Below are positions 1 through 64,000 of a DNA stretch of 64,000 nt, in pieces; positions within the stretch are counted from its first letter, which is position 1, and each line of letters begins with the position of its first letter. This stretch comes from Thermodesulfobacteriota bacterium (GTDB lineage: Bacteria; Desulfobacterota_D; UBA1144; Nemesobacterales; Mycalebacteriaceae). The notes below the pieces were generated by a model that saw only the letters and a program-made list of their open reading frames with translations, had not been told where the DNA came from and ran no database searches. The position numbers and the translations under genes were made by a program. Location: positions 832,001 to 896,000 of the forward strand of contig OZ245366.1 in NCBI GenBank assembly GCA_965226585.1. Direction: 5' to 3'.

Positions 1-1
1 T

Positions 2-943
2 GTTGTGCTTGCCAATTCCGTTCACTTTAACTACCTGAGAAATTATGACGCAATGATCCAATCCGCTTACCACTCAGATAGTGCCTTCTCAGAAAAACTG
101 CGAGGCAGTTGTTACGGCGGAGAAGCGGAAACACAAGATTTGCAAGGCGGCTGTCTCTGGGCAGATGCGGGAAGCCGTCACACGAGACACGACACAAAGG
201 TTAAATACGGTGAAGACGCTTATGTATTTGCCGGAGGTTTGTCCATCCCCGCAGGGCAGTCTGCCGTATCAATCGGCGCGGGTTATGAAACATCAGACTT
301 TAATGCCGGAACTGATACAAACGCGGCGGGGGAAAGGTTTATGGCAGGGTTATCAGTAGCGGGTGAGATTTGGAAAAGAATTATCGCAGACGCAAGAACA
401 CAATTTGCAAAAGCGGCATGGGAATCAACATCCGCAAGAGGAGAAGACACCTACTCCGCAAAAACGGATATAACAACGTGGTCTGCGGCAATAGGGGCGG
501 AGATGCCATTCTTTCCCGGTGGTGTATTTATGGTGGTTCCGCGTCTTGAAGCGGGAGTAGCCCGTGTATCTGCGGACAGTTTTACAGAAACTGGCGGCGG
601 AGATATGCCTCTTAAAGTAGGCGGATTATCACAAACATATTTGCGTGTAACCCCATCGGTAACGGCTTACGCTCCCGCAGGGGAAAGTGTAAATATGTGG
701 ATGACCGCCGGAGCGGACGCGCATTTAACAGACCCCAAAACAGACTTAAAAGCCGCCTTCTCTCCTGATGACCCTGTGAATACAAAAGGCGGTTTTGAAC
801 GCATAAACATAAGATACAGCGCGGGGGCAGAGGTAAATCCGTTAAAAGGTGTAAGTGTTCGGGTTGCGTATAGCGGAGGGGTTTCCACTACATTTGATAC
901 GCTTACGCAGACATTCACGGCAAGGTTCGGAGTGGCGTTTTAA
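2..943 (+). CDS. Autotransporter beta-barrel domain protein (5' truncated by the window edge)
   Basis: Frame is open from the window edge; alternating amphipathic beta-strand pattern (e.g. VVPRLEAGVARV...FTETG); ends in terminal Phe (ARFGVAF), typical of outer-membrane barrels. Confidence 0.8.
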   Translation, partial: VVLANSVHFNYLRNYDAMIQSAYHSDSAFSEKLRGSCYGGEAETQDLQGGCLWADAGSRHTRHDTKVKYGEDAYVFAGGLSIPAGQSAVSIGAGYETSDFNAGTDTNAAGERFMAGLSVAGEIWKRIIADARTQFAKAAWESTSARGEDTYSAKTDITTWSAAIGAEMPFFPGGVFMVVPRLEAGVARVSADSFTETGGGDMPLKVGGLSQTYLRVTPSVTAYAPAGESVNMWMTAGADAHLTDPKTDLKAAFSPDDPVNTKGGFERINIRYSAGAEVNPLKGVSVRVAYSGGVSTTFDTLTQTFTARFGVAF

Positions 944-1110
944 TACTGGATTCCTGCTTCCGCAGGAATGACGGGGAAGGGCAAGGAATGACGCTTCTCA
1001 CCACTCCGTCATTCCGTGTTTGTCTCCTTCCCGTCATTCCGTGCTTGACACGGAATCCAGTATTCAACTGGCTAATTAATACTGGATTCCTGCTTCCGCA
1101 GGAATGACGG
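941..1110. repeat. Cluster of three palindromic REP/dRS3-like elements (941-974, 1031-1064 inverted, 1077-1110) plus extra GTCATTCC half-sites
   Basis: TAATACTGGATTCCTGCTTCCGCAGGAATGACGG occurs identically at 941 and 1077; inverted variant CCGTCATTCCGTGCTTGACACGGAATCCAGTATT at 1031; 20-bp core ATTCC-N10-GGAAT. Confidence 0.9.
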
Positions 1111-3940
1111 AGGAGGGAACCAGACACCTGTCGCACAAAATCCCGCCGTCAGCCCTTTTTGCGGCGGATGGCTCTCTTTTCCAACAACGTTCACACTTGG
1201 GCTTGTCCGACAAGTCTCTTATAGCCGGCTCCGTGTTGCCGCCTTTACGGAATCTGCTTACCCCCAGCAAATCCGCTATCTCCGCCTCTTCAAAACCTCC
1301 CGTGTCTGCTGAACATTCAATCTCCGCGTCCAGAGGGTTTGCCGGGCTGTTCAGCTTTTTCGCCTCTTCAAGCGCGAGCAGGCATGAATCTTTAAGAGGA
1401 ATTACGGTTTCCGTCCACGTTTTCAAAACAGCCGCCTCTTCTCCGGTCAACTCCTCCGCGCAAGGAAAATCTGTCAGATGAACACTCGCGGCTTTGCCGC
1501 CGCCGGGCAGACAGCGATACGCCTCCTCCGCCGTGTGCACAAGTATCGGGGCGCAAAGCTTTATGAGAGCATCAGCGATTTCATTTATAACGGTCTGCGT
1601 TTTTCTCCTTCCACTCTCATTCTTTCCATCACAATACAATCTGTCGCGCACGGTTCCGATGTAGTGCCGGCTCAAAAAAGAATCACAGAAAAACAGTATT
1701 GAACGGCTCGCCTCTTTGTAGTCAAAACCGGAGTAATGTTTAAGGGTTTTATTGACGGTGTCTTTAAGCATCACCCGCGCTATGCCGTCAATGGACAACC
1801 TGTCTCCCTCCCCAAGCCCCGCTCCGTTTGTTTCGGGATTAAAATCGTTCAAATTGCTCAGAAGAAAACGGACTGTGTTCCTTATCGTTCTGTATTCATC
1901 CGCCGCAGACTCTATAATTTTTATGTCCGCCTTTACGTCATTTGAATAATTCAGCGAACTCACCCACCACCTGCAAACATCCGCGCCGTATTGCTTCAAT
2001 ATCTGCGCCACTTCAAGCGCGTTTCCGCCGGACTTGCTCATCTTTCTGCCGTCAGAATCAACTATGAACCCGTGCGTTAATATCTGCGAAAAAGGAGCCG
2101 CGCCGGTCGCCCCGAGAGACGGAAGAAGAGACGACTGAAACCAGCCCCTGTGCTGGTCTGAACCCTCAAGATAAAGGTCCGCCCTTCCCTGCTCACCCTT
2201 CTCAATTACAGAATGCCATGAGGAACCGGACTCAAACCAGACATCAAAAATATCATTTCCTTTTTTCAGCCCCGCCGGATCCCATTTCTCTTTTGCCCAC
2301 TCCGGAGCGTCTTTATCTTCACGCGGATCGTATTGCGAAAGTATCTCCCCCGCCTCCGCTTCAAACCACATTCCGCTTCCCCTTTCACGTATTTTCTCCG
2401 CGACCGCGAGGATGCTTTTTTCCGTCATAAGAATATCGCCGTCCGCATTTGTGAACGCCGGTATCGGAAGCCCCCAAGAACGCTGGCGCGATATGCACCA
2501 GTCAGGTCTTGATTCAAGCATTCCGGCAAACCTTTTGCGCCCCCACTCCGGGTGGAAAGCCACCTCTCCGTTCACGCTGTCAAGAGCCATGCGGCGCAGG
2601 GTTTTGCCTCCCCCGCCCACGGGCTCATCCGTTTTAATAAACCACTGGGCGGTGGCGCGGAAAATTGTCGGCGTTTTTCCCCGCCAATCGTGCGGGTAGC
2701 TGTGAACTATGTCTTCGGTGTGAAAAAGCAAACCCGTTTCGCGCAGTTTTTCCGTGATAATTTTATTCCCCTCCCACACATGTTTCCCGCTCAGCCAGCC
2801 GGGTGTGGAAGAGTCAAACGAACCGTCTTCAAGAACCGGGCAGTAGGTGTCAAGCCCTTCCCTTATTCCCGTTATGTAATCCTCCGTCCCGTGCCCCGGC
2901 GCGGTGTGAACAAGCCCCGTGCCCTCATCCGTTCCAACATACGGCGCGCACACCACCCTCCCCTCATATTCAATAAACGGATGCGAGTATTTTGTTCCCG
3001 CAGACACAAAATCCTTTCCCGCGCATGAGCCGGTTTTTTCAAACGAAACTTCCGGGTTTTTTGAAAAAACAGATTCCGCGAGTTCTTCCGCAACAACGCA
3101 GAAAATATCATCCCTTCCCTCTGCGCGAAGTTTGTAAAGCCCGTAACCCGCTTCGGGAGCAACGGCAATCGCCAAATTCGCGGGAAGCGTCCACGGGGTT
3201 GTTGTCCATATCATAAGAGAAGCCGGAACCCCCTTCGGCGCGTTCAAAGACACGGGCAGAGTTTCTGTGCCGGTTACGGGGAAAAGCGCGTAGACGCTTG
3301 GGTCTGTTCTGTCGTGATATTCAAGCTCCGCTTCGGCAAGCGCGGTTTTGTTTTCAATAGACCAGTGAACGGGTTTCAAGTCGTGCCGGACGATATTTTT
3401 CGCCACAAGCGCGGCAAAAACCTCAAGCACTCCCGCCTCATATTGCGGGTGCATTGTCAGATACGGGTTTTCATAATCGGCAACCGTTCCGAGCCGCTTC
3501 ATCTCTTTTGTCTGCACGCGGACAAACTTATCGGCGTAGTTGCGGCATTTTTTTCTTATCAGAACAGGGTCTGACACCTCACCCGCGCCGCCCGTCTCTT
3601 TAAGCACCTTGTGCTCAATCGGAAGCCCGTGGCAATCCCATCCCGGTATGAGAAAAGAGTCAAAGCCCCGCATTGTTTTTGAGCGCACAACGAGGTCTTT
3701 GAGGATTTTATTGAGCAAATGCCCGATGTGGATTGAGCCGTTTGCGTAAGGGGGTCCGTCGTGCAGAACAAATCTGTCTCTGCCCGCAGATTTTTTCCTT
3801 ATCGCGGAGAAAAGATTCATCTCCTCCCACTCTTTCTGCATAACCGGCTCTTTCTGCAAAAGTCCGGCTTTCATTGGAAACCCCTTTGCTTCGGGAAGGT
3901 TCAGGGAACCCCTGTAATCGTTTTTCTTTTTTTCAGACAT
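1076..3940 (-). CDS. ileS: Isoleucyl-tRNA synthetase (type 1)
   Basis: LHDGPPYANG, HIGH, GWDCHGLPIE, WTTTPWTLP, WCISRQR and KMSKS motifs; C-terminal CERCW..CDRC zinc finger. Confidence 0.98.
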   Translation of the reverse strand: MSEKKKNDYRGSLNLPEAKGFPMKAGLLQKEPVMQKEWEEMNLFSAIRKKSAGRDRFVLHDGPPYANGSIHIGHLLNKILKDLVVRSKTMRGFDSFLIPGWDCHGLPIEHKVLKETGGAGEVSDPVLIRKKCRNYADKFVRVQTKEMKRLGTVADYENPYLTMHPQYEAGVLEVFAALVAKNIVRHDLKPVHWSIENKTALAEAELEYHDRTDPSVYALFPVTGTETLPVSLNAPKGVPASLMIWTTTPWTLPANLAIAVAPEAGYGLYKLRAEGRDDIFCVVAEELAESVFSKNPEVSFEKTGSCAGKDFVSAGTKYSHPFIEYEGRVVCAPYVGTDEGTGLVHTAPGHGTEDYITGIREGLDTYCPVLEDGSFDSSTPGWLSGKHVWEGNKIITEKLRETGLLFHTEDIVHSYPHDWRGKTPTIFRATAQWFIKTDEPVGGGGKTLRRMALDSVNGEVAFHPEWGRKRFAGMLESRPDWCISRQRSWGLPIPAFTNADGDILMTEKSILAVAEKIRERGSGMWFEAEAGEILSQYDPREDKDAPEWAKEKWDPAGLKKGNDIFDVWFESGSSWHSVIEKGEQGRADLYLEGSDQHRGWFQSSLLPSLGATGAAPFSQILTHGFIVDSDGRKMSKSGGNALEVAQILKQYGADVCRWWVSSLNYSNDVKADIKIIESAADEYRTIRNTVRFLLSNLNDFNPETNGAGLGEGDRLSIDGIARVMLKDTVNKTLKHYSGFDYKEASRSILFFCDSFLSRHYIGTVRDRLYCDGKNESGRRKTQTVINEIADALIKLCAPILVHTAEEAYRCLPGGGKAASVHLTDFPCAEELTGEEAAVLKTWTETVIPLKDSCLLALEEAKKLNSPANPLDAEIECSADTGGFEEAEIADLLGVSRFRKGGNTEPAIRDLSDKPKCERCWKREPSAAKRADGGILCDRCLVPSSVIPAEAGIQY

Positions 3941-3966
3941 TTATGCTTTCCCGCCGCCGGGCTTTT

Positions 3967-4323
3967 TCAGTATTTGGGACGGATTATTTCCCAATAGACA
4001 AAATTCTCAAGTTTATCGTGCATTTTTTTCGCGAACGCCGCCCATTTGCTCCACTCTTTCTTGTAGGGCTTTGTATCGTCCACCCGGTTTTTAATTTTGA
4101 AGCCGGTTTCCGATTTTTCAATTACATAGTCATCGTCATCCTTGAAAGTTTCCTGAAGTTTTTCCGCGTATTCGTGCAAAATCTTCACTTTTTCGGGGCT
4201 CATGTCTCTTATCTCCATTATAAAATGCCCGTTTTTCTGGTCTGAAGGCATATCCATCATACTGCCCTGATGAAAAACCGTTGTGTTTATGTCTTCGGCT
4301 TTCATTGAGATAAGAAGTTCCAT
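3967..4323 (-). CDS. Hypothetical protein (118 aa)
   Basis: ATG ORF fills the gap between aceF and ileS on the same strand with protein-like composition; no motif recognised. Confidence 0.65.
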   Translation of the reverse strand: MELLISMKAEDINTTVFHQGSMMDMPSDQKNGHFIMEIRDMSPEKVKILHEYAEKLQETFKDDDDYVIEKSETGFKIKNRVDDTKPYKKEWSKWAAFAKKMHDKLENFVYWEIIRPKY

Positions 4324-4341
4324 TGTACTGCCCTGCCCGCG

Positions 4342-5625
4342 CTAACCCTCAAACACCAGTTTGAACGGCTCTTCCACCGCCTCAACTACCCACCTTGAAA
4401 ACCTTGCCGCCTCCGCGCCGTCTATCATTCTGTGGTCGTATGACAGAGACATCGGAAGCATCAGCTTCGGTTTGAACCGCCCGGACGCCTTGTCGTACAC
4501 GGGGCTCATTTTTGCGCGTGAAAGCCCAAGCACCGCCACTTCCGGAAAGTTCACAATCGGCGTGAAAGAATCGCCGCCGATTCCGCCCAAGTTGCTAACC
4601 GTGAAACTCGCCCCCTGAAGATCATCCGGCTTTATGTTTTTCTCCCGCGCCCTTCTAGCAAGGTCAGCCAGCTCAACGGATATTTCCACTATGTTTTTTT
4701 CTCCGGCATTTTTTATAACCGGAACAACAAGCCCCCTTTCCGTGTCAACCGCGATGCCGATGTTTATGTATTCTTTCAGAACCATCTCCCCGTTCTGTTC
4801 GTCAAAACTGCCGTTGAATTTTGTGAACACGCCCAGAGCGGAAGCCACAACCCTCACCATAATCGCCGTTACTGTGAGTTTTCCTCCGGCTTTTTCGGCT
4901 TTTCCGCTGAATGTTTTACGCAGGTCTTCAAGTTCGGTGATGTCTGCGCTGTCGTGATGGGTAACGTGCGGAACTGTTCTCCACGAGCCGGAAAGACGCC
5001 GCGCGGAAAGTTTGCCGACTGTTGAAACGGGAACCCTTTCGGTTTTCCCCCAGGGGCTGAAGTCGGGAAGTTCTGACGTTTTTTCAAGCGGCGAGTTTAT
5101 CAGGTCTTTCGCCTGCGCCCTCACGTCTTCAGATGAAACCCTTCCCCTCGCTCCCGTGCCTTTTATTTGCGAGATGTCTATTCCAATGTCTCTCGCGAGT
5201 GATTTTGCTGACGGCGATGACGGAGGCTGATTTCCCCCCGCCGGTTTCGGAGACGGTTTTTTCTCCCGTGTTTCCGCCGCGCCGCCGTCCGCCTCAGGCG
5301 CGGGTTCCGCAACTTTTTTATCGGGTGCTTTTTCTTCCGGTTTTTTCTTTTTCGGCTCAGGCTCAGCCGCCGTGTTTGCCGCCTCCGCGCCGCCGTCATT
5401 TATTGTGGCGATAAGACCGCCGACTTTTACCGTGTCTCCCACGGAAACGTCAATGCTTTCCACCTTTCCCTCAAACGGGCACGGAAGTTCAAAAGCCGCC
5501 TTTTCCGTCTCAAGTTCAACAAACGGCTCATCTTTGCCTATAACGTTTCCGGCTTTAACAAAAACCGCTATAACGGACGCTTCCTCTATGTTTTCCCCGA
5601 TTTCAGGCAGACGAAACTGTTTCAT
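4342..5625 (-). CDS. aceF: Pyruvate dehydrogenase E2, dihydrolipoamide acetyltransferase (single lipoyl domain)
   Basis: Lipoyl ETEKA, E3-binding GTGARGRV and catalytic SYDHRMIDG motifs; directly downstream of aceE. Confidence 0.93.
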   Translation of the reverse strand: MKQFRLPEIGENIEEASVIAVFVKAGNVIGKDEPFVELETEKAAFELPCPFEGKVESIDVSVGDTVKVGGLIATINDGGAEAANTAAEPEPKKKKPEEKAPDKKVAEPAPEADGGAAETREKKPSPKPAGGNQPPSSPSAKSLARDIGIDISQIKGTGARGRVSSEDVRAQAKDLINSPLEKTSELPDFSPWGKTERVPVSTVGKLSARRLSGSWRTVPHVTHHDSADITELEDLRKTFSGKAEKAGGKLTVTAIMVRVVASALGVFTKFNGSFDEQNGEMVLKEYINIGIAVDTERGLVVPVIKNAGEKNIVEISVELADLARRAREKNIKPDDLQGASFTVSNLGGIGGDSFTPIVNFPEVAVLGLSRAKMSPVYDKASGRFKPKLMLPMSLSYDHRMIDGAEAARFSRWVVEAVEEPFKLVFEG

Positions 5626-5661
5626 TTTTTTGCTCTCCCGCGCTTCCCCTATTCTACCAGT

Positions 5662-8325
5662 CTACAAAAACATGGGGTCTTTTTTTCTGGGATTTATTTC
5701 AAGCTCTTCCGCCGCGCGCGCAAGCGTTTTGTCGTCTATTTCCCCGTCCTCTCTCATCGCCCACAGCGCGGAGTAGGCTATACTGCGGGCGTTAACCTCA
5801 AAAAACTCTCTCAGCCGCTCCCTTGTGTCGCTTCGCCCGAAGCCGTCCGTTCCCAGTTCAACCGTTCGCCCCGGAAGCAGGCTTGATATGGATGACGGCA
5901 AAGATTTCAGATAGTCCGAAGCCGCCACAAAAACGCCGCTTTCATTTTTCAGGCAGTTCTCAATATGCGAGGTTTTTCTTTTTCTGAAAGGATGGAGACG
6001 GTTCCACCGCCCCGCCGCCTGCGCGTCTCTGTAAAGTTCCTTGTAACTGGTAACGCTCCACACATCAGACGAAACGCCGTAGTTTTTCTCAAGAATTTCA
6101 GCCGCCTTAATCGCCTCGTTCATTATCGCCCCGCTGCCAAGCAGGTGCGCTTTCGGCGCGTTTTTCGCCCCTTTGGATTTTGAAAATCTGTACATTCCCT
6201 TCATTATGCCTTCGGCAACGTCCTTTCTTTTCGGCATTGCGGGCTGTTCGTACGGCTCGTTTGTTACCGTCACATAGTAGAAAATCTCCTCTCCGTCGCA
6301 ATACATTTTTTTTATTCCCTCGCGCACTATAACGGCGAGTTCGTAGGCAAAAGCCGGGTCGTAAGACATCATCGTGGGAAAGGCGTATGAAAAATGCTGG
6401 CTGTTTCCGTCCTGATGCTGAAGCCCTTCGCCGGCAAGTGTTGTTCTGCCCGAAGTGCCGCCAATCAGAAAACCCCTGCATCTCATATCTCCCGCCGCCC
6501 ACGCAAGGTCTCCAATCCTCTGAAGCCCGAACATGGAGTAGAAAATAAAAAACGGAATGGCGTTTATCCCGTGCGTTATGTGCGAAGTTCCGGCGGCTAT
6601 AAAAGAAGACATCGCGCCCGCTTCGGTGATGCCCTCCTCAAGAATTTGCCCGTCTTTCGCCTCTCTGTAATACAGAAGCGTGTCTGAATCCACCGGCTCG
6701 TATTTCTGCCCTTCGCTCGCGTATATGCCGACCTGACGGAAAAGCGCTTCCATTCCAAACGTGCGCGCTTCGTCCGGCACTATGGGAACTATAAGCCGCC
6801 CCGTTTCGGGGTCTTTCAGAAGTCCGGCGAGCATTCGCACAAACGCCATTGTGGTTGTCGCAGGGCGGCCTCCGGAGCCGCCGAGAAATTCAGAGAAAAT
6901 CTTTTCCGGCGCGCTTTTGAGTTTTGCGGCTCTGTCTGTTCGTGACGGCGACGCGCCGCCAAGTTTTTCTCTTTTTTCAAAAAGGTAGCGTATTTCCTCG
7001 CTGTCTTCGGGCGGTTTGTAAAAGGGCAGACCGCCCTCCAGCTGTTCATCGGAGATGGGGATGCGCAGGCGGCTTCTGAAATTTTTCAATTCTTTTTCGT
7101 TCAGTTTTTTCTGCTGGTGCGTTATGTTGCGCCCTTCCCCGCTTTCGCCCAGCCCGTAGCCCTTCACGGTTTTTGCCAGAATCACGGTGGGTTTTCCTTC
7201 CGCCTTCACCGCTTCGGCATACGCCGCGTAGACCTTTGCGGGGTCGTGTCCGCCCCGCGCCAGTTTTTCCAGTTGCTCATCCGTGTGGTTTTTAACGATG
7301 TCCAACAGCATCGGGTGTGTTCCGAAAAAGTTTTTTCTTATGTACTCGCCGCTCTCAACAACGTATTTTTGGTATTCGCCGTCAACCGTTTCGTTCATTC
7401 TTTCAACAAGCAGTCCGCGAGAGTCTTTTTCCAGAAGAGTGTCCCAGTCGGTTCCCCAGACAACTTTTATAACCTTCCACCCGCCGCCGCGGAAAATTGC
7501 CTCAAGTTCCTGAATTATCTTTCCGTTGCCGCGCACGGGACCGTCAAGCCGCTGGAGATTGCAGTTTATTACGAATATGAGATTGTCCAGTTTTTCCCGC
7601 GCCGCAAGGGTTATCGCGCCCAGCGTTTCGGGTTCATCAGACTCGCCGTCTCCGAGGAAAACCCACACCCTGGAATCGGATTTTTTTATCAGCCCTCTGT
7701 TTTCCAGATACCTGTTGAAGCGCGCCTGATAGATTCCCATTATCGGGGAAAGCCCCATTGAAACGGTCGGAAATTCCCAGAAATCGGGCATCAGCCACGG
7801 GTGCGGATATGAGGAAAGCCCTCTGCCGCTTCCCGCTTCACGGCGGAAGTTTTTCATTTGTTCAAGCGAGATTCTGCCTTCAAGGAAAGCCCTTGAATAT
7901 ATGCCCGGAGAGGCGTGTCCTTGAAAATAAACCATGTCCGCCTCTTTTCCGGCTTTGAGGAAGTGGTTGAAGGCGACTTCAAGCAGAGTTGCGGCGGAGG
8001 CGTAGGTTGAGATATGCCCGCCGATTCCGTCTTCAAGCCGGTTTGCGCGGACAACCATTGCCATCGCGTTCCAGCGGATGATGTTTTTAATTCGCCGCTC
8101 AATGTCCCGGTCTCCCGGAAACTTGGGTTGGTTGCCCGGCGTGATGGTGTTGATGTATGGCGTGTTTGCCGCGTAGGGAATTGCCACCCCTTTTTTCGCG
8201 GCGTGGTCTTGAAGCCGTCCGAGAAGCCGTGAAGCCCTCTCGCCGCCCTCTCCCGACACAACTTCGTCAAAAGAGTCCGTCCATTCGCGGTCTTCAATCT
8301 GTTCTTCGGTTTTTTTGTCGGGCAT
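5662..8325 (-). CDS. aceE: Pyruvate dehydrogenase E1, homodimeric type
   Basis: GGHISTYAS, FQGHASPG, FPTVSMGL, GDGESDEPE, NCNLQRLDGP and GEGLQHQDG motifs. Confidence 0.98.
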   Translation of the reverse strand: MPDKKTEEQIEDREWTDSFDEVVSGEGGERASRLLGRLQDHAAKKGVAIPYAANTPYINTITPGNQPKFPGDRDIERRIKNIIRWNAMAMVVRANRLEDGIGGHISTYASAATLLEVAFNHFLKAGKEADMVYFQGHASPGIYSRAFLEGRISLEQMKNFRREAGSGRGLSSYPHPWLMPDFWEFPTVSMGLSPIMGIYQARFNRYLENRGLIKKSDSRVWVFLGDGESDEPETLGAITLAAREKLDNLIFVINCNLQRLDGPVRGNGKIIQELEAIFRGGGWKVIKVVWGTDWDTLLEKDSRGLLVERMNETVDGEYQKYVVESGEYIRKNFFGTHPMLLDIVKNHTDEQLEKLARGGHDPAKVYAAYAEAVKAEGKPTVILAKTVKGYGLGESGEGRNITHQQKKLNEKELKNFRSRLRIPISDEQLEGGLPFYKPPEDSEEIRYLFEKREKLGGASPSRTDRAAKLKSAPEKIFSEFLGGSGGRPATTTMAFVRMLAGLLKDPETGRLIVPIVPDEARTFGMEALFRQVGIYASEGQKYEPVDSDTLLYYREAKDGQILEEGITEAGAMSSFIAAGTSHITHGINAIPFFIFYSMFGLQRIGDLAWAAGDMRCRGFLIGGTSGRTTLAGEGLQHQDGNSQHFSYAFPTMMSYDPAFAYELAVIVREGIKKMYCDGEEIFYYVTVTNEPYEQPAMPKRKDVAEGIMKGMYRFSKSKGAKNAPKAHLLGSGAIMNEAIKAAEILEKNYGVSSDVWSVTSYKELYRDAQAAGRWNRLHPFRKRKTSHIENCLKNESGVFVAASDYLKSLPSSISSLLPGRTVELGTDGFGRSDTRERLREFFEVNARSIAYSALWAMREDGEIDDKTLARAAEELEINPRKKDPMFL

Positions 8326-8383
8326 CCCCTCTATTATGAATGGTGGAGGTTTAAGTGTGAAGGGGTTGAGTTTCCGCCGTTTT

Positions 8384-10858
8384 TCAGAAATTCATGCCGT
8401 AGCCCGCAAGCACCGCAATTGAGTTGTCTGCGTTTTTGTTGTGTCCGGGTTCGCGGCTTGCCACCGTGCCAAGGCTCAAATTGCCAATCGCGGTTTTCTT
8501 CACCACTTGCGCGCCAATATCTATCTGTCTGCCGGACGGCTCAATGTCTGCTGTCAGCGCGCTGTTCAGTATCGCGCCGCCGGGGGTTCTGCCCGTTGGG
8601 ATTATCAGACCCATGCGACCGCTTTCAACTCTCACCGGAGATGAAACGGAAACTCTGATTGCCGAATCTTCCGAAGGTTTGTGAACAAATCCCATGGAGA
8701 AAGAGCTGGTTGCCAGATGCGACACGTCTTTTATCAGTCCGCCGCCCGTTTCCGGATACGCGATTCCCATTTCCGCGTTTGCGAAGATTTCCCATTTTCC
8801 GAAATCGTAGTCATAGCCGATGCTTGTAAAAACGGTTTCTGAGGAAAACCCGCCAAACGCGCCCTTTGCTGTGGTTCCGAGAGCCGACCTTGCTTCCGAG
8901 ATATAGCCTGAGCGGAAACCGAAAGGCAGTTTTGGCAGGCGGTATGAAACAACCGCTCCCTGAACGGGTCTTTCCCCTCGTTCATCGGATTTGAAAGCGG
9001 AAAATCCGAAGTCGCCGGATTTAACGCCGAAGGAAACGGCGTCTTCAATAAAAGCCAGATGCCCCGCTTTGCTCAAATGCCCTGAGTTTTCAACCTTTCC
9101 TCTCCTCAACGAGACGGAAACTGACGGGATTTGTCCGCTTGCAAAGCCGTTTCCTTCTCCCATTCCCGCGACCGCCCTATTTTCCGCCGTCAGAGACGCC
9201 GTAAGTTCGCCGTTTTGAACGGATATTCCGTCCGCCCGCGCCGCCGTGTCTTCACTTTGCGAAAACTCCAGGAAATTGCTCAAGTAATGTCCGACCGCAG
9301 GTTTTTGATATTTTCCTGCAAATGCTTCGAGCGGATACCAGAACGGAGCTCCGAGCGAGTCAAACGCCGCGATTTCCTGTTCCGCAAACGCGGTTGAAAT
9401 TCCGTCACCAAATGCTTCGCCAGTTTCCACTCGCATACCGGAAACGGGTGAGAACAGCCATCCGTCTTCGGAGTTCAGATTTCCGCCGCCTGATGAGGAA
9501 ACAGATGCCTGTCCAACCGGCTCGGTCGCGGCTCCGACATTGAGGAGTCCTTGCCCGTAGATTGAAGACACGTCATTGGTGCCGTCGCTGTCAGAATCAG
9601 TGTTCGGCGCGTAAGTGCCGGTTTTTGTTGCGGTGGCAAACATTCTGGCAAGCAACTCCACGTTGCTTAACTGACCGCGAAATTGTTGTTTCATTAGCGC
9701 AAGACCGCCCGCAACTATGGGGGCGGCAAGTGATGTGCCTTTATTATCGTCAAAATCCCCAATGGTTCTGCTTATTGTTCCATCAGCAATTTTTGTTGAT
9801 TCAGCAACTCCGATTTCCTCACCCGGAGCGGCTATGCACCACTGGGCGGCAACTCCGCACCTATTGGAAAAATCGGTGATTGTTCCGTTCAGTTGTACGG
9901 CAACAACTGCAACGGAATGGGGGCGCAATTCCGGTATGAGATACATCAATCCGGCGAGCGGACCCGGTGAACTTGCGTCAACCTTTCCGTTTTTACAACT
10001 CTCAATTCCGTTTACTGCGGGGCAAACTGAGTCATTTTCATTTCCGGCTGCCCACACGAAAATTGTTTTCTCCGTGCGTCCTGCTTGTATTTCGGTTGAG
10101 AAATCATCGGCGGAGAGTTCTCCGGCTTCCACGACGTTTACATATAGGGAATCTGAAATAATTCCGTACTGATAGGATTTGTCCTCTTCATTAGGAAATC
10201 CGAGGCTCAAGTTCAATATGTCAACGCTACGAGCAGGATTGAGAGCGGCGGCAGTTGCCGCGTCAAGAGAATCTAAAGATCCAAGGGCAAACATTCTTAT
10301 GTCTGCTCCGGGAGCAACACCTTCGGATGTTGCCGGGACAGGATTGTTGTCCTCATCAACATACAAGTCTGGCCAATCCGCCCGCACTCCGGCAGCTATA
10401 CTGGCAACACTTGTTCCGTGAGAGGTATCACCCTCATCAGCCAAGTCAGAGTTCCTTGATGAACCTCCAAAATATTCAACGGTCATTCTTTTGCCGTTAA
10501 ATGCCGGATGTTCAGTATCCAACCCGCTATCAACAAAACCGATTGTAACTCCGTTGCCCGGTCTGGTTGCCGCATTTACGCCCTTCGTGTTATAGATGTT
10601 CGCGTATGCTCTGTCCAAACTTATGAGACCGAACTCTGCCCCCGCAACTGAGTTTGCCAAATACCCTGTGTAAAAAGTCTCAAGGGTTGAGATGTTTGCG
10701 GATTCCGCTGAACTAGGAGATGCCACTACTGGGTTATTAGGTACGTTCGGTAAAGGCGGAACCGGGCGGGAAGAACTACCGCCTCCTCCTCCCCCGCCCC
10801 CGAAACATCCGGCAAACACAAAAGAAACCGCTACAAGTAGTGGCAATGCTTTTTTCAT
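8384..10858 (-). CDS. S8 subtilase lipoprotein with a probable C-terminal beta-barrel
   Basis: Lipobox FAGC followed by a poly-Gly linker; catalytic FVDSG, SHGTSVASIAAG, oxyanion AAGNE and GTSLAAPIVAG; C-terminal beta-strand region ends in Phe. Confidence 0.9.
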   Translation of the reverse strand: MKKALPLLVAVSFVFAGCFGGGGGGGGSSSRPVPPLPNVPNNPVVASPSSAESANISTLETFYTGYLANSVAGAEFGLISLDRAYANIYNTKGVNAATRPGNGVTIGFVDSGLDTEHPAFNGKRMTVEYFGGSSRNSDLADEGDTSHGTSVASIAAGVRADWPDLYVDEDNNPVPATSEGVAPGADIRMFALGSLDSLDAATAAALNPARSVDILNLSLGFPNEEDKSYQYGIISDSLYVNVVEAGELSADDFSTEIQAGRTEKTIFVWAAGNENDSVCPAVNGIESCKNGKVDASSPGPLAGLMYLIPELRPHSVAVVAVQLNGTITDFSNRCGVAAQWCIAAPGEEIGVAESTKIADGTISRTIGDFDDNKGTSLAAPIVAGGLALMKQQFRGQLSNVELLARMFATATKTGTYAPNTDSDSDGTNDVSSIYGQGLLNVGAATEPVGQASVSSSGGGNLNSEDGWLFSPVSGMRVETGEAFGDGISTAFAEQEIAAFDSLGAPFWYPLEAFAGKYQKPAVGHYLSNFLEFSQSEDTAARADGISVQNGELTASLTAENRAVAGMGEGNGFASGQIPSVSVSLRRGKVENSGHLSKAGHLAFIEDAVSFGVKSGDFGFSAFKSDERGERPVQGAVVSYRLPKLPFGFRSGYISEARSALGTTAKGAFGGFSSETVFTSIGYDYDFGKWEIFANAEMGIAYPETGGGLIKDVSHLATSSFSMGFVHKPSEDSAIRVSVSSPVRVESGRMGLIIPTGRTPGGAILNSALTADIEPSGRQIDIGAQVVKKTAIGNLSLGTVASREPGHNKNADNSIAVLAGYGMNF

Positions 10859-10871
10859 TCGTTATCTCCTT

Positions 10872-11393
10872 TTAATTTGAGACCTTAACTTTCCTGTCGG
10901 ATACGGTCAGAGTTTTAATGACCGCTCCGGCGGGGATAACCCCTTCTTTCCCTTTGTTCAGGAAAGCCAGAGGGCAAAGAATGACTCCAACGGCAACAGT
11001 TCCCCCGATTTCAGAGTCTCCTTTCGTGTTGAAACTGCCCTTCAATGGAATCGTGGTTCCGTCAACAGCGGTTGTGTATTCCACTCCGACTGTGAGGTGT
11101 CCGGAAATTCCCGCCATACCAGCCCCTTTTCTGTCCGCTACTGTTGCGACAACACTTGTTCCCGCCTCAATAACGGTTGTTCCGTCAACCTTGATATCGC
11201 GCTCAACAGTCAGAACGACTTCCTGTCCGGCTCTCATTTCCTTTGAAGAAATGCGCTGTCCGGTTTTGACGGGAACAAGGGTTCCCTCTTTAAGAACGAC
11301 GGTACCGGCAAACGCGCCCGGCGCGCCGGATGCGGCAAAAATCATCGCCGCCATTGCAATGCAGAAACCTGCACGGTTAATTAAATACTTCAT
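10872..11393 (-). CDS. Secreted hypothetical protein
   Basis: ATG at 11393 with GGAGG RBS; signal peptide ending AFA; beta-rich body. Confidence 0.75.
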   Translation of the reverse strand: MKYLINRAGFCIAMAAMIFAASGAPGAFAGTVVLKEGTLVPVKTGQRISSKEMRAGQEVVLTVERDIKVDGTTVIEAGTSVVATVADRKGAGMAGISGHLTVGVEYTTAVDGTTIPLKGSFNTKGDSEIGGTVAVGVILCPLAFLNKGKEGVIPAGAVIKTLTVSDRKVKVSN

Positions 11394-11832
11394 TTTTTGT
11401 CCTCCAATGAAATAAAGATTTTTCAATTTTTGATGGAAAAAAGAGCATGAAAACACCAATTCCGCCGAGCAACCCCGTAGCGGATCGCGTCAGGTTCACA
11501 CTCTCGTAAGCAGTGGCACTTTGAATGGCAACATCCAGCATTGCCGGAACCAGCAAGACAAATCCAAGCAAAGCGCGTTTTGAATATTTATGCGGTTTGA
11601 AGATAAGCAACGCGGCGACCGCAACGCCGAAATACCCCAGCAGACACCTTGAGCAAAGTCCGCACGGAAAGCCCATAACATAGAAAGACCGCGAGGGTAG
11701 CTGGTGGCATATAAGAGACAGCGAGCGGTAAATTTGATCACCTGCGGGAAATCCCATTATCGCCTGTCTCACGGGCGCGAGAAAGGAAAGAAGGACTAAC
11801 GAAAGAGAAGAGAGAAAAATTAGTATTCTCAT
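11377..11832 (-). CDS. DUF2085-like membrane protein
   Basis: ICHQLPSRSF....CSRC motif and about four TM segments, with N.TR..TGLLGG near the end. Confidence 0.8.
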   Translation of the reverse strand: MRILIFLSSLSLVLLSFLAPVRQAIMGFPAGDQIYRSLSLICHQLPSRSFYVMGFPCGLCSRCLLGYFGVAVAALLIFKPHKYSKRALLGFVLLVPAMLDVAIQSATAYESVNLTRSATGLLGGIGVFMLFFPSKIEKSLFHWRTKNEVFN

Positions 11833-11840
11833 ATAATTCC

Positions 11841-12488
11841 TCAGAACTTGTAATACACTCGCCCTGTTAAGTTGTATGAATAAGTTGCGTCACCCACATC
11901 ATAGAAAACGGAACTTGATTCCATTCCAACCGCCAGATTGTCGCTAAGCAGAAATCTCATCCCCAGAATTCCGCCGTAAATGAAATAACTTTCGGTTTCC
12001 TCCCCGGTGATTGTTAGGGTTACGTTTGTTTGTGTGTTTGTCGCGACAATGCCCGGAGTCAGGTCAAAATTAACCCTGCCGTACCCAGCCGCCGCCCCGA
12101 TATAGGGAACAAAGTCGCCAAAGTGGTGGAAGTCGTAGAAGAATCTTCCGAGAGCGTTAAAGGTTACAACGTCAAAATCTCCGGCAATGGTGATGCCCTG
12201 CCCGCCACCGCTAAACTCTCCTCCGTTGCCGGTGAAAGAAACTGCCAGTTCGGAACGAATTCCCTCGCCCGTGTCATAACCAAACGCTCCGCCAAACGTA
12301 TAACCGGCGTCATATTCTTCGTCCGCTTTTAATCCTGAATCTTCGTATGATGCCTTACTGTAAAAACGCACACCGCCGTCAAGAGCCACATAAAAGCCGC
12401 CACTTTGTGAAATATCCTGAGCGGAAGACCCCGCCGCCGGAATAAGAACTGCCAGAAAGATTGCAAAAATAACAAATGCCCTGTCCAT
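11841..12488 (-). CDS. Outer-membrane beta-barrel protein (8-stranded, opacity/OmpA-TM-like)
   Basis: Signal peptide, GFYV, GGAFGYD, FVPYIGAAAGY, terminal YKF; GGAGG RBS. Confidence 0.88.
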   Translation of the reverse strand: MDRAFVIFAIFLAVLIPAAGSSAQDISQSGGFYVALDGGVRFYSKASYEDSGLKADEEYDAGYTFGGAFGYDTGEGIRSELAVSFTGNGGEFSGGGQGITIAGDFDVVTFNALGRFFYDFHHFGDFVPYIGAAAGYGRVNFDLTPGIVATNTQTNVTLTITGEETESYFIYGGILGMRFLLSDNLAVGMESSSVFYDVGDATYSYNLTGRVYYKF

Positions 12489-12527
12489 CTTGCGCGTACC
12501 TCCAAGAAATGGTTTAAGGCTCCGTCC

Positions 12528-12653
12528 GCTTAACAGGGCGCCGGGCCTTGTTAAGCATCTAAATAGGATTTAGAAGTTCTGATTATTTCCCGCGAGGGTC
12601 TTGTATTCACAGAGACCCGACAGTGCGGGTTCCTATGAAGATGCTTAACAGGG
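12528..12653 (-). promoter_or_regulatory. Structured 5' leader / long inverted repeat upstream of the OMP operon
   Basis: 12546-12568 pairs with 12631-12653 (20 of 23 by Watson-Crick); inner CCCGC/GCGGG and GGGTCT/AGACCC stems; third GCTTAACAGGG copy at 12528-12538. Confidence 0.6.
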
Positions 12654-12656
12654 TTC

Positions 12657-12686
12657 ATTCTAAAGCAACAAGTAAAATGTTGTCAA
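12657..12686 (-). promoter_or_regulatory. Sigma70-type promoter for the OMP/subtilase operon
   Basis: TTGACA-N18-TAGAAT on the minus strand. Confidence 0.65.
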
Positions 12687-12758
12687 GTTGAGCCGAGGAG
12701 ACAGATTTCAGCACACCCTTCAAACTTCGTGTTTCTTTATGTAGAATAGCCCGCTGAT

Positions 12759-14192
12759 ATGAGTTCCAAATACGATCTTGTTGTAATAGGTTCAGGTCCC
12801 GGCGGTTATGTCTCAGCAATCAGAGCCGCGCAACTCGGGATGAAAACCGCCGTTATTGAACGCGACAACCCCGGAGGCGTCTGCCTCAACTGGGGATGCA
12901 TTCCGTCAAAAGCCATCATAAAATGCGCGGAAGTTTATAACTACTTTCAAAACGCGGGCGATTACGGCATCTCGCACAAAGGGCTTTCGTTTGACTACTC
13001 AAAGGTGATAGACAAAAGCAGAGGCTCATCATCCGCCCTCAACAAAGGAGTGGAGTTTCTTCTCAAGAAAAACAAAGTTGATTTTATAAAAGGCTCCGCG
13101 AAACTTCTCCGCCCCGGCTCCGTTGGAATTGCGGGTGACGAAGATTCCGAAATTCAGGCGCAAAATATTCTGCTCGCCACAGGCTCGGTTCCACGCACAA
13201 TTCCGGGAATGGAAATAGACGGAAAAATCGTTATGACAAGCGATGAAGCGATAATGAACCGCTCAATTCCCAAAAATATCGTGATTATCGGCGGCGGCTA
13301 CATCGGTGTTGAATTCGCCTATGTCTATAACTCTTTCGGCAGTAAGGTTACCGTTGTTGAAATGGCTCCAAACCTGATTCCGGGAGCAGACGAAGACATA
13401 TCAAAGGAACTTGAAAAAAGTTTCAAAAAAAGCGGAATAGAGGTTCTCACCTCAACAGCGTATAAATCAATTAAAAAGACAAAAACCTCAGCAAAGGTAA
13501 CGGTTGCCGGCGCGGATTCGGGAGAGGAAAAGGTTCTGAACGCGGAAATTGTTCTGGTTGCCATCGGAAGAAAAGCGGTTGCCAACGCGGCTCCCACATC
13601 TTTCAGTTTCTACGGATCCGGAGACAGTATGGGGCTTTCAGAACTCGGCATCGAAATGGACGAACAGGGATTTATAAAAACCGATGAATCATATTCAACA
13701 ACCTGCTCCGGCGTCTACGCGATTGGAGACGTTGCGGGACCCCCGCTTCTCGCGCACAAGGCGTCTGAAGAGGGAGTTGTTGCCGTTGAGCGCATGAACG
13801 GGATGGACACGCGGGTTCACTACAACAACATTCCGGGCTGTGTCTACTGCCAGCCGGAAATTGCTTCGGTTGGTCTTACCGAAAAAGCGGCAAATGACGC
13901 CGGACACAACATTGCGGTCGGCACTTTCCCCTTCAAGGCGGTTGGCAAGGCGGTGGCGGTTGGAGAAACTGAGGGTTTTGTGAAAATTATTTCAAACAAA
14001 GAAAACGGGGAAATACTCGGAGCCCACATAATAGGACACGGAGCCACGGAACTGATAGCGGAGATAGGAACGGCAAAAACGCTTGAGAGCACGCCCTACG
14101 AAATTGCCACAACATCTCACGCGCACCCCACGCTTTCCGAAGCCGTTATGGAAGCCGCCCTCTCCGCCATGGGAAGGCAGAGGCATTTTTGA
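12759..14192 (+). CDS. lpdA: Dihydrolipoamide dehydrogenase (E3)
   Basis: GSGPGGY, GGVCLNWGCIPSK, GGGYIGVE and HAHPTLSE motifs. Confidence 0.98.
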   Translation: MSSKYDLVVIGSGPGGYVSAIRAAQLGMKTAVIERDNPGGVCLNWGCIPSKAIIKCAEVYNYFQNAGDYGISHKGLSFDYSKVIDKSRGSSSALNKGVEFLLKKNKVDFIKGSAKLLRPGSVGIAGDEDSEIQAQNILLATGSVPRTIPGMEIDGKIVMTSDEAIMNRSIPKNIVIIGGGYIGVEFAYVYNSFGSKVTVVEMAPNLIPGADEDISKELEKSFKKSGIEVLTSTAYKSIKKTKTSAKVTVAGADSGEEKVLNAEIVLVAIGRKAVANAAPTSFSFYGSGDSMGLSELGIEMDEQGFIKTDESYSTTCSGVYAIGDVAGPPLLAHKASEEGVVAVERMNGMDTRVHYNNIPGCVYCQPEIASVGLTEKAANDAGHNIAVGTFPFKAVGKAVAVGETEGFVKIISNKENGEILGAHIIGHGATELIAEIGTAKTLESTPYEIATTSHAHPTLSEAVMEAALSAMGRQRHF

Positions 14193-14845
14193 GAAAAACG
14201 TTAATTCTCAAAAACCCCGGAACCGTCAACTACCCCGAAGCCGTTGAGCTTCAACTCCAAACCCTTGAAAAGCGCATAGCCGGAGAAACCGGCGACACGC
14301 TTATTCTTCTTGAACACCCGCCGACAATCACAACCGGCAGACGCGGAAATCTTTCAAACCTCACGGCAAGCCGGGAATTTCTTGAAAAAAAAGGCGTTTA
14401 TGTTGACCCTTCGGCGGGCAGAGGCGGAGACATTACCTTTCACGGACCCGGGCAGATAGTCGGCTATCCCATTGTCGGCATCAAAGACCGCAAGGGCGGC
14501 GTTCCGGGCTATGTGCGCTCTCTGGAAAAGGTGATTATTCGCGCCCTCGCGGATTTTGGTGTTTCCGCCCGCCGCGTGGAAAAACTGACGGGCGTTTGGG
14601 TGAAGCGCAGTAAGATAGCGTCAATCGGAGTCGGGGTGAGGCGGTGGATAACATGGCACGGTTTCGCGCTTAATGTGAACACAGACCTCTCGTGGTTTGA
14701 TACGATGGTTCCGTGCGGACTTCCGCAGACGCGCATGACTTCAATAAAAGACTGGACGGATAGCGGACAGGATATTGACATGGAAGCGGCGCGGGATTCG
14801 CTGATAAAACATTTTGCTGAAGAATTCGGCTATGAACAGCCCTGA
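14189..14845 (+). CDS. lipB: Octanoyl transferase
   Basis: LLEHPP, RGGDITFHGPGQ, KIASIG, HGFALNV and VPCG motifs; overlaps the lpdA stop. Confidence 0.95.
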   Translation: MRKTLILKNPGTVNYPEAVELQLQTLEKRIAGETGDTLILLEHPPTITTGRRGNLSNLTASREFLEKKGVYVDPSAGRGGDITFHGPGQIVGYPIVGIKDRKGGVPGYVRSLEKVIIRALADFGVSARRVEKLTGVWVKRSKIASIGVGVRRWITWHGFALNVNTDLSWFDTMVPCGLPQTRMTSIKDWTDSGQDIDMEAARDSLIKHFAEEFGYEQP

Positions 14846-14853
14846 TGAGATTT

Positions 14854-15285
14854 TTAAGGTTTTTTTGTCCAGTAGACAAGAACCGCGCCGAGAACTATCA
14901 GTAAAATTCCCGCCGCTCGCATGGGAGATATTTTTTCACCCAGAATTGCCCACGCATACAGAGCCGAAAAAAGCGGAGCGGTTGCCACTATCGGGATAAC
15001 GTAAGATGCTTCGCCGTCTTTGATGGCGGAGAAAAACACGAACAGCCCTATAATTCCGCCCAGAAGCCCCGCCGCGAGAATAAGCGTCAGGGTTCTTCCG
15101 CTGACTTCAAAAACCTCCGCGCCCTTTCCGGTTGCGATTGTAAAAACCGTTATGCACGCCGAGATAAACAACAGCCGGATTGTCATTACAACGGTTGTCG
15201 GTGCGTCTCTGAGGCTTAATTTCTCAAGTATCGGGCTGAGACCCCATACCGCCGCGACAAAAACCGCCATTAAAGTTACTCTCAT
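14854..15285 (-). CDS. EamA/DMT family small membrane transporter
   Basis: Five hydrophobic helices; WG near the N-terminus; ILGEKIS motif. Confidence 0.88.
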   Translation of the reverse strand: MRVTLMAVFVAAVWGLSPILEKLSLRDAPTTVVMTIRLLFISACITVFTIATGKGAEVFEVSGRTLTLILAAGLLGGIIGLFVFFSAIKDGEASYVIPIVATAPLFSALYAWAILGEKISPMRAAGILLIVLGAVLVYWTKKP

Positions 15286-16013
15286 GCCCGCGCCTCCTTC
15301 ACCGTTTCTCCAAGCAGTTGCGGGATTTGCTCAAGAGACCGTATTGACGGCGTGTTGTCCGCCTCCCCTTCCCTGAGGAGCAAAAGCGATTTTATTCCGG
15401 CGTTTGTCGCCCCGATGTAGTCTTTTTCCATATCATCTCCAATGTGCAGACATTCCTCCGGTTTTGCCCCGTGTTTTTCAAGGGCGATGCGAAAGATTTC
15501 CGGAGACGGTTTTGAAAATCCCGCTTCGCTTGAAATTGTGAAAGATGAGAAATAGTTTTCCAGTTCCAGTTCTTTCAGCACCCCGTAGACGCGGGAGTCA
15601 AAGTTTGAGACGAGCATAATTTCGTAGCCCATTTTTTTAATTTTTCCAAGGGCGGAGGCGGAATCCGGAAAAGCCGTCCAAGCCCTGTTTTTGAAGTGGT
15701 CAAAAAGTTCTTCAAAGTAGGAGTCAAAGTCGTCAAACATTCCCACCCGTTCATACACATCACGCACGACATTTTTCCACCATTGTTTTTCAAGTTTTTT
15801 TCTTTCTTCCTGTGAAAACTCTCCAAACGCGAGTGGAGGCGCGGAGGCAAAAGCATGAGAGAACGCCCGTTTAATCTCCAACTCCCCCGGACTGGCGCCG
15901 TATTTTTCCGCAATTTCCGCATAAGCCGCGCCAAGCCCGTTTTTTATGTAGAAAAGCGTATCCGCCGCATCAAAGGAAACGAGTTTTATGTTTGACAGGT
16001 TGAGGTTAGCCAT
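15282..16013 (-). CDS. HAD-IA hydrolase (REG-2-like)
   Basis: FDAADTL, VSNFD, KPSPEIF and HIGDD..KDYIGA motifs. Confidence 0.92.
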   Translation of the reverse strand: MANLNLSNIKLVSFDAADTLFYIKNGLGAAYAEIAEKYGASPGELEIKRAFSHAFASAPPLAFGEFSQEERKKLEKQWWKNVVRDVYERVGMFDDFDSYFEELFDHFKNRAWTAFPDSASALGKIKKMGYEIMLVSNFDSRVYGVLKELELENYFSSFTISSEAGFSKPSPEIFRIALEKHGAKPEECLHIGDDMEKDYIGATNAGIKSLLLLREGEADNTPSIRSLEQIPQLLGETVKEARA

Positions 16014-16135
16014 TTGGTTTGTGGATTAGGTTATATGATTTGGGGGAAAGGGAAAATGGCGGCGGGTTGAAGTGTCTTTGTTATTACGAGTAGAATAGTA
16101 ACGGGTTGTCAAACAACTCCGGGAGGTTACTTGAT

Positions 16136-16303
16136 ATGTCTTTCACGGCTATTGTGGAGTATTGCAAGGACACGAACCTGTATGTGGGTCATATCCCCGG
16201 CTTTGCGGGAGCCCATTCTCAGGGTAAAACTCTTGATGAGTTGAACGAGAATCTAACCGAAGTGCTGTCTATGTTGCTTGAGGACGGCAGCCCCGGATTC
16301 TGA
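16136..16303 (+). CDS. hicB: HicB-like antitoxin, orphan and possibly C-terminally truncated
   Basis: FTAIVE...LYVGHIPGFAGAHSQGKTLDEL..NL.EVL is a HicB N-domain pattern; GGAGG RBS; no adjacent hicA. Confidence 0.8.
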   Translation: MSFTAIVEYCKDTNLYVGHIPGFAGAHSQGKTLDELNENLTEVLSMLLEDGSPGF

Positions 16304-16317
16304 AACCGCTTCCCCTC

Positions 16318-16418
16318 TGTCATTCCCGCTTCTCTCCGTCATTCCTGCGAAAGCAGGAATCCAGAGTTTCTTTCCGCGATTGTAATACTGGATTCCGTGT
16401 CGGGGCACGGAATGACGG
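16318..16418. repeat. Inverted pair of REP/dRS3-like palindromes, same family as 941-1110
   Basis: CCGTCATTCCTGCGAAAGCAGGAATCCAG (16336-16364) and TAATACTGGATTCCGTGTCGGGGCACGGAATGACGG (16383-16418); extra GTCATTCC half-site at 16319. Confidence 0.9.
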
Positions 16419-16460
16419 GAAAGGCACATCGTGCGTTGCGGAAGTGCTGTCTATTCCGGT

Positions 16461-19400
16461 TTAACTCTTTCGGGGCTTGCGTCTTTCGTTGCCGAGGAAG
16501 TCGTACCAGTCAATCCAGCCTTTGTTTTTGTATGTTTTGTTGGGGTTGGTAGGAATGTCCTTTGGGAAATTTTGTGATTTCACGTATTCGTGCCATTCTT
16601 TGTGACCTTTCAGATTCAGAGATCTTGCATATACTCGGGCTCCTTTGAAAGAACGGTATTCCCTGAGAGTTGTAGCAACATTCCCGGTTCCGAGCCAGTT
16701 GCCCCAATTAGCCCACCCCTGACTTCTGTATATTTGGTCCGGAGCAACAGGAATATCTTTTGGGAAATTGTTTGATTTTGTGTGTTTATTCCATTCTGTG
16801 GAACTTTTCAGGTTCAACCCCCGCGCATACTCTCTCGCTTCCTCAAAACTTCTATACTTTCTAAATCGGGTGGCAAGGGTTCCGGTACCAAGCCAGTCGC
16901 CATAGCCAATCCAACCTCTATCTTTATATTTGTTGTTAGGGTTGGTAGGAATGTCATCTGGAAAATCGGGTGACTTTGTGTGTTTATTCCATTCTGTGGA
17001 ACTTTTCAGTTTCAAACCCCGTGCATATTTCCGTGCCTCCCTGAAAGAGCGATATTCTCTGAGGAAAGAGGCAACAGTTCCAGTTCCGAGCCAATCACCC
17101 ATATTAATCCATCCCTTTTTCCTATAAGTCTGGTTAGGGTTGGCAGGAATATCTTTTGGGAAATTATCTGATTTTGTATGCTCTCTCCATTCTTTTTGAT
17201 TTTTCAACTTGAGAGATCGTGCGTATTTCCGTGCTTTTTCAAAAGAGCGGTATTCAATTAGGAAGGTAGCGACAACTCCAGTTCCTAGCCAGTCGCCCCA
17301 ACTATTCCAGCCTTTGTTTTTGTATGTTTTGTTGGGGTTGGTAGGAATGTCCCTCGGAAAATTATACGATTTTGTGTGCTCTTTCCATTCTTTGTAACTT
17401 TTCAGATTCAGAGATCTAGCATATTTGTGCGCTTCTTTGAAAGAATGGTATTTTCTGAGATATGAAGCAATAGTACCAGTTCCAAGCCAGTCGCCATAAC
17501 CAATCCAACCTTTGTCTTGATATTTTTTGTCAGGGGCAATGGGAATATTCTCTGGGAAATCAGATGATTGTGTGTGCTTACGCCATTCTGAATGACTATT
17601 AAGATTTAAGGATTGCGCATATTCCCTTGCTTTTTCGAATGTTTGATATTCTCTAAATCGGTAAGCAACAAATTCAGTTCCAATCCAATCGCCCATGTTA
17701 ATCCATCCTTTTTTCCTATAAGTCTGGTTAGGTTTGGTAGGAATGTCTTCTGGAAAACTGTCTGATTGCGTGTGCTTGCTCCACTCCTCCCAATTTTTCA
17801 GATTCAGAGATCTAGCATATCCCCGTGCTTCTTTGAAAGAGCGGTATTTCTTGAGAAAGGATGCAACAGTACCAGTTCCGAGCCAGTCGCCCCAGTTAGT
17901 CCAATCCTTAAATGTTAGGTGGGGACTAGCAGGAATATCATCTGGAAGTGTTTGTGCTTTCGTGTATTTGTTCCATTCTGTTCTACTTTTCAGATTCAGA
18001 GATCTAGCATATTCCCGTGCTTCTTTGAAAGAACGATACTTTCTGAGAAAGGTAGCAACATTCCCGGTTCCGAGCCAGTTGCCCCAATTAGCCCACCCCT
18101 GACTTCTGTATATTTGGTCCGGAGCAACAGGAATATCTTTTGGGAAATTGTTTGATTTTGTGTGTTTATTCCATTCTGTGGAACTTTTCAGTTTCAACCC
18201 CCGCGCATACTCTCTCGCCTCCTCAAACCCCCTCCAATTCACTTTCGCCGCTTTCCGCCAAATCTCTGTTTCAATGGATTTGGAAAATTCATTAAAACTG
18301 AGATTCACCCCTGCGGGAACATCGCCACTTATGGAAATGAGTTTTCCCTTGTGTTTCCTGCCTTCCGTAACTGCGCGGAAGTAGTCTTTTATCCTCTCAT
18401 CCTGAGTTGACAGAGCCGTTATCTGACTGGCAATTTTCTTAAACGCCGTGCTTTTTGCGAACTCGTCAAAACTCACCCCGTTTGGCACAACAATCGGCAA
18501 AAGTATGTAGCCCTTCTCTTTTCCCGCCGATGGACGCATCGCCCTTCCCGCCGCTTGCACAATATCCACAACACTCTGCTTCGGGTCAGCAAACAAAACA
18601 CAATCAATCGCCGGAACATCAACACCCTCCGTTAAACATCTGGCGTTTGTTATAAGCGAGCGTCTGGACTTCTCAAAATCATGCATAACCTCCGTTCGCT
18701 GTCCGGTGGAGAGTTCACTTGAAATGTGAAAGTTCTCAATTCCCGTTTTAAGAACCCGCGCTTTCAAAAGTTCGTTTTGCTGTAATTCAAAATCCTTTGC
18801 CGACCGTATGCTCCGGTGAAAAGAAACCGCATGTTTTATCCGGTGCTTTTTGAAAACTTTTTCAAGCGCAATCCCCGCCGCAAGAGACGCGGATTCCTGC
18901 GTTTTGAGTTCCCGCGAATGGTCTTTGACAAAACGGTTCTTCTTCACAATGTCCCGTATCTGCGGGTCGCCAATCAAAAGCGTTAAAATCTCGTAGTCGC
19001 AAATAATGCCGTCATCAATGGCTTGTTTGAATGTGAGTTGATAAAAACAGTCGCCGTAGACTCTTTTGTCATCCATTGAGAGAACCTCTTCGTTTTTCCC
19101 GTGTAAAACTCTTTCTGTTGCCGTCATAAAAAGCCGTTTGCTGATTTCCAGTTTTCTGTCGTCAAGCAAGGTCGCAAAAGCGGAACTCTTTTCACCAACC
19201 GTTTTATGCGCTTCATCCAAAATACAAAGGTCAATTTTCCGTCCGCTTTTCTTCGCCGCAACAGCAAGGCGCGGACTGCTCTGATAGGTTGTGAAAATCA
19301 CCTTCGGAGCGGATGTTTTTCTTTTCAGAAAGTCCGCAATCTCTTCTTCTTTCGTTGTTGTGGGAATGCCCGTTTCGTATGTGCTTGAAACAAAACTGTC

Positions 19401-20216
19401 CACCTTGCCAACCGTTTCATCACTGCACACACAAAGCCAGTCAGGGGTTATGCCGCCCGCAACATATTCGCGAGTCCAATCTTTAACGCTCTGCCGTATC
19501 AACATAAGACTCGGAACGGCAAGAATTATCGTTTTTGCCCCAAGCGATTCCGCCGCCCAGAAAGCCGTGAGACTTTTGCCGGACGCGCACGGCATAATCA
19601 TTCTGCCCCGCCGGTTTTTCTCATCAAGGTAATGCGCGCGGATGTTCTTTACCGCCTCTTTCTGGTGTTTTCTCGGTTTGCGCGCTTTTGGTGTGTGTGA
19701 TTTATTCGCGCAGTTCGCCCTGATTGCCGCCCAGTCTTCGGTCTCAAGTTCCAGCCATCGGGAAAGCCCTATCTCCACAACATTTTTGCCAAGCAGTTTC
19801 CTTTTCCGCACAGGTTTTAATGTTGTGTGAGCAACAACACCCAGCGTTATTCCCCTGCAGTGTGTAAAAGACAGGTGCGCAAACTTTGCCAAATCCCTTG
19901 TATTCAGGGCAGTTTCTTTGTCAGACCTGTATTTCGCCTGTATTGCCCAGAACTCTCCGCCGTGCGTCTCGGCTATTAAGTCTATGCCCTCATCATTTGC
20001 GGGCAGATTCAGTTTCTTTGCCACATCTCGCGGAACATCGGCGAGCAGCCACACACTCGACAGTTTTGTCCGGTATTCAGGGTGAACAGTCAGGTATGAC
20101 TGAACCAGTTTTTCAAAAAGGTCGCCCTTTTCTTTCGTGGCGGCGAGTCCGTCCGCATAAGAGACAAATTGCTCCCAGTTGGAACATCTACCGAGGAATT
20201 TTGAGGCGTTTTCCAT
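16461..20216 (-). CDS. Mrr-type nuclease + SF2 helicase/ATPase + nine 66-aa tandem repeats (candidate defence nuclease-translocase)
   Basis: KGDLFE...DEGIDLIA...WAIQAKY (Mrr-like PD-(D/E)xK); helicase motifs CASGKS, TTYQS, LDEAH, MTAT, TEGVDVP, QAAGRAMR; aa 662-1251 are repeats. Confidence 0.88.
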   Translation of the reverse strand: MENASKFLGRCSNWEQFVSYADGLAATKEKGDLFEKLVQSYLTVHPEYRTKLSSVWLLADVPRDVAKKLNLPANDEGIDLIAETHGGEFWAIQAKYRSDKETALNTRDLAKFAHLSFTHCRGITLGVVAHTTLKPVRKRKLLGKNVVEIGLSRWLELETEDWAAIRANCANKSHTPKARKPRKHQKEAVKNIRAHYLDEKNRRGRMIMPCASGKSLTAFWAAESLGAKTIILAVPSLMLIRQSVKDWTREYVAGGITPDWLCVCSDETVGKVDSFVSSTYETGIPTTTKEEEIADFLKRKTSAPKVIFTTYQSSPRLAVAAKKSGRKIDLCILDEAHKTVGEKSSAFATLLDDRKLEISKRLFMTATERVLHGKNEEVLSMDDKRVYGDCFYQLTFKQAIDDGIICDYEILTLLIGDPQIRDIVKKNRFVKDHSRELKTQESASLAAGIALEKVFKKHRIKHAVSFHRSIRSAKDFELQQNELLKARVLKTGIENFHISSELSTGQRTEVMHDFEKSRRSLITNARCLTEGVDVPAIDCVLFADPKQSVVDIVQAAGRAMRPSAGKEKGYILLPIVVPNGVSFDEFAKSTAFKKIASQITALSTQDERIKDYFRAVTEGRKHKGKLISISGDVPAGVNLSFNEFSKSIETEIWRKAAKVNWRGFEEAREYARGLKLKSSTEWNKHTKSNNFPKDIPVAPDQIYRSQGWANWGNWLGTGNVATFLRKYRSFKEAREYARSLNLKSRTEWNKYTKAQTLPDDIPASPHLTFKDWTNWGDWLGTGTVASFLKKYRSFKEARGYARSLNLKNWEEWSKHTQSDSFPEDIPTKPNQTYRKKGWINMGDWIGTEFVAYRFREYQTFEKAREYAQSLNLNSHSEWRKHTQSSDFPENIPIAPDKKYQDKGWIGYGDWLGTGTIASYLRKYHSFKEAHKYARSLNLKSYKEWKEHTKSYNFPRDIPTNPNKTYKNKGWNSWGDWLGTGVVATFLIEYRSFEKARKYARSLKLKNQKEWREHTKSDNFPKDIPANPNQTYRKKGWINMGDWLGTGTVASFLREYRSFREARKYARGLKLKSSTEWNKHTKSPDFPDDIPTNPNNKYKDRGWIGYGDWLGTGTLATRFRKYRSFEEAREYARGLNLKSSTEWNKHTKSNNFPKDIPVAPDQIYRSQGWANWGNWLGTGNVATTLREYRSFKGARVYARSLNLKGHKEWHEYVKSQNFPKDIPTNPNKTYKNKGWIDWYDFLGNERRKPRKS
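16464..18233 (-). repeat. Intragenic tandem array: nine units of 198 bp (unit 2 is 192 bp; the last unit has a divergent end)
   Basis: Consensus RSF.EAR.YARSL.LKS..EW..HTKS..FP.DIP..P...Y...GW...GDWLGTG..A..LR.Y; identical DNA blocks at offsets 1380 and 792 and a near-identical block at offset 594. Confidence 0.97.
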
Positions 20217-20236
20217 TTGCGGAACGGTGGAAATCT

Positions 20237-21022
20237 CTACCCCATCTTTTTCTCATTCGCCTTCAACACCTGCTTTGCGGTGGTGGCGAGTTCGGAGTTC
20301 GGGTCTTTTGAAATTACGGCTTCAAAATCCGCTTTCGCTTTCGCGAATTCTCCCAGTTTCTGAAACTCAGTCGCCCTCGCGAAAAGAGCTTTTGTAAATT
20401 CAGGATTTACCTCAAACGCCTTGCCGAAATCCTCAGCCGCCCTCTTGTTGTTGCCGAGGCTGTCATACACATGCCCCCTGCTGTATAAACTCTCAAAATC
20501 ACGGGGATTTATTTCAACCGCCCTGTCGTAGTCCTTCAGAGCGTTGTCATAGTCTCTCAAAAGGTTGTGATAGGTGGTCGCCCGGTTGTAAAACGCTTCG
20601 CCGTTTTCCGGCTCCATCTCAATCGCCTTGTCATAATCCGCTATGGCAAGTTTGTATTTTCCAAGCCGCCCGTAGGCGGTTCCCCTGCTGACATACGTTC
20701 CGGCAAAATCAGGCATAATCTCTATGACCTTGTTGAAGTCATCTATCGCCGGGCTGTGGTCTCCAAGATCCACAAGCAGCGAACCCCTGTTGTAAAACGC
20801 CTGAGCGTATCCGTCTTTGAGTTCAACGGCTTTTGTGTAACTGGCAATCGCTTCGCGCAGTTTGCCCTTCATGGACAGCGCGACCCCAAGGTTGTATCGC
20901 ACATCCGGATGCTCCGGATTCAGTTCAATCGCCTTTTCATAACTTTCTATCGCCGCATCCCACTTTCCGGAGCCCGCGCTCTCGTTACCTTTTTTGAAAA
21001 AACCGTCAAAATTCTCACTCAT
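20237..21022 (-). CDS. TPR-repeat protein (about seven TPRs)
   Basis: Repeated A.YN.G.....G....A..DY.KAIE..P pattern. Confidence 0.93.
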   Translation of the reverse strand: MSENFDGFFKKGNESAGSGKWDAAIESYEKAIELNPEHPDVRYNLGVALSMKGKLREAIASYTKAVELKDGYAQAFYNRGSLLVDLGDHSPAIDDFNKVIEIMPDFAGTYVSRGTAYGRLGKYKLAIADYDKAIEMEPENGEAFYNRATTYHNLLRDYDNALKDYDRAVEINPRDFESLYSRGHVYDSLGNNKRAAEDFGKAFEVNPEFTKALFARATEFQKLGEFAKAKADFEAVISKDPNSELATTAKQVLKANEKKMG

Positions 21023-21065
21023 TTTTTTACTCCTTTTTTACCGCCCGTTCAAACCGGCAATTTAT

Positions 21066-24000
21066 TTATACAAGATTTGGCGTGAGCCATTTTTTTGCTT
21101 CTTTTAATGATACCTTCTTTCTCCCGGCATAGTCCTTGACCTGATCTTCAAGAATTTTGCCGAGATTGAAATATTTTGCCTGCGGATGCGCAAAATAAAA
21201 TCCCGAAACCGAACTCGCGGGAGACATTGCCAGATTTTCCGTAAGCGACACCCCGGCGCGTTTTTCCGCGTCAAGAAGCTTCCAGATGGTCAGTTTGCCC
21301 GTGTGGTCGGGGCACGAAGGATAACCCGGCGCGGGGCGTATGCCCCTGTATTTTTCGCCGATAAGGTCTTTGCCGGAAAGTTTCTCTTTTTTTCCGTAGC
21401 CCCATATCTCGCGCGCTTTTTTGTGCATCATCTCAGCAAGAGCCTCGGCAACCCTGTCTGCCAGCGACTTCACTATGATTGAAGTGTAATCATCTCCCGC
21501 GCTCCTGAAACTCTCCGCGTATTCCTCCGCGTTTTTTCCCGCCGTTACCGCAAACGCCCCGATGTAATCCCTCCTGCCCGACTCAACCGGCAGTATGAAA
21601 TCCGAGTTGCAGTAGTATGTCGCCTCTTTTTCCCCCCGCGCCACTCTTTTCATCTGCTGCCGGAGAAAATAAGCGGTAGCAATCGCCCGTCCGCCTTTTG
21701 CCCCGGACTTGGGGGAATATATTTTCACATCATCGCCACTGCTGTTGGCTGGCCAAAAACCTATTACCGCAGACGGGTTGAAAACGCGCTTTTTTATCAC
21801 TTCGTCCAGAACCTTTTTCGCGTCATTGTAAAGCTCAGCCGCCTGCTTTCCCCACTCCGGATGCTCAAGTATTGACGGAAAAGAGCCCTTCATTTCCCAC
21901 GTCCAGAAAAACGGCGACCAGTCAATATATTCCGCTACCTCCGCCATATCAGGTTCGGGAAAGGTGATAACGCCGGTTTTTTCAGGCACGGCGGGCGGCG
22001 CGCTCCACTTTGCCTTGAACCTTCCCTCTCTCGCCGCTTCAAGAGATACGTATTCTATTTTTCCCGAGCCGAGCAGGTGCCGCTCCCTCTGTTTTTCCTG
22101 CTCGCTCTCAACCCGTTTCGCGTATTCGGCGGCTTTTGCGGGATTCAGCATATCGTTGCAGATGCCGACCACGAGGGAAGCGTCTTTCACGTGCTCCACA
22201 ACGCCTCTGTAAACCGGGGCGATTTTAACCGCCGTGTGAACCCTGCTTGTGGTCGCGCCGCCAACGAGAACCGGAATTCCCAGTTTTTGCCTCTCCATCT
22301 CCCCCACGTTGTAAATCATCTCGTCAAGAGACGGTGTTATAAGCCCGCTCATCCCTATCACGTCCGCCTTTTCTTTTTTCGCGACTTTCAGAATCTGCTC
22401 GCAGGGAACCATCACCCCAAGGTCTATCACCTCGTAGTTGTTGCATGAGAGAACAACCGAAACTATGTTTTTTCCTATGTCGTGAACATCTCCCTTCACG
22501 GTGGCGATAACGAATTTTCTTCCGCCGGATTTCACGCCCTTTTCTTTTTTCTCCTTTTCCATAAGCGGGGTCAGAAACGAAACCGCTTTTTTCATCACAC
22601 GCGCGCTTTTTACCACCTGAGGGAGAAACATTTTCCCCTCACCGAAAAGATCCCCGACAACTTTCATGCCGTCCATCAAGGGGCCTTCAATCACTTTCAG
22701 GGGTTTTTTGTATTTTTTCAGCGCGTCTGCGGTGTCTTTATCGGCGAAGTCAACAATTCCGTTAAGAATGGAATGTTTTATGCGCTCCTCCACTTTCTTT
22801 TTTCTCCACTCAAGGTTTTTTTCGTTCTTTACTTTTTCCCCGCCCTGAAACTCTTGCGCCACTTCAAGCAGTTCATCCGCCGCGCGCGGGCTTTTGTTCA
22901 GCACCGCGTTTTCAACCTTTTCAAGAAGATTTTTTTCTATGTCCTCATAAACCGCCAGCATTCCGGCGTTCACTATCGCCATGTCCAGCCCGTTTTTCAC
23001 GGCATGGTGAAGAAATACGCTGTGCATCGCCTCGCGCACGTTTCTGTTGCCTCTGAATGAAAATGAAAGGTTGCTTATGCCGCCGCTCACAAGCGCGCCC
23101 GGGCACTGTTTTTTTATCTCTTTTATCGCCTCTATAAACTCAAGGGCGTATCCGTTGTGCTCTTCAATTCCGGTCGCGATGGCAAGCACGTTTGGGTCAA
23201 AAATTATGTCTTCCGGAGCCATTCCGGCTTTTTCAACAAGCAGTTTGTAAGCCCTGCGGCATATTCTCACTTTGTCTTTTTTTGTCGCCGCCTGCCCTTT
23301 TTCGTCAAACGCCATAACAACGGCGGCGGCTCCGTAGCGCGTAATTTTGCACGCCTGCTCAATAAAAACCTTTTCCCCCTCTTTCAAACTTATGGAGTTC
23401 ACAACGCATTTCCCCTGAACGCACTTGAGACCGGCTTCAATAACCCCCCACCTTGAACTGTCTATCATTACCGGAACGCGAGATATTGCCGGCTCCGATG
23501 AAACCAGATTCAAAAAACGCGTCATGCATTTTTCGCCGTCCATCATCGCCTCGTCAAAATTAACGTCTATCAAGCCCGCGCCGTTCTCAACCTGCTGGCG
23601 GGCAACCTGAAGAGCCTGCTCAAAATTGTCTTCCTTTATAAAACGCAGAAAAACGGGCGAGCCCGTAACGTTTGTTCTCTCGCCCACAATCACAAAATTG
23701 TCCGCGCTCCGGTTTTTCGCGCTTCCCGCCGCATCTATGGTTAAAGGCTCAAGCCCGCTCAGACGGGTCGCGGAGGGAATTTCCGGCAGTTTTCTCGGCG
23801 GTATTTTTTTCAGTTTTTTTACAATTTCCGCTATGTGTTCAGGGGTTGTGCCGCAACAGCCGCCCACTATGTTGACCAGTGAAGATTCCGCAAATCCGGC
23901 GAGCAAGGCGGATGTGTCTTCCGGTTTTTCGTTGTACCCGGTTTCGCTCATCGGGTCGGGCAGTCCGGCGTTTGGGTAGCAACTGACAAAGCAGTCCGCC

Positions 24001-24806
24001 ACGCGGGAAAGTTCTTCAATGTGAGGCCTCATTTCCTCCGCGCCCAGAGCGCAGTTTATTCCCACGCTGATTGGCTTTGCGTGTTTTACAGAATTCCAGA
24101 AAGCCGCAACGGTTTGCCCGGACAGGGTTCTGCCCGACAGGTCTGTTACCGTCATGGAGAGCATCACGGGCAGTCTCCGCCCTCTTCTCTCAAACATCTC
24201 CTCCATCGCGTAAATCGCGGCTTTCATATTCAGAGTGTCAAAACTTGTTTCCGCCATCAGAATGTCCGCTCCGCCTTCCGCAAGCCCTTCCGCCTGTTCA
24301 AGATACGCGGCGGCAAGGTCGTCAAAATTCGCCGCGCGATATGACGGGTCTTCAACATTTGGAGACATTGAGGCGGTTTTATTTGTGGGTCCCAGCGCGC
24401 CCGCGACAAAACGCCGCCCGCTTCCGCCGGTTTCCTCCACCGCCTGCCGGGCAATTTCCGCCGCGCGTCTGTTTATTTCAAACACATGGTCTTCAAGCCC
24501 GTAATCCGCCTGCGATATGGAGTTCGCGTTAAAGGTGTTTGTTTCAATAATGTCGCATCCGGCTTTCAGATACTCCTTGTGTATGTTCAGAATGGCTTCG
24601 GGTTGTGAGAGGACAAGGATGTCGTTGTTTCCCTTCAGTATGTCGCCGCCGGTGTTTGTGAAAACCTTTCCCCTGAAGTCCTCCTCCTCAAGTTTCAGGC
24701 GCTGGATCATGGTTCCCATCGCCCCGTCAAGAAACAGGATTCTTTTTTGCAGGAGTTTTTTAAGGGCGGCTTCGGTTTCGCGCCCGGAATATTTTGATTT
24801 TTTCAT
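21066..24806 (-). CDS. metH: Cobalamin-dependent methionine synthase
   Basis: [42 protein letters not shown] and RPAPGYP motifs. Confidence 0.99.
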
Positions 24807-24828
24807 TGAGTTATTTTCCGCGCGGTTT

Positions 24829-25608
24829 TTACCAGTTGTTTCTCAGTTCCCTGAGCGCCGCGAAAGTCCCGGCGTCTGAGTCCGTTCCGGCAAACGCCTC
24901 CCTTGCCTTCTCCGCCACTTTCGGGTTGTCATATCTCATAAACGGGTTATACAGTTTTTCCTCGTCAATCGTTGATACGGGGTCTTCAACACTTTTCACC
25001 TCTTCCAGTTTTCTTTTCGCGTCCGCATTGTCCGGCTCAAGGCTGAGGGCGAACTTCAGGTTTGTCTCCGCGTAGTTGTGTCCGCAGAATACGCGCGTTT
25101 TTCCGTCCAGATTTCTCAGTCTTTCAACGGATTTGAAAAGGTCTGCGGCGTTTCCCCCGAACTTTGTGTTCCCGCATCCCGAAAGAAAAAGCGTGTCTGC
25201 CACAAATGCGTTGCCGTCAATCAGCAGGGATATGTGGTCGGGGCAGTGCCCCGGAGTGTGCATAACGGAAAACTCCAGTTTCCCGAACGCGATAACACCG
25301 CCCTCGTCCACCGTTTCTTCCGCGCCGGTTTTTTCCGCCCCCAAAGGGTGAGACACAATTTTTGCTCCGGTGGCGCGCGCGGTTTCGGCGTTTCCCGCTA
25401 TGTGGTCAGGGTGGGAATGTGTGTTCACTATCCGCTTGACGGTTATGGAGTTGTCCGAGATGTGGGAAAGAATCTCTCCCGGAGACAGGGGGTCTATCAC
25501 AACGCCTTCGCCCGTTTCCGCGCAGGATACCGCGTAACTGTAGTTTCCGTCGCTTCCGGCAACGGGGAATCTTGCTATGGAAAACTGTCCGCAGTCAAAG
25601 ATGTTCAT
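24829..25608 (-). CDS. gloB: Hydroxyacylglutathione hydrolase (glyoxalase II)-like metallo-beta-lactamase
   Basis: THSHPDH, HTPGH, DTLF..GCG, CGHNY and STI..EK.YNPFMR motifs; start inferred at ATG 25608. Confidence 0.8.
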
Positions 25609-25681
25609 GGCTTGAGAGATAAAATCTACACTATGCCCGAATTCAATCAAAAAACCGCCCTTCCGTGCCGCCGCCGCCGTT

Positions 25682-25710
25682 TTGACAACCCGCGTCCGCG
25701 CTGTCATATT
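25682..25710 (+). promoter_or_regulatory. Sigma70-type promoter for the thrC-like/moaD pair
   Basis: TTGACA-N17-CATATT with an extended TG. Confidence 0.55.
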
Positions 25711-25781
25711 AATACCCCGATTTGCTCCGCAGAGCCCTTGCCGGCTGCGCGGATTTTCGGGTGAAAAGGGGTTTGTGAACT

Positions 25782-27029
25782 ATGTCTTTTGTGGAACAAC
25801 TTTCCTGTAAAGAGTGCGGGCGTTCGTATCCGAAAAAAGCGCTTCATGTTTGCGAGGACTGTTTCGGTCCTCTTGAGGTGAAATACGATTACGCTGCCAT
25901 CAAAAAGGCGGTTTCGCGTGAGAAAATAGCCTCCCGCGCCCCGAATATCTGGAGATACTCTGAACTTCTTCCCGTTGATGAAAAACCGCAAGCCGGGCTT
26001 GATGTTGGTTTCACTCCGCTTTTGAAGGCGGAAAAACTTGGCCGCGCTTTGGGGCACGGCAACCTTTACGTGAAAAACGACGCCGTTTCCTTCCCAACGC
26101 TTTCATTCAAAGACAGGGTGGTTTCGGTCGCGCTTTCAAAGGCGCTTGAGTTCGGATACAAGACCGTATCGTGCGCTTCAACCGGAAACCTTGCCAACGC
26201 GGTCGCCTCAATAGCGGCGGAGCGCGGGCTTGAGGCGATTATCTTTATTCCGCACGACCTTGAGAAATCAAAGGTGATAAACACCGTTGTCTACGGGGCG
26301 AAACTGGTTGGCATAAACGGCACTTATGATGACGTCAACCGTCTTTGCAGTGAGATAGCGGGCAGACGCGACTGGGCTTTTGTGAATGTGAACATGAGGC
26401 CCTATTACTCTGAGGGTTCAAAGAGTCTGGGTTTTGAGATTGCCGAGCAGATGGGGTGGAAGGTTCCGCGCCACATTGTGGTTCCGATGGCAAGCGGCTC
26501 TCTTTTGACGAAAATATGGAAGGCGTTTGGCGAGTTGCGCGAGGTGGGTCTTGTTGATTCTTCGGAGCAGGCTCCGGTTATGCACGGGGCGCAAGCGGCG
26601 GGCTGTTCGCCAATCTCGTCTGCGGTTAAAGACGGAAGGGATTTTTTCAAGCCCGTTATTCCCGACACAATCGCGAAATCGCTTTCAATTGGAAATCCCG
26701 CAGACGGCTACTACGCGATAAAGGTGATAAACGAGAGCGGCGGCGGCAGTGAAGACGCTTCCGATGACGAGATACGCGAGGGGATAGCCCTTCTTGCGGA
26801 GACCGAGGGCATATACACGGAAACTGCGGGAGGTGTTACGGTGGCAAGCGCGAAAAAGTTGATTGCCCGTGGGCTCATCCCTGATGACGGCGAGCCGGCA
26901 GTTCTGTGCATAACGGGCAACGGGCTTAAAACTCAGGACGCGATTGAAAACAGCGTTTCAACCCCTTATCTTATAGAGCCGAACATTGAGGATTTTGAAA
27001 AGATGTTCGCGGAAACCAACAGCAAATAA
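25782..27029 (+). CDS. thrC: Threonine synthase-family PLP enzyme
   Basis: N-terminal CxxC..Cxx[14 protein letters not shown] (PLP Lys), [17 protein letters not shown] and ITGNGLK motifs. Confidence 0.85.
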
Positions 27030-27039
27030 GGAGCCACCA

Positions 27040-27312
27040 ATGCCGCTTGTCAGAATACCAACACCACTCAGAGCGCTTTCCGGAGACAAGGATGAGATTA
27101 GCATTTCCGCCGCCAATGTGGGGGAGTTGATTGAGAGTCTTGAAGCCGAATGCCCCGGAATGAAAGACCGCCTTTGCGATGAGAGCGGAGAGATACGAAG
27201 GTTTATCAACATCTACGTCAACAACGAAGACATCAGATTTCTTGATGGAAAAGACACAAAACTTTCCGACAGCGATAATGTTTCAATAATTCCCGCGATT
27301 GCGGGGGGTTGA
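27040..27312 (+). CDS. MoaD/ThiS/CysO-family ubiquitin-like sulfur carrier
   Basis: [20 protein letters not shown] and C-terminal PAIAGG; AGGAG RBS. Confidence 0.93.
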
Positions 27313-27320
27313 TGAAGTTT

Positions 27321-28376
27321 TTAGAACTCCTTTTCTAATTCTTCCAAAATCTTTTTCTGTTTTCCCGACAGTTTTTTCGGTATGTCCACTTTGACGGTTA
27401 CGAAAAGGTCTCCCGCGCCTCTGCCGTTTATGTTCGTTATTCCTTTTCCCTTCAGTCTTAAAACCGTTCCCGGTTGAGTGCCGGACGGGATTTTGAACGT
27501 TATGTCTTTTTTTCCGTCAAGTGACGGAATGGATATTTCATCGCCGTTTATCGCCTGTATAAAATTGATGTTCGCCCCGCACAACAAGTCTGCTCCCTGT
27601 CTTGAAAATGTTTTGTGCTCGGAAACTATGCAACGTATGTAAAGGTCGCCGTTTATGCCGTCTTTTCCCCTCGCCGCCTGCCCCTCGCCTCTGATTCTGA
27701 GACGGGTTCCGTTGTCAACACCCGGAGGTATGGAAACCTTGACCTTGCCCGTTTCCCGCAAAATCCCCTCGCCCCGGCAGTCTCCACACGGCTCCGTTAT
27801 TAACTCACCCCTGCCTCCGCAACCCCGGCATGTCTGCCGTACGGAGAAAAACCCCTGAGAATAACCCTGCTTGCCGCTTCCGCCGCACTGGTCGCACGTT
27901 ACGGTTTTCTCTCCGCCCTTTCCGCCACACTTGACGCAACGGACAATTCTCGGAATCTCCACCTCTTTTTTGCACCCGAAAACCGCGTCTTCAAATGTGA
28001 TGGCAAGGTCAAGTATAAGGTCTTGCCCCCTCTGGGGTCCTCCCCTTCTCCCGCCGCCCGAAAAAACATCATCAAAAAGGTCGCCGAACAACCCGCCCAA
28101 ATCACTGAAACCCTCGCCGCCGCCAAAACCGCCGCCGAAATCAAACGACTGCCCCGCCGCTCCCGCGTGTCCGAAATTATCGTATTGCGCCCTTTTCTGC
28201 TTGTCTGACAGAACCTGATACGCTTCGTTTATTTCCTTGAATTTCGCTTCGGCGTTACTCTCCTTGTTTCTGTCGGGATGATATTTAAGGGCGAGTTTTT
28301 TATACGCCTTTTTTATTTCCTCTTCGCCCGCCCCTCGCGAAACGCCCAGAGTTTCGTAATAATCTTTTTTCGCCAT
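27321..28376 (-). CDS. dnaJ: Chaperone DnaJ
   Basis: J-domain HPD, G/F region and four CxxCxGxG repeats. Confidence 0.97.
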
Positions 28377-28385
28377 CTTTGCCCG

Positions 28386-28943
28386 CTATTTCCCTTTTTC
28401 GTCTCCGCCCGATGACACGGCAACAACAACGGGGCGAACCAAAGTTTCACCCGCCGTGTAGCCCTTTGCTATTTCCTCCACAATACAGCCCTCAGGCACT
28501 TCGCTTGAATGCCTTTTCTCTATCGCCTGATGCAGAGCGGGGTTGAACTTCTCCCCGGCTCCGGCAGATATCTGCGTTATGCCGAAGTTTTGCAGTTGCG
28601 AAACCCCCTGGTCGTAAGTCAGGCGCACTCCCTGAATAAGCCCGTCCGCATCCGCCCCCGGCTGTCCGCCGTGGCGAAGCGCGAGGTCCAGACTGTCCAG
28701 AATTCCGAATATTGACGCCGCTATGTCTCTGATGCCCTCAAGGCGCGCCGTTTGTCTCTCTTTTTCCGCGCGTTTTCTGTAGTTTTCAAAATCCGCGCTC
28801 AGACGGACAAACCTGTTATCCAACTCGCTGTATTTTTCTTCAATCCCCTTCTCTTTTTCGCTGTCCGCCGCCTGCGGTTTATTTTGCTCTTCCCCGCCGT
28901 CCTGCGGGGCGTTTTCGTTTTTGTCTTTTTTTCCGGAACTCAT
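28386..28943 (-). CDS. grpE: Nucleotide exchange factor GrpE
   Basis: ADFENYRKR, FNPALHQA and KGY....LVRP motifs. Confidence 0.95.
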   Translation of the reverse strand: MSSGKKDKNENAPQDGGEEQNKPQAADSEKEKGIEEKYSELDNRFVRLSADFENYRKRAEKERQTARLEGIRDIAASIFGILDSLDLALRHGGQPGADADGLIQGVRLTYDQGVSQLQNFGITQISAGAGEKFNPALHQAIEKRHSSEVPEGCIVEEIAKGYTAGETLVRPVVVAVSSGGDEKGK

Positions 28944-29479
28944 TGTGTATCCCCCCGTTTGTTAAAATCCGGGTCTTCCATGTAAAGCCGCGAGTTTCTT
29001 ATGTAATTTTCCGCGGATTTTTTTATTTCTTCTTTTTCTTCATCCGTCAAATCCCTCACAATTTTTGCCGGCACTCCCACCGCGAGTTTTCCCGAAGGCA
29101 GAACAAAACCCGGAGGCACAAGCGCGCCCGCGCCCACAACAGAACCGCTTTCTATTTTCGCGCCGTCAAGAACAACCGCCCCCATTCCTATCAGAACATT
29201 GCTCTCAACAACACAGCCGTGAACAACCGCGTTGTGCCCTATCGTAACAAAATCGCCTATTTCAAGCGAATATCTGCCGCCGGTTACGTGGAGCATCGTG
29301 TTGTCCTGCACATTTGTGCCGCCGCCGATTTTGATGCTGTGAACATCCCCCCTCGCCACCGCGCCGAACCAGATGCTTGACTGCTCGCCAAGCGTAACAT
29401 CTCCCACTATGACGGCTTGCTCTGCAACAAAAGCGGTCGAGTGTATGGACGGGAACTTTCCTTTGAGGGCTTTTATCAA
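28940..29479 (-). CDS. Gamma carbonic anhydrase family (YrdA/PaaY-like)
   Basis: RGDV, NVQDN, TIGHNAVVHGC, hexapeptide repeats and G.PAK.VR. Confidence 0.92.
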   Translation of the reverse strand: MIKALKGKFPSIHSTAFVAEQAVIVGDVTLGEQSSIWFGAVARGDVHSIKIGGGTNVQDNTMLHVTGGRYSLEIGDFVTIGHNAVVHGCVVESNVLIGMGAVVLDGAKIESGSVVGAGALVPPGFVLPSGKLAVGVPAKIVRDLTDEEKEEIKKSAENYIRNSRLYMEDPDFNKRGDTQ

Positions 29480-29480
29480 T

Positions 29481-31397
29481 TTATTTGTCTGTTATTTCAG
29501 CGTCTATGACTTCGCCCGAATCGTCATTACCTTTTTTCCCGTCCGCCTGTTTTTCTCCGGCGTCTCCGCCCGCAGGCTCCGCCCCGTTTGCCTCCTGCTG
29601 TTGCTTGTACATAATCTCGGCGAGATTGTGAGACGCCTTTGTTATCGCCTCTTGCGCCTTCTCCATCTCTTCGGGATTGTCAGACTTTATCGCGGCTTTT
29701 CCGGACTCAAGCGCCTGCTCAAGTTCCTTTTTTTCCTCTTCGGAAAGCTTGTCTTTGTGCTCTTCAAAGGTTTTTTCCGTTGAATATATCAACTGGTCCA
29801 ACTGGTTTTTCGCCTGAACCGACTGATGTTTTTTCTCGTCATCTTCGGAGTTTTCCTTCGCCTCGTTAATCATGCGGTCTATCTCATCCTGAGAAAGTCC
29901 GCTTGACGATTCCACCTTCACCTTCTGCTCCTCTCCGGTCGCCTTGTCTTTTGCCGCAACATGCAGAATGCCGTTCGCGTCTATGTCAAAAGAGACCTCT
30001 ATTTGAGGCATTCCTCTCTGAGCGGGCGGGATTTTATCCAGTATAAACCTCGCAAGCGTTCTGTTGTCGGAAGACATTTTCCTCTCGCCCTGAAGAACGT
30101 GGATTTCAACCTGCGGCTGATTGTCTTCGGCGGTTGTAAATACCTGACTTTTTTCTGTCGGTATTGTCGTGTTCGCCTCAACAACCGGCGTCATAACGCC
30201 GCCGAGTGTTTCAATTCCAAGCGAAAGAGGCGTAACGTCCAGAAGCAGAACGTCCTTCACGTCTCCGCTGAGAACCGCGCCCTGAATCGCCGCGCCCATC
30301 GCCACAACTTCGTCAGGGTTGATGCCCTTGTGCGGCTCTTTTCCGAAAAACTCGGTAACGGTTTTCTGAACAAGCGGCATCCTTGTTGAGCCGCCCACAA
30401 GCAGAACCTCAGATATGTCTGAAGCCTTGAGCCCTGAATCTTTGAGCGCGTTTTTGCACGGCTCAAGGGTTCCCTTGACCAGCGGGTCTATCAACTGCTC
30501 AAGTTTTGACCTTGTAATTTTCATCACAAGATGCTTCGCGCCCGAAGAGTCCGCCGTTACAAACGGAAGGTTCACTTCGGTCTCAAGTTTGCTTGACAGT
30601 TCAATCTTGGCTTTTTCCGCCGCCTCTCTGAGCCTCTGGATTGCCATCTTGTCGCCCGAAAGGTCTATGCCGCTGTCTTTTTTGAACTCCTCCGTGATGT
30701 AGGCAATTATGTGGCGGTCAAAGTCATCTCCGCCGAGCGAGGTGTCTCCGCCCGTTGATTTCACCTCTATAACGCCGTCGCTTATCTCAAGAACCGAAAC
30801 GTCAAACGTTCCGCCGCCGAGGTCGTACACGACTATTTTGCGGTCTTTCTGATTGTCAAAACCGTAGGCGAGCGCGGCGGCGGTGGGCTCGTTGATAATT
30901 CTGTCCACCTTCAGCCCCGCGATTTTTCCCGCGTCTTTTGTTGCCTGTCTCTGGCTGTCGTTAAAATACGCGGGCACGGTGATAACGGCTTCGGTAATTT
31001 CCGAGCCCGTGTAGCTTTCCGCCGCTTTTTTGAGCTTCATCAGCACATGAGACGCAATTTGCGGCGGCGAGTATTTTTTGTCTTCCGCTTCAATCCAGGC
31101 GTCTTTTCCCTCAGGCGAGGAGACAACACCGTAGGGAAGTTTGTCCACAAGATCCTTCACTTCGTCCAGCCTTCTTCCCATTAGGCGTTTGGATGAGTAA
31201 ATCGTGTCTGCCGGATTTACGACCGCCTGCCTTTTCGCGGAGCCGCCAACCAGCACGCCGTCCTCTTTTGTGAAGGCGACCGTTGAGGGAGTTGTGCGCT
31301 CCCCCTCTTCGTTCACGATAATTTTTGCCTCTCCGCCTTCAACAAGCGAGACGACAGAGTTTGTTGTTCCGAGATCTATTCCGATTATTTTTCCCAT
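29481..31397 (-). CDS. dnaK: Chaperone DnaK
   Basis: [35 protein letters not shown] and [11 protein letters not shown] motifs. Confidence 0.99.
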
Positions 31398-31409
31398 TGT
31401 TTCCTCCGT

Positions 31410-32162
31410 TTACGTGAGTTTTTTTGCCATGCTGACGGCGGGAGACCGTTTCAGTCTGGCGATTGCTTTGCTTTCTATCTGCCTTACCCTTTCCCGTGAA
31501 ACTCCGAACTTTCTTCCCAGGTCTTCAAGTTTTTCGGGCTTTTCCGCAAGAAAACGCGCTGTGATAATTTCCCTCTCCCTCTCATCAAGTCCGCTGACGG
31601 CTTTTGAGAGAGCGTTTTTCTTCATCTCCATGCTTTCCGATTCCTCAAAAACCGCTTCCTGACCCGGAGAGGAGTCGGCAAGCATCTGAAGGTGCGAAAC
31701 AGAATCTGAATTTCCGTCAATTCCGCAATCAAGCGAAAAATCTCTCATCGCGCGGTTTCTAATCGCGCCGGACTGAAACATTTTTCTCTCCTTGCGTCCG
31801 CCAATTCTCACGGCTCCACAGAAGCGCATTATGTGTTCGTGTATGCGCGCCCTTATCCACCACACCGCATATGAGATAAGACGGTAGCCGCGATGCGGGT
31901 TGAACTTCTTCACCGCAGTCATCAGACCTATTGAACCCTCCTGAACGAGGTCCATCAAACCCGCGCCGTAACTTGTGTACTGCCGGGCGATTTTGACGAC
32001 AAAACGCAGGTTTGACGCAACAAGGGCGTGTGCCGCCTCAATGTCGCCCTTTTCCGCGTGCCTTACGGCAAGGGAGAACTCCTCTTCCCTGCTGAGCAAG
32101 GGGTGGCACTCCACATCCCTTAAAAACGCTCCGATATTTGAACTTACCGCCATCTGTTTCAT
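31410..32162 (-). CDS. RpoH/sigma32-like RNA polymerase sigma factor
   Basis: NLRFVVKIA, DLVQEGSIGLM.AVKKFNP.RGYRLISYAVWWIRA and HTH GVSRERVRQIE. Confidence 0.85.
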   Translation of the reverse strand: MKQMAVSSNIGAFLRDVECHPLLSREEEFSLAVRHAEKGDIEAAHALVASNLRFVVKIARQYTSYGAGLMDLVQEGSIGLMTAVKKFNPHRGYRLISYAVWWIRARIHEHIMRFCGAVRIGGRKERKMFQSGAIRNRAMRDFSLDCGIDGNSDSVSHLQMLADSSPGQEAVFEESESMEMKKNALSKAVSGLDEREREIITARFLAEKPEKLEDLGRKFGVSRERVRQIESKAIARLKRSPAVSMAKKLT

Positions 32163-32183
32163 AGTCAGTTGCCTTCAAAACTC

Positions 32184-32211
32184 AAGATAAACACGGAACC
32201 CCCCGTGTCAA
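32184..32211 (-). promoter_or_regulatory. Promoter for the sigma-dnaK operon with an inverted repeat in the spacer
   Basis: TTGACA-N16-TATCTT; ACACGG-N6-CCGTGT at 32191-32208. Confidence 0.5.
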
Positions 32212-32343
32212 GAAATAAAGGCAATTTTACGGAAAGAAAATTTACACGGCGAAAACAGCGATTTGTGTTTTGTAAGAGTGGGTTATGGGGCGAAGTTGTA
32301 GTTGTGATTTAACGCGCTTGCGCGCCGGACAGCCGCGATAACG

Positions 32344-33504
32344 TTACGCTATCGCGCCAACCGCCTTCTCCGCGGCTTCTTTCATGTCGGCTCCGGTGGT
32401 TATGTCCAGCCCCGATTCGGCAAGCATCTTCCTGCCCAGTTCAACGTTTGTTCCCTCAAGCCGCACAATAAGCGGAACCTTTATTCCCACATCTTTCGCG
32501 GCGGCGATTATGCCCTCCGCTATTACGTCGCACTTCATTATGCCCCCGAAAATGTTGACCAAAACGGATTTAACGTTTTTGTCGCTCAGTATCATCTTGA
32601 ACGCCTTTGTTACCTGCTCTGTTGTCGCTCCGCCTCCCACGTCAAGGAAGTTCGCCGGCTCCGCGCCGTAGTATTTGATTATATCCATTGTCGCCATCGC
32701 GAGCCCCGCGCCGTTGACAAGACAGCCGATGTTGCCCTCCATTTTGACAAAACTGATGCCGACCTCTCTCGCCTCAACGTCTATGGGATTTTCATCGCTT
32801 GTGTCGCGCATTGCCTCAAGGTCTTTGTGCCTGTAAAGGGCGTTGTCATCCAGATTGACCTTGCAGTCAAGCGCGAAGATGTCGTTGCCGGAGGTCAAAA
32901 TAAGCGGGTTTATCTCGGCAATTGAACAGTCGTTTTCCCGGTAAAGCCGGTAAAGATTTGAAATAAACGCGACCGCTTTGTTCACGGTTTTGCCCGTGAG
33001 CCCGAGTTTATACGCTATGCGTCTGCACTGAAACGGCTGTACACCGACCGCCGGATCCACGAATTCTTTTACAATCTTTTCAGGCGTTTCCTTCGCGACT
33101 TCCTCTATTTCAACGCCGCCCTCTGAACTCGCCATAATAACATCGCGCTCGCTTGAACGGTCTGAAACAACGGCAAGGTAGAACTCGTGGGCTATGTCTG
33201 CGGGCTCTTCAACGAGAACCTTGCGCACAACCTTCCCTTCCGGTCCCGTCTGATGGGTTACGAGCGTCATTCCCAGCATTTCGGAACTGATTTTTTCCGC
33301 CTCTTCGGGAGTTGCCGCTATTTTAATTCCGCCCGCCTTTCCTCTGCCTCCGGCAAGCACCTGCGCCTTGATGACAAATTTGTCAAATTTTAATTCCTCA
33401 GCGCAAGCACGCGCCTCTTCCGCCGTATCGGCAACCTTTCCCGCCGGAACGGGCACGCCGTATTTTGAAAGCAGTTGTTTTGACTGATATTCGTGAAGGT
33501 TCAA
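32344..33504 (-). CDS. sucC: Succinyl-CoA synthetase beta subunit
   Basis: [32 protein letters not shown] and NFLDVGG motifs. Confidence 0.98.
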
Positions 33505-33522
33505 TTTTTCTCTCCTTTTAAG

Positions 33523-34284
33523 TTATTTTATCGCCGATTTTATCCAATCCCTTTTCATCGCGGATATGTTTGTGATGGAAATTCCCTTCGGGCATACCGC
33601 TTCGCACTCGGCGTGGTTTGAGCAGTTGCCGAAGCCCTCTTCATCCATCCTGTTGACCATTCTTCTGACCCTTGATGCCGCTTCGGGCGCGCCTTGAGGC
33701 AGAATTCCCAGATGGGATATTTTTGCGGAAGTGAAAAGTGAAGCGGACGCATTCGGACACGCCGCCACGCACGCTCCGCATCCTATACACTCGGCTGAGT
33801 CCATTGCCTCATCCGCCACTGTTTTCGGTACGGGCACATCGTTCGCGTTCGGCGCGCTTCCCGTGTTGACGGAAATGTATCCGCCCGCGCGTATGATTCT
33901 GTCAAACGCGCTCCGGTCAACCATTAAGTCTTTCTGAACCGGAAACGCGTTAGCCCTGAACGGCTCAATAAATATGGTGTCTCCGTTTTTGAAGTGCCTC
34001 ATGTGCAACTGGCAGACGGTTGTTTCGGGTTCGGGCCCGTGCGCTTCGCCGTTGATGGTGATTCCGCAGGTTCCGCAAATCCCCTCGCGGCAGTCGCTGT
34101 CAAAAGCTATGGGGTCTTTGTCGTCTTTCAGCAAACCTTCGTTGACAACATCCAGCATTTCAAGAAAAGACATATCGCCCGACACGTTTTTTGCTTCGTA
34201 TTCTTTCATTGAGCCTTTTGAGTCCGCATCTTTCTGCCGCCAGACCATAAGGGTCAAATTCATTTTTGGTGTGTTTTCAGACAT
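33523..34284 (-). CDS. sdhB: Succinate dehydrogenase/fumarate reductase Fe-S subunit
   Basis: [17 protein letters not shown]...CP and C.N..EC...CP motifs. Confidence 0.95.
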
Positions 34285-34360
34285 CTGAGAAGAGCCTCTT
34301 GCGGGGCATACGAAACTTATATTAAACGCCGTTGTTTGTAAAAAACGTTCCGCGTCCGCC

Positions 34361-36271
34361 CTACTTATAACTCCTTGTTGACGGCTTTACGAACTCAAAA
34401 TCCAGATTTTCCTTTTCGAGTTCCGCCTGCCCGCCGGGGTTGCTTTTCCATGCCGACACATACGCGTATTTTTCATCATCGCGCAATGCCTCTCCGTCTT
34501 GAGTCTGATACTCTTCGCGGAAATGCCCTCCGCATGACTCCTCTCGGTTCAGAGCGTCTCGCGCCATCAGTTCGCCAAGTTCAAGAAAATCAGCCACTCT
34601 GCCCGCCATCTCAAGGTTTTTGTTGATTGTGTCCGCGCTCTCGCCAATCTTCACGTTGTGGTAAAACTCCTCTCTTATTCTGGGAATTTCCGCAAGCGCG
34701 TGATTCAGCCCTTCAGAACTTCTGGACATTCCAACATAGTCCCACATTATCTTTCCGAGTTCGCGGTGGAACTCAAGAACCGTTTTATTTCCCTTGACTG
34801 AAAGAAGTTTTTCCGTGTTTTGCCTCACATTTTCCGCGCTTTCTCTGAACTCCGGCGCGTCTGTTCCGGTCTTTGGCAGTTCCGTTCCGGCAAAGTATTC
34901 GCCGATTGTGTACGGAATCACAAAGTAGCCGTCCGCAAGCCCCTGCATAAGCGCGCTCGCTCCCAGCCGGTTTGCCCCGTGGTCGGAAAAGTTTGCCTCT
35001 CCCAGAACAAAAAGCCCCGGAATTGTGCTCATCAGTCCGTAGTCAACCCACAGCCCGCCCATGCAGTAGTGAACCGCCGGATATATCCTCATCGGAACCT
35101 TGTAGGGATTTTCATCCGTAATCTTCCGGTAGATGTCAAAAAGGTTTCCGTATTTCGCTCTTACCTCGCCCTCTCCAAGCCGCTCAATCGCGGACGCGAA
35201 GTCCAGATAAACCGAAAGCCCCGTTTCGCCAACGCCCCCGCCTTCGTCGCATATCGCCTTTGCCGCCCTTGAAGCAACATCTCTCGGCACAAGATTTCCA
35301 AACGCCGGGTATCTTCTCTCAAGGTAATAGTCTCTTTCTTCTTCCGGTATATCGCCCGGACCTCTGGAGTCGTTTTTGTCTTTCGGAACCCACACTCTTC
35401 CGTCATTTCGCAGGCTTTCGCTCATAAGCGTCAGTTTTGACTGATGGTCTCCCGAAACCGGTATGCAGGTGGGATGTATTTGCGTGAAGCACGGGTTGGC
35501 GAAAAGCGCGCCCTTTTTATGACAGCGCCACGCGGCGGTTACGTTTGAGTTTCTGCCGTTTGTGGACAGGTAGTAGATGTTGCCGTATCCGCCGGTCGCA
35601 AGAACCACCGCTTCTGCCGCAAAAGATTCTATCTCGCCGTTTTTCAGGTTTCTGCAAACCACTCCGCGCGCTTTTCCGCCTGATACAACAACGTCAAGCA
35701 TTTCTCTCATGGGAAATATTTCCACCCCGCCTTTGTCCGCCTGACGCATCAGCGCGCTGTACGCGCCGATGAGCAACTGCTGTCCCGTCTGTCCGCGCGC
35801 GTAAAAAGTCCGCGACACTTGAGCGCCTCCGAATGAGCGGTTTTCAAGCATTCCGCCGTAGTCTCTCGCGAACGGAACGCCCTGCGCGGCGCACTGGTCT
35901 ATTATTCCCGCGCTTATCTCGGCAAGGCGGTAAACGTTCGCCTCTCTCGCCCTGTAGTCTCCGCCTTTGATTGTGTCGTAGAAAAGCCGCCAGACGCTGT
36001 CGCCGTCATTCTGATAGTTCTTCGCGGCGTTGATGCCGCCTTGCGCCGCTATGCTGTGAGCGCGGCGCGGAGAATCCTGTATGCAGATGTTTTTTACCTT
36101 GTATCCCAGTTCGGCAAGAGACGCCGCCGCAGACGCGCCCGCAAGACCGCTGCCCACAACAATGACGCTAATCCCGCGCTTGTTTGCCGGGTTAACCAGA
36201 GGCACTGTGGATTTGTATTTTGTCCACTTCTCCTCAAGCCCGCCTTCGGGCATTTTTGCCTTAAGAGACAA
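34361..36271 (-). CDS. sdhA: Succinate dehydrogenase/fumarate reductase flavoprotein
   Basis: [24 protein letters not shown] and [11 protein letters not shown] motifs; likely TTG start at 36271 after GGAGG. Confidence 0.95.
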
Positions 36272-36275
36272 CCGT

Positions 36276-36950
36276 TTATCCTCCGCTCCCCACAAAATAT
36301 ATCCAAAGCGGGATAACAAGAAATCCGGTGGACAACGCCGCCGCGACCATATACCCCGTTACCGTTACGGACTTCATATACTTTTTGTTGACCGCTCCGA
36401 GCGACTGAAACGCGCTCCAGTATCCGTGCCTCAAGTGAAAGCCCAGAAGTATCATCGCCCCGGTGTACAGAAGAACATTGAGCGGGTTTCCGAAGAATTC
36501 GTACACAAGGCGGTAAACGTCTCTCGTTGTTTCGCCCTGAATCTGTGTTGTGTAGCCCTCGGCAACTCCCGGACCGAAGCGGAACGAAATCACGTGCCAC
36601 ACCACAAACGCTCCGAGCAGAATGCCCGTGTATATCATGTTTCTTGAAACGGCGGGTTTCGTGGCGGACGCTCTGCCGCTTGAGCCCGCGACATAATTCT
36701 CCGCGCGCGCCCTTCTGTTTCCAACCGCTATAACTATGGAACTGATTATGTGCGCTCCGAACACGGCAAGAAGTCCAATCTCAGTTGCCGTGAGAATCCA
36801 TCCGAAGTCGTGCAGAAATTTTGCGTATGAGTTGAAGGGGTCGGGGTTGTTGCTGAACAGAGTCAGGTTTCCGAGAAGGTGAACCACCAGAAAGCCCACA
36901 AGGCTTATTCCGGTGAGAGCGTTCAGGATTTTCTTTGCGACCGAGGACAT
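36276..36950 (-). CDS. sdhC: Succinate dehydrogenase cytochrome b subunit
   Basis: TG..LV.FL..HL.GN and [12 protein letters not shown] motifs; five TM helices; upstream of sdhA. Confidence 0.92.
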
Positions 36951-36956
36951 TTTTCT

Positions 36957-37895
36957 TCACTCCGCTATGGAGTCAATTTTGTCGCACAGTTCCTTGACAC
37001 GCGATGAGGAAATCCGCAGTTCCTCCGCCTCGGTATCCGTGAGCTCTATTTCAACGATTTCCTCGGCTCCTTTCTCTCCGAGTTTGACGGGAAGTCCCGC
37101 GAAAATGCCGTCAATTCCGTACTGCCCCTCAGCGAGAACACAGCAGGGAAGTATCTGTTTTTTATCCTTTATTATCGCCTCCGCCATCAGCGCGGCAGAC
37201 GCGCCGGGGGCGTAGAACGCGCTTCCGGTTTTAAGAAGCCCCACTATTTCCGCGCCGCCCTTGCGGGTTCTCTCCACAAGCGCGTCTATTTTTGCCGGGG
37301 CAAGAATATCTGTGAGCGGAATCCCGGACACGGTTGTGTATCGGGAAAGGGGAACCATGTCGTCGCCGTGCCCGCCAAGCACAAACGCGTCTATGTTTTC
37401 AACGGATACGTTCAACTCTTCCGCTATGAAGGTTTTGAAGCGCGCAGAATCAAGAACTCCCGCCATTCCCATCACGCGCTCTTTCGGAAATCCGCTTGTT
37501 TTGTAAGCCGTGTACACCATGGCGTCAAGCGGGTTTGTTACGAGAATAAGAATTGCCTGCGGGGATTTTTCCGCGACCTGTTTTACAACCTGCCGAATGA
37601 TTTTTGTGTTTGTGGAAACAAGATCGTCTCTGCTCATGCCGGGTTTTCTCGGCACTCCTGAGGTGACTATAACTATGTCCGAATTCGCGGTCTCGTCGTA
37701 CCCGTTGCTTCCCGCGACTTTTACGTCAACACCAAGCACGGCGCACATCTGGGATATATCCAGCGCTTTGCCCTGAGGCATATCCTCAACGATGTCAACA
37801 ATTACGACATCCGCAATCTCAAGTTCGGCAACTCTGAGCGCGGCGGTCGCGCCAACATTGCCGCCGCCGATTATGGATATTTTTGGTCTTGGCAT
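36957..37895 (-). CDS. mdh: Malate dehydrogenase (LDH-like)
   Basis: GGGNVG, PRKPGMSRDDL, GVLDSARF, GGHGD and LLKTGSAFYAP motifs. Confidence 0.96.
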   Translation of the reverse strand: MPRPKISIIGGGNVGATAALRVAELEIADVVIVDIVEDMPQGKALDISQMCAVLGVDVKVAGSNGYDETANSDIVIVTSGVPRKPGMSRDDLVSTNTKIIRQVVKQVAEKSPQAILILVTNPLDAMVYTAYKTSGFPKERVMGMAGVLDSARFKTFIAEELNVSVENIDAFVLGGHGDDMVPLSRYTTVSGIPLTDILAPAKIDALVERTRKGGAEIVGLLKTGSAFYAPGASAALMAEAIIKDKKQILPCCVLAEGQYGIDGIFAGLPVKLGEKGAEEIVEIELTDTEAEELRISSSRVKELCDKIDSIAE

Positions 37896-37914
37896 GATGC
37901 TGACTGCGGGGTTT

Positions 37915-39294
37915 TCAACCCATGTTTTCAACTATGGCGTTTCCGAATTCACTGCATTTGAGCAGGGTCGCTCCGTCCATAAGACGCTCAAAATCGTAAG
38001 TTACGGTTTTGTTCTCAATGGATTTAGCCATGCCCCTCTCAATGAGGTCGGCAACTTCGTCCCAGCCGAGATGGCGGAACATCATAACTCCCGAAAGGAT
38101 TACGGAACTCGGGTTCACTTTGTCCAGCCCCGCGTATTTCGGCGCCGTTCCGTGAGTTGCCTCAAAAATTCCGTGTCCGGTTTCGTAGTTTATGTTCGCT
38201 CCGGGGGCAATTCCTATTCCTCCGACCTGAGCCGCGAGAGCGTCTGAAAGGTAGTCGCCGTTGAGGTTCATTGTTGCTATCACGTCAAACTCTTTCGCCC
38301 TTGTAAGAACCTGCTGGAGGGTGATGTCTGCTATTGTGTCTTTCACCATCAGCTTTTTCTTGTAGTTGCCGCCGCCGTGCGATTTGTAGATTGAGTTGAC
38401 AACCTCTTCCACCTCTGAGCACAAGTCGGCTTTCTGCGAGTCGGTCATCATGTCGTATCCGGGGTCTATTTTCTTCGCGTTGTCTTCTGTGCTGATGCCC
38501 GTATCCCTGTCTTTGTTGTCAAGAATCCAGCTCTCTCTCTCCGTTACCGTGTCTTTTCTGAACTCGGAAGTTGCCACCTCAAAGCCCCAGTCTTTGAAGG
38601 CTCCCTCGGTGAACTTCATTATGTTGCCCTTGTGAACAAAGCAGACGCTTTTGCGTTTGTGATCCAGAGCGTAGCGAATCGCCGCGCGCACAAGGCGGGA
38701 CGTTCCCTCCTGCGAGACCGGCTTGATTCCTATTCCGGAAGTTTTCGGGAAACGGATTTTTTCCACTCCCATCTCTTCGCGCATAAACCCTATAATTTTC
38801 TTCGCCTCCGGGCTTTCGGCTTTCCACTCTATTCCGGCGTATATGTCTTCGGAGTTTTCGCGGAAAATTACCATGTCAACATCTTTCGGATTTTTCACCG
38901 GGCTTGGAACACCCTCGTACCACTTTACGGGTCTGAGACACACGTAGAGGTCAAGTATCTGTCTGAGGGCAACGTTAAGGCTTCTTATGCCGCCGCCGAT
39001 GGGCGTTGTGAGAGGTCCCTTGATTCCCACAAAGTATTTTTTGAAATTCTCAATGGTTTCCGCGGGAAGCCAGTCGCCCGTTTCGTTAAACGCTTTTTCT
39101 CCCGCAAGCACCTCAAGCCAGTCAATCTTTTTGCTTCCGCCGTAGGCTTTTTCAACCGCCGAGTCGAAAACATGCTGAGACGATTTCCAGATGTCGGGTC
39201 CCGTGCCGTCTCCTTCAATGAACGGTATTACCGGATTGTCGGGAACAACCAGTTGCCCCCCTTCTTTGATTGTGATTTGTTGTCCTTCAGGCAT
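37915..39294 (-). CDS. icd: NADP-dependent isocitrate dehydrogenase (dimeric type)
   Basis: [35 protein letters not shown] and [12 protein letters not shown] motifs. Confidence 0.97.
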
Positions 39295-39344
39295 TTATTT
39301 GCTCCTTGTTTTGATGTTTTCGAAAACCCCGTGCCGCCGGGGAA

Positions 39345-39373
39345 ATAATAATTCCGCAACCTTTTGTTGTCAA
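39345..39373 (-). promoter_or_regulatory. Sigma70-type promoter for icd-mdh-sdh-sucC
   Basis: TTGACA-N17-TATTAT upstream of icd. Confidence 0.65.
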
Positions 39374-39386
39374 CGGCGCGCCGCGT

Positions 39387-40241
39387 TCAGTACTCCACCT
39401 GTTTCAGTTCCCAGTACGCCTTTGTGTCTTTCAGATGATCGTTTTCCATAATCAGTTCTACGGGCTTTTTCCCTTCCCTGTCGGTCTTGTTTGTGTTTGC
39501 CCCGTTCTTTATCAGAACAACAACCACCTCAGGGTTTTTGTTGTTCTGCGCGGCTTTTATAAGAGCCGTTTTTCCGTCAAACCCCGTTGCGTTGATGTCT
39601 GCCCCGGCTTCCACAATGGTGAGAACAACGTCTTCGCTGTTGTTGTTCCAAGCCGCTTTCATAAGCGCCGTTTCTCCGTTTGAGTCCACCATGTTGACGT
39701 CCGCCCCGCCTTCTGCGAGCGTTTTGACAACTTCTGAATTGTTGTTCCAAGCTGCGAACATAATCGGTGTTGCGTCATCCTCGTCTTTCGCGTTCACATC
39801 CGCTCCCGCATCTAAAAGGGCTTTGGCAATATCCGCTTTGGGGTTTTTTTCCGCCGCCACCATCAGCACGGTTCTGCCTTCCCTGTTTCGCGCGTTCACA
39901 TCCGCCCCGCTTTCAGTAAGAGCGGAGATGGCTTCAACATCCTGCCTGAGTGTAATGGCAATTATCAGCGGAGACCTGCCCTTTGTGTCTCTCGCGTTCA
40001 CGTCCGCACCGCTTTCTATTGCCTTTTCTATCTGCTTCACAGATGCGTTCTGAAGAAATATGTCGTCAACAAGACTGTTCTTTTCCTTATGCCCCGTGGA
40101 GAGGACTACAACAAGCCCCGCAAGACACAGAGCCGAAAAAACCAGAAGGGCTATAAGCAGTTTTCCCAGTCGCTTTTCCGGCTTCCACCTTACGGGGAAA
40201 GGGTTGAAGTAACCTTTACTGCCTTCTCTTTTCCAAACCAT
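39387..40241 (-). CDS. Membrane-anchored ankyrin-repeat protein
   Basis: N-terminal TM helix, then about five G.T.L..AA....GADVNA.D repeats. Confidence 0.93.
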   Translation of the reverse strand: MVWKREGSKGYFNPFPVRWKPEKRLGKLLIALLVFSALCLAGLVVVLSTGHKEKNSLVDDIFLQNASVKQIEKAIESGADVNARDTKGRSPLIIAITLRQDVEAISALTESGADVNARNREGRTVLMVAAEKNPKADIAKALLDAGADVNAKDEDDATPIMFAAWNNNSEVVKTLAEGGADVNMVDSNGETALMKAAWNNNSEDVVLTIVEAGADINATGFDGKTALIKAAQNNKNPEVVVVLIKNGANTNKTDREGKKPVELIMENDHLKDTKAYWELKQVEY

Positions 40242-40345
40242 TTTTATTTTTATACCTGAGGGGTTTGCCTGTCCCGGCGCTCCCTTATTTCAGCGCCAAT
40301 ATAACAAACCTTTGCGGGAAACACAACAAAGCCCGCGCCCGGGTT

Positions 40346-43015
40346 CTACAGCATCTGTTTCAGAACGGTCTGTAGTATGCCTCCGTTGTTGTAGTATTCA
40401 ACCTCAACCGGACTGTCCAGCCGGCAGATTGCGGTGAATGTTTTCTCCCCGTCTTTGCCGGTTGCTTTTACCTCAACTTCCGCTCCGGGTGTGATTTCCT
40501 TTGAAATCCCGGACACGGAAAAAGTTTCAAACCCCGTAAGCGAAAGAGTTTGCGCGTTTTCGCCTTCTTTGAACTGCAGAGGCAGAACGCCCATTCCGAC
40601 AAGGTTGCTGCGGTGAATTCTTTCGTAACTTTCCGCGATTACATATTTAACGCCCAGAAGCGAAGTGCCTTTTGCCGCCCAGTCCCGTGAGCTTCCCGTG
40701 CCGTATTCCTTGCCCGCGATTACTATCAGCGGAATGCCCTCTTCCATGTATTTTTTCGCGGCGTCGTATATGGGCATCTCGTTTCCCGAAGGTATGTGAA
40801 CCGTGAACCCGCCCTCTGTGCCCGGAACCATAAGATTTTTTATCCTGATATTCGCGAATGTTCCCCTCATCATAACTTCATGGTTTCCGCGCCGCGCGCC
40901 GAAACTGTTGAAGTCTTTCCGCTCAACGCCCTTTGAGACAAGGTAGGTTCCCGCAGGCCCTTCGGCTTGTATAACTCCCGCTGGCGATATGTGGTCTGTC
41001 GTTACGGAGTCTCCGAGAACGGCAAGCGCCCTCGCCCCTTCGGTGTCTCCGCTTTCCCTCTCCGTGCGCGCTTGAGAGAAGTCTTCAAAGAACGGCGGGT
41101 TTCTTATGTAGGTGGACTCTTCATCCCACTCATACAGAGCGCTTGACGGCGCGGAAAGTTCAGTCCACATATCGTCTCCGTCAAAAACTCCCGAATACTG
41201 ACTCTTGAACATCTCAGGGCTTATGGATTCCGAAACCGTTTTGTTTATCTCTTCCTGACTTGGCCAGATGTCTTTCAGAAAAACGTCTTCGCCGCCGGAG
41301 CCCTTTCCGATGGGTGAGGAAAGAACATCTCTGTCAACTGAGCCGGCGAGCGCGAAAGCAACCACAAGCGGCGGAGACGCGAGATACGAAAACTTGACGA
41401 GCGGATGGATTCTGCCCTGAAAATTTCTGTTTCCGCTCAGCACGGAGGCGCAGGTGAGATTGCCATCTTTTATTCCGCGCTCAACCTCTTCGGGCAGAGG
41501 CCCGCTGTTTCCTATGCAGGTTGTGCATCCGTATCCCACAAGGTTGAAGCCCAGGGCTTCAAGCGGCTTGAGAAGACCAGCGGCGGACAGGTAGTCGGTA
41601 ACCACCCTTGAGCCGGGGGCGAGGCTTGTTTTCACATACGGTTTTACACTCATTCCCCTTTCAACCGCCTTTTTCGCGAGAAGCCCGGCGGCAACCATAA
41701 CGGAAGGGTTTGACGTGTTTGTGCAACTTGTTATCGCCGCTATTACGACCGAGCCGTCACTTATTTCGTGTTTTTCATTTTTAATCTCAATGCCGGCTTT
41801 TCCGTCTCCCGCTCCGTCCGTTTTTTCCTTCAAACTTTTCCTGTAAGACTCACGGAGATTTTCAAGGGCGACCCTGTCTTGAGGTCTGTCGGGTCCCGCA
41901 ACTGAAGGCACGACCGTTGAGATGTCGAGTTCAAGTGTGTCCGTGTAGACGGGCTCGTGCCCCGCTTTTCTGAAAAGAGTTTGCTCGGTGGAGTATTTCT
42001 CAATCAGTTCCGAGCGGTCGCCCCTTCCGGTGGAGTTCACATAGCGCAGGGTTTCCGAATCGGTCGGGAAGAATCCCATTGTCGCCCCGTATTCGGGAGC
42101 CATATTTGCTATGGTCGCCCTGTCGGAAAGCGAAAGTTGTGAAAGCCCGTCTCCGTAAAACTCCACAAATTTTCCGACCACTCCCTTTTTTCTGAGCATT
42201 TCCGTAACGGTAAGAACCACGTCGGTTGCCGTGATGCCTTCAGACGGACTGCCGGTGATTTTGAATCCCGTAACTTCGGGCATAACCATGTAGAGGGGCT
42301 GTCCGAGCATACACGCCTCGGCTTCTATTCCGCCCACTCCCCAGCCGGCAACGCTGAGCCCGTTTATCATTGTCGTGTGAGAGTCCGTGCCGACAAGCGT
42401 GTCGGGATAGGCGACTGTCTTCCCGTCTTTTTCCGATGACGCGACAACATCGGCGAGGCACTCAAGATTTACCTGATGCACAATTCCTGTTCCCGGAGGA
42501 ACAACCCTGAAATTGTCAAACGAGTTTTGCGCCCATTTCAGAAAACGGTAGCGCTCAACGTTCCTTTTGTATTCCAGTTCAACATTTTTCACAAAGGCGT
42601 CTCCGGAGGAAAAGTAGTCAACCTGTATTGAGTGGTCTATCACGAGGTCAACCGGAACCACCGGGTTTATGCGCGAGTGGTCTGCTCCTTCAATTTTGCT
42701 TACGGCGTCCCGCATTGAAGCGAGATCTGCCACGCAGGGAACTCCCGTGAAATCCTGAAGTATCACCCGCGCGGGCTTGTAGGGTATCTCCCTGTTTGAT
42801 TTTTCGCCTTTCCAGTTCGCAATAGACAGAACGTGCTCTTCCGTAACGGTTTTGCCGTCGCAGTTCCTCAGGGCGTTTTCCAGAAGAACCTTTATGGAGA
42901 AAGGAAGGCGGCTGAGGTCTTTGCCGAGTTTTTCCTCAAGTTTGCGCACAGAGTATATGTGGTAGCGTTTTCCGCCCGCCTCAATCTCTTTGAGAGTGTT
43001 GAATCTGTCCTGCAT
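40346..43015 (-). CDS. acnA: Aconitate hydratase A
   Basis: [37 protein letters not shown] and [10 protein letters not shown] motifs. Confidence 0.99.
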
Positions 43016-43058
43016 GATGGGTTTTTGTTTGTCCGCCTTTTGCGCGCGGTGCTCGCCC

Positions 43059-44291
43059 CTAATCTACCCGACTGAGCGCGATTACGGAGTTTGTGCCTCC
43101 AAATCCGTAGGAGTTGGTAAGCACGGTTTTAAGTTTTGCTTCGCGCGCTTCGTTCGGCACGTAGTCAAGATCGCATTCGGGGTCTTTTGTAAAAAGATTT
43201 ATGGTCGGCGGTATGACGGAGTTCTTAATTGCCAGAGCGCAGATGCACGCCTCAGCCGTTCCGGTTGCGCCAAGCATATGCCCGGTCATTGACTTTGTGG
43301 AACTGACAGCGATTTCATAAGCCCTGTCGCCGAAAACCTCTTTTATGGCGGCGGTTTCGTTCGCGTCATTCAGTTTTGTGGATGTGCCGTGCGCGTTGAT
43401 GTAGTCAATCTCATCAGGATTGACGCCTGAGTTCTGAAGAGCCATTTGCATACACCTCACGGGCCCGTCAAGGGACGGCGCGGTTATGTGATGCGCGTCT
43501 CCGGTCATTCCGGCTCCCAGCACTTCGGCGTATATGTCTGCCCCGCGCGCCTTTGCGAATTCGAACTCTTCAAGAACAACAATGCCCGCGCCTTCGGCGA
43601 GAATGAAGCCGTCTCTGTCAAGGTCAAAAGGTCTTGATGCGGTTGCGGGGTCGTCATTTCTTGTTGAAAGCGCTTTTATCACATTGAAGCCCGCAACCGT
43701 CAGGGGAACAAGAGGGGCTTCGCTTCCGCCCGCTATCATGGCGTCCGCGTCTCCGTTTTTAATCAGCATTGCCGCAAGAGACAGAGAGTGCCCGCTTGCC
43801 GCGCAGGCGGTTGTGGTGCTGCAGTTGGGACCTCGCGCGTTGAACTTGATTGACGCGTACCCCGCCGCCATGTTCGTTACCACGTTTGGAATAAAGAAAG
43901 GCGAAACCCTTCCGGGACCTTTTTCGTCCAGTGTTCGAACCATGTCGCAGTAGGTTGTCGTTCCGCCGATTCCGGACGCTATAATCATTCCGACCCTCGG
44001 AGAAATGCTGTCCGTAATCTCAAGCCCTGAGTCTTTAATAGCTAGGCCTGTTGCCGCAATGGCGTAATGAATAAAAGGGTCATCTCTGCGGGCTTCACGC
44101 GCAGACATGAAGTCTTCCGGGTTGAAACCCTTGACCTCGCCCGCTATACGGGTTTTGTTGTCCGAGGTATCAAACCTGGTTATCTCAGCGACACCGCTTT
44201 GACCGTTGCACACGGCTTCCCAGGTTTTTTTGTGTCCGATACCGAGAGGGGTTATAAGGCCGAGTCCGGTGATGACGACTCTACGCGCCAT
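43059..44291 (-). CDS. fabF: Beta-ketoacyl-ACP synthase II
   Basis: [17 protein letters not shown] and GFGG motifs. Confidence 0.97.
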
Positions 44292-44541
44292 CTCCCTGGC
44301 TCTCCTTTATGAAATCAACCGCATCCTGAACGGTAACAATTTTTTCAACGTCTTCGTCCAGAATCTCGATTCCGAACTCGTCCTCTATTGACATGACCAA
44401 CTCAACCAGATCCAGAGAGTCGGCTCCAAGGTCGTCAATGAAAGACATTTCAGGCTCAATTTCATCAGCCGCCTTGCCGAACTGCTGGGCTATCATGCCC
44501 TTAACCTTCCCTATCATTTCGGTTTCTTTCTCTTGAGACAT
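44281..44541 (-). CDS. acpP: Acyl carrier protein
   Basis: [14 protein letters not shown] motif. Confidence 0.97.
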
Positions 44542-44585
44542 TTGAATCCTCCTTTTTGATTTGTCTTTTATATCTCTTTTGCCTG

Positions 44586-45338
44586 TTAAATGTAAAGACC
44601 GCCGTTAACTTTTATTATTTCTCCCGTTATGTAAGACGCTTTTTCAGAAGCGAGAAAAACCACCGCGCCGGAAATATCGCCCGTATTTCCGTACCTGCCA
44701 AGTGGAATTGATTCAAGGTACGTGTTTTTCATTTCTTCGGGAATGGAAGCCGTTATGTCTGTCTCCACAAATCCGGGACTCACTGCGTTCACGGTTACGC
44801 CCCTTGAAGCGAACTCTTTCGCGGCGGATTTTGTAAACCCTATTATGCCCGCTTTCGCGGCGGAGTAGTTAATCTGTCCGGGATTTCCCATCTCACCCAC
44901 AACGGAGGTGATGCTTATTATCCTTCCGTATTTTTCGTTCAGCATATTTCTTGCCACCGCTTTCGTGCAGTTGAATACACCTTTGAGATTTGTGTCCAGA
45001 ACTTCGTCCCAGTCCGTTTCCGCCATTCTGACAAACAATTTGTCTTTCGTGATTCCGGCGTTGTTGACGAGTATCTGAATGCCGCGCTTCTCAACAATCG
45101 GGGAAAGGGCTTTGTCCACCGCTTTGCCGTCTGAAACATCAAACCGCAAAACCTCTCCGCTTCCGCCGTCGCTTTTTATCCGTCCGAGAGTGTCTTCCGC
45201 CGCGTCCGGGTTTGAGGCACAGTTCACAATCACGTGGCAACCTTGCGCCGCAAGGTCTATCGCCGTTTGTTTTCCTATCCCCCTTGACGCTCCCGTAACG
45301 AGAGCGGTTTTGCCCCTGAATGCTCCGTCAGAACTCAT
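44586..45338 (-). CDS. fabG: 3-oxoacyl-ACP reductase
   Basis: [14 protein letters not shown] and YSAAKAG motifs; start at ATG 45338. Confidence 0.96.
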
Positions 45339-45342
45339 TTCG

Positions 45343-46254
45343 CTAAATCTTATGCAAATGCTCCGCCATTTCAAGATTGGCGGTTTCCGCCTCCGCGACA
45401 GTTCTTCTTATCAGCCCGCACAGTGCCCTGCCGGGACCTATCTCAATAAACCTGCCGACCCCTCCGCTCTTCATATATTCCACCGATTCAGACCATCTGA
45501 CCGGACCCGTTATCTGTTTCAGCAGGAGCTCTTTAACCCTTTGCGGGTCGCTGTTTCCTTCCGCTTCAAAGTTTGTGACAACCGGCGTTTTGATTTCAGA
45601 CACCTTCACTTCGTCAAGAAAGGCGGCAAGTTTTTCAGCCGCCGGGCTCATAAGCGGGCAGTGGAAAGGCGCGCTCACTTTCAGAGGCACGGCTCTTTTC
45701 GCCCCGCGCTCAAGCGCCTCTTTTCCCGCCCGTTCAACCGCTCCCGCGGCTCCCGAAATTACCGTCTGTTCGGGCGAGTTGTAGTTTGCGGGCCACACGC
45801 CTCCGTTACCGGAAGCGGCGCAAATATCCTCAACATCTTTCTTTGCGAGACCGATTATCGCCGCCATCGCCCCTTCACCCGAAGGAACCGCCTCCTGCAT
45901 CAACTCGCCTCTTTTTCTTACAGTTCGCACCGCGTCTGAAAACTCAATCGCCCCCGCGCACACAAGCGCGGAATATTCTCCGAGGCTGTGCCCGGCGACA
46001 AATTCGGGCTTCAATTCCGTTTCCTTCTCAAGCGCGGCAAGCGCCGCAGTGCTGACGGTCAGAATCGCGGGCTGAGCGTTAAAGGTGAGACTAAGGGTTT
46101 CCTCATCTGAGTCGAAACACAGTTTTGCCATGTCTTTGCCGGTGGAGTCGCTTGCCTCCTCAAACACGGCGCGAGCTTCGGGAAAGTTGTCGTAAAAATC
46201 CTTTCCCATTCCAACGTTTTGAGAACCTTGTCCGGGGAAAACAAAAGCTGTCAT
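45343..46254 (-). CDS. fabD: Malonyl-CoA:ACP transacylase
   Basis: FPGQGSQ, GHSLGEY and SAPFH motifs. Confidence 0.97.
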   Translation of the reverse strand: MTAFVFPGQGSQNVGMGKDFYDNFPEARAVFEEASDSTGKDMAKLCFDSDEETLSLTFNAQPAILTVSTAALAALEKETELKPEFVAGHSLGEYSALVCAGAIEFSDAVRTVRKRGELMQEAVPSGEGAMAAIIGLAKKDVEDICAASGNGGVWPANYNSPEQTVISGAAGAVERAGKEALERGAKRAVPLKVSAPFHCPLMSPAAEKLAAFLDEVKVSEIKTPVVTNFEAEGNSDPQRVKELLLKQITGPVRWSESVEYMKSGGVGRFIEIGPGRALCGLIRRTVAEAETANLEMAEHLHKI

Positions 46255-46297
46255 TTTGGTTTCAGTTCCGCGCGCGGCTTTTGCGGCGGGGAGCGGT

Positions 46298-46492
46298 TTA
46301 TTCCTCAGCCTCTCCGGACTCCTCTCTCATAAAAGGTTTTCCTTTATAGTGGCCGCAGTGCGGGCACGCCCTGTGCGGATGCATTTTCTCATTGCACTCC
46401 GGACACATTGAACTCGCGGGCACAGCCGCCTTGTAGTGTGTCCTTCTCTTTTTTGATTTTGAAGTTGAAGTTTTTCTCTTTGGTACTGCCAT
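46298..46492 (-). CDS. rpmF: 50S ribosomal protein L32
   Basis: MAVPKRKTS and CPEC...HRACPHCG.Y motifs. Confidence 0.97.
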   Translation of the reverse strand: MAVPKRKTSTSKSKKRRTHYKAAVPASSMCPECNEKMHPHRACPHCGHYKGKPFMREESGEAEE

Positions 46493-46504
46493 GCTGTTTC
46501 TCCT

Positions 46505-46993
46505 TTATCCCGCCGTTACCGGCAGATTTTTAAGAGCGTTGAACTTTGAGTTCTCCGCCTCTGCCTCCGTGCAACCGCAGGTTTGTTCATTCAAGTTCGC
46601 CCCGCATCCCGGACACAGTCCTTTGCAGTTTCCCGCGCACACAAGACGTTCGGGCATCGCCATCGCAACCTGTTCTCTCATCTCGTCCGAAATATCTATT
46701 ACGTTTCCGCCTTCTTCAGGCATGGGGAAAAACGAGTCAATCCGGCGGCTTACGCCCTTTTTTGCTTCGTTCAGGCAACGCGAACACAGGGAAACCATCT
46801 CAAACGACAACTCTCCCAAAACGCGCAACTGCCCGCCCATTTTCTCAATCCCCGCGCTGAACAATATCGGGGAAGTCAGTTTCGTGTCACCTTTTTCTTC
46901 AGCGATTTCTTTTATGTTGGTGAGCCAGCCGGCATCTCTGGAAACCTCAAAAAACAGACATTCGTCCTCAATTTCCCGCTGTTTGAAAATCAT
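46505..46993 (-). CDS. yceD: DUF177/YceD family protein
   Basis: CSRCL and C...CKGLCPGCG.NLN...C motifs; upstream of rpmF. Confidence 0.9.
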   Translation of the reverse strand: MIFKQREIEDECLFFEVSRDAGWLTNIKEIAEEKGDTKLTSPILFSAGIEKMGGQLRVLGELSFEMVSLCSRCLNEAKKGVSRRIDSFFPMPEEGGNVIDISDEMREQVAMAMPERLVCAGNCKGLCPGCGANLNEQTCGCTEAEAENSKFNALKNLPVTAG

Positions 46994-47070
46994 CGGCGCA
47001 CCGCGAAAACGCTCAAAATCCGCCTCAAATATAAATAGTAACGGAGGTTTTGCAAATGCCCCCGGCTTCT

Positions 47071-47826
47071 TCACCCGCCGCCGTCTTTCTTTTCAAGAAA
47101 CGGTTTGAGCATGTCAATTGGAATGGGAAGGATAATTGTTGAGTTCCGCTCGGATGGCAAATCCGACAGCGCTTGAAGAAACCTCAACTGAAGGGACGCG
47201 GGGTTTTTTGAGAGAATATCCGATGCTTCGGAGATTTTTTGTGACGCCTGAAACTCTCCCTCCGCGCTTATGATGCGCGCCCTTCTCTCCCTTTCGGCTT
47301 CCGCCTGCTTTGCCATCGCCCTCTGCATCTCCTGAGGGAGGTCAACGTGTTTAACCTCAACAAGCGTAACCTTGATTCCCCAGTCATCAGTTTGCGAGTC
47401 AAGAATCTCCTGCAGTTTCATATTGAGTGATTCCCTCTCGGTCAGAAGATCATCCAGTTCAACCTGTCCGAGTACGCTTCTGAGGGTTGTCTGCGCGAGC
47501 TGTGATGTGGCGTAGTAGTAGTTCTCAACCTTCACGATTGTGTTGATCGGGTCAACCACCCTGAAGTAGAGCACGGCGTTGACCTTGACCGAAACGTTGT
47601 CTTTTGTAATAACGTCTTGAGGGGGAACATCCATCGCGATTACGCGAAGGCTGATTCTTGTCAACTTATCAACGAAGGGGATTATCCACACAAATCCGGG
47701 TCCCTTGACACCGATAACGCGCCCCAGCCGCATAACGACTCCCCTTTCGTATTCTTTCAGAATCTTGGTTCCCGATATAATAATCAGGACGAGAATTATC
47801 AGCAGTGGTGTGTATGATGCAAACAT
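47071..47826 (-). CDS. SPFH/stomatin-like protein
   Basis: [20 protein letters not shown] and [10 protein letters not shown] motifs. Confidence 0.95.
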
Positions 47827-47847
47827 TGTGTCTCCGTTTTGTGCGTC

Positions 47848-49155
47848 TTAACTTTTTTGTCCGGGGGATTGCCGGTCAAACCGCTCAACTTTCAGCCTCA
47901 TTCCCCGGCTTTTTCCGCGAACCACAACCTCTGAGCCTTCAGACAATGGGTCGCCGCTTTCCGCCTTCCAGTATTCCCCGCCGATGAGAACTATACCTCT
48001 GCCGTCCTTCCAGTCAACAACCGTCCCCTCCCTGCCTTCGCCGTGAGTGTCTCCGCCCAGATACCGTATTTTCGGGGAGCGAATCATCGAGAAAACCACG
48101 GCGGCAAAAAGTATGCCGAACATTCCCGCGGTTGCCGCGAGGGTTTTTCCGCCCACACCGATGCCCGTCTGCGCGGGGTCAAAAAGAAGCAGACCTCCGG
48201 CAGTCAGCGACACTATTCCCGCGATTGCGAGAAGCCCGTAACTTGTCATAAAAACCTCCGCCGTCATCAAACCCGCGCCCAGAATTACAAGCCCGAGCCC
48301 CGCGTAACTGAAAGGAAGTATCTGCAGTGAGGCGAAAGCCAGAATCAGGGCTATGGCGCCCACAACGCCCGGGAAAATGCTTCCGGGATTGTAAATCTCC
48401 ATCAGAATTCCGATTGAGCCCAGAGACAGCAGAAGGTATGCGATGTCCGGCGAGCCGAGTATGTTTCCCATTCGCTGGCGCGCTGTCATTTTGTGAGTGA
48501 GTATCTTCGCCCCCGCCGTTGAGAGGCTCACCTTTTTTCCATCCGCCTTCACGGCGGTTCCGTCTATCTTTTCAAGAAGCGAACTCAAGCTTTCCGCCGT
48601 CAGGTCTGAGATGTTGTTTTTGAGCGCGTACTCCCACGTTACGGACGAACTTTTCGTAACCGCCTTGACCGCCCATTTTTTGTTGCGATCTCTCTGCTCC
48701 GCGATGCTTTCAATGTAAGACGAGGCGAAGTTTTCTATCTTTTCTCCCGCTCCGCCCTCTTCAACCTTGCCCTGCATGGTAACGGGACGGGCGGCGCCGA
48801 TGCTTGTGCCCGGAGCCATCGCCGTTACGTGCGCCGCGAGAAATATGAAAACTCCGGCGGATGTGGCGGTTGCCCCGGATGGCGAAACATAGGCGACCAC
48901 AGGAACCGGAGAGTTCAGAATGTCTTTGACTATATCCTTTGTTGAAGTAAGCAGACCGCCCGGCGTGTCTATGATTATCACAACCGCAGACGCTTTTTCA
49001 TTCTCCGCTTTTTCTATTCCCGTCTTTATGAATTCCGCTGAAAAAGGGTTGACTGTTCCGTCAAGAGAAACCGTTACCACGGTTTTTTCCTCCGCTCCCG
49101 CGACTGCGGCAAATACCGCGAATAGAAAAATTATGTATAAAAAACAGCCGCGCAT
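47848..49155 (-). CDS. nfeD: NfeD family membrane-bound protease
   Basis: DTPGG, ATSAG and APGTSIGAA motifs; TM region; C-terminal GEYWKA OB-fold; paired with the SPFH gene. Confidence 0.92.
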   Translation of the reverse strand: MRGCFLYIIFLFAVFAAVAGAEEKTVVTVSLDGTVNPFSAEFIKTGIEKAENEKASAVVIIIDTPGGLLTSTKDIVKDILNSPVPVVAYVSPSGATATSAGVFIFLAAHVTAMAPGTSIGAARPVTMQGKVEEGGAGEKIENFASSYIESIAEQRDRNKKWAVKAVTKSSSVTWEYALKNNISDLTAESLSSLLEKIDGTAVKADGKKVSLSTAGAKILTHKMTARQRMGNILGSPDIAYLLLSLGSIGILMEIYNPGSIFPGVVGAIALILAFASLQILPFSYAGLGLVILGAGLMTAEVFMTSYGLLAIAGIVSLTAGGLLLFDPAQTGIGVGGKTLAATAGMFGILFAAVVFSMIRSPKIRYLGGDTHGEGREGTVVDWKDGRGIVLIGGEYWKAESGDPLSEGSEVVVRGKSRGMRLKVERFDRQSPGQKS

Positions 49156-49197
49156 CTTGCTACACCGCACTTGAAAAAATATAATAACCGCGAGTTA

Positions 49198-49866
49198 ATG
49201 AATAACAACGACCAAAACCCGGATCCCTTATCCGGTTCCGGAGGCGGAATGCCGGGGCAGTTTTCCACTGTTGAAAACATACGCGCTCTCATCGCCCGTA
49301 TGGGCGCGCTCACCATTGTTGCCCTTCTTCTTGTGCCCGTTACGGCTTTTCTGGTTTACGCGGTTTACTCCAAATCGCAAGACGCGAAGTTCTCAGAAGC
49401 AACTGCCGCGATAGAGACTGCGATAGAGGCGTATGGCGGCGGCGAAGTGGATGAGTCTCTTGGAATACTCATGGAAGTGAGAACCGGGTTTGCCGGCACG
49501 AAACCGGCAAAGGTCGCCGAATACTACGAAGGGGCAATACTGTTTTCCATTGAAGACGATGAGAAAGCACTTGAGCGGATGGAAAGTTTGCTCTCCTCTT
49601 CGCCGGACGAGCTTTTGAGGAATGAAACGCTTTTTATGGCGGGCTTTTCAAACTTCCGCCTGAAGCGGTGGGATGAAGCGATTGCCTACTTTGAAAAACT
49701 GGCGCGGAGCGCGAACGTGTCTTATCAGAAAAGAGTTCTCCCGCTTCTGGGAACCGCATATATGAAGAAAGGGGAAAAGGTGAAAGCCGAAGCCGTTTAT
49801 AAAAGATTTGTAACCGCTTTCCCGAAAGCGAACATAATCGGCAATGAGACCGAAGATTCAAATTAG
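49198..49866 (+). CDS. Membrane-anchored TPR protein (YfgM-like)
   Basis: Single TM helix followed by TPR-like helices. Confidence 0.7.
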   Translation: MNNNDQNPDPLSGSGGGMPGQFSTVENIRALIARMGALTIVALLLVPVTAFLVYAVYSKSQDAKFSEATAAIETAIEAYGGGEVDESLGILMEVRTGFAGTKPAKVAEYYEGAILFSIEDDEKALERMESLLSSSPDELLRNETLFMAGFSNFRLKRWDEAIAYFEKLARSANVSYQKRVLPLLGTAYMKKGEKVKAEAVYKRFVTAFPKANIIGNETEDSN

Positions 49867-49912
49867 CTTCCGTGTTTAAGATTTTACGCGGGAATATCCG
49901 CGGGATATTTTT

Positions 49913-49995
49913 TGCCGAAGGGGGGACTCGAACCCCCACGCCGCAAGGGCACTACCCCCTTAAGATAGCGCGTCTACCAATTCCGCCACTTCGGC
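49913..49995 (-). tRNA. tRNA-Leu, anticodon AAG (CCA not encoded)
   Basis: GCCGAAG/CTTCGGC acceptor stem, D-loop GAATTGGTAGA, anticodon arm CTATC-TT-AAG-GG-GGTAG, long variable arm, T-loop TTCGAGT, discriminator A. Confidence 0.95.
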
Positions 49996-50006
49996 TGTGG
50001 GAACCG

Positions 50007-50015
50007 ATTGTATCA
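50007..50015 (-). promoter_or_regulatory. Extended -10 promoter for tRNA-Leu
   Basis: TG-A-TACAAT 11 nt upstream of the tRNA 5' end. Confidence 0.5.
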
Positions 50016-50047
50016 CAATTAGGCTTCAAATGAAGTTCCAAATGACT

Positions 50048-51283
50048 TCAAGCCCCGAATTTCGCGAGACGCCCGGCGTGCGCGAGAGCAAGCGGCATTA
50101 TTTCAACCGACCTTATGATTCCCAGTTCTCCCGTCCGGCAGTCAATTTCGTTGAAGCCTTTTGTGCCGCCGATGCTGTGGCGCGAACTGATAATAAGCGG
50201 AACCGGATGCCAGCTGTGAGCCGCCATCAGCGCGGGCGTTGAGTGGTCTCCCGTAATTATCAGAACGTCCGGGCACAGCGCGAGCAGGCGCGGAAGCAAC
50301 TTGTCAAACTCCTCTATGGCGCGCGCCTTTTCACGGAAGTTCCCGTCTTCCCCGTATCTGTCCGTGGCTTTTACGTGCGTGTACACGAAGTCAAATTCAG
50401 AGAAAATCTTTTCCGTGCCCTCAACCGCCTGCCCGGTGCCCGCCCCGCGAGGGTCTCGTATTTCCATTCCCAGAATTCCCGCCACGCCCCGGTACATCGG
50501 ATACGCCGCGACACACGCCGCCCGCAGTCCGTATGTTTCGCCAAACGGTTTAAAATCCGGGGGAGTTGAAAAACCCCTGAGAAGAACACAGTTCGCGTTT
50601 TTCCCGTCTTTCAGAATTTCACGCGCTTTTTTGCAAAATATGCCCGCCGCCCTAGCCGCCGCTCTGGTCTTTGCGTTCCGGCTTTCCGTTTTTACTTCCT
50701 CCGGAACCGCCGCGCCTTCTTTCTGCGGATCAGTGTCTGATATCTCATGACCGCCCGGAACGGGATGCGGGAACGTGAACACAACAACGAACCTGTGTTC
50801 AAGCCCCGGAACTATTTTCACCTTCGCCCCTCCCGCCTTTTTTATTGATGACGACAGCCGCTTCACAAGCGCCGCGCTTTGTTTTGTTGAGATTCTTCCC
50901 GCCCTTCTGTCCGTGAGGATTAACTCTTTTCCCCGCGCGCGGGCGGTGGCGAAATTCCCTCTTGCCACAACATCGTTTTTCCCGATTTTTATTCCAAGCC
51001 CCGCCGCCTCCACAACGCCCCTGCCCATCTCGGACGATACGGGGTCGTAACCGAAAAGACCCAGATGAGCGGCTCCGCTTCCGGGCGTGATTCCCGGTGC
51101 CACGGGAGTATGAAGCCCGCACGAAGACGAGCGCGCCAGTTTGTCCAGATTCGGTGTTTTTGCCGCCTGAAGTTCGGTTTTTCCCTTAACCGGCAAGCCG
51201 CCAAGCCCGTCAAGCACGCACATCAGAATGCGCGAATCCGACTTCACACGGATGCTCTCCACAAGTGAACGCATATCAGACAA
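50048..51283 (-). CDS. apgM: 2,3-BPG-independent phosphoglycerate mutase (ApgM type)
   Basis: LDGLGG, A.TPNLD.LA, PGS..AHL.LFGYDP, HVK.TD and TGDHSTP....HSWHPVP motifs. Confidence 0.9.
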   Translation of the reverse strand: MSDMRSLVESIRVKSDSRILMCVLDGLGGLPVKGKTELQAAKTPNLDKLARSSSCGLHTPVAPGITPGSGAAHLGLFGYDPVSSEMGRGVVEAAGLGIKIGKNDVVARGNFATARARGKELILTDRRAGRISTKQSAALVKRLSSSIKKAGGAKVKIVPGLEHRFVVVFTFPHPVPGGHEISDTDPQKEGAAVPEEVKTESRNAKTRAAARAAGIFCKKAREILKDGKNANCVLLRGFSTPPDFKPFGETYGLRAACVAAYPMYRGVAGILGMEIRDPRGAGTGQAVEGTEKIFSEFDFVYTHVKATDRYGEDGNFREKARAIEEFDKLLPRLLALCPDVLIITGDHSTPALMAAHSWHPVPLIISSRHSIGGTKGFNEIDCRTGELGIIRSVEIMPLALAHAGRLAKFGA

Positions 51284-52064
51284 TTTTCCTCTCCTCCCCT
51301 TTTCCGTTTATTTCAAAAACCGCCCCGTCTTTTGCGGGCTCAACATTTTCCGGCAGATTGTTTTTCAGCTCAAAGTAGTCCATATCGCAACTCATGTGCG
51401 TCAACACCGCTTTGCGCGGGGATATGATTTTTATCTGCTCAAGCGTCTGCTCAAGGTTGAAATGAGCCGGATGCGGCTTGCGCCTGAGAGCGCCGATTAT
51501 CAGAAGCTCAACCCCTGAAATTTTTTCCATCGTCTCTGCGGGGATTCCGTTGCAATCCGTCAGGTAGGCAAAGCCCCCTATTCTGTAGCCCAGAATTTCC
51601 CACGAACCGTGCCTGATTTTCAGGGGAACTATTTTTGTCTCCCCAATGAAAAAGTCATTTTTTATTTCGTTGAGGCGCAGGCTCGGTCTGATGTCGCCCG
51701 TGTCGTCATCACGGAATATGTAACTGAAGTTTCTTCTCAGGTTTTCCGCTGTGGACTGATTCGCGTAGCAGTTTATTACCTTTTTGCCGAACCGCGTGAA
51801 CGGTTTCAGGTCGTCTATGCCGTTTGTGTGGTCGGCGTGGGAGTGGGTGTAGAGAACTGCGCTGATGTCTGTAAACCCCTCGCGGAGCGCCTGATTTCTC
51901 AAATCGGTGGAAGTATCTATGAGGATTTCCAGCCCTCCGGTTTCCACAAGCGCGGAACTGCGCGTGCGTTTGTTCTCAATTTCAGCCGAGCGGCACACTT
52001 CGCAGTCGCATCCCACAACCGGAACTCCCGTGGATGTGGCGCATCCCAGAACGGTTACTTTCAT
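51276..52064 (-). CDS. PhnP-like metallo-beta-lactamase phosphodiesterase
   Basis: LG.ATSTGVP..GCDCEVC, THSHADH..GIDDL, AYLTD and LTHM motifs. Confidence 0.9.
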   Translation of the reverse strand: MKVTVLGCATSTGVPVVGCDCEVCRSAEIENKRTRSSALVETGGLEILIDTSTDLRNQALREGFTDISAVLYTHSHADHTNGIDDLKPFTRFGKKVINCYANQSTAENLRRNFSYIFRDDDTGDIRPSLRLNEIKNDFFIGETKIVPLKIRHGSWEILGYRIGGFAYLTDCNGIPAETMEKISGVELLIIGALRRKPHPAHFNLEQTLEQIKIISPRKAVLTHMSCDMDYFELKNNLPENVEPAKDGAVFEINGKGEERKIV

Positions 52065-52150
52065 TGCCTTGCTCAAACTGTTTTCCGCCGCCACCGGGCT
52101 GGTGAGTCCGCCGGCGGGTAGAGTATACTCCACAGCGGGAGTCTTTCCAT

Positions 52151-57235
<5,085 letters not shown>

Positions 57236-57343
57236 CTGGGAGTTTCTTTTCCGGCGATTCAGGCACTATACTACAACTGCGGCGGGTTGTTGTAAAGTTT
57301 GCGAAAAACCCGCCCCGTTTGCCGCTCGGCGGCTGGCAGTAGA

Positions 57344-60300
57344 GTGTTGCGCTTTTTCAAAACAACAATTTTTCTTTTTCTCACCGCCCTGTTACTTCAG
57401 GCGTTTTCCGCCCGCCCCGCGCTTGCGGAAGATTTTTTGAGACCTAAGGTTGAGAGCCGCATCAGGCAGATACTTCCCAACCTTGAGGTGTCAATCTCCG
57501 AAGTCAGTTCCGGTGCCAGAGGTGTCCGGCTGAACGGTGTAACCGTTTCAAAAGACGGGCAGAAGGTTGCCACGGCGAAAAGCATTTTTATGGGCTACCG
57601 CTTTATGCTTTCCGCAACATTTTTCAAAAGCCTGATTTCGTCCACAAGGGTTGATGTTGAAGGGGTTGAGATTTTCACCCTTGGCGGATTTGGCACAAGC
57701 TTTTCGGGCGGACTGCCGGTGATGAACATCAAGGATTCATCGTTCATTCTGACGGGGCGCCGGATAGAGATACGCCGTTTGGAAGTCTCGTCTGCGCGCA
57801 GAGGCGGGCAACTGAGAGTGTTTATGAAAAACGGGGAAGTATCCGTGCCTCATCTGAAGTTGTCTGTAAGCGGACTGAACTCAGAATCCACGATTACCTC
57901 CGGTGAAAGCGGGCTGTCTTTGGGCGGCGTGAAAGGAGGCGGGAAGATAACAACCCCGCGCGGAGAGGCGCAGACAGAGTTTGAGTTCTCCGCTTCCGAT
58001 AAAAAAGATCTGCTTTGGAGCGGAGGTTTGTCGCTTTCTCTTTCTGAAATTACCGCCTTTCGCGAGAACGTAACGCTTTCGCTTAGTTCTGTCACTCTGG
58101 GGACAAACGGGGAGATTTTTGCGTACGGCAGTGTGTCCACCGGACTGGTTACCTCAAATATAAGGGTGAAACTGGAAACCGCTCCCGGCGGCATGGTTCC
58201 TCGGTTTGCCGCGAACAACCCTTTTGAAATAGAGGGAGATGTTTTGAAGGGAACGCTTAACGTTGGAGGGGTAATGTTTGCCGGTTCGGTGAAAAAAAAT
58301 CTCGACCGCCTTTTTATCTCCGCGCAAATTCCCGAAAACTACTACAAAGACAAACGCGCCAGAGACAGGCTTGACCTGTTCGGAATCGGTCTGCTGGAAT
58401 CCGGTTTCTCGCTTTCTTTCAAAGGCAACAAAATTGACGCCGGCAGTCTGTTCATCAAATCGCCGAAACTTTTTGTGGACACGAAGTTTGAAACGGCAAA
58501 CGGAGACGTGCGCGCGGACTACACGATTGAGTCCGAAGACATATTCTACGTTTCAGATCTGGCGCGGGCGTTGAAACTCTACAGAATGTCCGGCGCTCTG
58601 AAATCCTCCGGCAGTGTTGAGAGAGAGAACGGGGGCGAGACAACCGTGTCGGGAATATTGGAACTGCAAGATTTTTCCGCCACTTTCGGAAGGAGGATGA
58701 ACATCGGGAACGCGAGATTTGATTTTCAGGTTCCCCTCAACCGCTTTTCGCTTGAAAAGTTTTTTGTGCGCGCCCTTATGAGAGACGTTTCATACTCCGA
58801 TATGTTTGCCAAAGAGGCGGACATAAGCTTTGAGAGCGGAGACACATACGCGAAAATGCTGTTTGGCGGTTCGCGCTCACTGACTTTCGCCGCCGAAGTT
58901 GAACGCGCCGGCGACGATTTCAGAGCGGAGATTGAGAAGATGGAGATAAAGGCGGGGAGTTCCGGCTTGTCGCTTTCCCGTTCATTCGGGGTAACGGTTT
59001 CCCAGCAGAGAGCGGAAATAGACGGCGAAGCCGTTATGTACGGCCCCAACGCCTTCCTTCGTTTTTCCGGCTTTTACGCGTACGGACAAAATCCGGAGAT
59101 TAAATTAACCTCAAGTCTGCTGGGCGTGAACACGGAGATGTTTGAGCCGTTTCTCCCCGGTCTTAAGGCGCACAGGGGAATTGTTGGCGGGGAGATAACT
59201 CTGGACGGTCTGCCCGGGTGGCCCGTTATCAACCTGAAACTGAACTACGAAGGCGCGCTGGCAAACGCGGATTTATCTCTTGTTCGCGCCGGTTTTTCTG
59301 AACGTCTGGCGTTCAGCCTGCGTGTTGATGAAGCCGCAAGCGGCAGGTCTCTCAGCCTTGTCGGCGGACTTTCCTCTGACGGCGAAGAAGATCCTCAAAT
59401 CAGAAAATTGATGTTTGAACCGTCAAACTACGACTTGACCTTGAAGGCGAAAAAATTCAGCATTCGTCCCGTCCGGTTTCTGTACAGCAAGATACGCGGA
59501 CTTGAAGGTTATTTCAGCGGCGAGCTCTCGGTTTTCAACACCGAAGACGGCATAAACATTGACGGCGCGGTGGAGATTGACACCGCCAAAGTGAAAGTGG
59601 GCGACTGGACGAAACTCATGGAAATCACTTCCGGACGGCTGGACTTCAAGTGGGACAAAATAGTTTCATCAATAGAACTGCGAGATAATTCGGGTAGCGC
59701 GGGCATTGAGGGAACTTTCGGGATTAGAGACTTTGCCTATCGCTATGAAGCCAATCTTAAAGGGTTGCATCTTCACATAGACCAGATTTATTCGGGTTTT
59801 GACGGCGATCTTTTTATTGACGGCAAGGGAAGAAAAATACGTGTCAGGGCAAGAGACCTGAAGACAAAAGGCGCGGAAATCTGGTTGAGAACAGACTATG
59901 ACAGAGCGGCCGCCGGGATTGTTTATACCGACACGGACACAGACGCTGTTTTCGCGCAAGGCAAAAAACACGGGTTTTTCTACATAGATTCAGACATGGA
60001 TTTTCACCTCACAATTTCCGAAGACACGGAGTTCCGCCTTGACAGGGTCAACTCCATTCTGGGCGGCAGGATTCACATATTGAAAATCCCCGGAGACGAA
60101 TTCATCTCCGTTACGGGAGGATTGAAGATGCTCAGGGGCTCATACAGCATGCTCGGAAGGCAGTTCGTTATAGACAAGGGAGACATCTCGTTTTCATCAA
60201 GAGAGTATTTGAGCCCCGTTGTTGATATAAACGCGCTTTACGAAAGAAGAGGTCTCACGGTAACGGTGAGCCTTTCGGGGGAGGCGAACAACTTGAAACT

Positions 60301-60742
60301 GGGGCTTACAAGTGTGCCCGCGATGAAGGAAGACGACATAATCCTTGCCCTTCTCGACCGGCGGTCGGGAAGAACCGCCACCCGGAACATGGATGTTCTG
60401 GACGCCGTTGTGGACAAAGAGCGCGGGTACTCGGCGTTCGGCTATGTGGCGGATGAGGTTTTATCCTCATCGGTTGAAGACAACCCGTTCAGTTTTGTTG
60501 ACGTGTTCAATATCACGCCGACCGACAGGGGATTATTTAAGGCGGAAGTTGAGATAGGAACCTATCTCACCGACCGGCTGTACACCACATACGAGCGGGT
60601 GAATGAAACCCTTCCCATAACCGCCTCATACAAAAGCAGGTTTTCGGTGCAGTATTCTCTCAGCGACTATTTCATTATAGAAGGCGTGGCGGGCGGAATT
60701 ACTCCCGGAGCCAACCTGCTTTTCAATATTGATTTCAGATAA
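57344..60742 (+). CDS. TamB/AsmA-like large beta-rich protein (start uncertain, 57299-57347)
   Basis: N-terminal hydrophobic helix, about 1100 aa of beta-strand sequence, and TamB-like C-terminal motifs (G.Y...GRQF.I..G.I.F, L.L.S.P....DII.LL, EIG.YLTDRLY). Confidence 0.75.
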   Translation: MLRFFKTTIFLFLTALLLQAFSARPALAEDFLRPKVESRIRQILPNLEVSISEVSSGARGVRLNGVTVSKDGQKVATAKSIFMGYRFMLSATFFKSLISSTRVDVEGVEIFTLGGFGTSFSGGLPVMNIKDSSFILTGRRIEIRRLEVSSARRGGQLRVFMKNGEVSVPHLKLSVSGLNSESTITSGESGLSLGGVKGGGKITTPRGEAQTEFEFSASDKKDLLWSGGLSLSLSEITAFRENVTLSLSSVTLGTNGEIFAYGSVSTGLVTSNIRVKLETAPGGMVPRFAANNPFEIEGDVLKGTLNVGGVMFAGSVKKNLDRLFISAQIPENYYKDKRARDRLDLFGIGLLESGFSLSFKGNKIDAGSLFIKSPKLFVDTKFETANGDVRADYTIESEDIFYVSDLARALKLYRMSGALKSSGSVERENGGETTVSGILELQDFSATFGRRMNIGNARFDFQVPLNRFSLEKFFVRALMRDVSYSDMFAKEADISFESGDTYAKMLFGGSRSLTFAAEVERAGDDFRAEIEKMEIKAGSSGLSLSRSFGVTVSQQRAEIDGEAVMYGPNAFLRFSGFYAYGQNPEIKLTSSLLGVNTEMFEPFLPGLKAHRGIVGGEITLDGLPGWPVINLKLNYEGALANADLSLVRAGFSERLAFSLRVDEAASGRSLSLVGGLSSDGEEDPQIRKLMFEPSNYDLTLKAKKFSIRPVRFLYSKIRGLEGYFSGELSVFNTEDGINIDGAVEIDTAKVKVGDWTKLMEITSGRLDFKWDKIVSSIELRDNSGSAGIEGTFGIRDFAYRYEANLKGLHLHIDQIYSGFDGDLFIDGKGRKIRVRARDLKTKGAEIWLRTDYDRAAAGIVYTDTDTDAVFAQGKKHGFFYIDSDMDFHLTISEDTEFRLDRVNSILGGRIHILKIPGDEFISVTGGLKMLRGSYSMLGRQFVIDKGDISFSSREYLSPVVDINALYERRGLTVTVSLSGEANNLKLGLTSVPAMKEDDIILALLDRRSGRTATRNMDVLDAVVDKERGYSAFGYVADEVLSSSVEDNPFSFVDVFNITPTDRGLFKAEVEIGTYLTDRLYTTYERVNETLPITASYKSRFSVQYSLSDYFIIEGVAGGITPGANLLFNIDFR

Positions 60743-60748
60743 GCGGCG

Positions 60749-61600
60749 TTAACCGAGGACGAGTGACGCCAGCAGATAGAAGGCGGGAAACACGAATATT
60801 ATTCCGTCAAAGCGGTCAAACAGCCCCCCGTGCCCCGGAAGCATTGTGCCGGAATCCTTTACATTTGAATTCCTTTTTATGGCAGACTCAATAAGGTCTC
60901 CCGTTATTGCGGCAAAACCGGCGACAACTCCGAAAAGCAGTGTCAGCGGAACGGACAGCGGGAAGTTGAAAACGTAGTTTGTAATCAAAGCCGCCGCCGC
61001 CGCCGCCGCTATTCCCCCTCCCGCGCCTTCAAATGTTTTGCCCGGGCTGATGGTGGGAACGAGTTTGTTTCTTCCCATGTGTTTGCCTACAAAATAAGCC
61101 GCCGAGTCGTTTGCGGCTCCGCACAGAAAAGCCATCGCCACAAGAAAAAATCCGGGCTCGTTTTTGACAAGGGCGTATTGTGTGTCCATAACAATGGCTG
61201 AGGGCTCAATGTTTCTCAAAAGCACCGCCGCTCCCGTCATCATTCCCAGAAGAACGGTAAAGACGAGAGACATTCCGACTTCGCTCACGTATCCCGATAT
61301 GTCTTTAGTTCCCTTGATTATGTGGACAACAAAAACCGCCATCGCCGTGAGGTAGAACGCATACAGAAAATACTCTTCCCCCGCGTGCGCCGCCGCAAGG
61401 GTTGCCACCACGCATCCCATAAGAAATCCCCGGTTAATCGTCAGCCCGGCGGGAACGAGAAGGCGGTGGAGCTCCCTTCCGACCGCGAGAGACAGGAAGC
61501 ATATAAGAAACAGAAAAGCCGTGCCGCCCATGTAACACAGAACCGTTATAAGAACAAACAGCACGGACGCGGTGAGAACCCTCTTTACCGTATTCATCAT
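60749..61600 (-). CDS. cdsA: Phosphatidate cytidylyltransferase
   Basis: DSAAYFVG, ISPGKTFEG and GDLIESAIKR...KDSG.MLPGHGG.FDRFD motifs. Confidence 0.96.
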   Translation of the reverse strand: MMNTVKRVLTASVLFVLITVLCYMGGTAFLFLICFLSLAVGRELHRLLVPAGLTINRGFLMGCVVATLAAAHAGEEYFLYAFYLTAMAVFVVHIIKGTKDISGYVSEVGMSLVFTVLLGMMTGAAVLLRNIEPSAIVMDTQYALVKNEPGFFLVAMAFLCGAANDSAAYFVGKHMGRNKLVPTISPGKTFEGAGGGIAAAAAAALITNYVFNFPLSVPLTLLFGVVAGFAAITGDLIESAIKRNSNVKDSGTMLPGHGGLFDRFDGIIFVFPAFYLLASLVLG

Positions 61601-61781
61601 TTGGCGTAATTCTACACACAGGGCGCGCTGTTTTTTCCAATTTCCTTCAGGATTTTTACATCCCGCGCGCTTTTCTCCTGAGGCGTTGCCGCTCCGCCGG
61701 TTTCCATTTGCCGCCTTATTGACAATGCGCAGTCGCGTATATATATATCACGCCTTTTTGAAGGCGGGAGGTGAGTTTTTA

Positions 61782-62342
61782 ATGATTCCGGCTACAGCTT
61801 TTGTTACAAAAGGCGTGGGAAAGAGCAGAGAAAAACTGGCAAGTTTTGAGATGGCTTTGCGCGCCGCGCAAATAGCGCAATACAACCTTGTAAGGGTTTC
61901 AAGCATCTTTCCTCCCCACTGCTCACTTGTGCCGCGTTCAAAGGGAGTCAGTATGCTCACTCCGGGGCAGGTGGTTCATGTTGTGATGAGCGAGAACTCA
62001 ACAAACGAGCCCAACCGGCTTCTTGCCGCGTCTGCGGGAATTGCCATACCGAAAGAGAAAAACCGGTTCGGGTACATATCAGAGCATCACAGTTTCGGGC
62101 AGAAAAAATCCCAAGCCGGAGACTACGCCGAAGACCTTGCCGCGTATATGCTTGCCACCACTCTGGGCGCGCCTTTCAACGCGGAGAAAAGTTACGATGA
62201 ACAGAAAGACATCTGGAAGATAAGCGGGCACGATGTGAGAACGCAAAACGTAACTCAGTCCGCCTTTGGAGACGGAAAAGGTTTGTGGACAACGGTTATC
62301 GCGGCGGTGGTTTTCTCGTCTTATATTCCGGTGGATAATTAA
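61782..62342 (+). CDS. pdaD: Pyruvoyl-dependent arginine decarboxylase
   Basis: F.TKGVG, SFEMALR.A.I..YNLV.VSSI.PP (Ser-Ser autocleavage site), GYISEHH and WTTVIAA motifs; GGAGG RBS. Confidence 0.92.
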   Translation: MIPATAFVTKGVGKSREKLASFEMALRAAQIAQYNLVRVSSIFPPHCSLVPRSKGVSMLTPGQVVHVVMSENSTNEPNRLLAASAGIAIPKEKNRFGYISEHHSFGQKKSQAGDYAEDLAAYMLATTLGAPFNAEKSYDEQKDIWKISGHDVRTQNVTQSAFGDGKGLWTTVIAAVVFSSYIPVDN

Positions 62343-62363
62343 AGCGGTTTTCTTTTTCCCGCG

Positions 62364-63632
62364 CTACTCTTTTACCTGCCCCTTCCCTTTAACCAGAAAC
62401 TTTTCAGAGGTTAGTTCCTCAAGCCCCATTGGACCGAAGGCGTGAATCTTTGTCGTACTGATTCCAATTTCCGCGCCCATTCCCAACTCAAAACCGTCGT
62501 TAAACCGCGTGGAAGCGTTGTGTATCACGGCGGATGACTCCACGCCCCGCAAAAACAAATTCGCGTTTGCCTCATCTTCGGTAACAATGGAATCAGTGTG
62601 CATTGAGCCGTGTTTTCTGATATGCGCCATCGCCCCGTGAATATCTTTTACAACCTTCACATTAAGCACAAGGGCGAGATGTTCGGTTTCCCAGTCCGCC
62701 TCGCGCGCCGCCTCCGCGCCGGGAATAAGAGCGGCCGTCTCCGGACAGCCCTTTAACGCCACGCCGCTTTTTTCCAACTCCGCGCAAACTGCCGGAAGAA
62801 AAACAGGCGCGATTTTTTCATGCACAAGCATCGTTTCCATCGCGTTGCAAACTCCCGGACGCTGAACCTTTGAATTGACGCAAATGTTAACCGCCATCGG
62901 GATTTTCGCGGACTCATCCACAAACACATGGCAGATTCCCTTGTAGTGTTTCAGAACCGGTATCGTTGAGTTTTTCACAACAAACTCTATGAGACTCTGC
63001 CCCCCTCTGGGAATTATAAGGTCTATCAACCCGTCCATTTTCAGCATTTGCAGAACAAGTTTTCTGTCTGTGTCGGGAATAACGCTGACGGCTCCCGGAG
63101 GTATTTTCATCTCTGAAAGACAGCCGCGTATTATCTGCCCCAGAACAACGTTTGAATGGAGAGCCTCGGAACCTCCCCTGAGGATTACGGAGTTTCCGGA
63201 TTTCAGGCACAGCGCGGCGGCGTCAACCGTAACGTTCGGACGCGACTCATAAACAATTCCAATCACGCCAAGCGGAATTCTCATTTTTTCAACAGCAAGC
63301 CCGTTGGGTCTTTTTTTCCCGAAATCCGCCACTTTTCCAACCGGGTCTTCAAGTTCCGCGACTTCCTCAAGGCCCCGCGCCATCGCCTCCACCCTTTTGC
63401 CGTCAATCACAAGCCGGTCTATAAGGGCGGGAGCCATCTTTTTCTTTTCCGCCTCTGAGGTGTCTTTTCCGTTCTCCCTGAAAATTTCGTCCTTTTTTTT
63501 AAGAATCTCCGAAGCAATTGCCCTGAGAGCGCGGTTTTTGGCGGGCGAGTCGAGAACGCCCGTTTTTTCCGCCGCAGATTTTGCCTCTGTGGCGATTTTC
63601 TCCATTATGTCGGGGTTGGTTTTTTCAGTCAT
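62364..63632 (-). CDS. proA: Gamma-glutamyl phosphate reductase
   Basis: YESRPNVT, LRGGSEA, IPRGG, CNAME, NASTRF.DG and GPMGL motifs. Confidence 0.97.
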   Translation of the reverse strand: MTEKTNPDIMEKIATEAKSAAEKTGVLDSPAKNRALRAIASEILKKKDEIFRENGKDTSEAEKKKMAPALIDRLVIDGKRVEAMARGLEEVAELEDPVGKVADFGKKRPNGLAVEKMRIPLGVIGIVYESRPNVTVDAAALCLKSGNSVILRGGSEALHSNVVLGQIIRGCLSEMKIPPGAVSVIPDTDRKLVLQMLKMDGLIDLIIPRGGQSLIEFVVKNSTIPVLKHYKGICHVFVDESAKIPMAVNICVNSKVQRPGVCNAMETMLVHEKIAPVFLPAVCAELEKSGVALKGCPETAALIPGAEAAREADWETEHLALVLNVKVVKDIHGAMAHIRKHGSMHTDSIVTEDEANANLFLRGVESSAVIHNASTRFNDGFELGMGAEIGISTTKIHAFGPMGLEELTSEKFLVKGKGQVKE

Positions 63633-63688
63633 GCCGGGAAGAAAAACTATGATAATACGCAGACAGTCTCAACGCAAGCCCGCGCCGC

Positions 63689-63716
63689 TTGACCTGTGTT
63701 TGCCCGTTTGTATAAT
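63689..63716 (+). promoter_or_regulatory. Sigma70-type promoter
   Basis: TTGACC-N16-TATAAT. Confidence 0.6.
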
Positions 63717-63724
63717 AGCAACCA

Positions 63725-64000
63725 GTGTCTTTTACTTGCGCGGCAATAGTTTTGTTCTTGCTTTTTGCGGCACCCGCAATTTCTGCGCCTTCATTGTCAA
63801 AAGTTGTTGACACAGCCGGCGAGTCAGCCCGCAAAGGCGCGGAAGCGCAAGCCCTGATTGACTCGGTGGACTCTGAAGCGGATGCTCTTCTGAGGCGGTT
63901 CCGCGACGAGAACAGGCGCATTGAAGACCTGCGTCTCTACAACCGCCAGCTTGAAATCAGAATCAAAGACCAGAACGCCCTCATAGAGCAGTTGAAAAAA
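63725..64000 (+). CDS. DUF3450-like periplasmic coiled-coil protein (3' truncated; not in the ORF track)
   Basis: GTG at 63725 opens VSFTCAAIVLFLLFAAPAIS (signal peptide)...AQALIDSVDSEADALLRRFRDENRRIEDLRLYNRQLE and stays open to the window end. Confidence 0.65.
   Translation, partial: MSFTCAAIVLFLLFAAPAISAPSLSKVVDTAGESARKGAEAQALIDSVDSEADALLRRFRDENRRIEDLRLYNRQLEIRIKDQNALIEQLKK

What the first reader, a model, noticed from the sequence alone, without database searches (positions are those of the whole stretch)
16461..20216. Candidate repeat-programmed nuclease-helicase: Type ISP-like Mrr + SF2 motor whose MTase/target-recognition part is replaced by nine modular 66-aa repeats
Seen: the N-terminus has an Mrr-like nuclease (GDLFE..DEGID..IQAK), followed by a complete SF2 motif set, then aa 662-1251 as nine tandem units. 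The units share a near-invariant scaffold (F.EA..YA..L.L, EW, P.DIP..P, GW, W.G). Variation is concentrated at fixed positions: 17-19 (SST,SRT,NWE,SHS,SYK,NQK,SST,SST,GHK), 36-41 (VAPDQI,ASPHLT,TKPNQT,IAPDKK,TNPNKT,ANPNQT,TNPNNK,VAPDQI,TNPNKT) and 48-50 (ANW,TNW,INM,IGY,NSW,INM,IGY,ANW,IDW). No methyltransferase lies in or beside the gene. Established: Type ISP enzymes (LlaGI/LlaBIII) are Mrr-SF2-MTase-TRD. From memory, the unit resembles the uncharacterised Pfam integrase repeat (INT_rpt). Inference: the basic, Trp-rich array is a TALE-like modular reader of DNA sequence or DNA modification that loads an ATP-driven nuclease, which would make this a reprogrammable antiphage system.
Basis: partly seen in the sequence, partly recalled or inferred. 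Interest (0 to 1): 0.9.

Follow-up and report, generated by a model that had tools for sequence, protein, structure and literature searches.

The report
Nuclease-motor with swappable repeat reader
This bacterial gene joins the DNA-cutting and ATP-motor half of a restriction enzyme to nine tandem repeats that are replaced wholesale between near-identical alleles and vary most at a few fixed positions, so the repeats are likely an untested, modular target reader that would aim the enzyme at foreign DNA without a protective methylase.

Summary
The 1,251-aa ORF carries an intact Mrr nuclease and SF2 motor related to Type ISP LlaBIII (E 1e-64), then nine INT_rpt (PF14882) units, with no coupler, methylase or TRD. 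The architecture is widespread: all 120 best matches to the nuclease-motor half carry the repeat at the same place. The array behaves like a specificity module. An allele 98% identical in the enzyme half has a different 6-unit array (best unit identity 55-64%), and 10 of 11 such pairs share no unit at 80% or more. Positions 19/20/23, 38/40/41 and 62/63 stay hypervariable, covary, favour R/Q/N, and show pN/pS 2.8 in the genus, but only 1.15 and 0.87 in metagenome sets. It is not TALE-like in the strict sense: the residue vocabulary is open, more like zinc fingers. The same repeat sits on GmtZ integrases and helicase-methyltransferases. In a sister species the same slot holds a Septu defence system. 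DNA binding, sequence reading and defence are all untested. This scan noted the family before on other genomes. Verdict: an unstudied variant of the Type ISP chassis with a candidate new modular reader.

The parts
16461..20216 (-). Whole gene, 1,251 aa: Mrr nuclease + SF2 motor + nine INT_rpt units
19722..20138 (-). Mrr-family nuclease, about aa 27-165; E35, D75, D79, Q93 and K95 align with the LlaBIII nuclease motif
   Evidence: D75, D79, Q93, K95 invariant in 95 of 95 aligned family members, E35 in 94 of 95 with one gap
18357..19688 (-). SF2 ATPase/translocase, about aa 177-620. Walker A has Ala at position 211 where most have Gly (Ala in 6 of 95). DEAH, TAT, motif V and motif VI are intact
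18237..18356 (-). About 40-aa linker in place of the Type ISP coupler-MTase-TRD; allele swaps begin just after it
   Evidence: no ISP_coupler, N6_Mtase or Type_ISP_C hit while two control ISP proteins hit all three; swap point
16464..18236 (-). Array of nine INT_rpt (PF14882) units, aa 661-1251: unit 1 18039-18236, 2 17847-18038 (64 aa), 3 17649-17846, 4 17451-17648, 5 17253-17450, 6 17055-17252, 7 16857-17054, 8 16659-16856 (93% nt identical to unit 1), 9 16464-16658 (cap and basic tail)
   Evidence: predicted helices per unit at 4-13, 19-26, 39-42, 51-55
20237..21022 (-). Conserved host TPR gene ending 20 nt upstream on the same strand (likely read-through transcription); the slot behind it holds Septu PtuAB in G004 and no insert in G001
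16337..16420 (.). 84-bp palindromic, REP-like element just downstream of the stop; 143 similar hits of 60 bp or more in the genome

Best explanation
It is a single-gene nuclease-motor whose enzyme half comes from the Type ISP restriction lineage and whose swappable repeat array likely reads DNA sequence, so that it would load the ATP motor on foreign DNA and cut it without a methylase. Shown: the domain order, intact catalytic motifs, no coupler, methylase or TRD, wholesale array exchange between near-identical alleles, and fixed hypervariable positions. Inferred: each 66-aa unit presents three short variable patches (start of helix 2: 19/20/23; start of helix 3: 37-42; linker: 59-63) on one face and contacts a few base pairs, in the manner of zinc fingers rather than TALEs. 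Inferred by analogy with LlaBIII/LlaGI: binding switches on the ATPase, the enzyme translocates, and cutting needs two converging enzymes. Inferred: the host is spared because the composite site is too long to occur in its genome (9 units at 2 bp each gives 4e-5 chance sites in 1.48 Mb), and strains change targets by recombining units and whole arrays.
For: Enzyme half: LlaBIII E 1e-64; nuclease and helicase motifs invariant in 94-95 of 95 members. Position: 120 of 120 best matches to aa 1-655 carry at least one unit right after the motor, and none lists an MTase domain; the array-bearing motors group apart from four ISP-like proteins in a quick tree. Allele swapping: P0001/P0121 are 98.3% identical over the first 650 aa, but have 9 versus 6 units with best unit identity 55-64%; P0006/P0053 are 99.7% and 48-64%; 10 of 11 pairs at 95% or more with at least 4 units each share no unit at 80% or more. 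Fixed geometry: 895 of 1,132 spacings are exactly 66 or 71 aa. Positions 19, 20, 23, 38, 40, 41, 62, 63 differ almost as much within one protein as between proteins (ratio 0.89-0.99), while other surface positions are homogenised within a protein. In the genus, pN/pS at these 8 sites (defined without the genus) is 2.78, against 0.45 and 0.14 elsewhere, with background pS (9 disjoint pairs, Fisher p 0.002). The sites covary across the unit (19-23, 19-51, 38-40, 38-41, 59-62, 19-63, 40-51) and hold 31-39% R/Q/N and 4-12% D/E, against 18% and 27% at other variable positions. Mean net charge is +3.8 per unit. The repeat also occurs on other DNA-acting enzymes: 8 units on a VPA1269/GmtZ protein, from a system that inserts into system-specific sites tested as 30-bp sequences (bioRxiv 10.1101/2023.03.28.534373, passages). 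Defence context: Septu in the same slot in G004, defence-type neighbours at 8 of 33 loci scanned, three different genomic slots within one genus, and no DNA-methylase motif in 180 ORFs within 4 kb of 35 loci.
Against: No binding, cleavage or phage data exist. The selection signal is weaker outside the genus: pN/pS 1.15 (18 pairs, p 0.43) and 0.87 (66 more diverged pairs, uncorrected), which relaxed constraint would also give. The vocabulary is open (899 distinct 19/20/23 triplets in 1,909 units), and 20-25% of residues at the variable sites are hydrophobic, aromatic or small, which also fits protein binding. It is unclear how random recombination would find a 20-30 bp phage site; a 3-unit member exists (G001), for which 3 bp per unit would give about 11 host sites. 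The coupler that may relay target binding to the ATPase in ISP enzymes (PMC7049714, passages) is absent, and the ATPase hairpin loop is about 8 aa shorter than in LlaBIII. The 8-of-33 defence-neighbour count has no background control, and many contigs are short. The model's pTM is 0.59, so the arrangement between units is uncertain.
Confidence: 0.5

Rival explanations
1. Modification-dependent (Type IV-like) restriction: the units bind modified bases or backbone marks in varying sequence contexts, as the SRA domain does on the nuclease-helicase SauUSI, so no methylase is needed because the host lacks the mark.
For: Same logic of nuclease + SF2 + C-terminal reader without methylase as SauUSI (PMC12707154, passage). 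It solves self-protection for short arrays such as the 3-unit member. Units are rich in Trp/Tyr, and position 51 alternates W/M/Y/F. There are weak PADLOC matches of the motor to PbeA and Type IV models.
Against: No SRA, EVE or PUA domain. Most aromatic residues are invariant, as expected of a core. Eight or more hypervariable positions per unit and whole-array swaps exceed what a handful of modifications would need. The GmtZ fusion points to sequence targets.
Confidence: 0.17
2. The array is a hypervariable protein sensor (like LRR or TPR arrays) that binds phage proteins and then switches on the nuclease-motor as an abortive-infection effector.
For: Open vocabulary with F/Y/W/V/L at the variable sites; allele swapping fits any arms race; no methylase is needed if the enzyme is silent until triggered; stand-alone array genes exist.
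Against: Strong net positive charge, R/Q/N enrichment with D/E depletion, strict unit spacing, and fusion to DNA-acting enzymes in the partners that could be named (Mrr-SF2, other SF2, SF2-methyltransferase, GmtZ integrase family).
Confidence: 0.13
3. The array is a non-specific DNA clamp or processivity factor, and its variation is relaxed constraint plus gene conversion; the enzyme cuts DNA structures or ends rather than sites.
For: pN/pS near 1 in both metagenome sets; repeat number ranges 3-12 in 30 capped members; repeats recombine easily.
Against: Other surface positions are homogenised within a protein while these are not; pN/pS 2.78 with background pS in the genus; covariation among the variable sites; near-identical alleles carry wholly different arrays.
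Confidence: 0.1
4. A selfish, homing-type or addiction gene: the array reads a long site in the empty allele or a rival element, and the nuclease promotes the gene's own spread.
For: Single gene, no methylase, three different slots in one genus, and tight placement behind housekeeping genes; copies on viral contigs; the repeat also serves mobile GMT islands.
Against: Alleles at one slot should keep one target, yet the three copies at gyrB-proS have different arrays. The genus copies form one clade. ISP-type cleavage happens far from the site (PMC4872093, passages), which suits homing poorly. The same slots hold unrelated cargo such as Septu.
Confidence: 0.08

Closest known systems
Type ISP restriction-modification enzymes LlaBIII (PDB 4xqk) and LlaGI (PDB 5ffj)
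   Same: N-terminal Mrr nuclease and SF2 ATPase in one chain, aa 27-639, E 1e-64; nuclease acids, Q-x-K, DEAH and the motif V arginine are kept.
   Different: No coupler, N6-adenine methylase or TRD; replaced by 3-16 INT_rpt units; no self-marking activity.
Pfam PF14882 INT_rpt and the GMT integrase GmtZ (VPA1269 family)
   Same: Same repeat: above the Pfam cut-off; 8 units found on a plasmid VPA1269 protein with the family profile.
   Different: Here the units are 66 aa (71 in a second class) with a conserved linker and sit C-terminal to a nuclease-motor; GmtZ units are about 58 aa and N-terminal. The passages read of the GMT preprint assign no role to the repeats.
SauUSI-type Type IV restriction enzymes
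   Same: Nuclease + SF2 helicase + C-terminal reader, no methylase, ATP-dependent (PMC12707154 passage).
   Different: Mrr rather than PLD nuclease; a variable repeat array rather than one SRA domain; modification dependence unknown.
TALE/STAR repeat proteins and C2H2 zinc-finger arrays (works-like comparison)
   Same: Tandem units of fixed length with conserved scaffold, conserved linker and variable positions.
   Different: Unit is 66/71 aa with at least 8 variable positions and an open vocabulary (top four pairs 15-25%), unlike the two-residue TALE code (recalled). No zinc-ligand pattern. No INT_rpt mention in the main text of the DNA-binding repeat survey PMC11417379 (supplement unreadable).
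HA (PF03457) repeat helicases
   Same: SF2 helicases with small helical C-terminal repeats thought to bind DNA (PMC12191111 and bioRxiv 10.1101/2024.11.13.623437, passages); P0036 carries one HA unit followed by eight INT_rpt units.
   Different: The window's array has no HA hit; it is a different Pfam family.

Membership tests
Type ISP R-M enzyme | N-terminal Mrr-family nuclease | tested here: met
   Mrr_cat_2 E 6.5e-14; catalytic residues align with LlaBIII and are conserved
Type ISP R-M enzyme | SF2 helicase-like ATPase | tested here: met
   ResIII and Helicase_C; motifs conserved in 95 members, Walker A Gly-to-Ala variant in 6 of 95
Type ISP R-M enzyme | Helical coupler domain (PF22240) | tested here: not met
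   No hit (listing to E 1); two control ISP proteins hit at 1e-44 or better; only about 40 aa lie between motor and array
Type ISP R-M enzyme | N6-adenine methyltransferase in the same chain | tested here: not met
   No hit; controls hit N6_Mtase; the rest of the chain is repeats
Type ISP R-M enzyme | Type ISP TRD (PF18135) | tested here: not met
   No hit; controls hit at 1e-74 or better
Type ISP R-M enzyme | Cleavage on collision of two enzymes from head-to-head sites | not testable with these tools
   Needs purified enzyme; described for LlaBIII in PMC7049714 (passages)
INT_rpt (PF14882) proteins | Score above the Pfam gathering cut-off, in tandem copies | tested here: met
   48.6 and 59.2 bits versus 26.5; Atlas features agree at 0.92-0.93; nine units
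TALE / TALE-like | 33-35 aa unit (recalled) | tested here: not met
   66 aa; no TAL-effector Pfam hit
TALE / TALE-like | Variation confined to one di-residue with a small vocabulary (recalled) | tested here: not met
   At least 8 hypervariable positions; 141-254 distinct pairs per position pair; top four cover 15-25%
TALE / TALE-like | Superhelical helical-hairpin fold | tested here: inconclusive
   Model pLDDT 94, pTM 0.59; see Tried and rejected for the fold searches
TALE / TALE-like | Modular sequence-specific DNA binding | not testable with these tools
   No protein-DNA folding or binding assay available
Type IV (SauUSI-like) modification-dependent nuclease | Nuclease + helicase + reader with no cognate methylase | tested here: met
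Type IV (SauUSI-like) modification-dependent nuclease | SRA/EVE/PUA-type modified-base reader | tested here: not met
   No such Pfam hit
Type IV (SauUSI-like) modification-dependent nuclease | Cleavage depends on DNA modification | not testable with these tools
   Needs assay
Any PADLOC 2.0 defence system | Full-length match to a system model | tested here: not met
   Best hits cover only the first about 645-701 of about 1,600 model positions of REase-MTase models; the array has one hit at E 0.004
Helix-turn-helix DNA-binding domains | HTH fold with variable residues at positions 1, 2, 5 of the recognition helix (recalled) | tested here: inconclusive
   Positions 19, 20, 23 are positions 1, 2, 5 of predicted helix 2; see Tried and rejected for the fold searches

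The most novel reading that the evidence does not exclude
INT_rpt is a previously unrecognised natural family of modular, re-programmable DNA readers. Its units recombine to spell long target sites and are bolted onto different engines (Type ISP-derived nuclease-motor, helicase-methyltransferase, tyrosine integrase). The window's gene would then be a methylase-free restriction system that separates self from non-self by protein-encoded long-site recognition, with allele swapping serving as a protein-level counterpart of CRISPR spacer turnover.
Probability: 0.3. Interest if true: 0.92.

Novelty: new variant of a known kind. Interest (0 to 1): 0.75.

Why it matters
Known natural programmable DNA-binding repeat scaffolds are few (TALEs, zinc fingers and some relatives). 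This family has at least 2,585 proteins, a confidently predicted unit, fixed spacing and defined variable positions. It also offers a natural experiment: pairs of alleles with the same enzyme half and different arrays. If the array reads sequence, it gives a new scaffold for targeting and a form of restriction that needs no methylase, and it would suggest how GMT islands pick their sites. If it reads modifications or proteins instead, it is still an undescribed, widespread candidate defence family.

Tried and rejected
Single-sequence AlphaFold of units 2-5 failed (pLDDT 38.5) and was not used. Fold searches with the good model gave no Foldseek PDB match at E <= 0.001 and best VIA Z 2.6 among 48,161 chains (Sf6 small terminase at Z 2.5, rmsd 2.9, 50 aligned, is within noise). 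A five-unit model was searched, not a single unit, so this neither names nor excludes a fold. BFVD gave one unnamed match at E 3.5e-6 and weaker giant-virus helicases. The genome search with family PF14882 found nothing, even in this genome and in 14 controls, so it is uninformative; a profile built from the window's units was used instead. The genome-contig scan returned one unrelated locus. No RNA holder was listed among sequencing runs. Runs X4 and X5 have almost no cover over the array; lack of cover alone proves nothing. The promoter scan found fewer sites than shuffles and none on the gene's strand. Weak Pfam hits GIDA_C_1st, SpmSyn_N and ExoI_C/Exonuc_X-T_C on the repeats are short partial matches and were treated as spurious. 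The careful tree did not finish; only the quick tree, with long-branch warnings, is quoted. Pfam at E <= 1e-10 could miss divergent methylases (controls score about 1e-7), so a motif scan was added. Literature: searches for INT_rpt, integrase repeat/PF14882/PHINT_rpt/IPR028229, TALE-like + helicase, Type ISP + Mrr + repeats and modular repeat + antiphage + helicase showed no study of this protein family. The only INT_rpt passage read is a table row in PMC8078820; two virome papers that hold PF14882 were seen as listings only. Chand et al. 2015 was not held. The supplements of PMC11417379 and the GMT preprint's insertion-site table could not be seen and may bear on novelty and on the code test. 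Rejected: assembly artefact (units are 58-79% identical apart from 1 and 8, and contigs of runs X1/X3 match the array without differences; these runs may be the source sample); broken Type ISP remnant (catalytic residues and architecture conserved across 120 proteins); strict TALE code.


Full report
Observation. The ORF at 16461-20216 (-) encodes 1,251 aa. Pfam finds Mrr_cat_2 (44-134), ResIII (180-367), Helicase_C (451-562) and INT_rpt above its cut-off. The closest solved sequences are the Type ISP enzymes LlaBIII (aa 27-639, E 1e-64) and LlaGI. A 198-bp tandem period covers 16512-18196. There are nine units from aa 661: seven of 66 aa, one of 64 aa, and a terminal cap. Among units 1-8 only 1 and 8 are near-identical (93% nt); the other pairs are 58-77%, and unit 9 is at most 79% identical to any other. 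The gene is the only copy of either half in the 1.48-Mb single-contig genome. Names given to relatives at 71-72% identity suggest a Candidatus Dadabacteria host (inferred).

The enzyme half is intact and always paired with this repeat. In 95 aligned family members the nuclease residues D75, D79, Q93 and K95 and the helicase GK, DEAH, TAT and motif VI residues are invariant or nearly so. The window's Walker A has Ala for the first Gly, as do 6 of 95 members including three genus relatives, so it is a natural variant of unknown effect. A search with the array gave 2,585 proteins at E <= 0.001 among 7,999 candidates scored. Of the 120 listed, 93 have Mrr + SF2 + 6-16 units, and 895 of 1,132 unit spacings are exactly 66 or 71 aa. 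A search with aa 1-655 only, which does not select for repeats, gave 120 best hits that all carry at least one unit after the motor and list no methylase domain. Of these, 15 have one unit and may be cut short; the 30 with a clear terminal cap have 3-12 units, mode 5-6. True Type ISP proteins in the same order are only 33% identical and carry coupler, N6-methylase and TRD. A quick tree separates four ISP-like rows from the array-bearing motors, except the HA-bearing P0036, with long-branch warnings. So this is an old lineage, not a broken ISP gene, and it fails three defining ISP features.

The array behaves as a specificity module. P0121 differs from the window protein at only 12 of the first 660 aa but has six units whose best identity to any window unit is 59-64%, and it ends in nearly the same cap. 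Among 13 pairs at 95% identity or more in the enzyme half, two were dropped for having fewer than four units; 10 of the other 11 share no unit at 80% or more, and the exception is P0005/P0027. The pairs are not all independent (three involve the same trio). This fits a different array but may be the same strain as P0121. Genus copies have 9, 3, 9, 6 and 8 units, and on average units resemble their neighbours in the gene more than those of sister species (76% versus 66% nt). Exchange of target-recognition domains is known in restriction systems (PMC3077401, listing and abstract start only).

Where the variation lies. Over 1,252 units, positions 19, 20, 23, 38, 40, 41, 62 and 63 are almost as different between neighbours in one protein as between proteins (ratio 0.89-0.99). 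Surface positions such as 9, 13, 44 and 66 are homogenised within a protein (0.63-0.77). With these eight positions defined without four genus proteins, recently duplicated unit pairs in the genus show pN/pS 2.78 there against 0.45 and 0.14 elsewhere, at background pS (9 disjoint pairs from 4 of 5 genes; p 0.002). Metagenome loci give 1.15 (18 pairs, 12 of 112 genes; p 0.43) and 0.87 (66 more diverged pairs). Positive selection is therefore supported in the genus and not shown elsewhere. The variable sites covary across the unit (19-51, 40-51, 19-63, 38-41), suggesting one surface. They are richer in R/Q/N (31-39% versus 18%) and poorer in D/E (4-12% versus 27%) than other variable positions. 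In G003 and G005 three short blocks (18-24, 37-42, 59-64) recur letter for letter in new combinations, so recombination shuffles parts of units. AlphaFold with a 103-row alignment folds units 2-6 at pLDDT 94 and pTM 0.59, with helices at 4-13, 19-26, 39-42 and 51-55 of each unit. Positions 19, 20 and 23 are the first, second and fifth residues of helix 2, as in helix-turn-helix recognition helices (recalled; a lead only). Against a TALE-type code, the four commonest pairs cover 15-25% of units at any position pair, and there are 899 distinct 19/20/23 triplets in 1,909 units (the set includes some duplicate records).

Context. In the phylum only this genus matched the array (5 of 107 genomes, including this one; 4 of 5 sister genomes). 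The gene sits behind gyrB in G001, G003 and G004, beside fumC in G005, and behind the TPR gene here. The slot behind the TPR gene holds Septu PtuAB in G004 and no insert in G001. Of 35 metagenome and viral loci with the gene (three near-duplicates left out), 33 had neighbours scanned (71 proteins). Eight have a defence-type neighbour: Septu, GmrSD, AbiU2-HEPN, SoFic, PDC-S15, PDC-S37, RmrA-like and AIPR; the PDC-S37 gene is a third neighbour added by hand. There is no background control. None of 180 ORFs within 4 kb has a DNA-methylase motif, though many contigs are short. The same repeat is fused to, or encoded as several separate genes beside, an SF2 helicase with a Methyltransf_8 domain, often on large viral contigs. 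It also forms eight N-terminal units of a VPA1269/GmtZ protein. GMT islands insert only into their own site, tested as 30-bp sequences, but the passages read assign no role to the repeats (bioRxiv 10.1101/2023.03.28.534373).

Mechanism. In LlaBIII and LlaGI, target binding by the methylase-TRD unit switches on the ATPase, and DNA is cut when two translocating enzymes converge from head-to-head sites (PMC7049714 and PMC4872093, passages). The most likely reading (0.5) is that the array takes over target binding, reads a composite DNA site through several residues per unit, and spares the host because the site is absent: nine units at 2 bp each predict 4e-5 chance sites, three units at 3 bp about 11. 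The weak point is how recombination finds long sites present in invaders, and how short arrays avoid self. The rivals are modification-dependent restriction like SauUSI (0.17; PMC12707154 passage), protein sensing (0.13), a non-specific clamp (0.1) and a selfish element (0.08). None of these steps has been tested experimentally.

Novelty. Both halves are catalogued, but seven literature searches aimed at the repeat, the architecture or its relatives showed no study of the repeat's function or of this architecture. The library lacks most subscription papers, and some supplements could not be read. Earlier AI notes of this scan describe the same family on other genomes; they are not independent support. 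The within-species whole-array swap, the selection test with an independently defined site set and the vocabulary count were computed here. Verdict: new variant of a known kind, interest 0.75, with a 0.3 chance that the repeat is a new class of programmable DNA reader.

Noticed in passing
window 16337-16420 (also 946-973 and 1029-1109): 84-bp palindromic REP-like element folding into a three-arm hairpin (z -3.5), with 143 similar hits of 60 bp or more in a 1.48-Mb genome.
   Followed up: partly
window 16106-16303 (+): Small solitary HicB/UPF0150-like ORF between the HAD gene and the REP-like element, absent from this slot in the four relatives read; no HicA partner seen.
   Followed up: no
L024/L098:7983-12209, L058, L101, L104, L092, P0085; split form L027, L028, L047, L107/L108: Second architecture: INT_rpt array + unknown 250-aa region + SF2 helicase + Methyltransf_8 (nucleomethylin-like, PDB 2zfu E 2e-22). 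It is either fused or split into one enzyme gene beside 3-6 separate array genes, several on viral contigs of 150-500 kb. It may be a multi-reader version of the same targeting idea.
   Followed up: partly
L135:5806-8220: Plasmid VPA1269/GmtZ protein has eight homologous units at about 58-aa spacing; GMT insertion sites offer a computational test of a residue-to-base code.
   Followed up: partly
L134:1651-3683 (G004): Septu PtuA/PtuB pair in the slot behind the TPR gene that the window's gene occupies.
   Followed up: yes
L018:7591-11337 (G003): Four of nine units use a shortened linker (64-65 aa spacing, lacking positions 62-63), showing a second linker geometry within one array.
   Followed up: no
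P0036; L107:4824-6140: INT_rpt units mixed with other small putative DNA-binding modules: one HA domain in P0036, DUF723/DUF4379 treble-clef hits in L107.
   Followed up: no
L019:257-2491 (G004): SspB-like gene and a cysteine desulfurase-like gene, suggesting a phosphorothioation locus, about 4.6 kb upstream of the G004 copy; not seen beside the other copies.
   Followed up: no
window 8384-10858 (-): 824-aa lipoprotein with subtilisin-like motifs and a C-terminal beta-rich region, autotransporter-like by eye; not scanned.
   Followed up: no
L130, L132, L133: Ankyrin-repeat-like secreted proteins occupy nearby slots between the TPR gene and lipB in G002, G003 and G005, by eye from the translations.
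   Followed up: no
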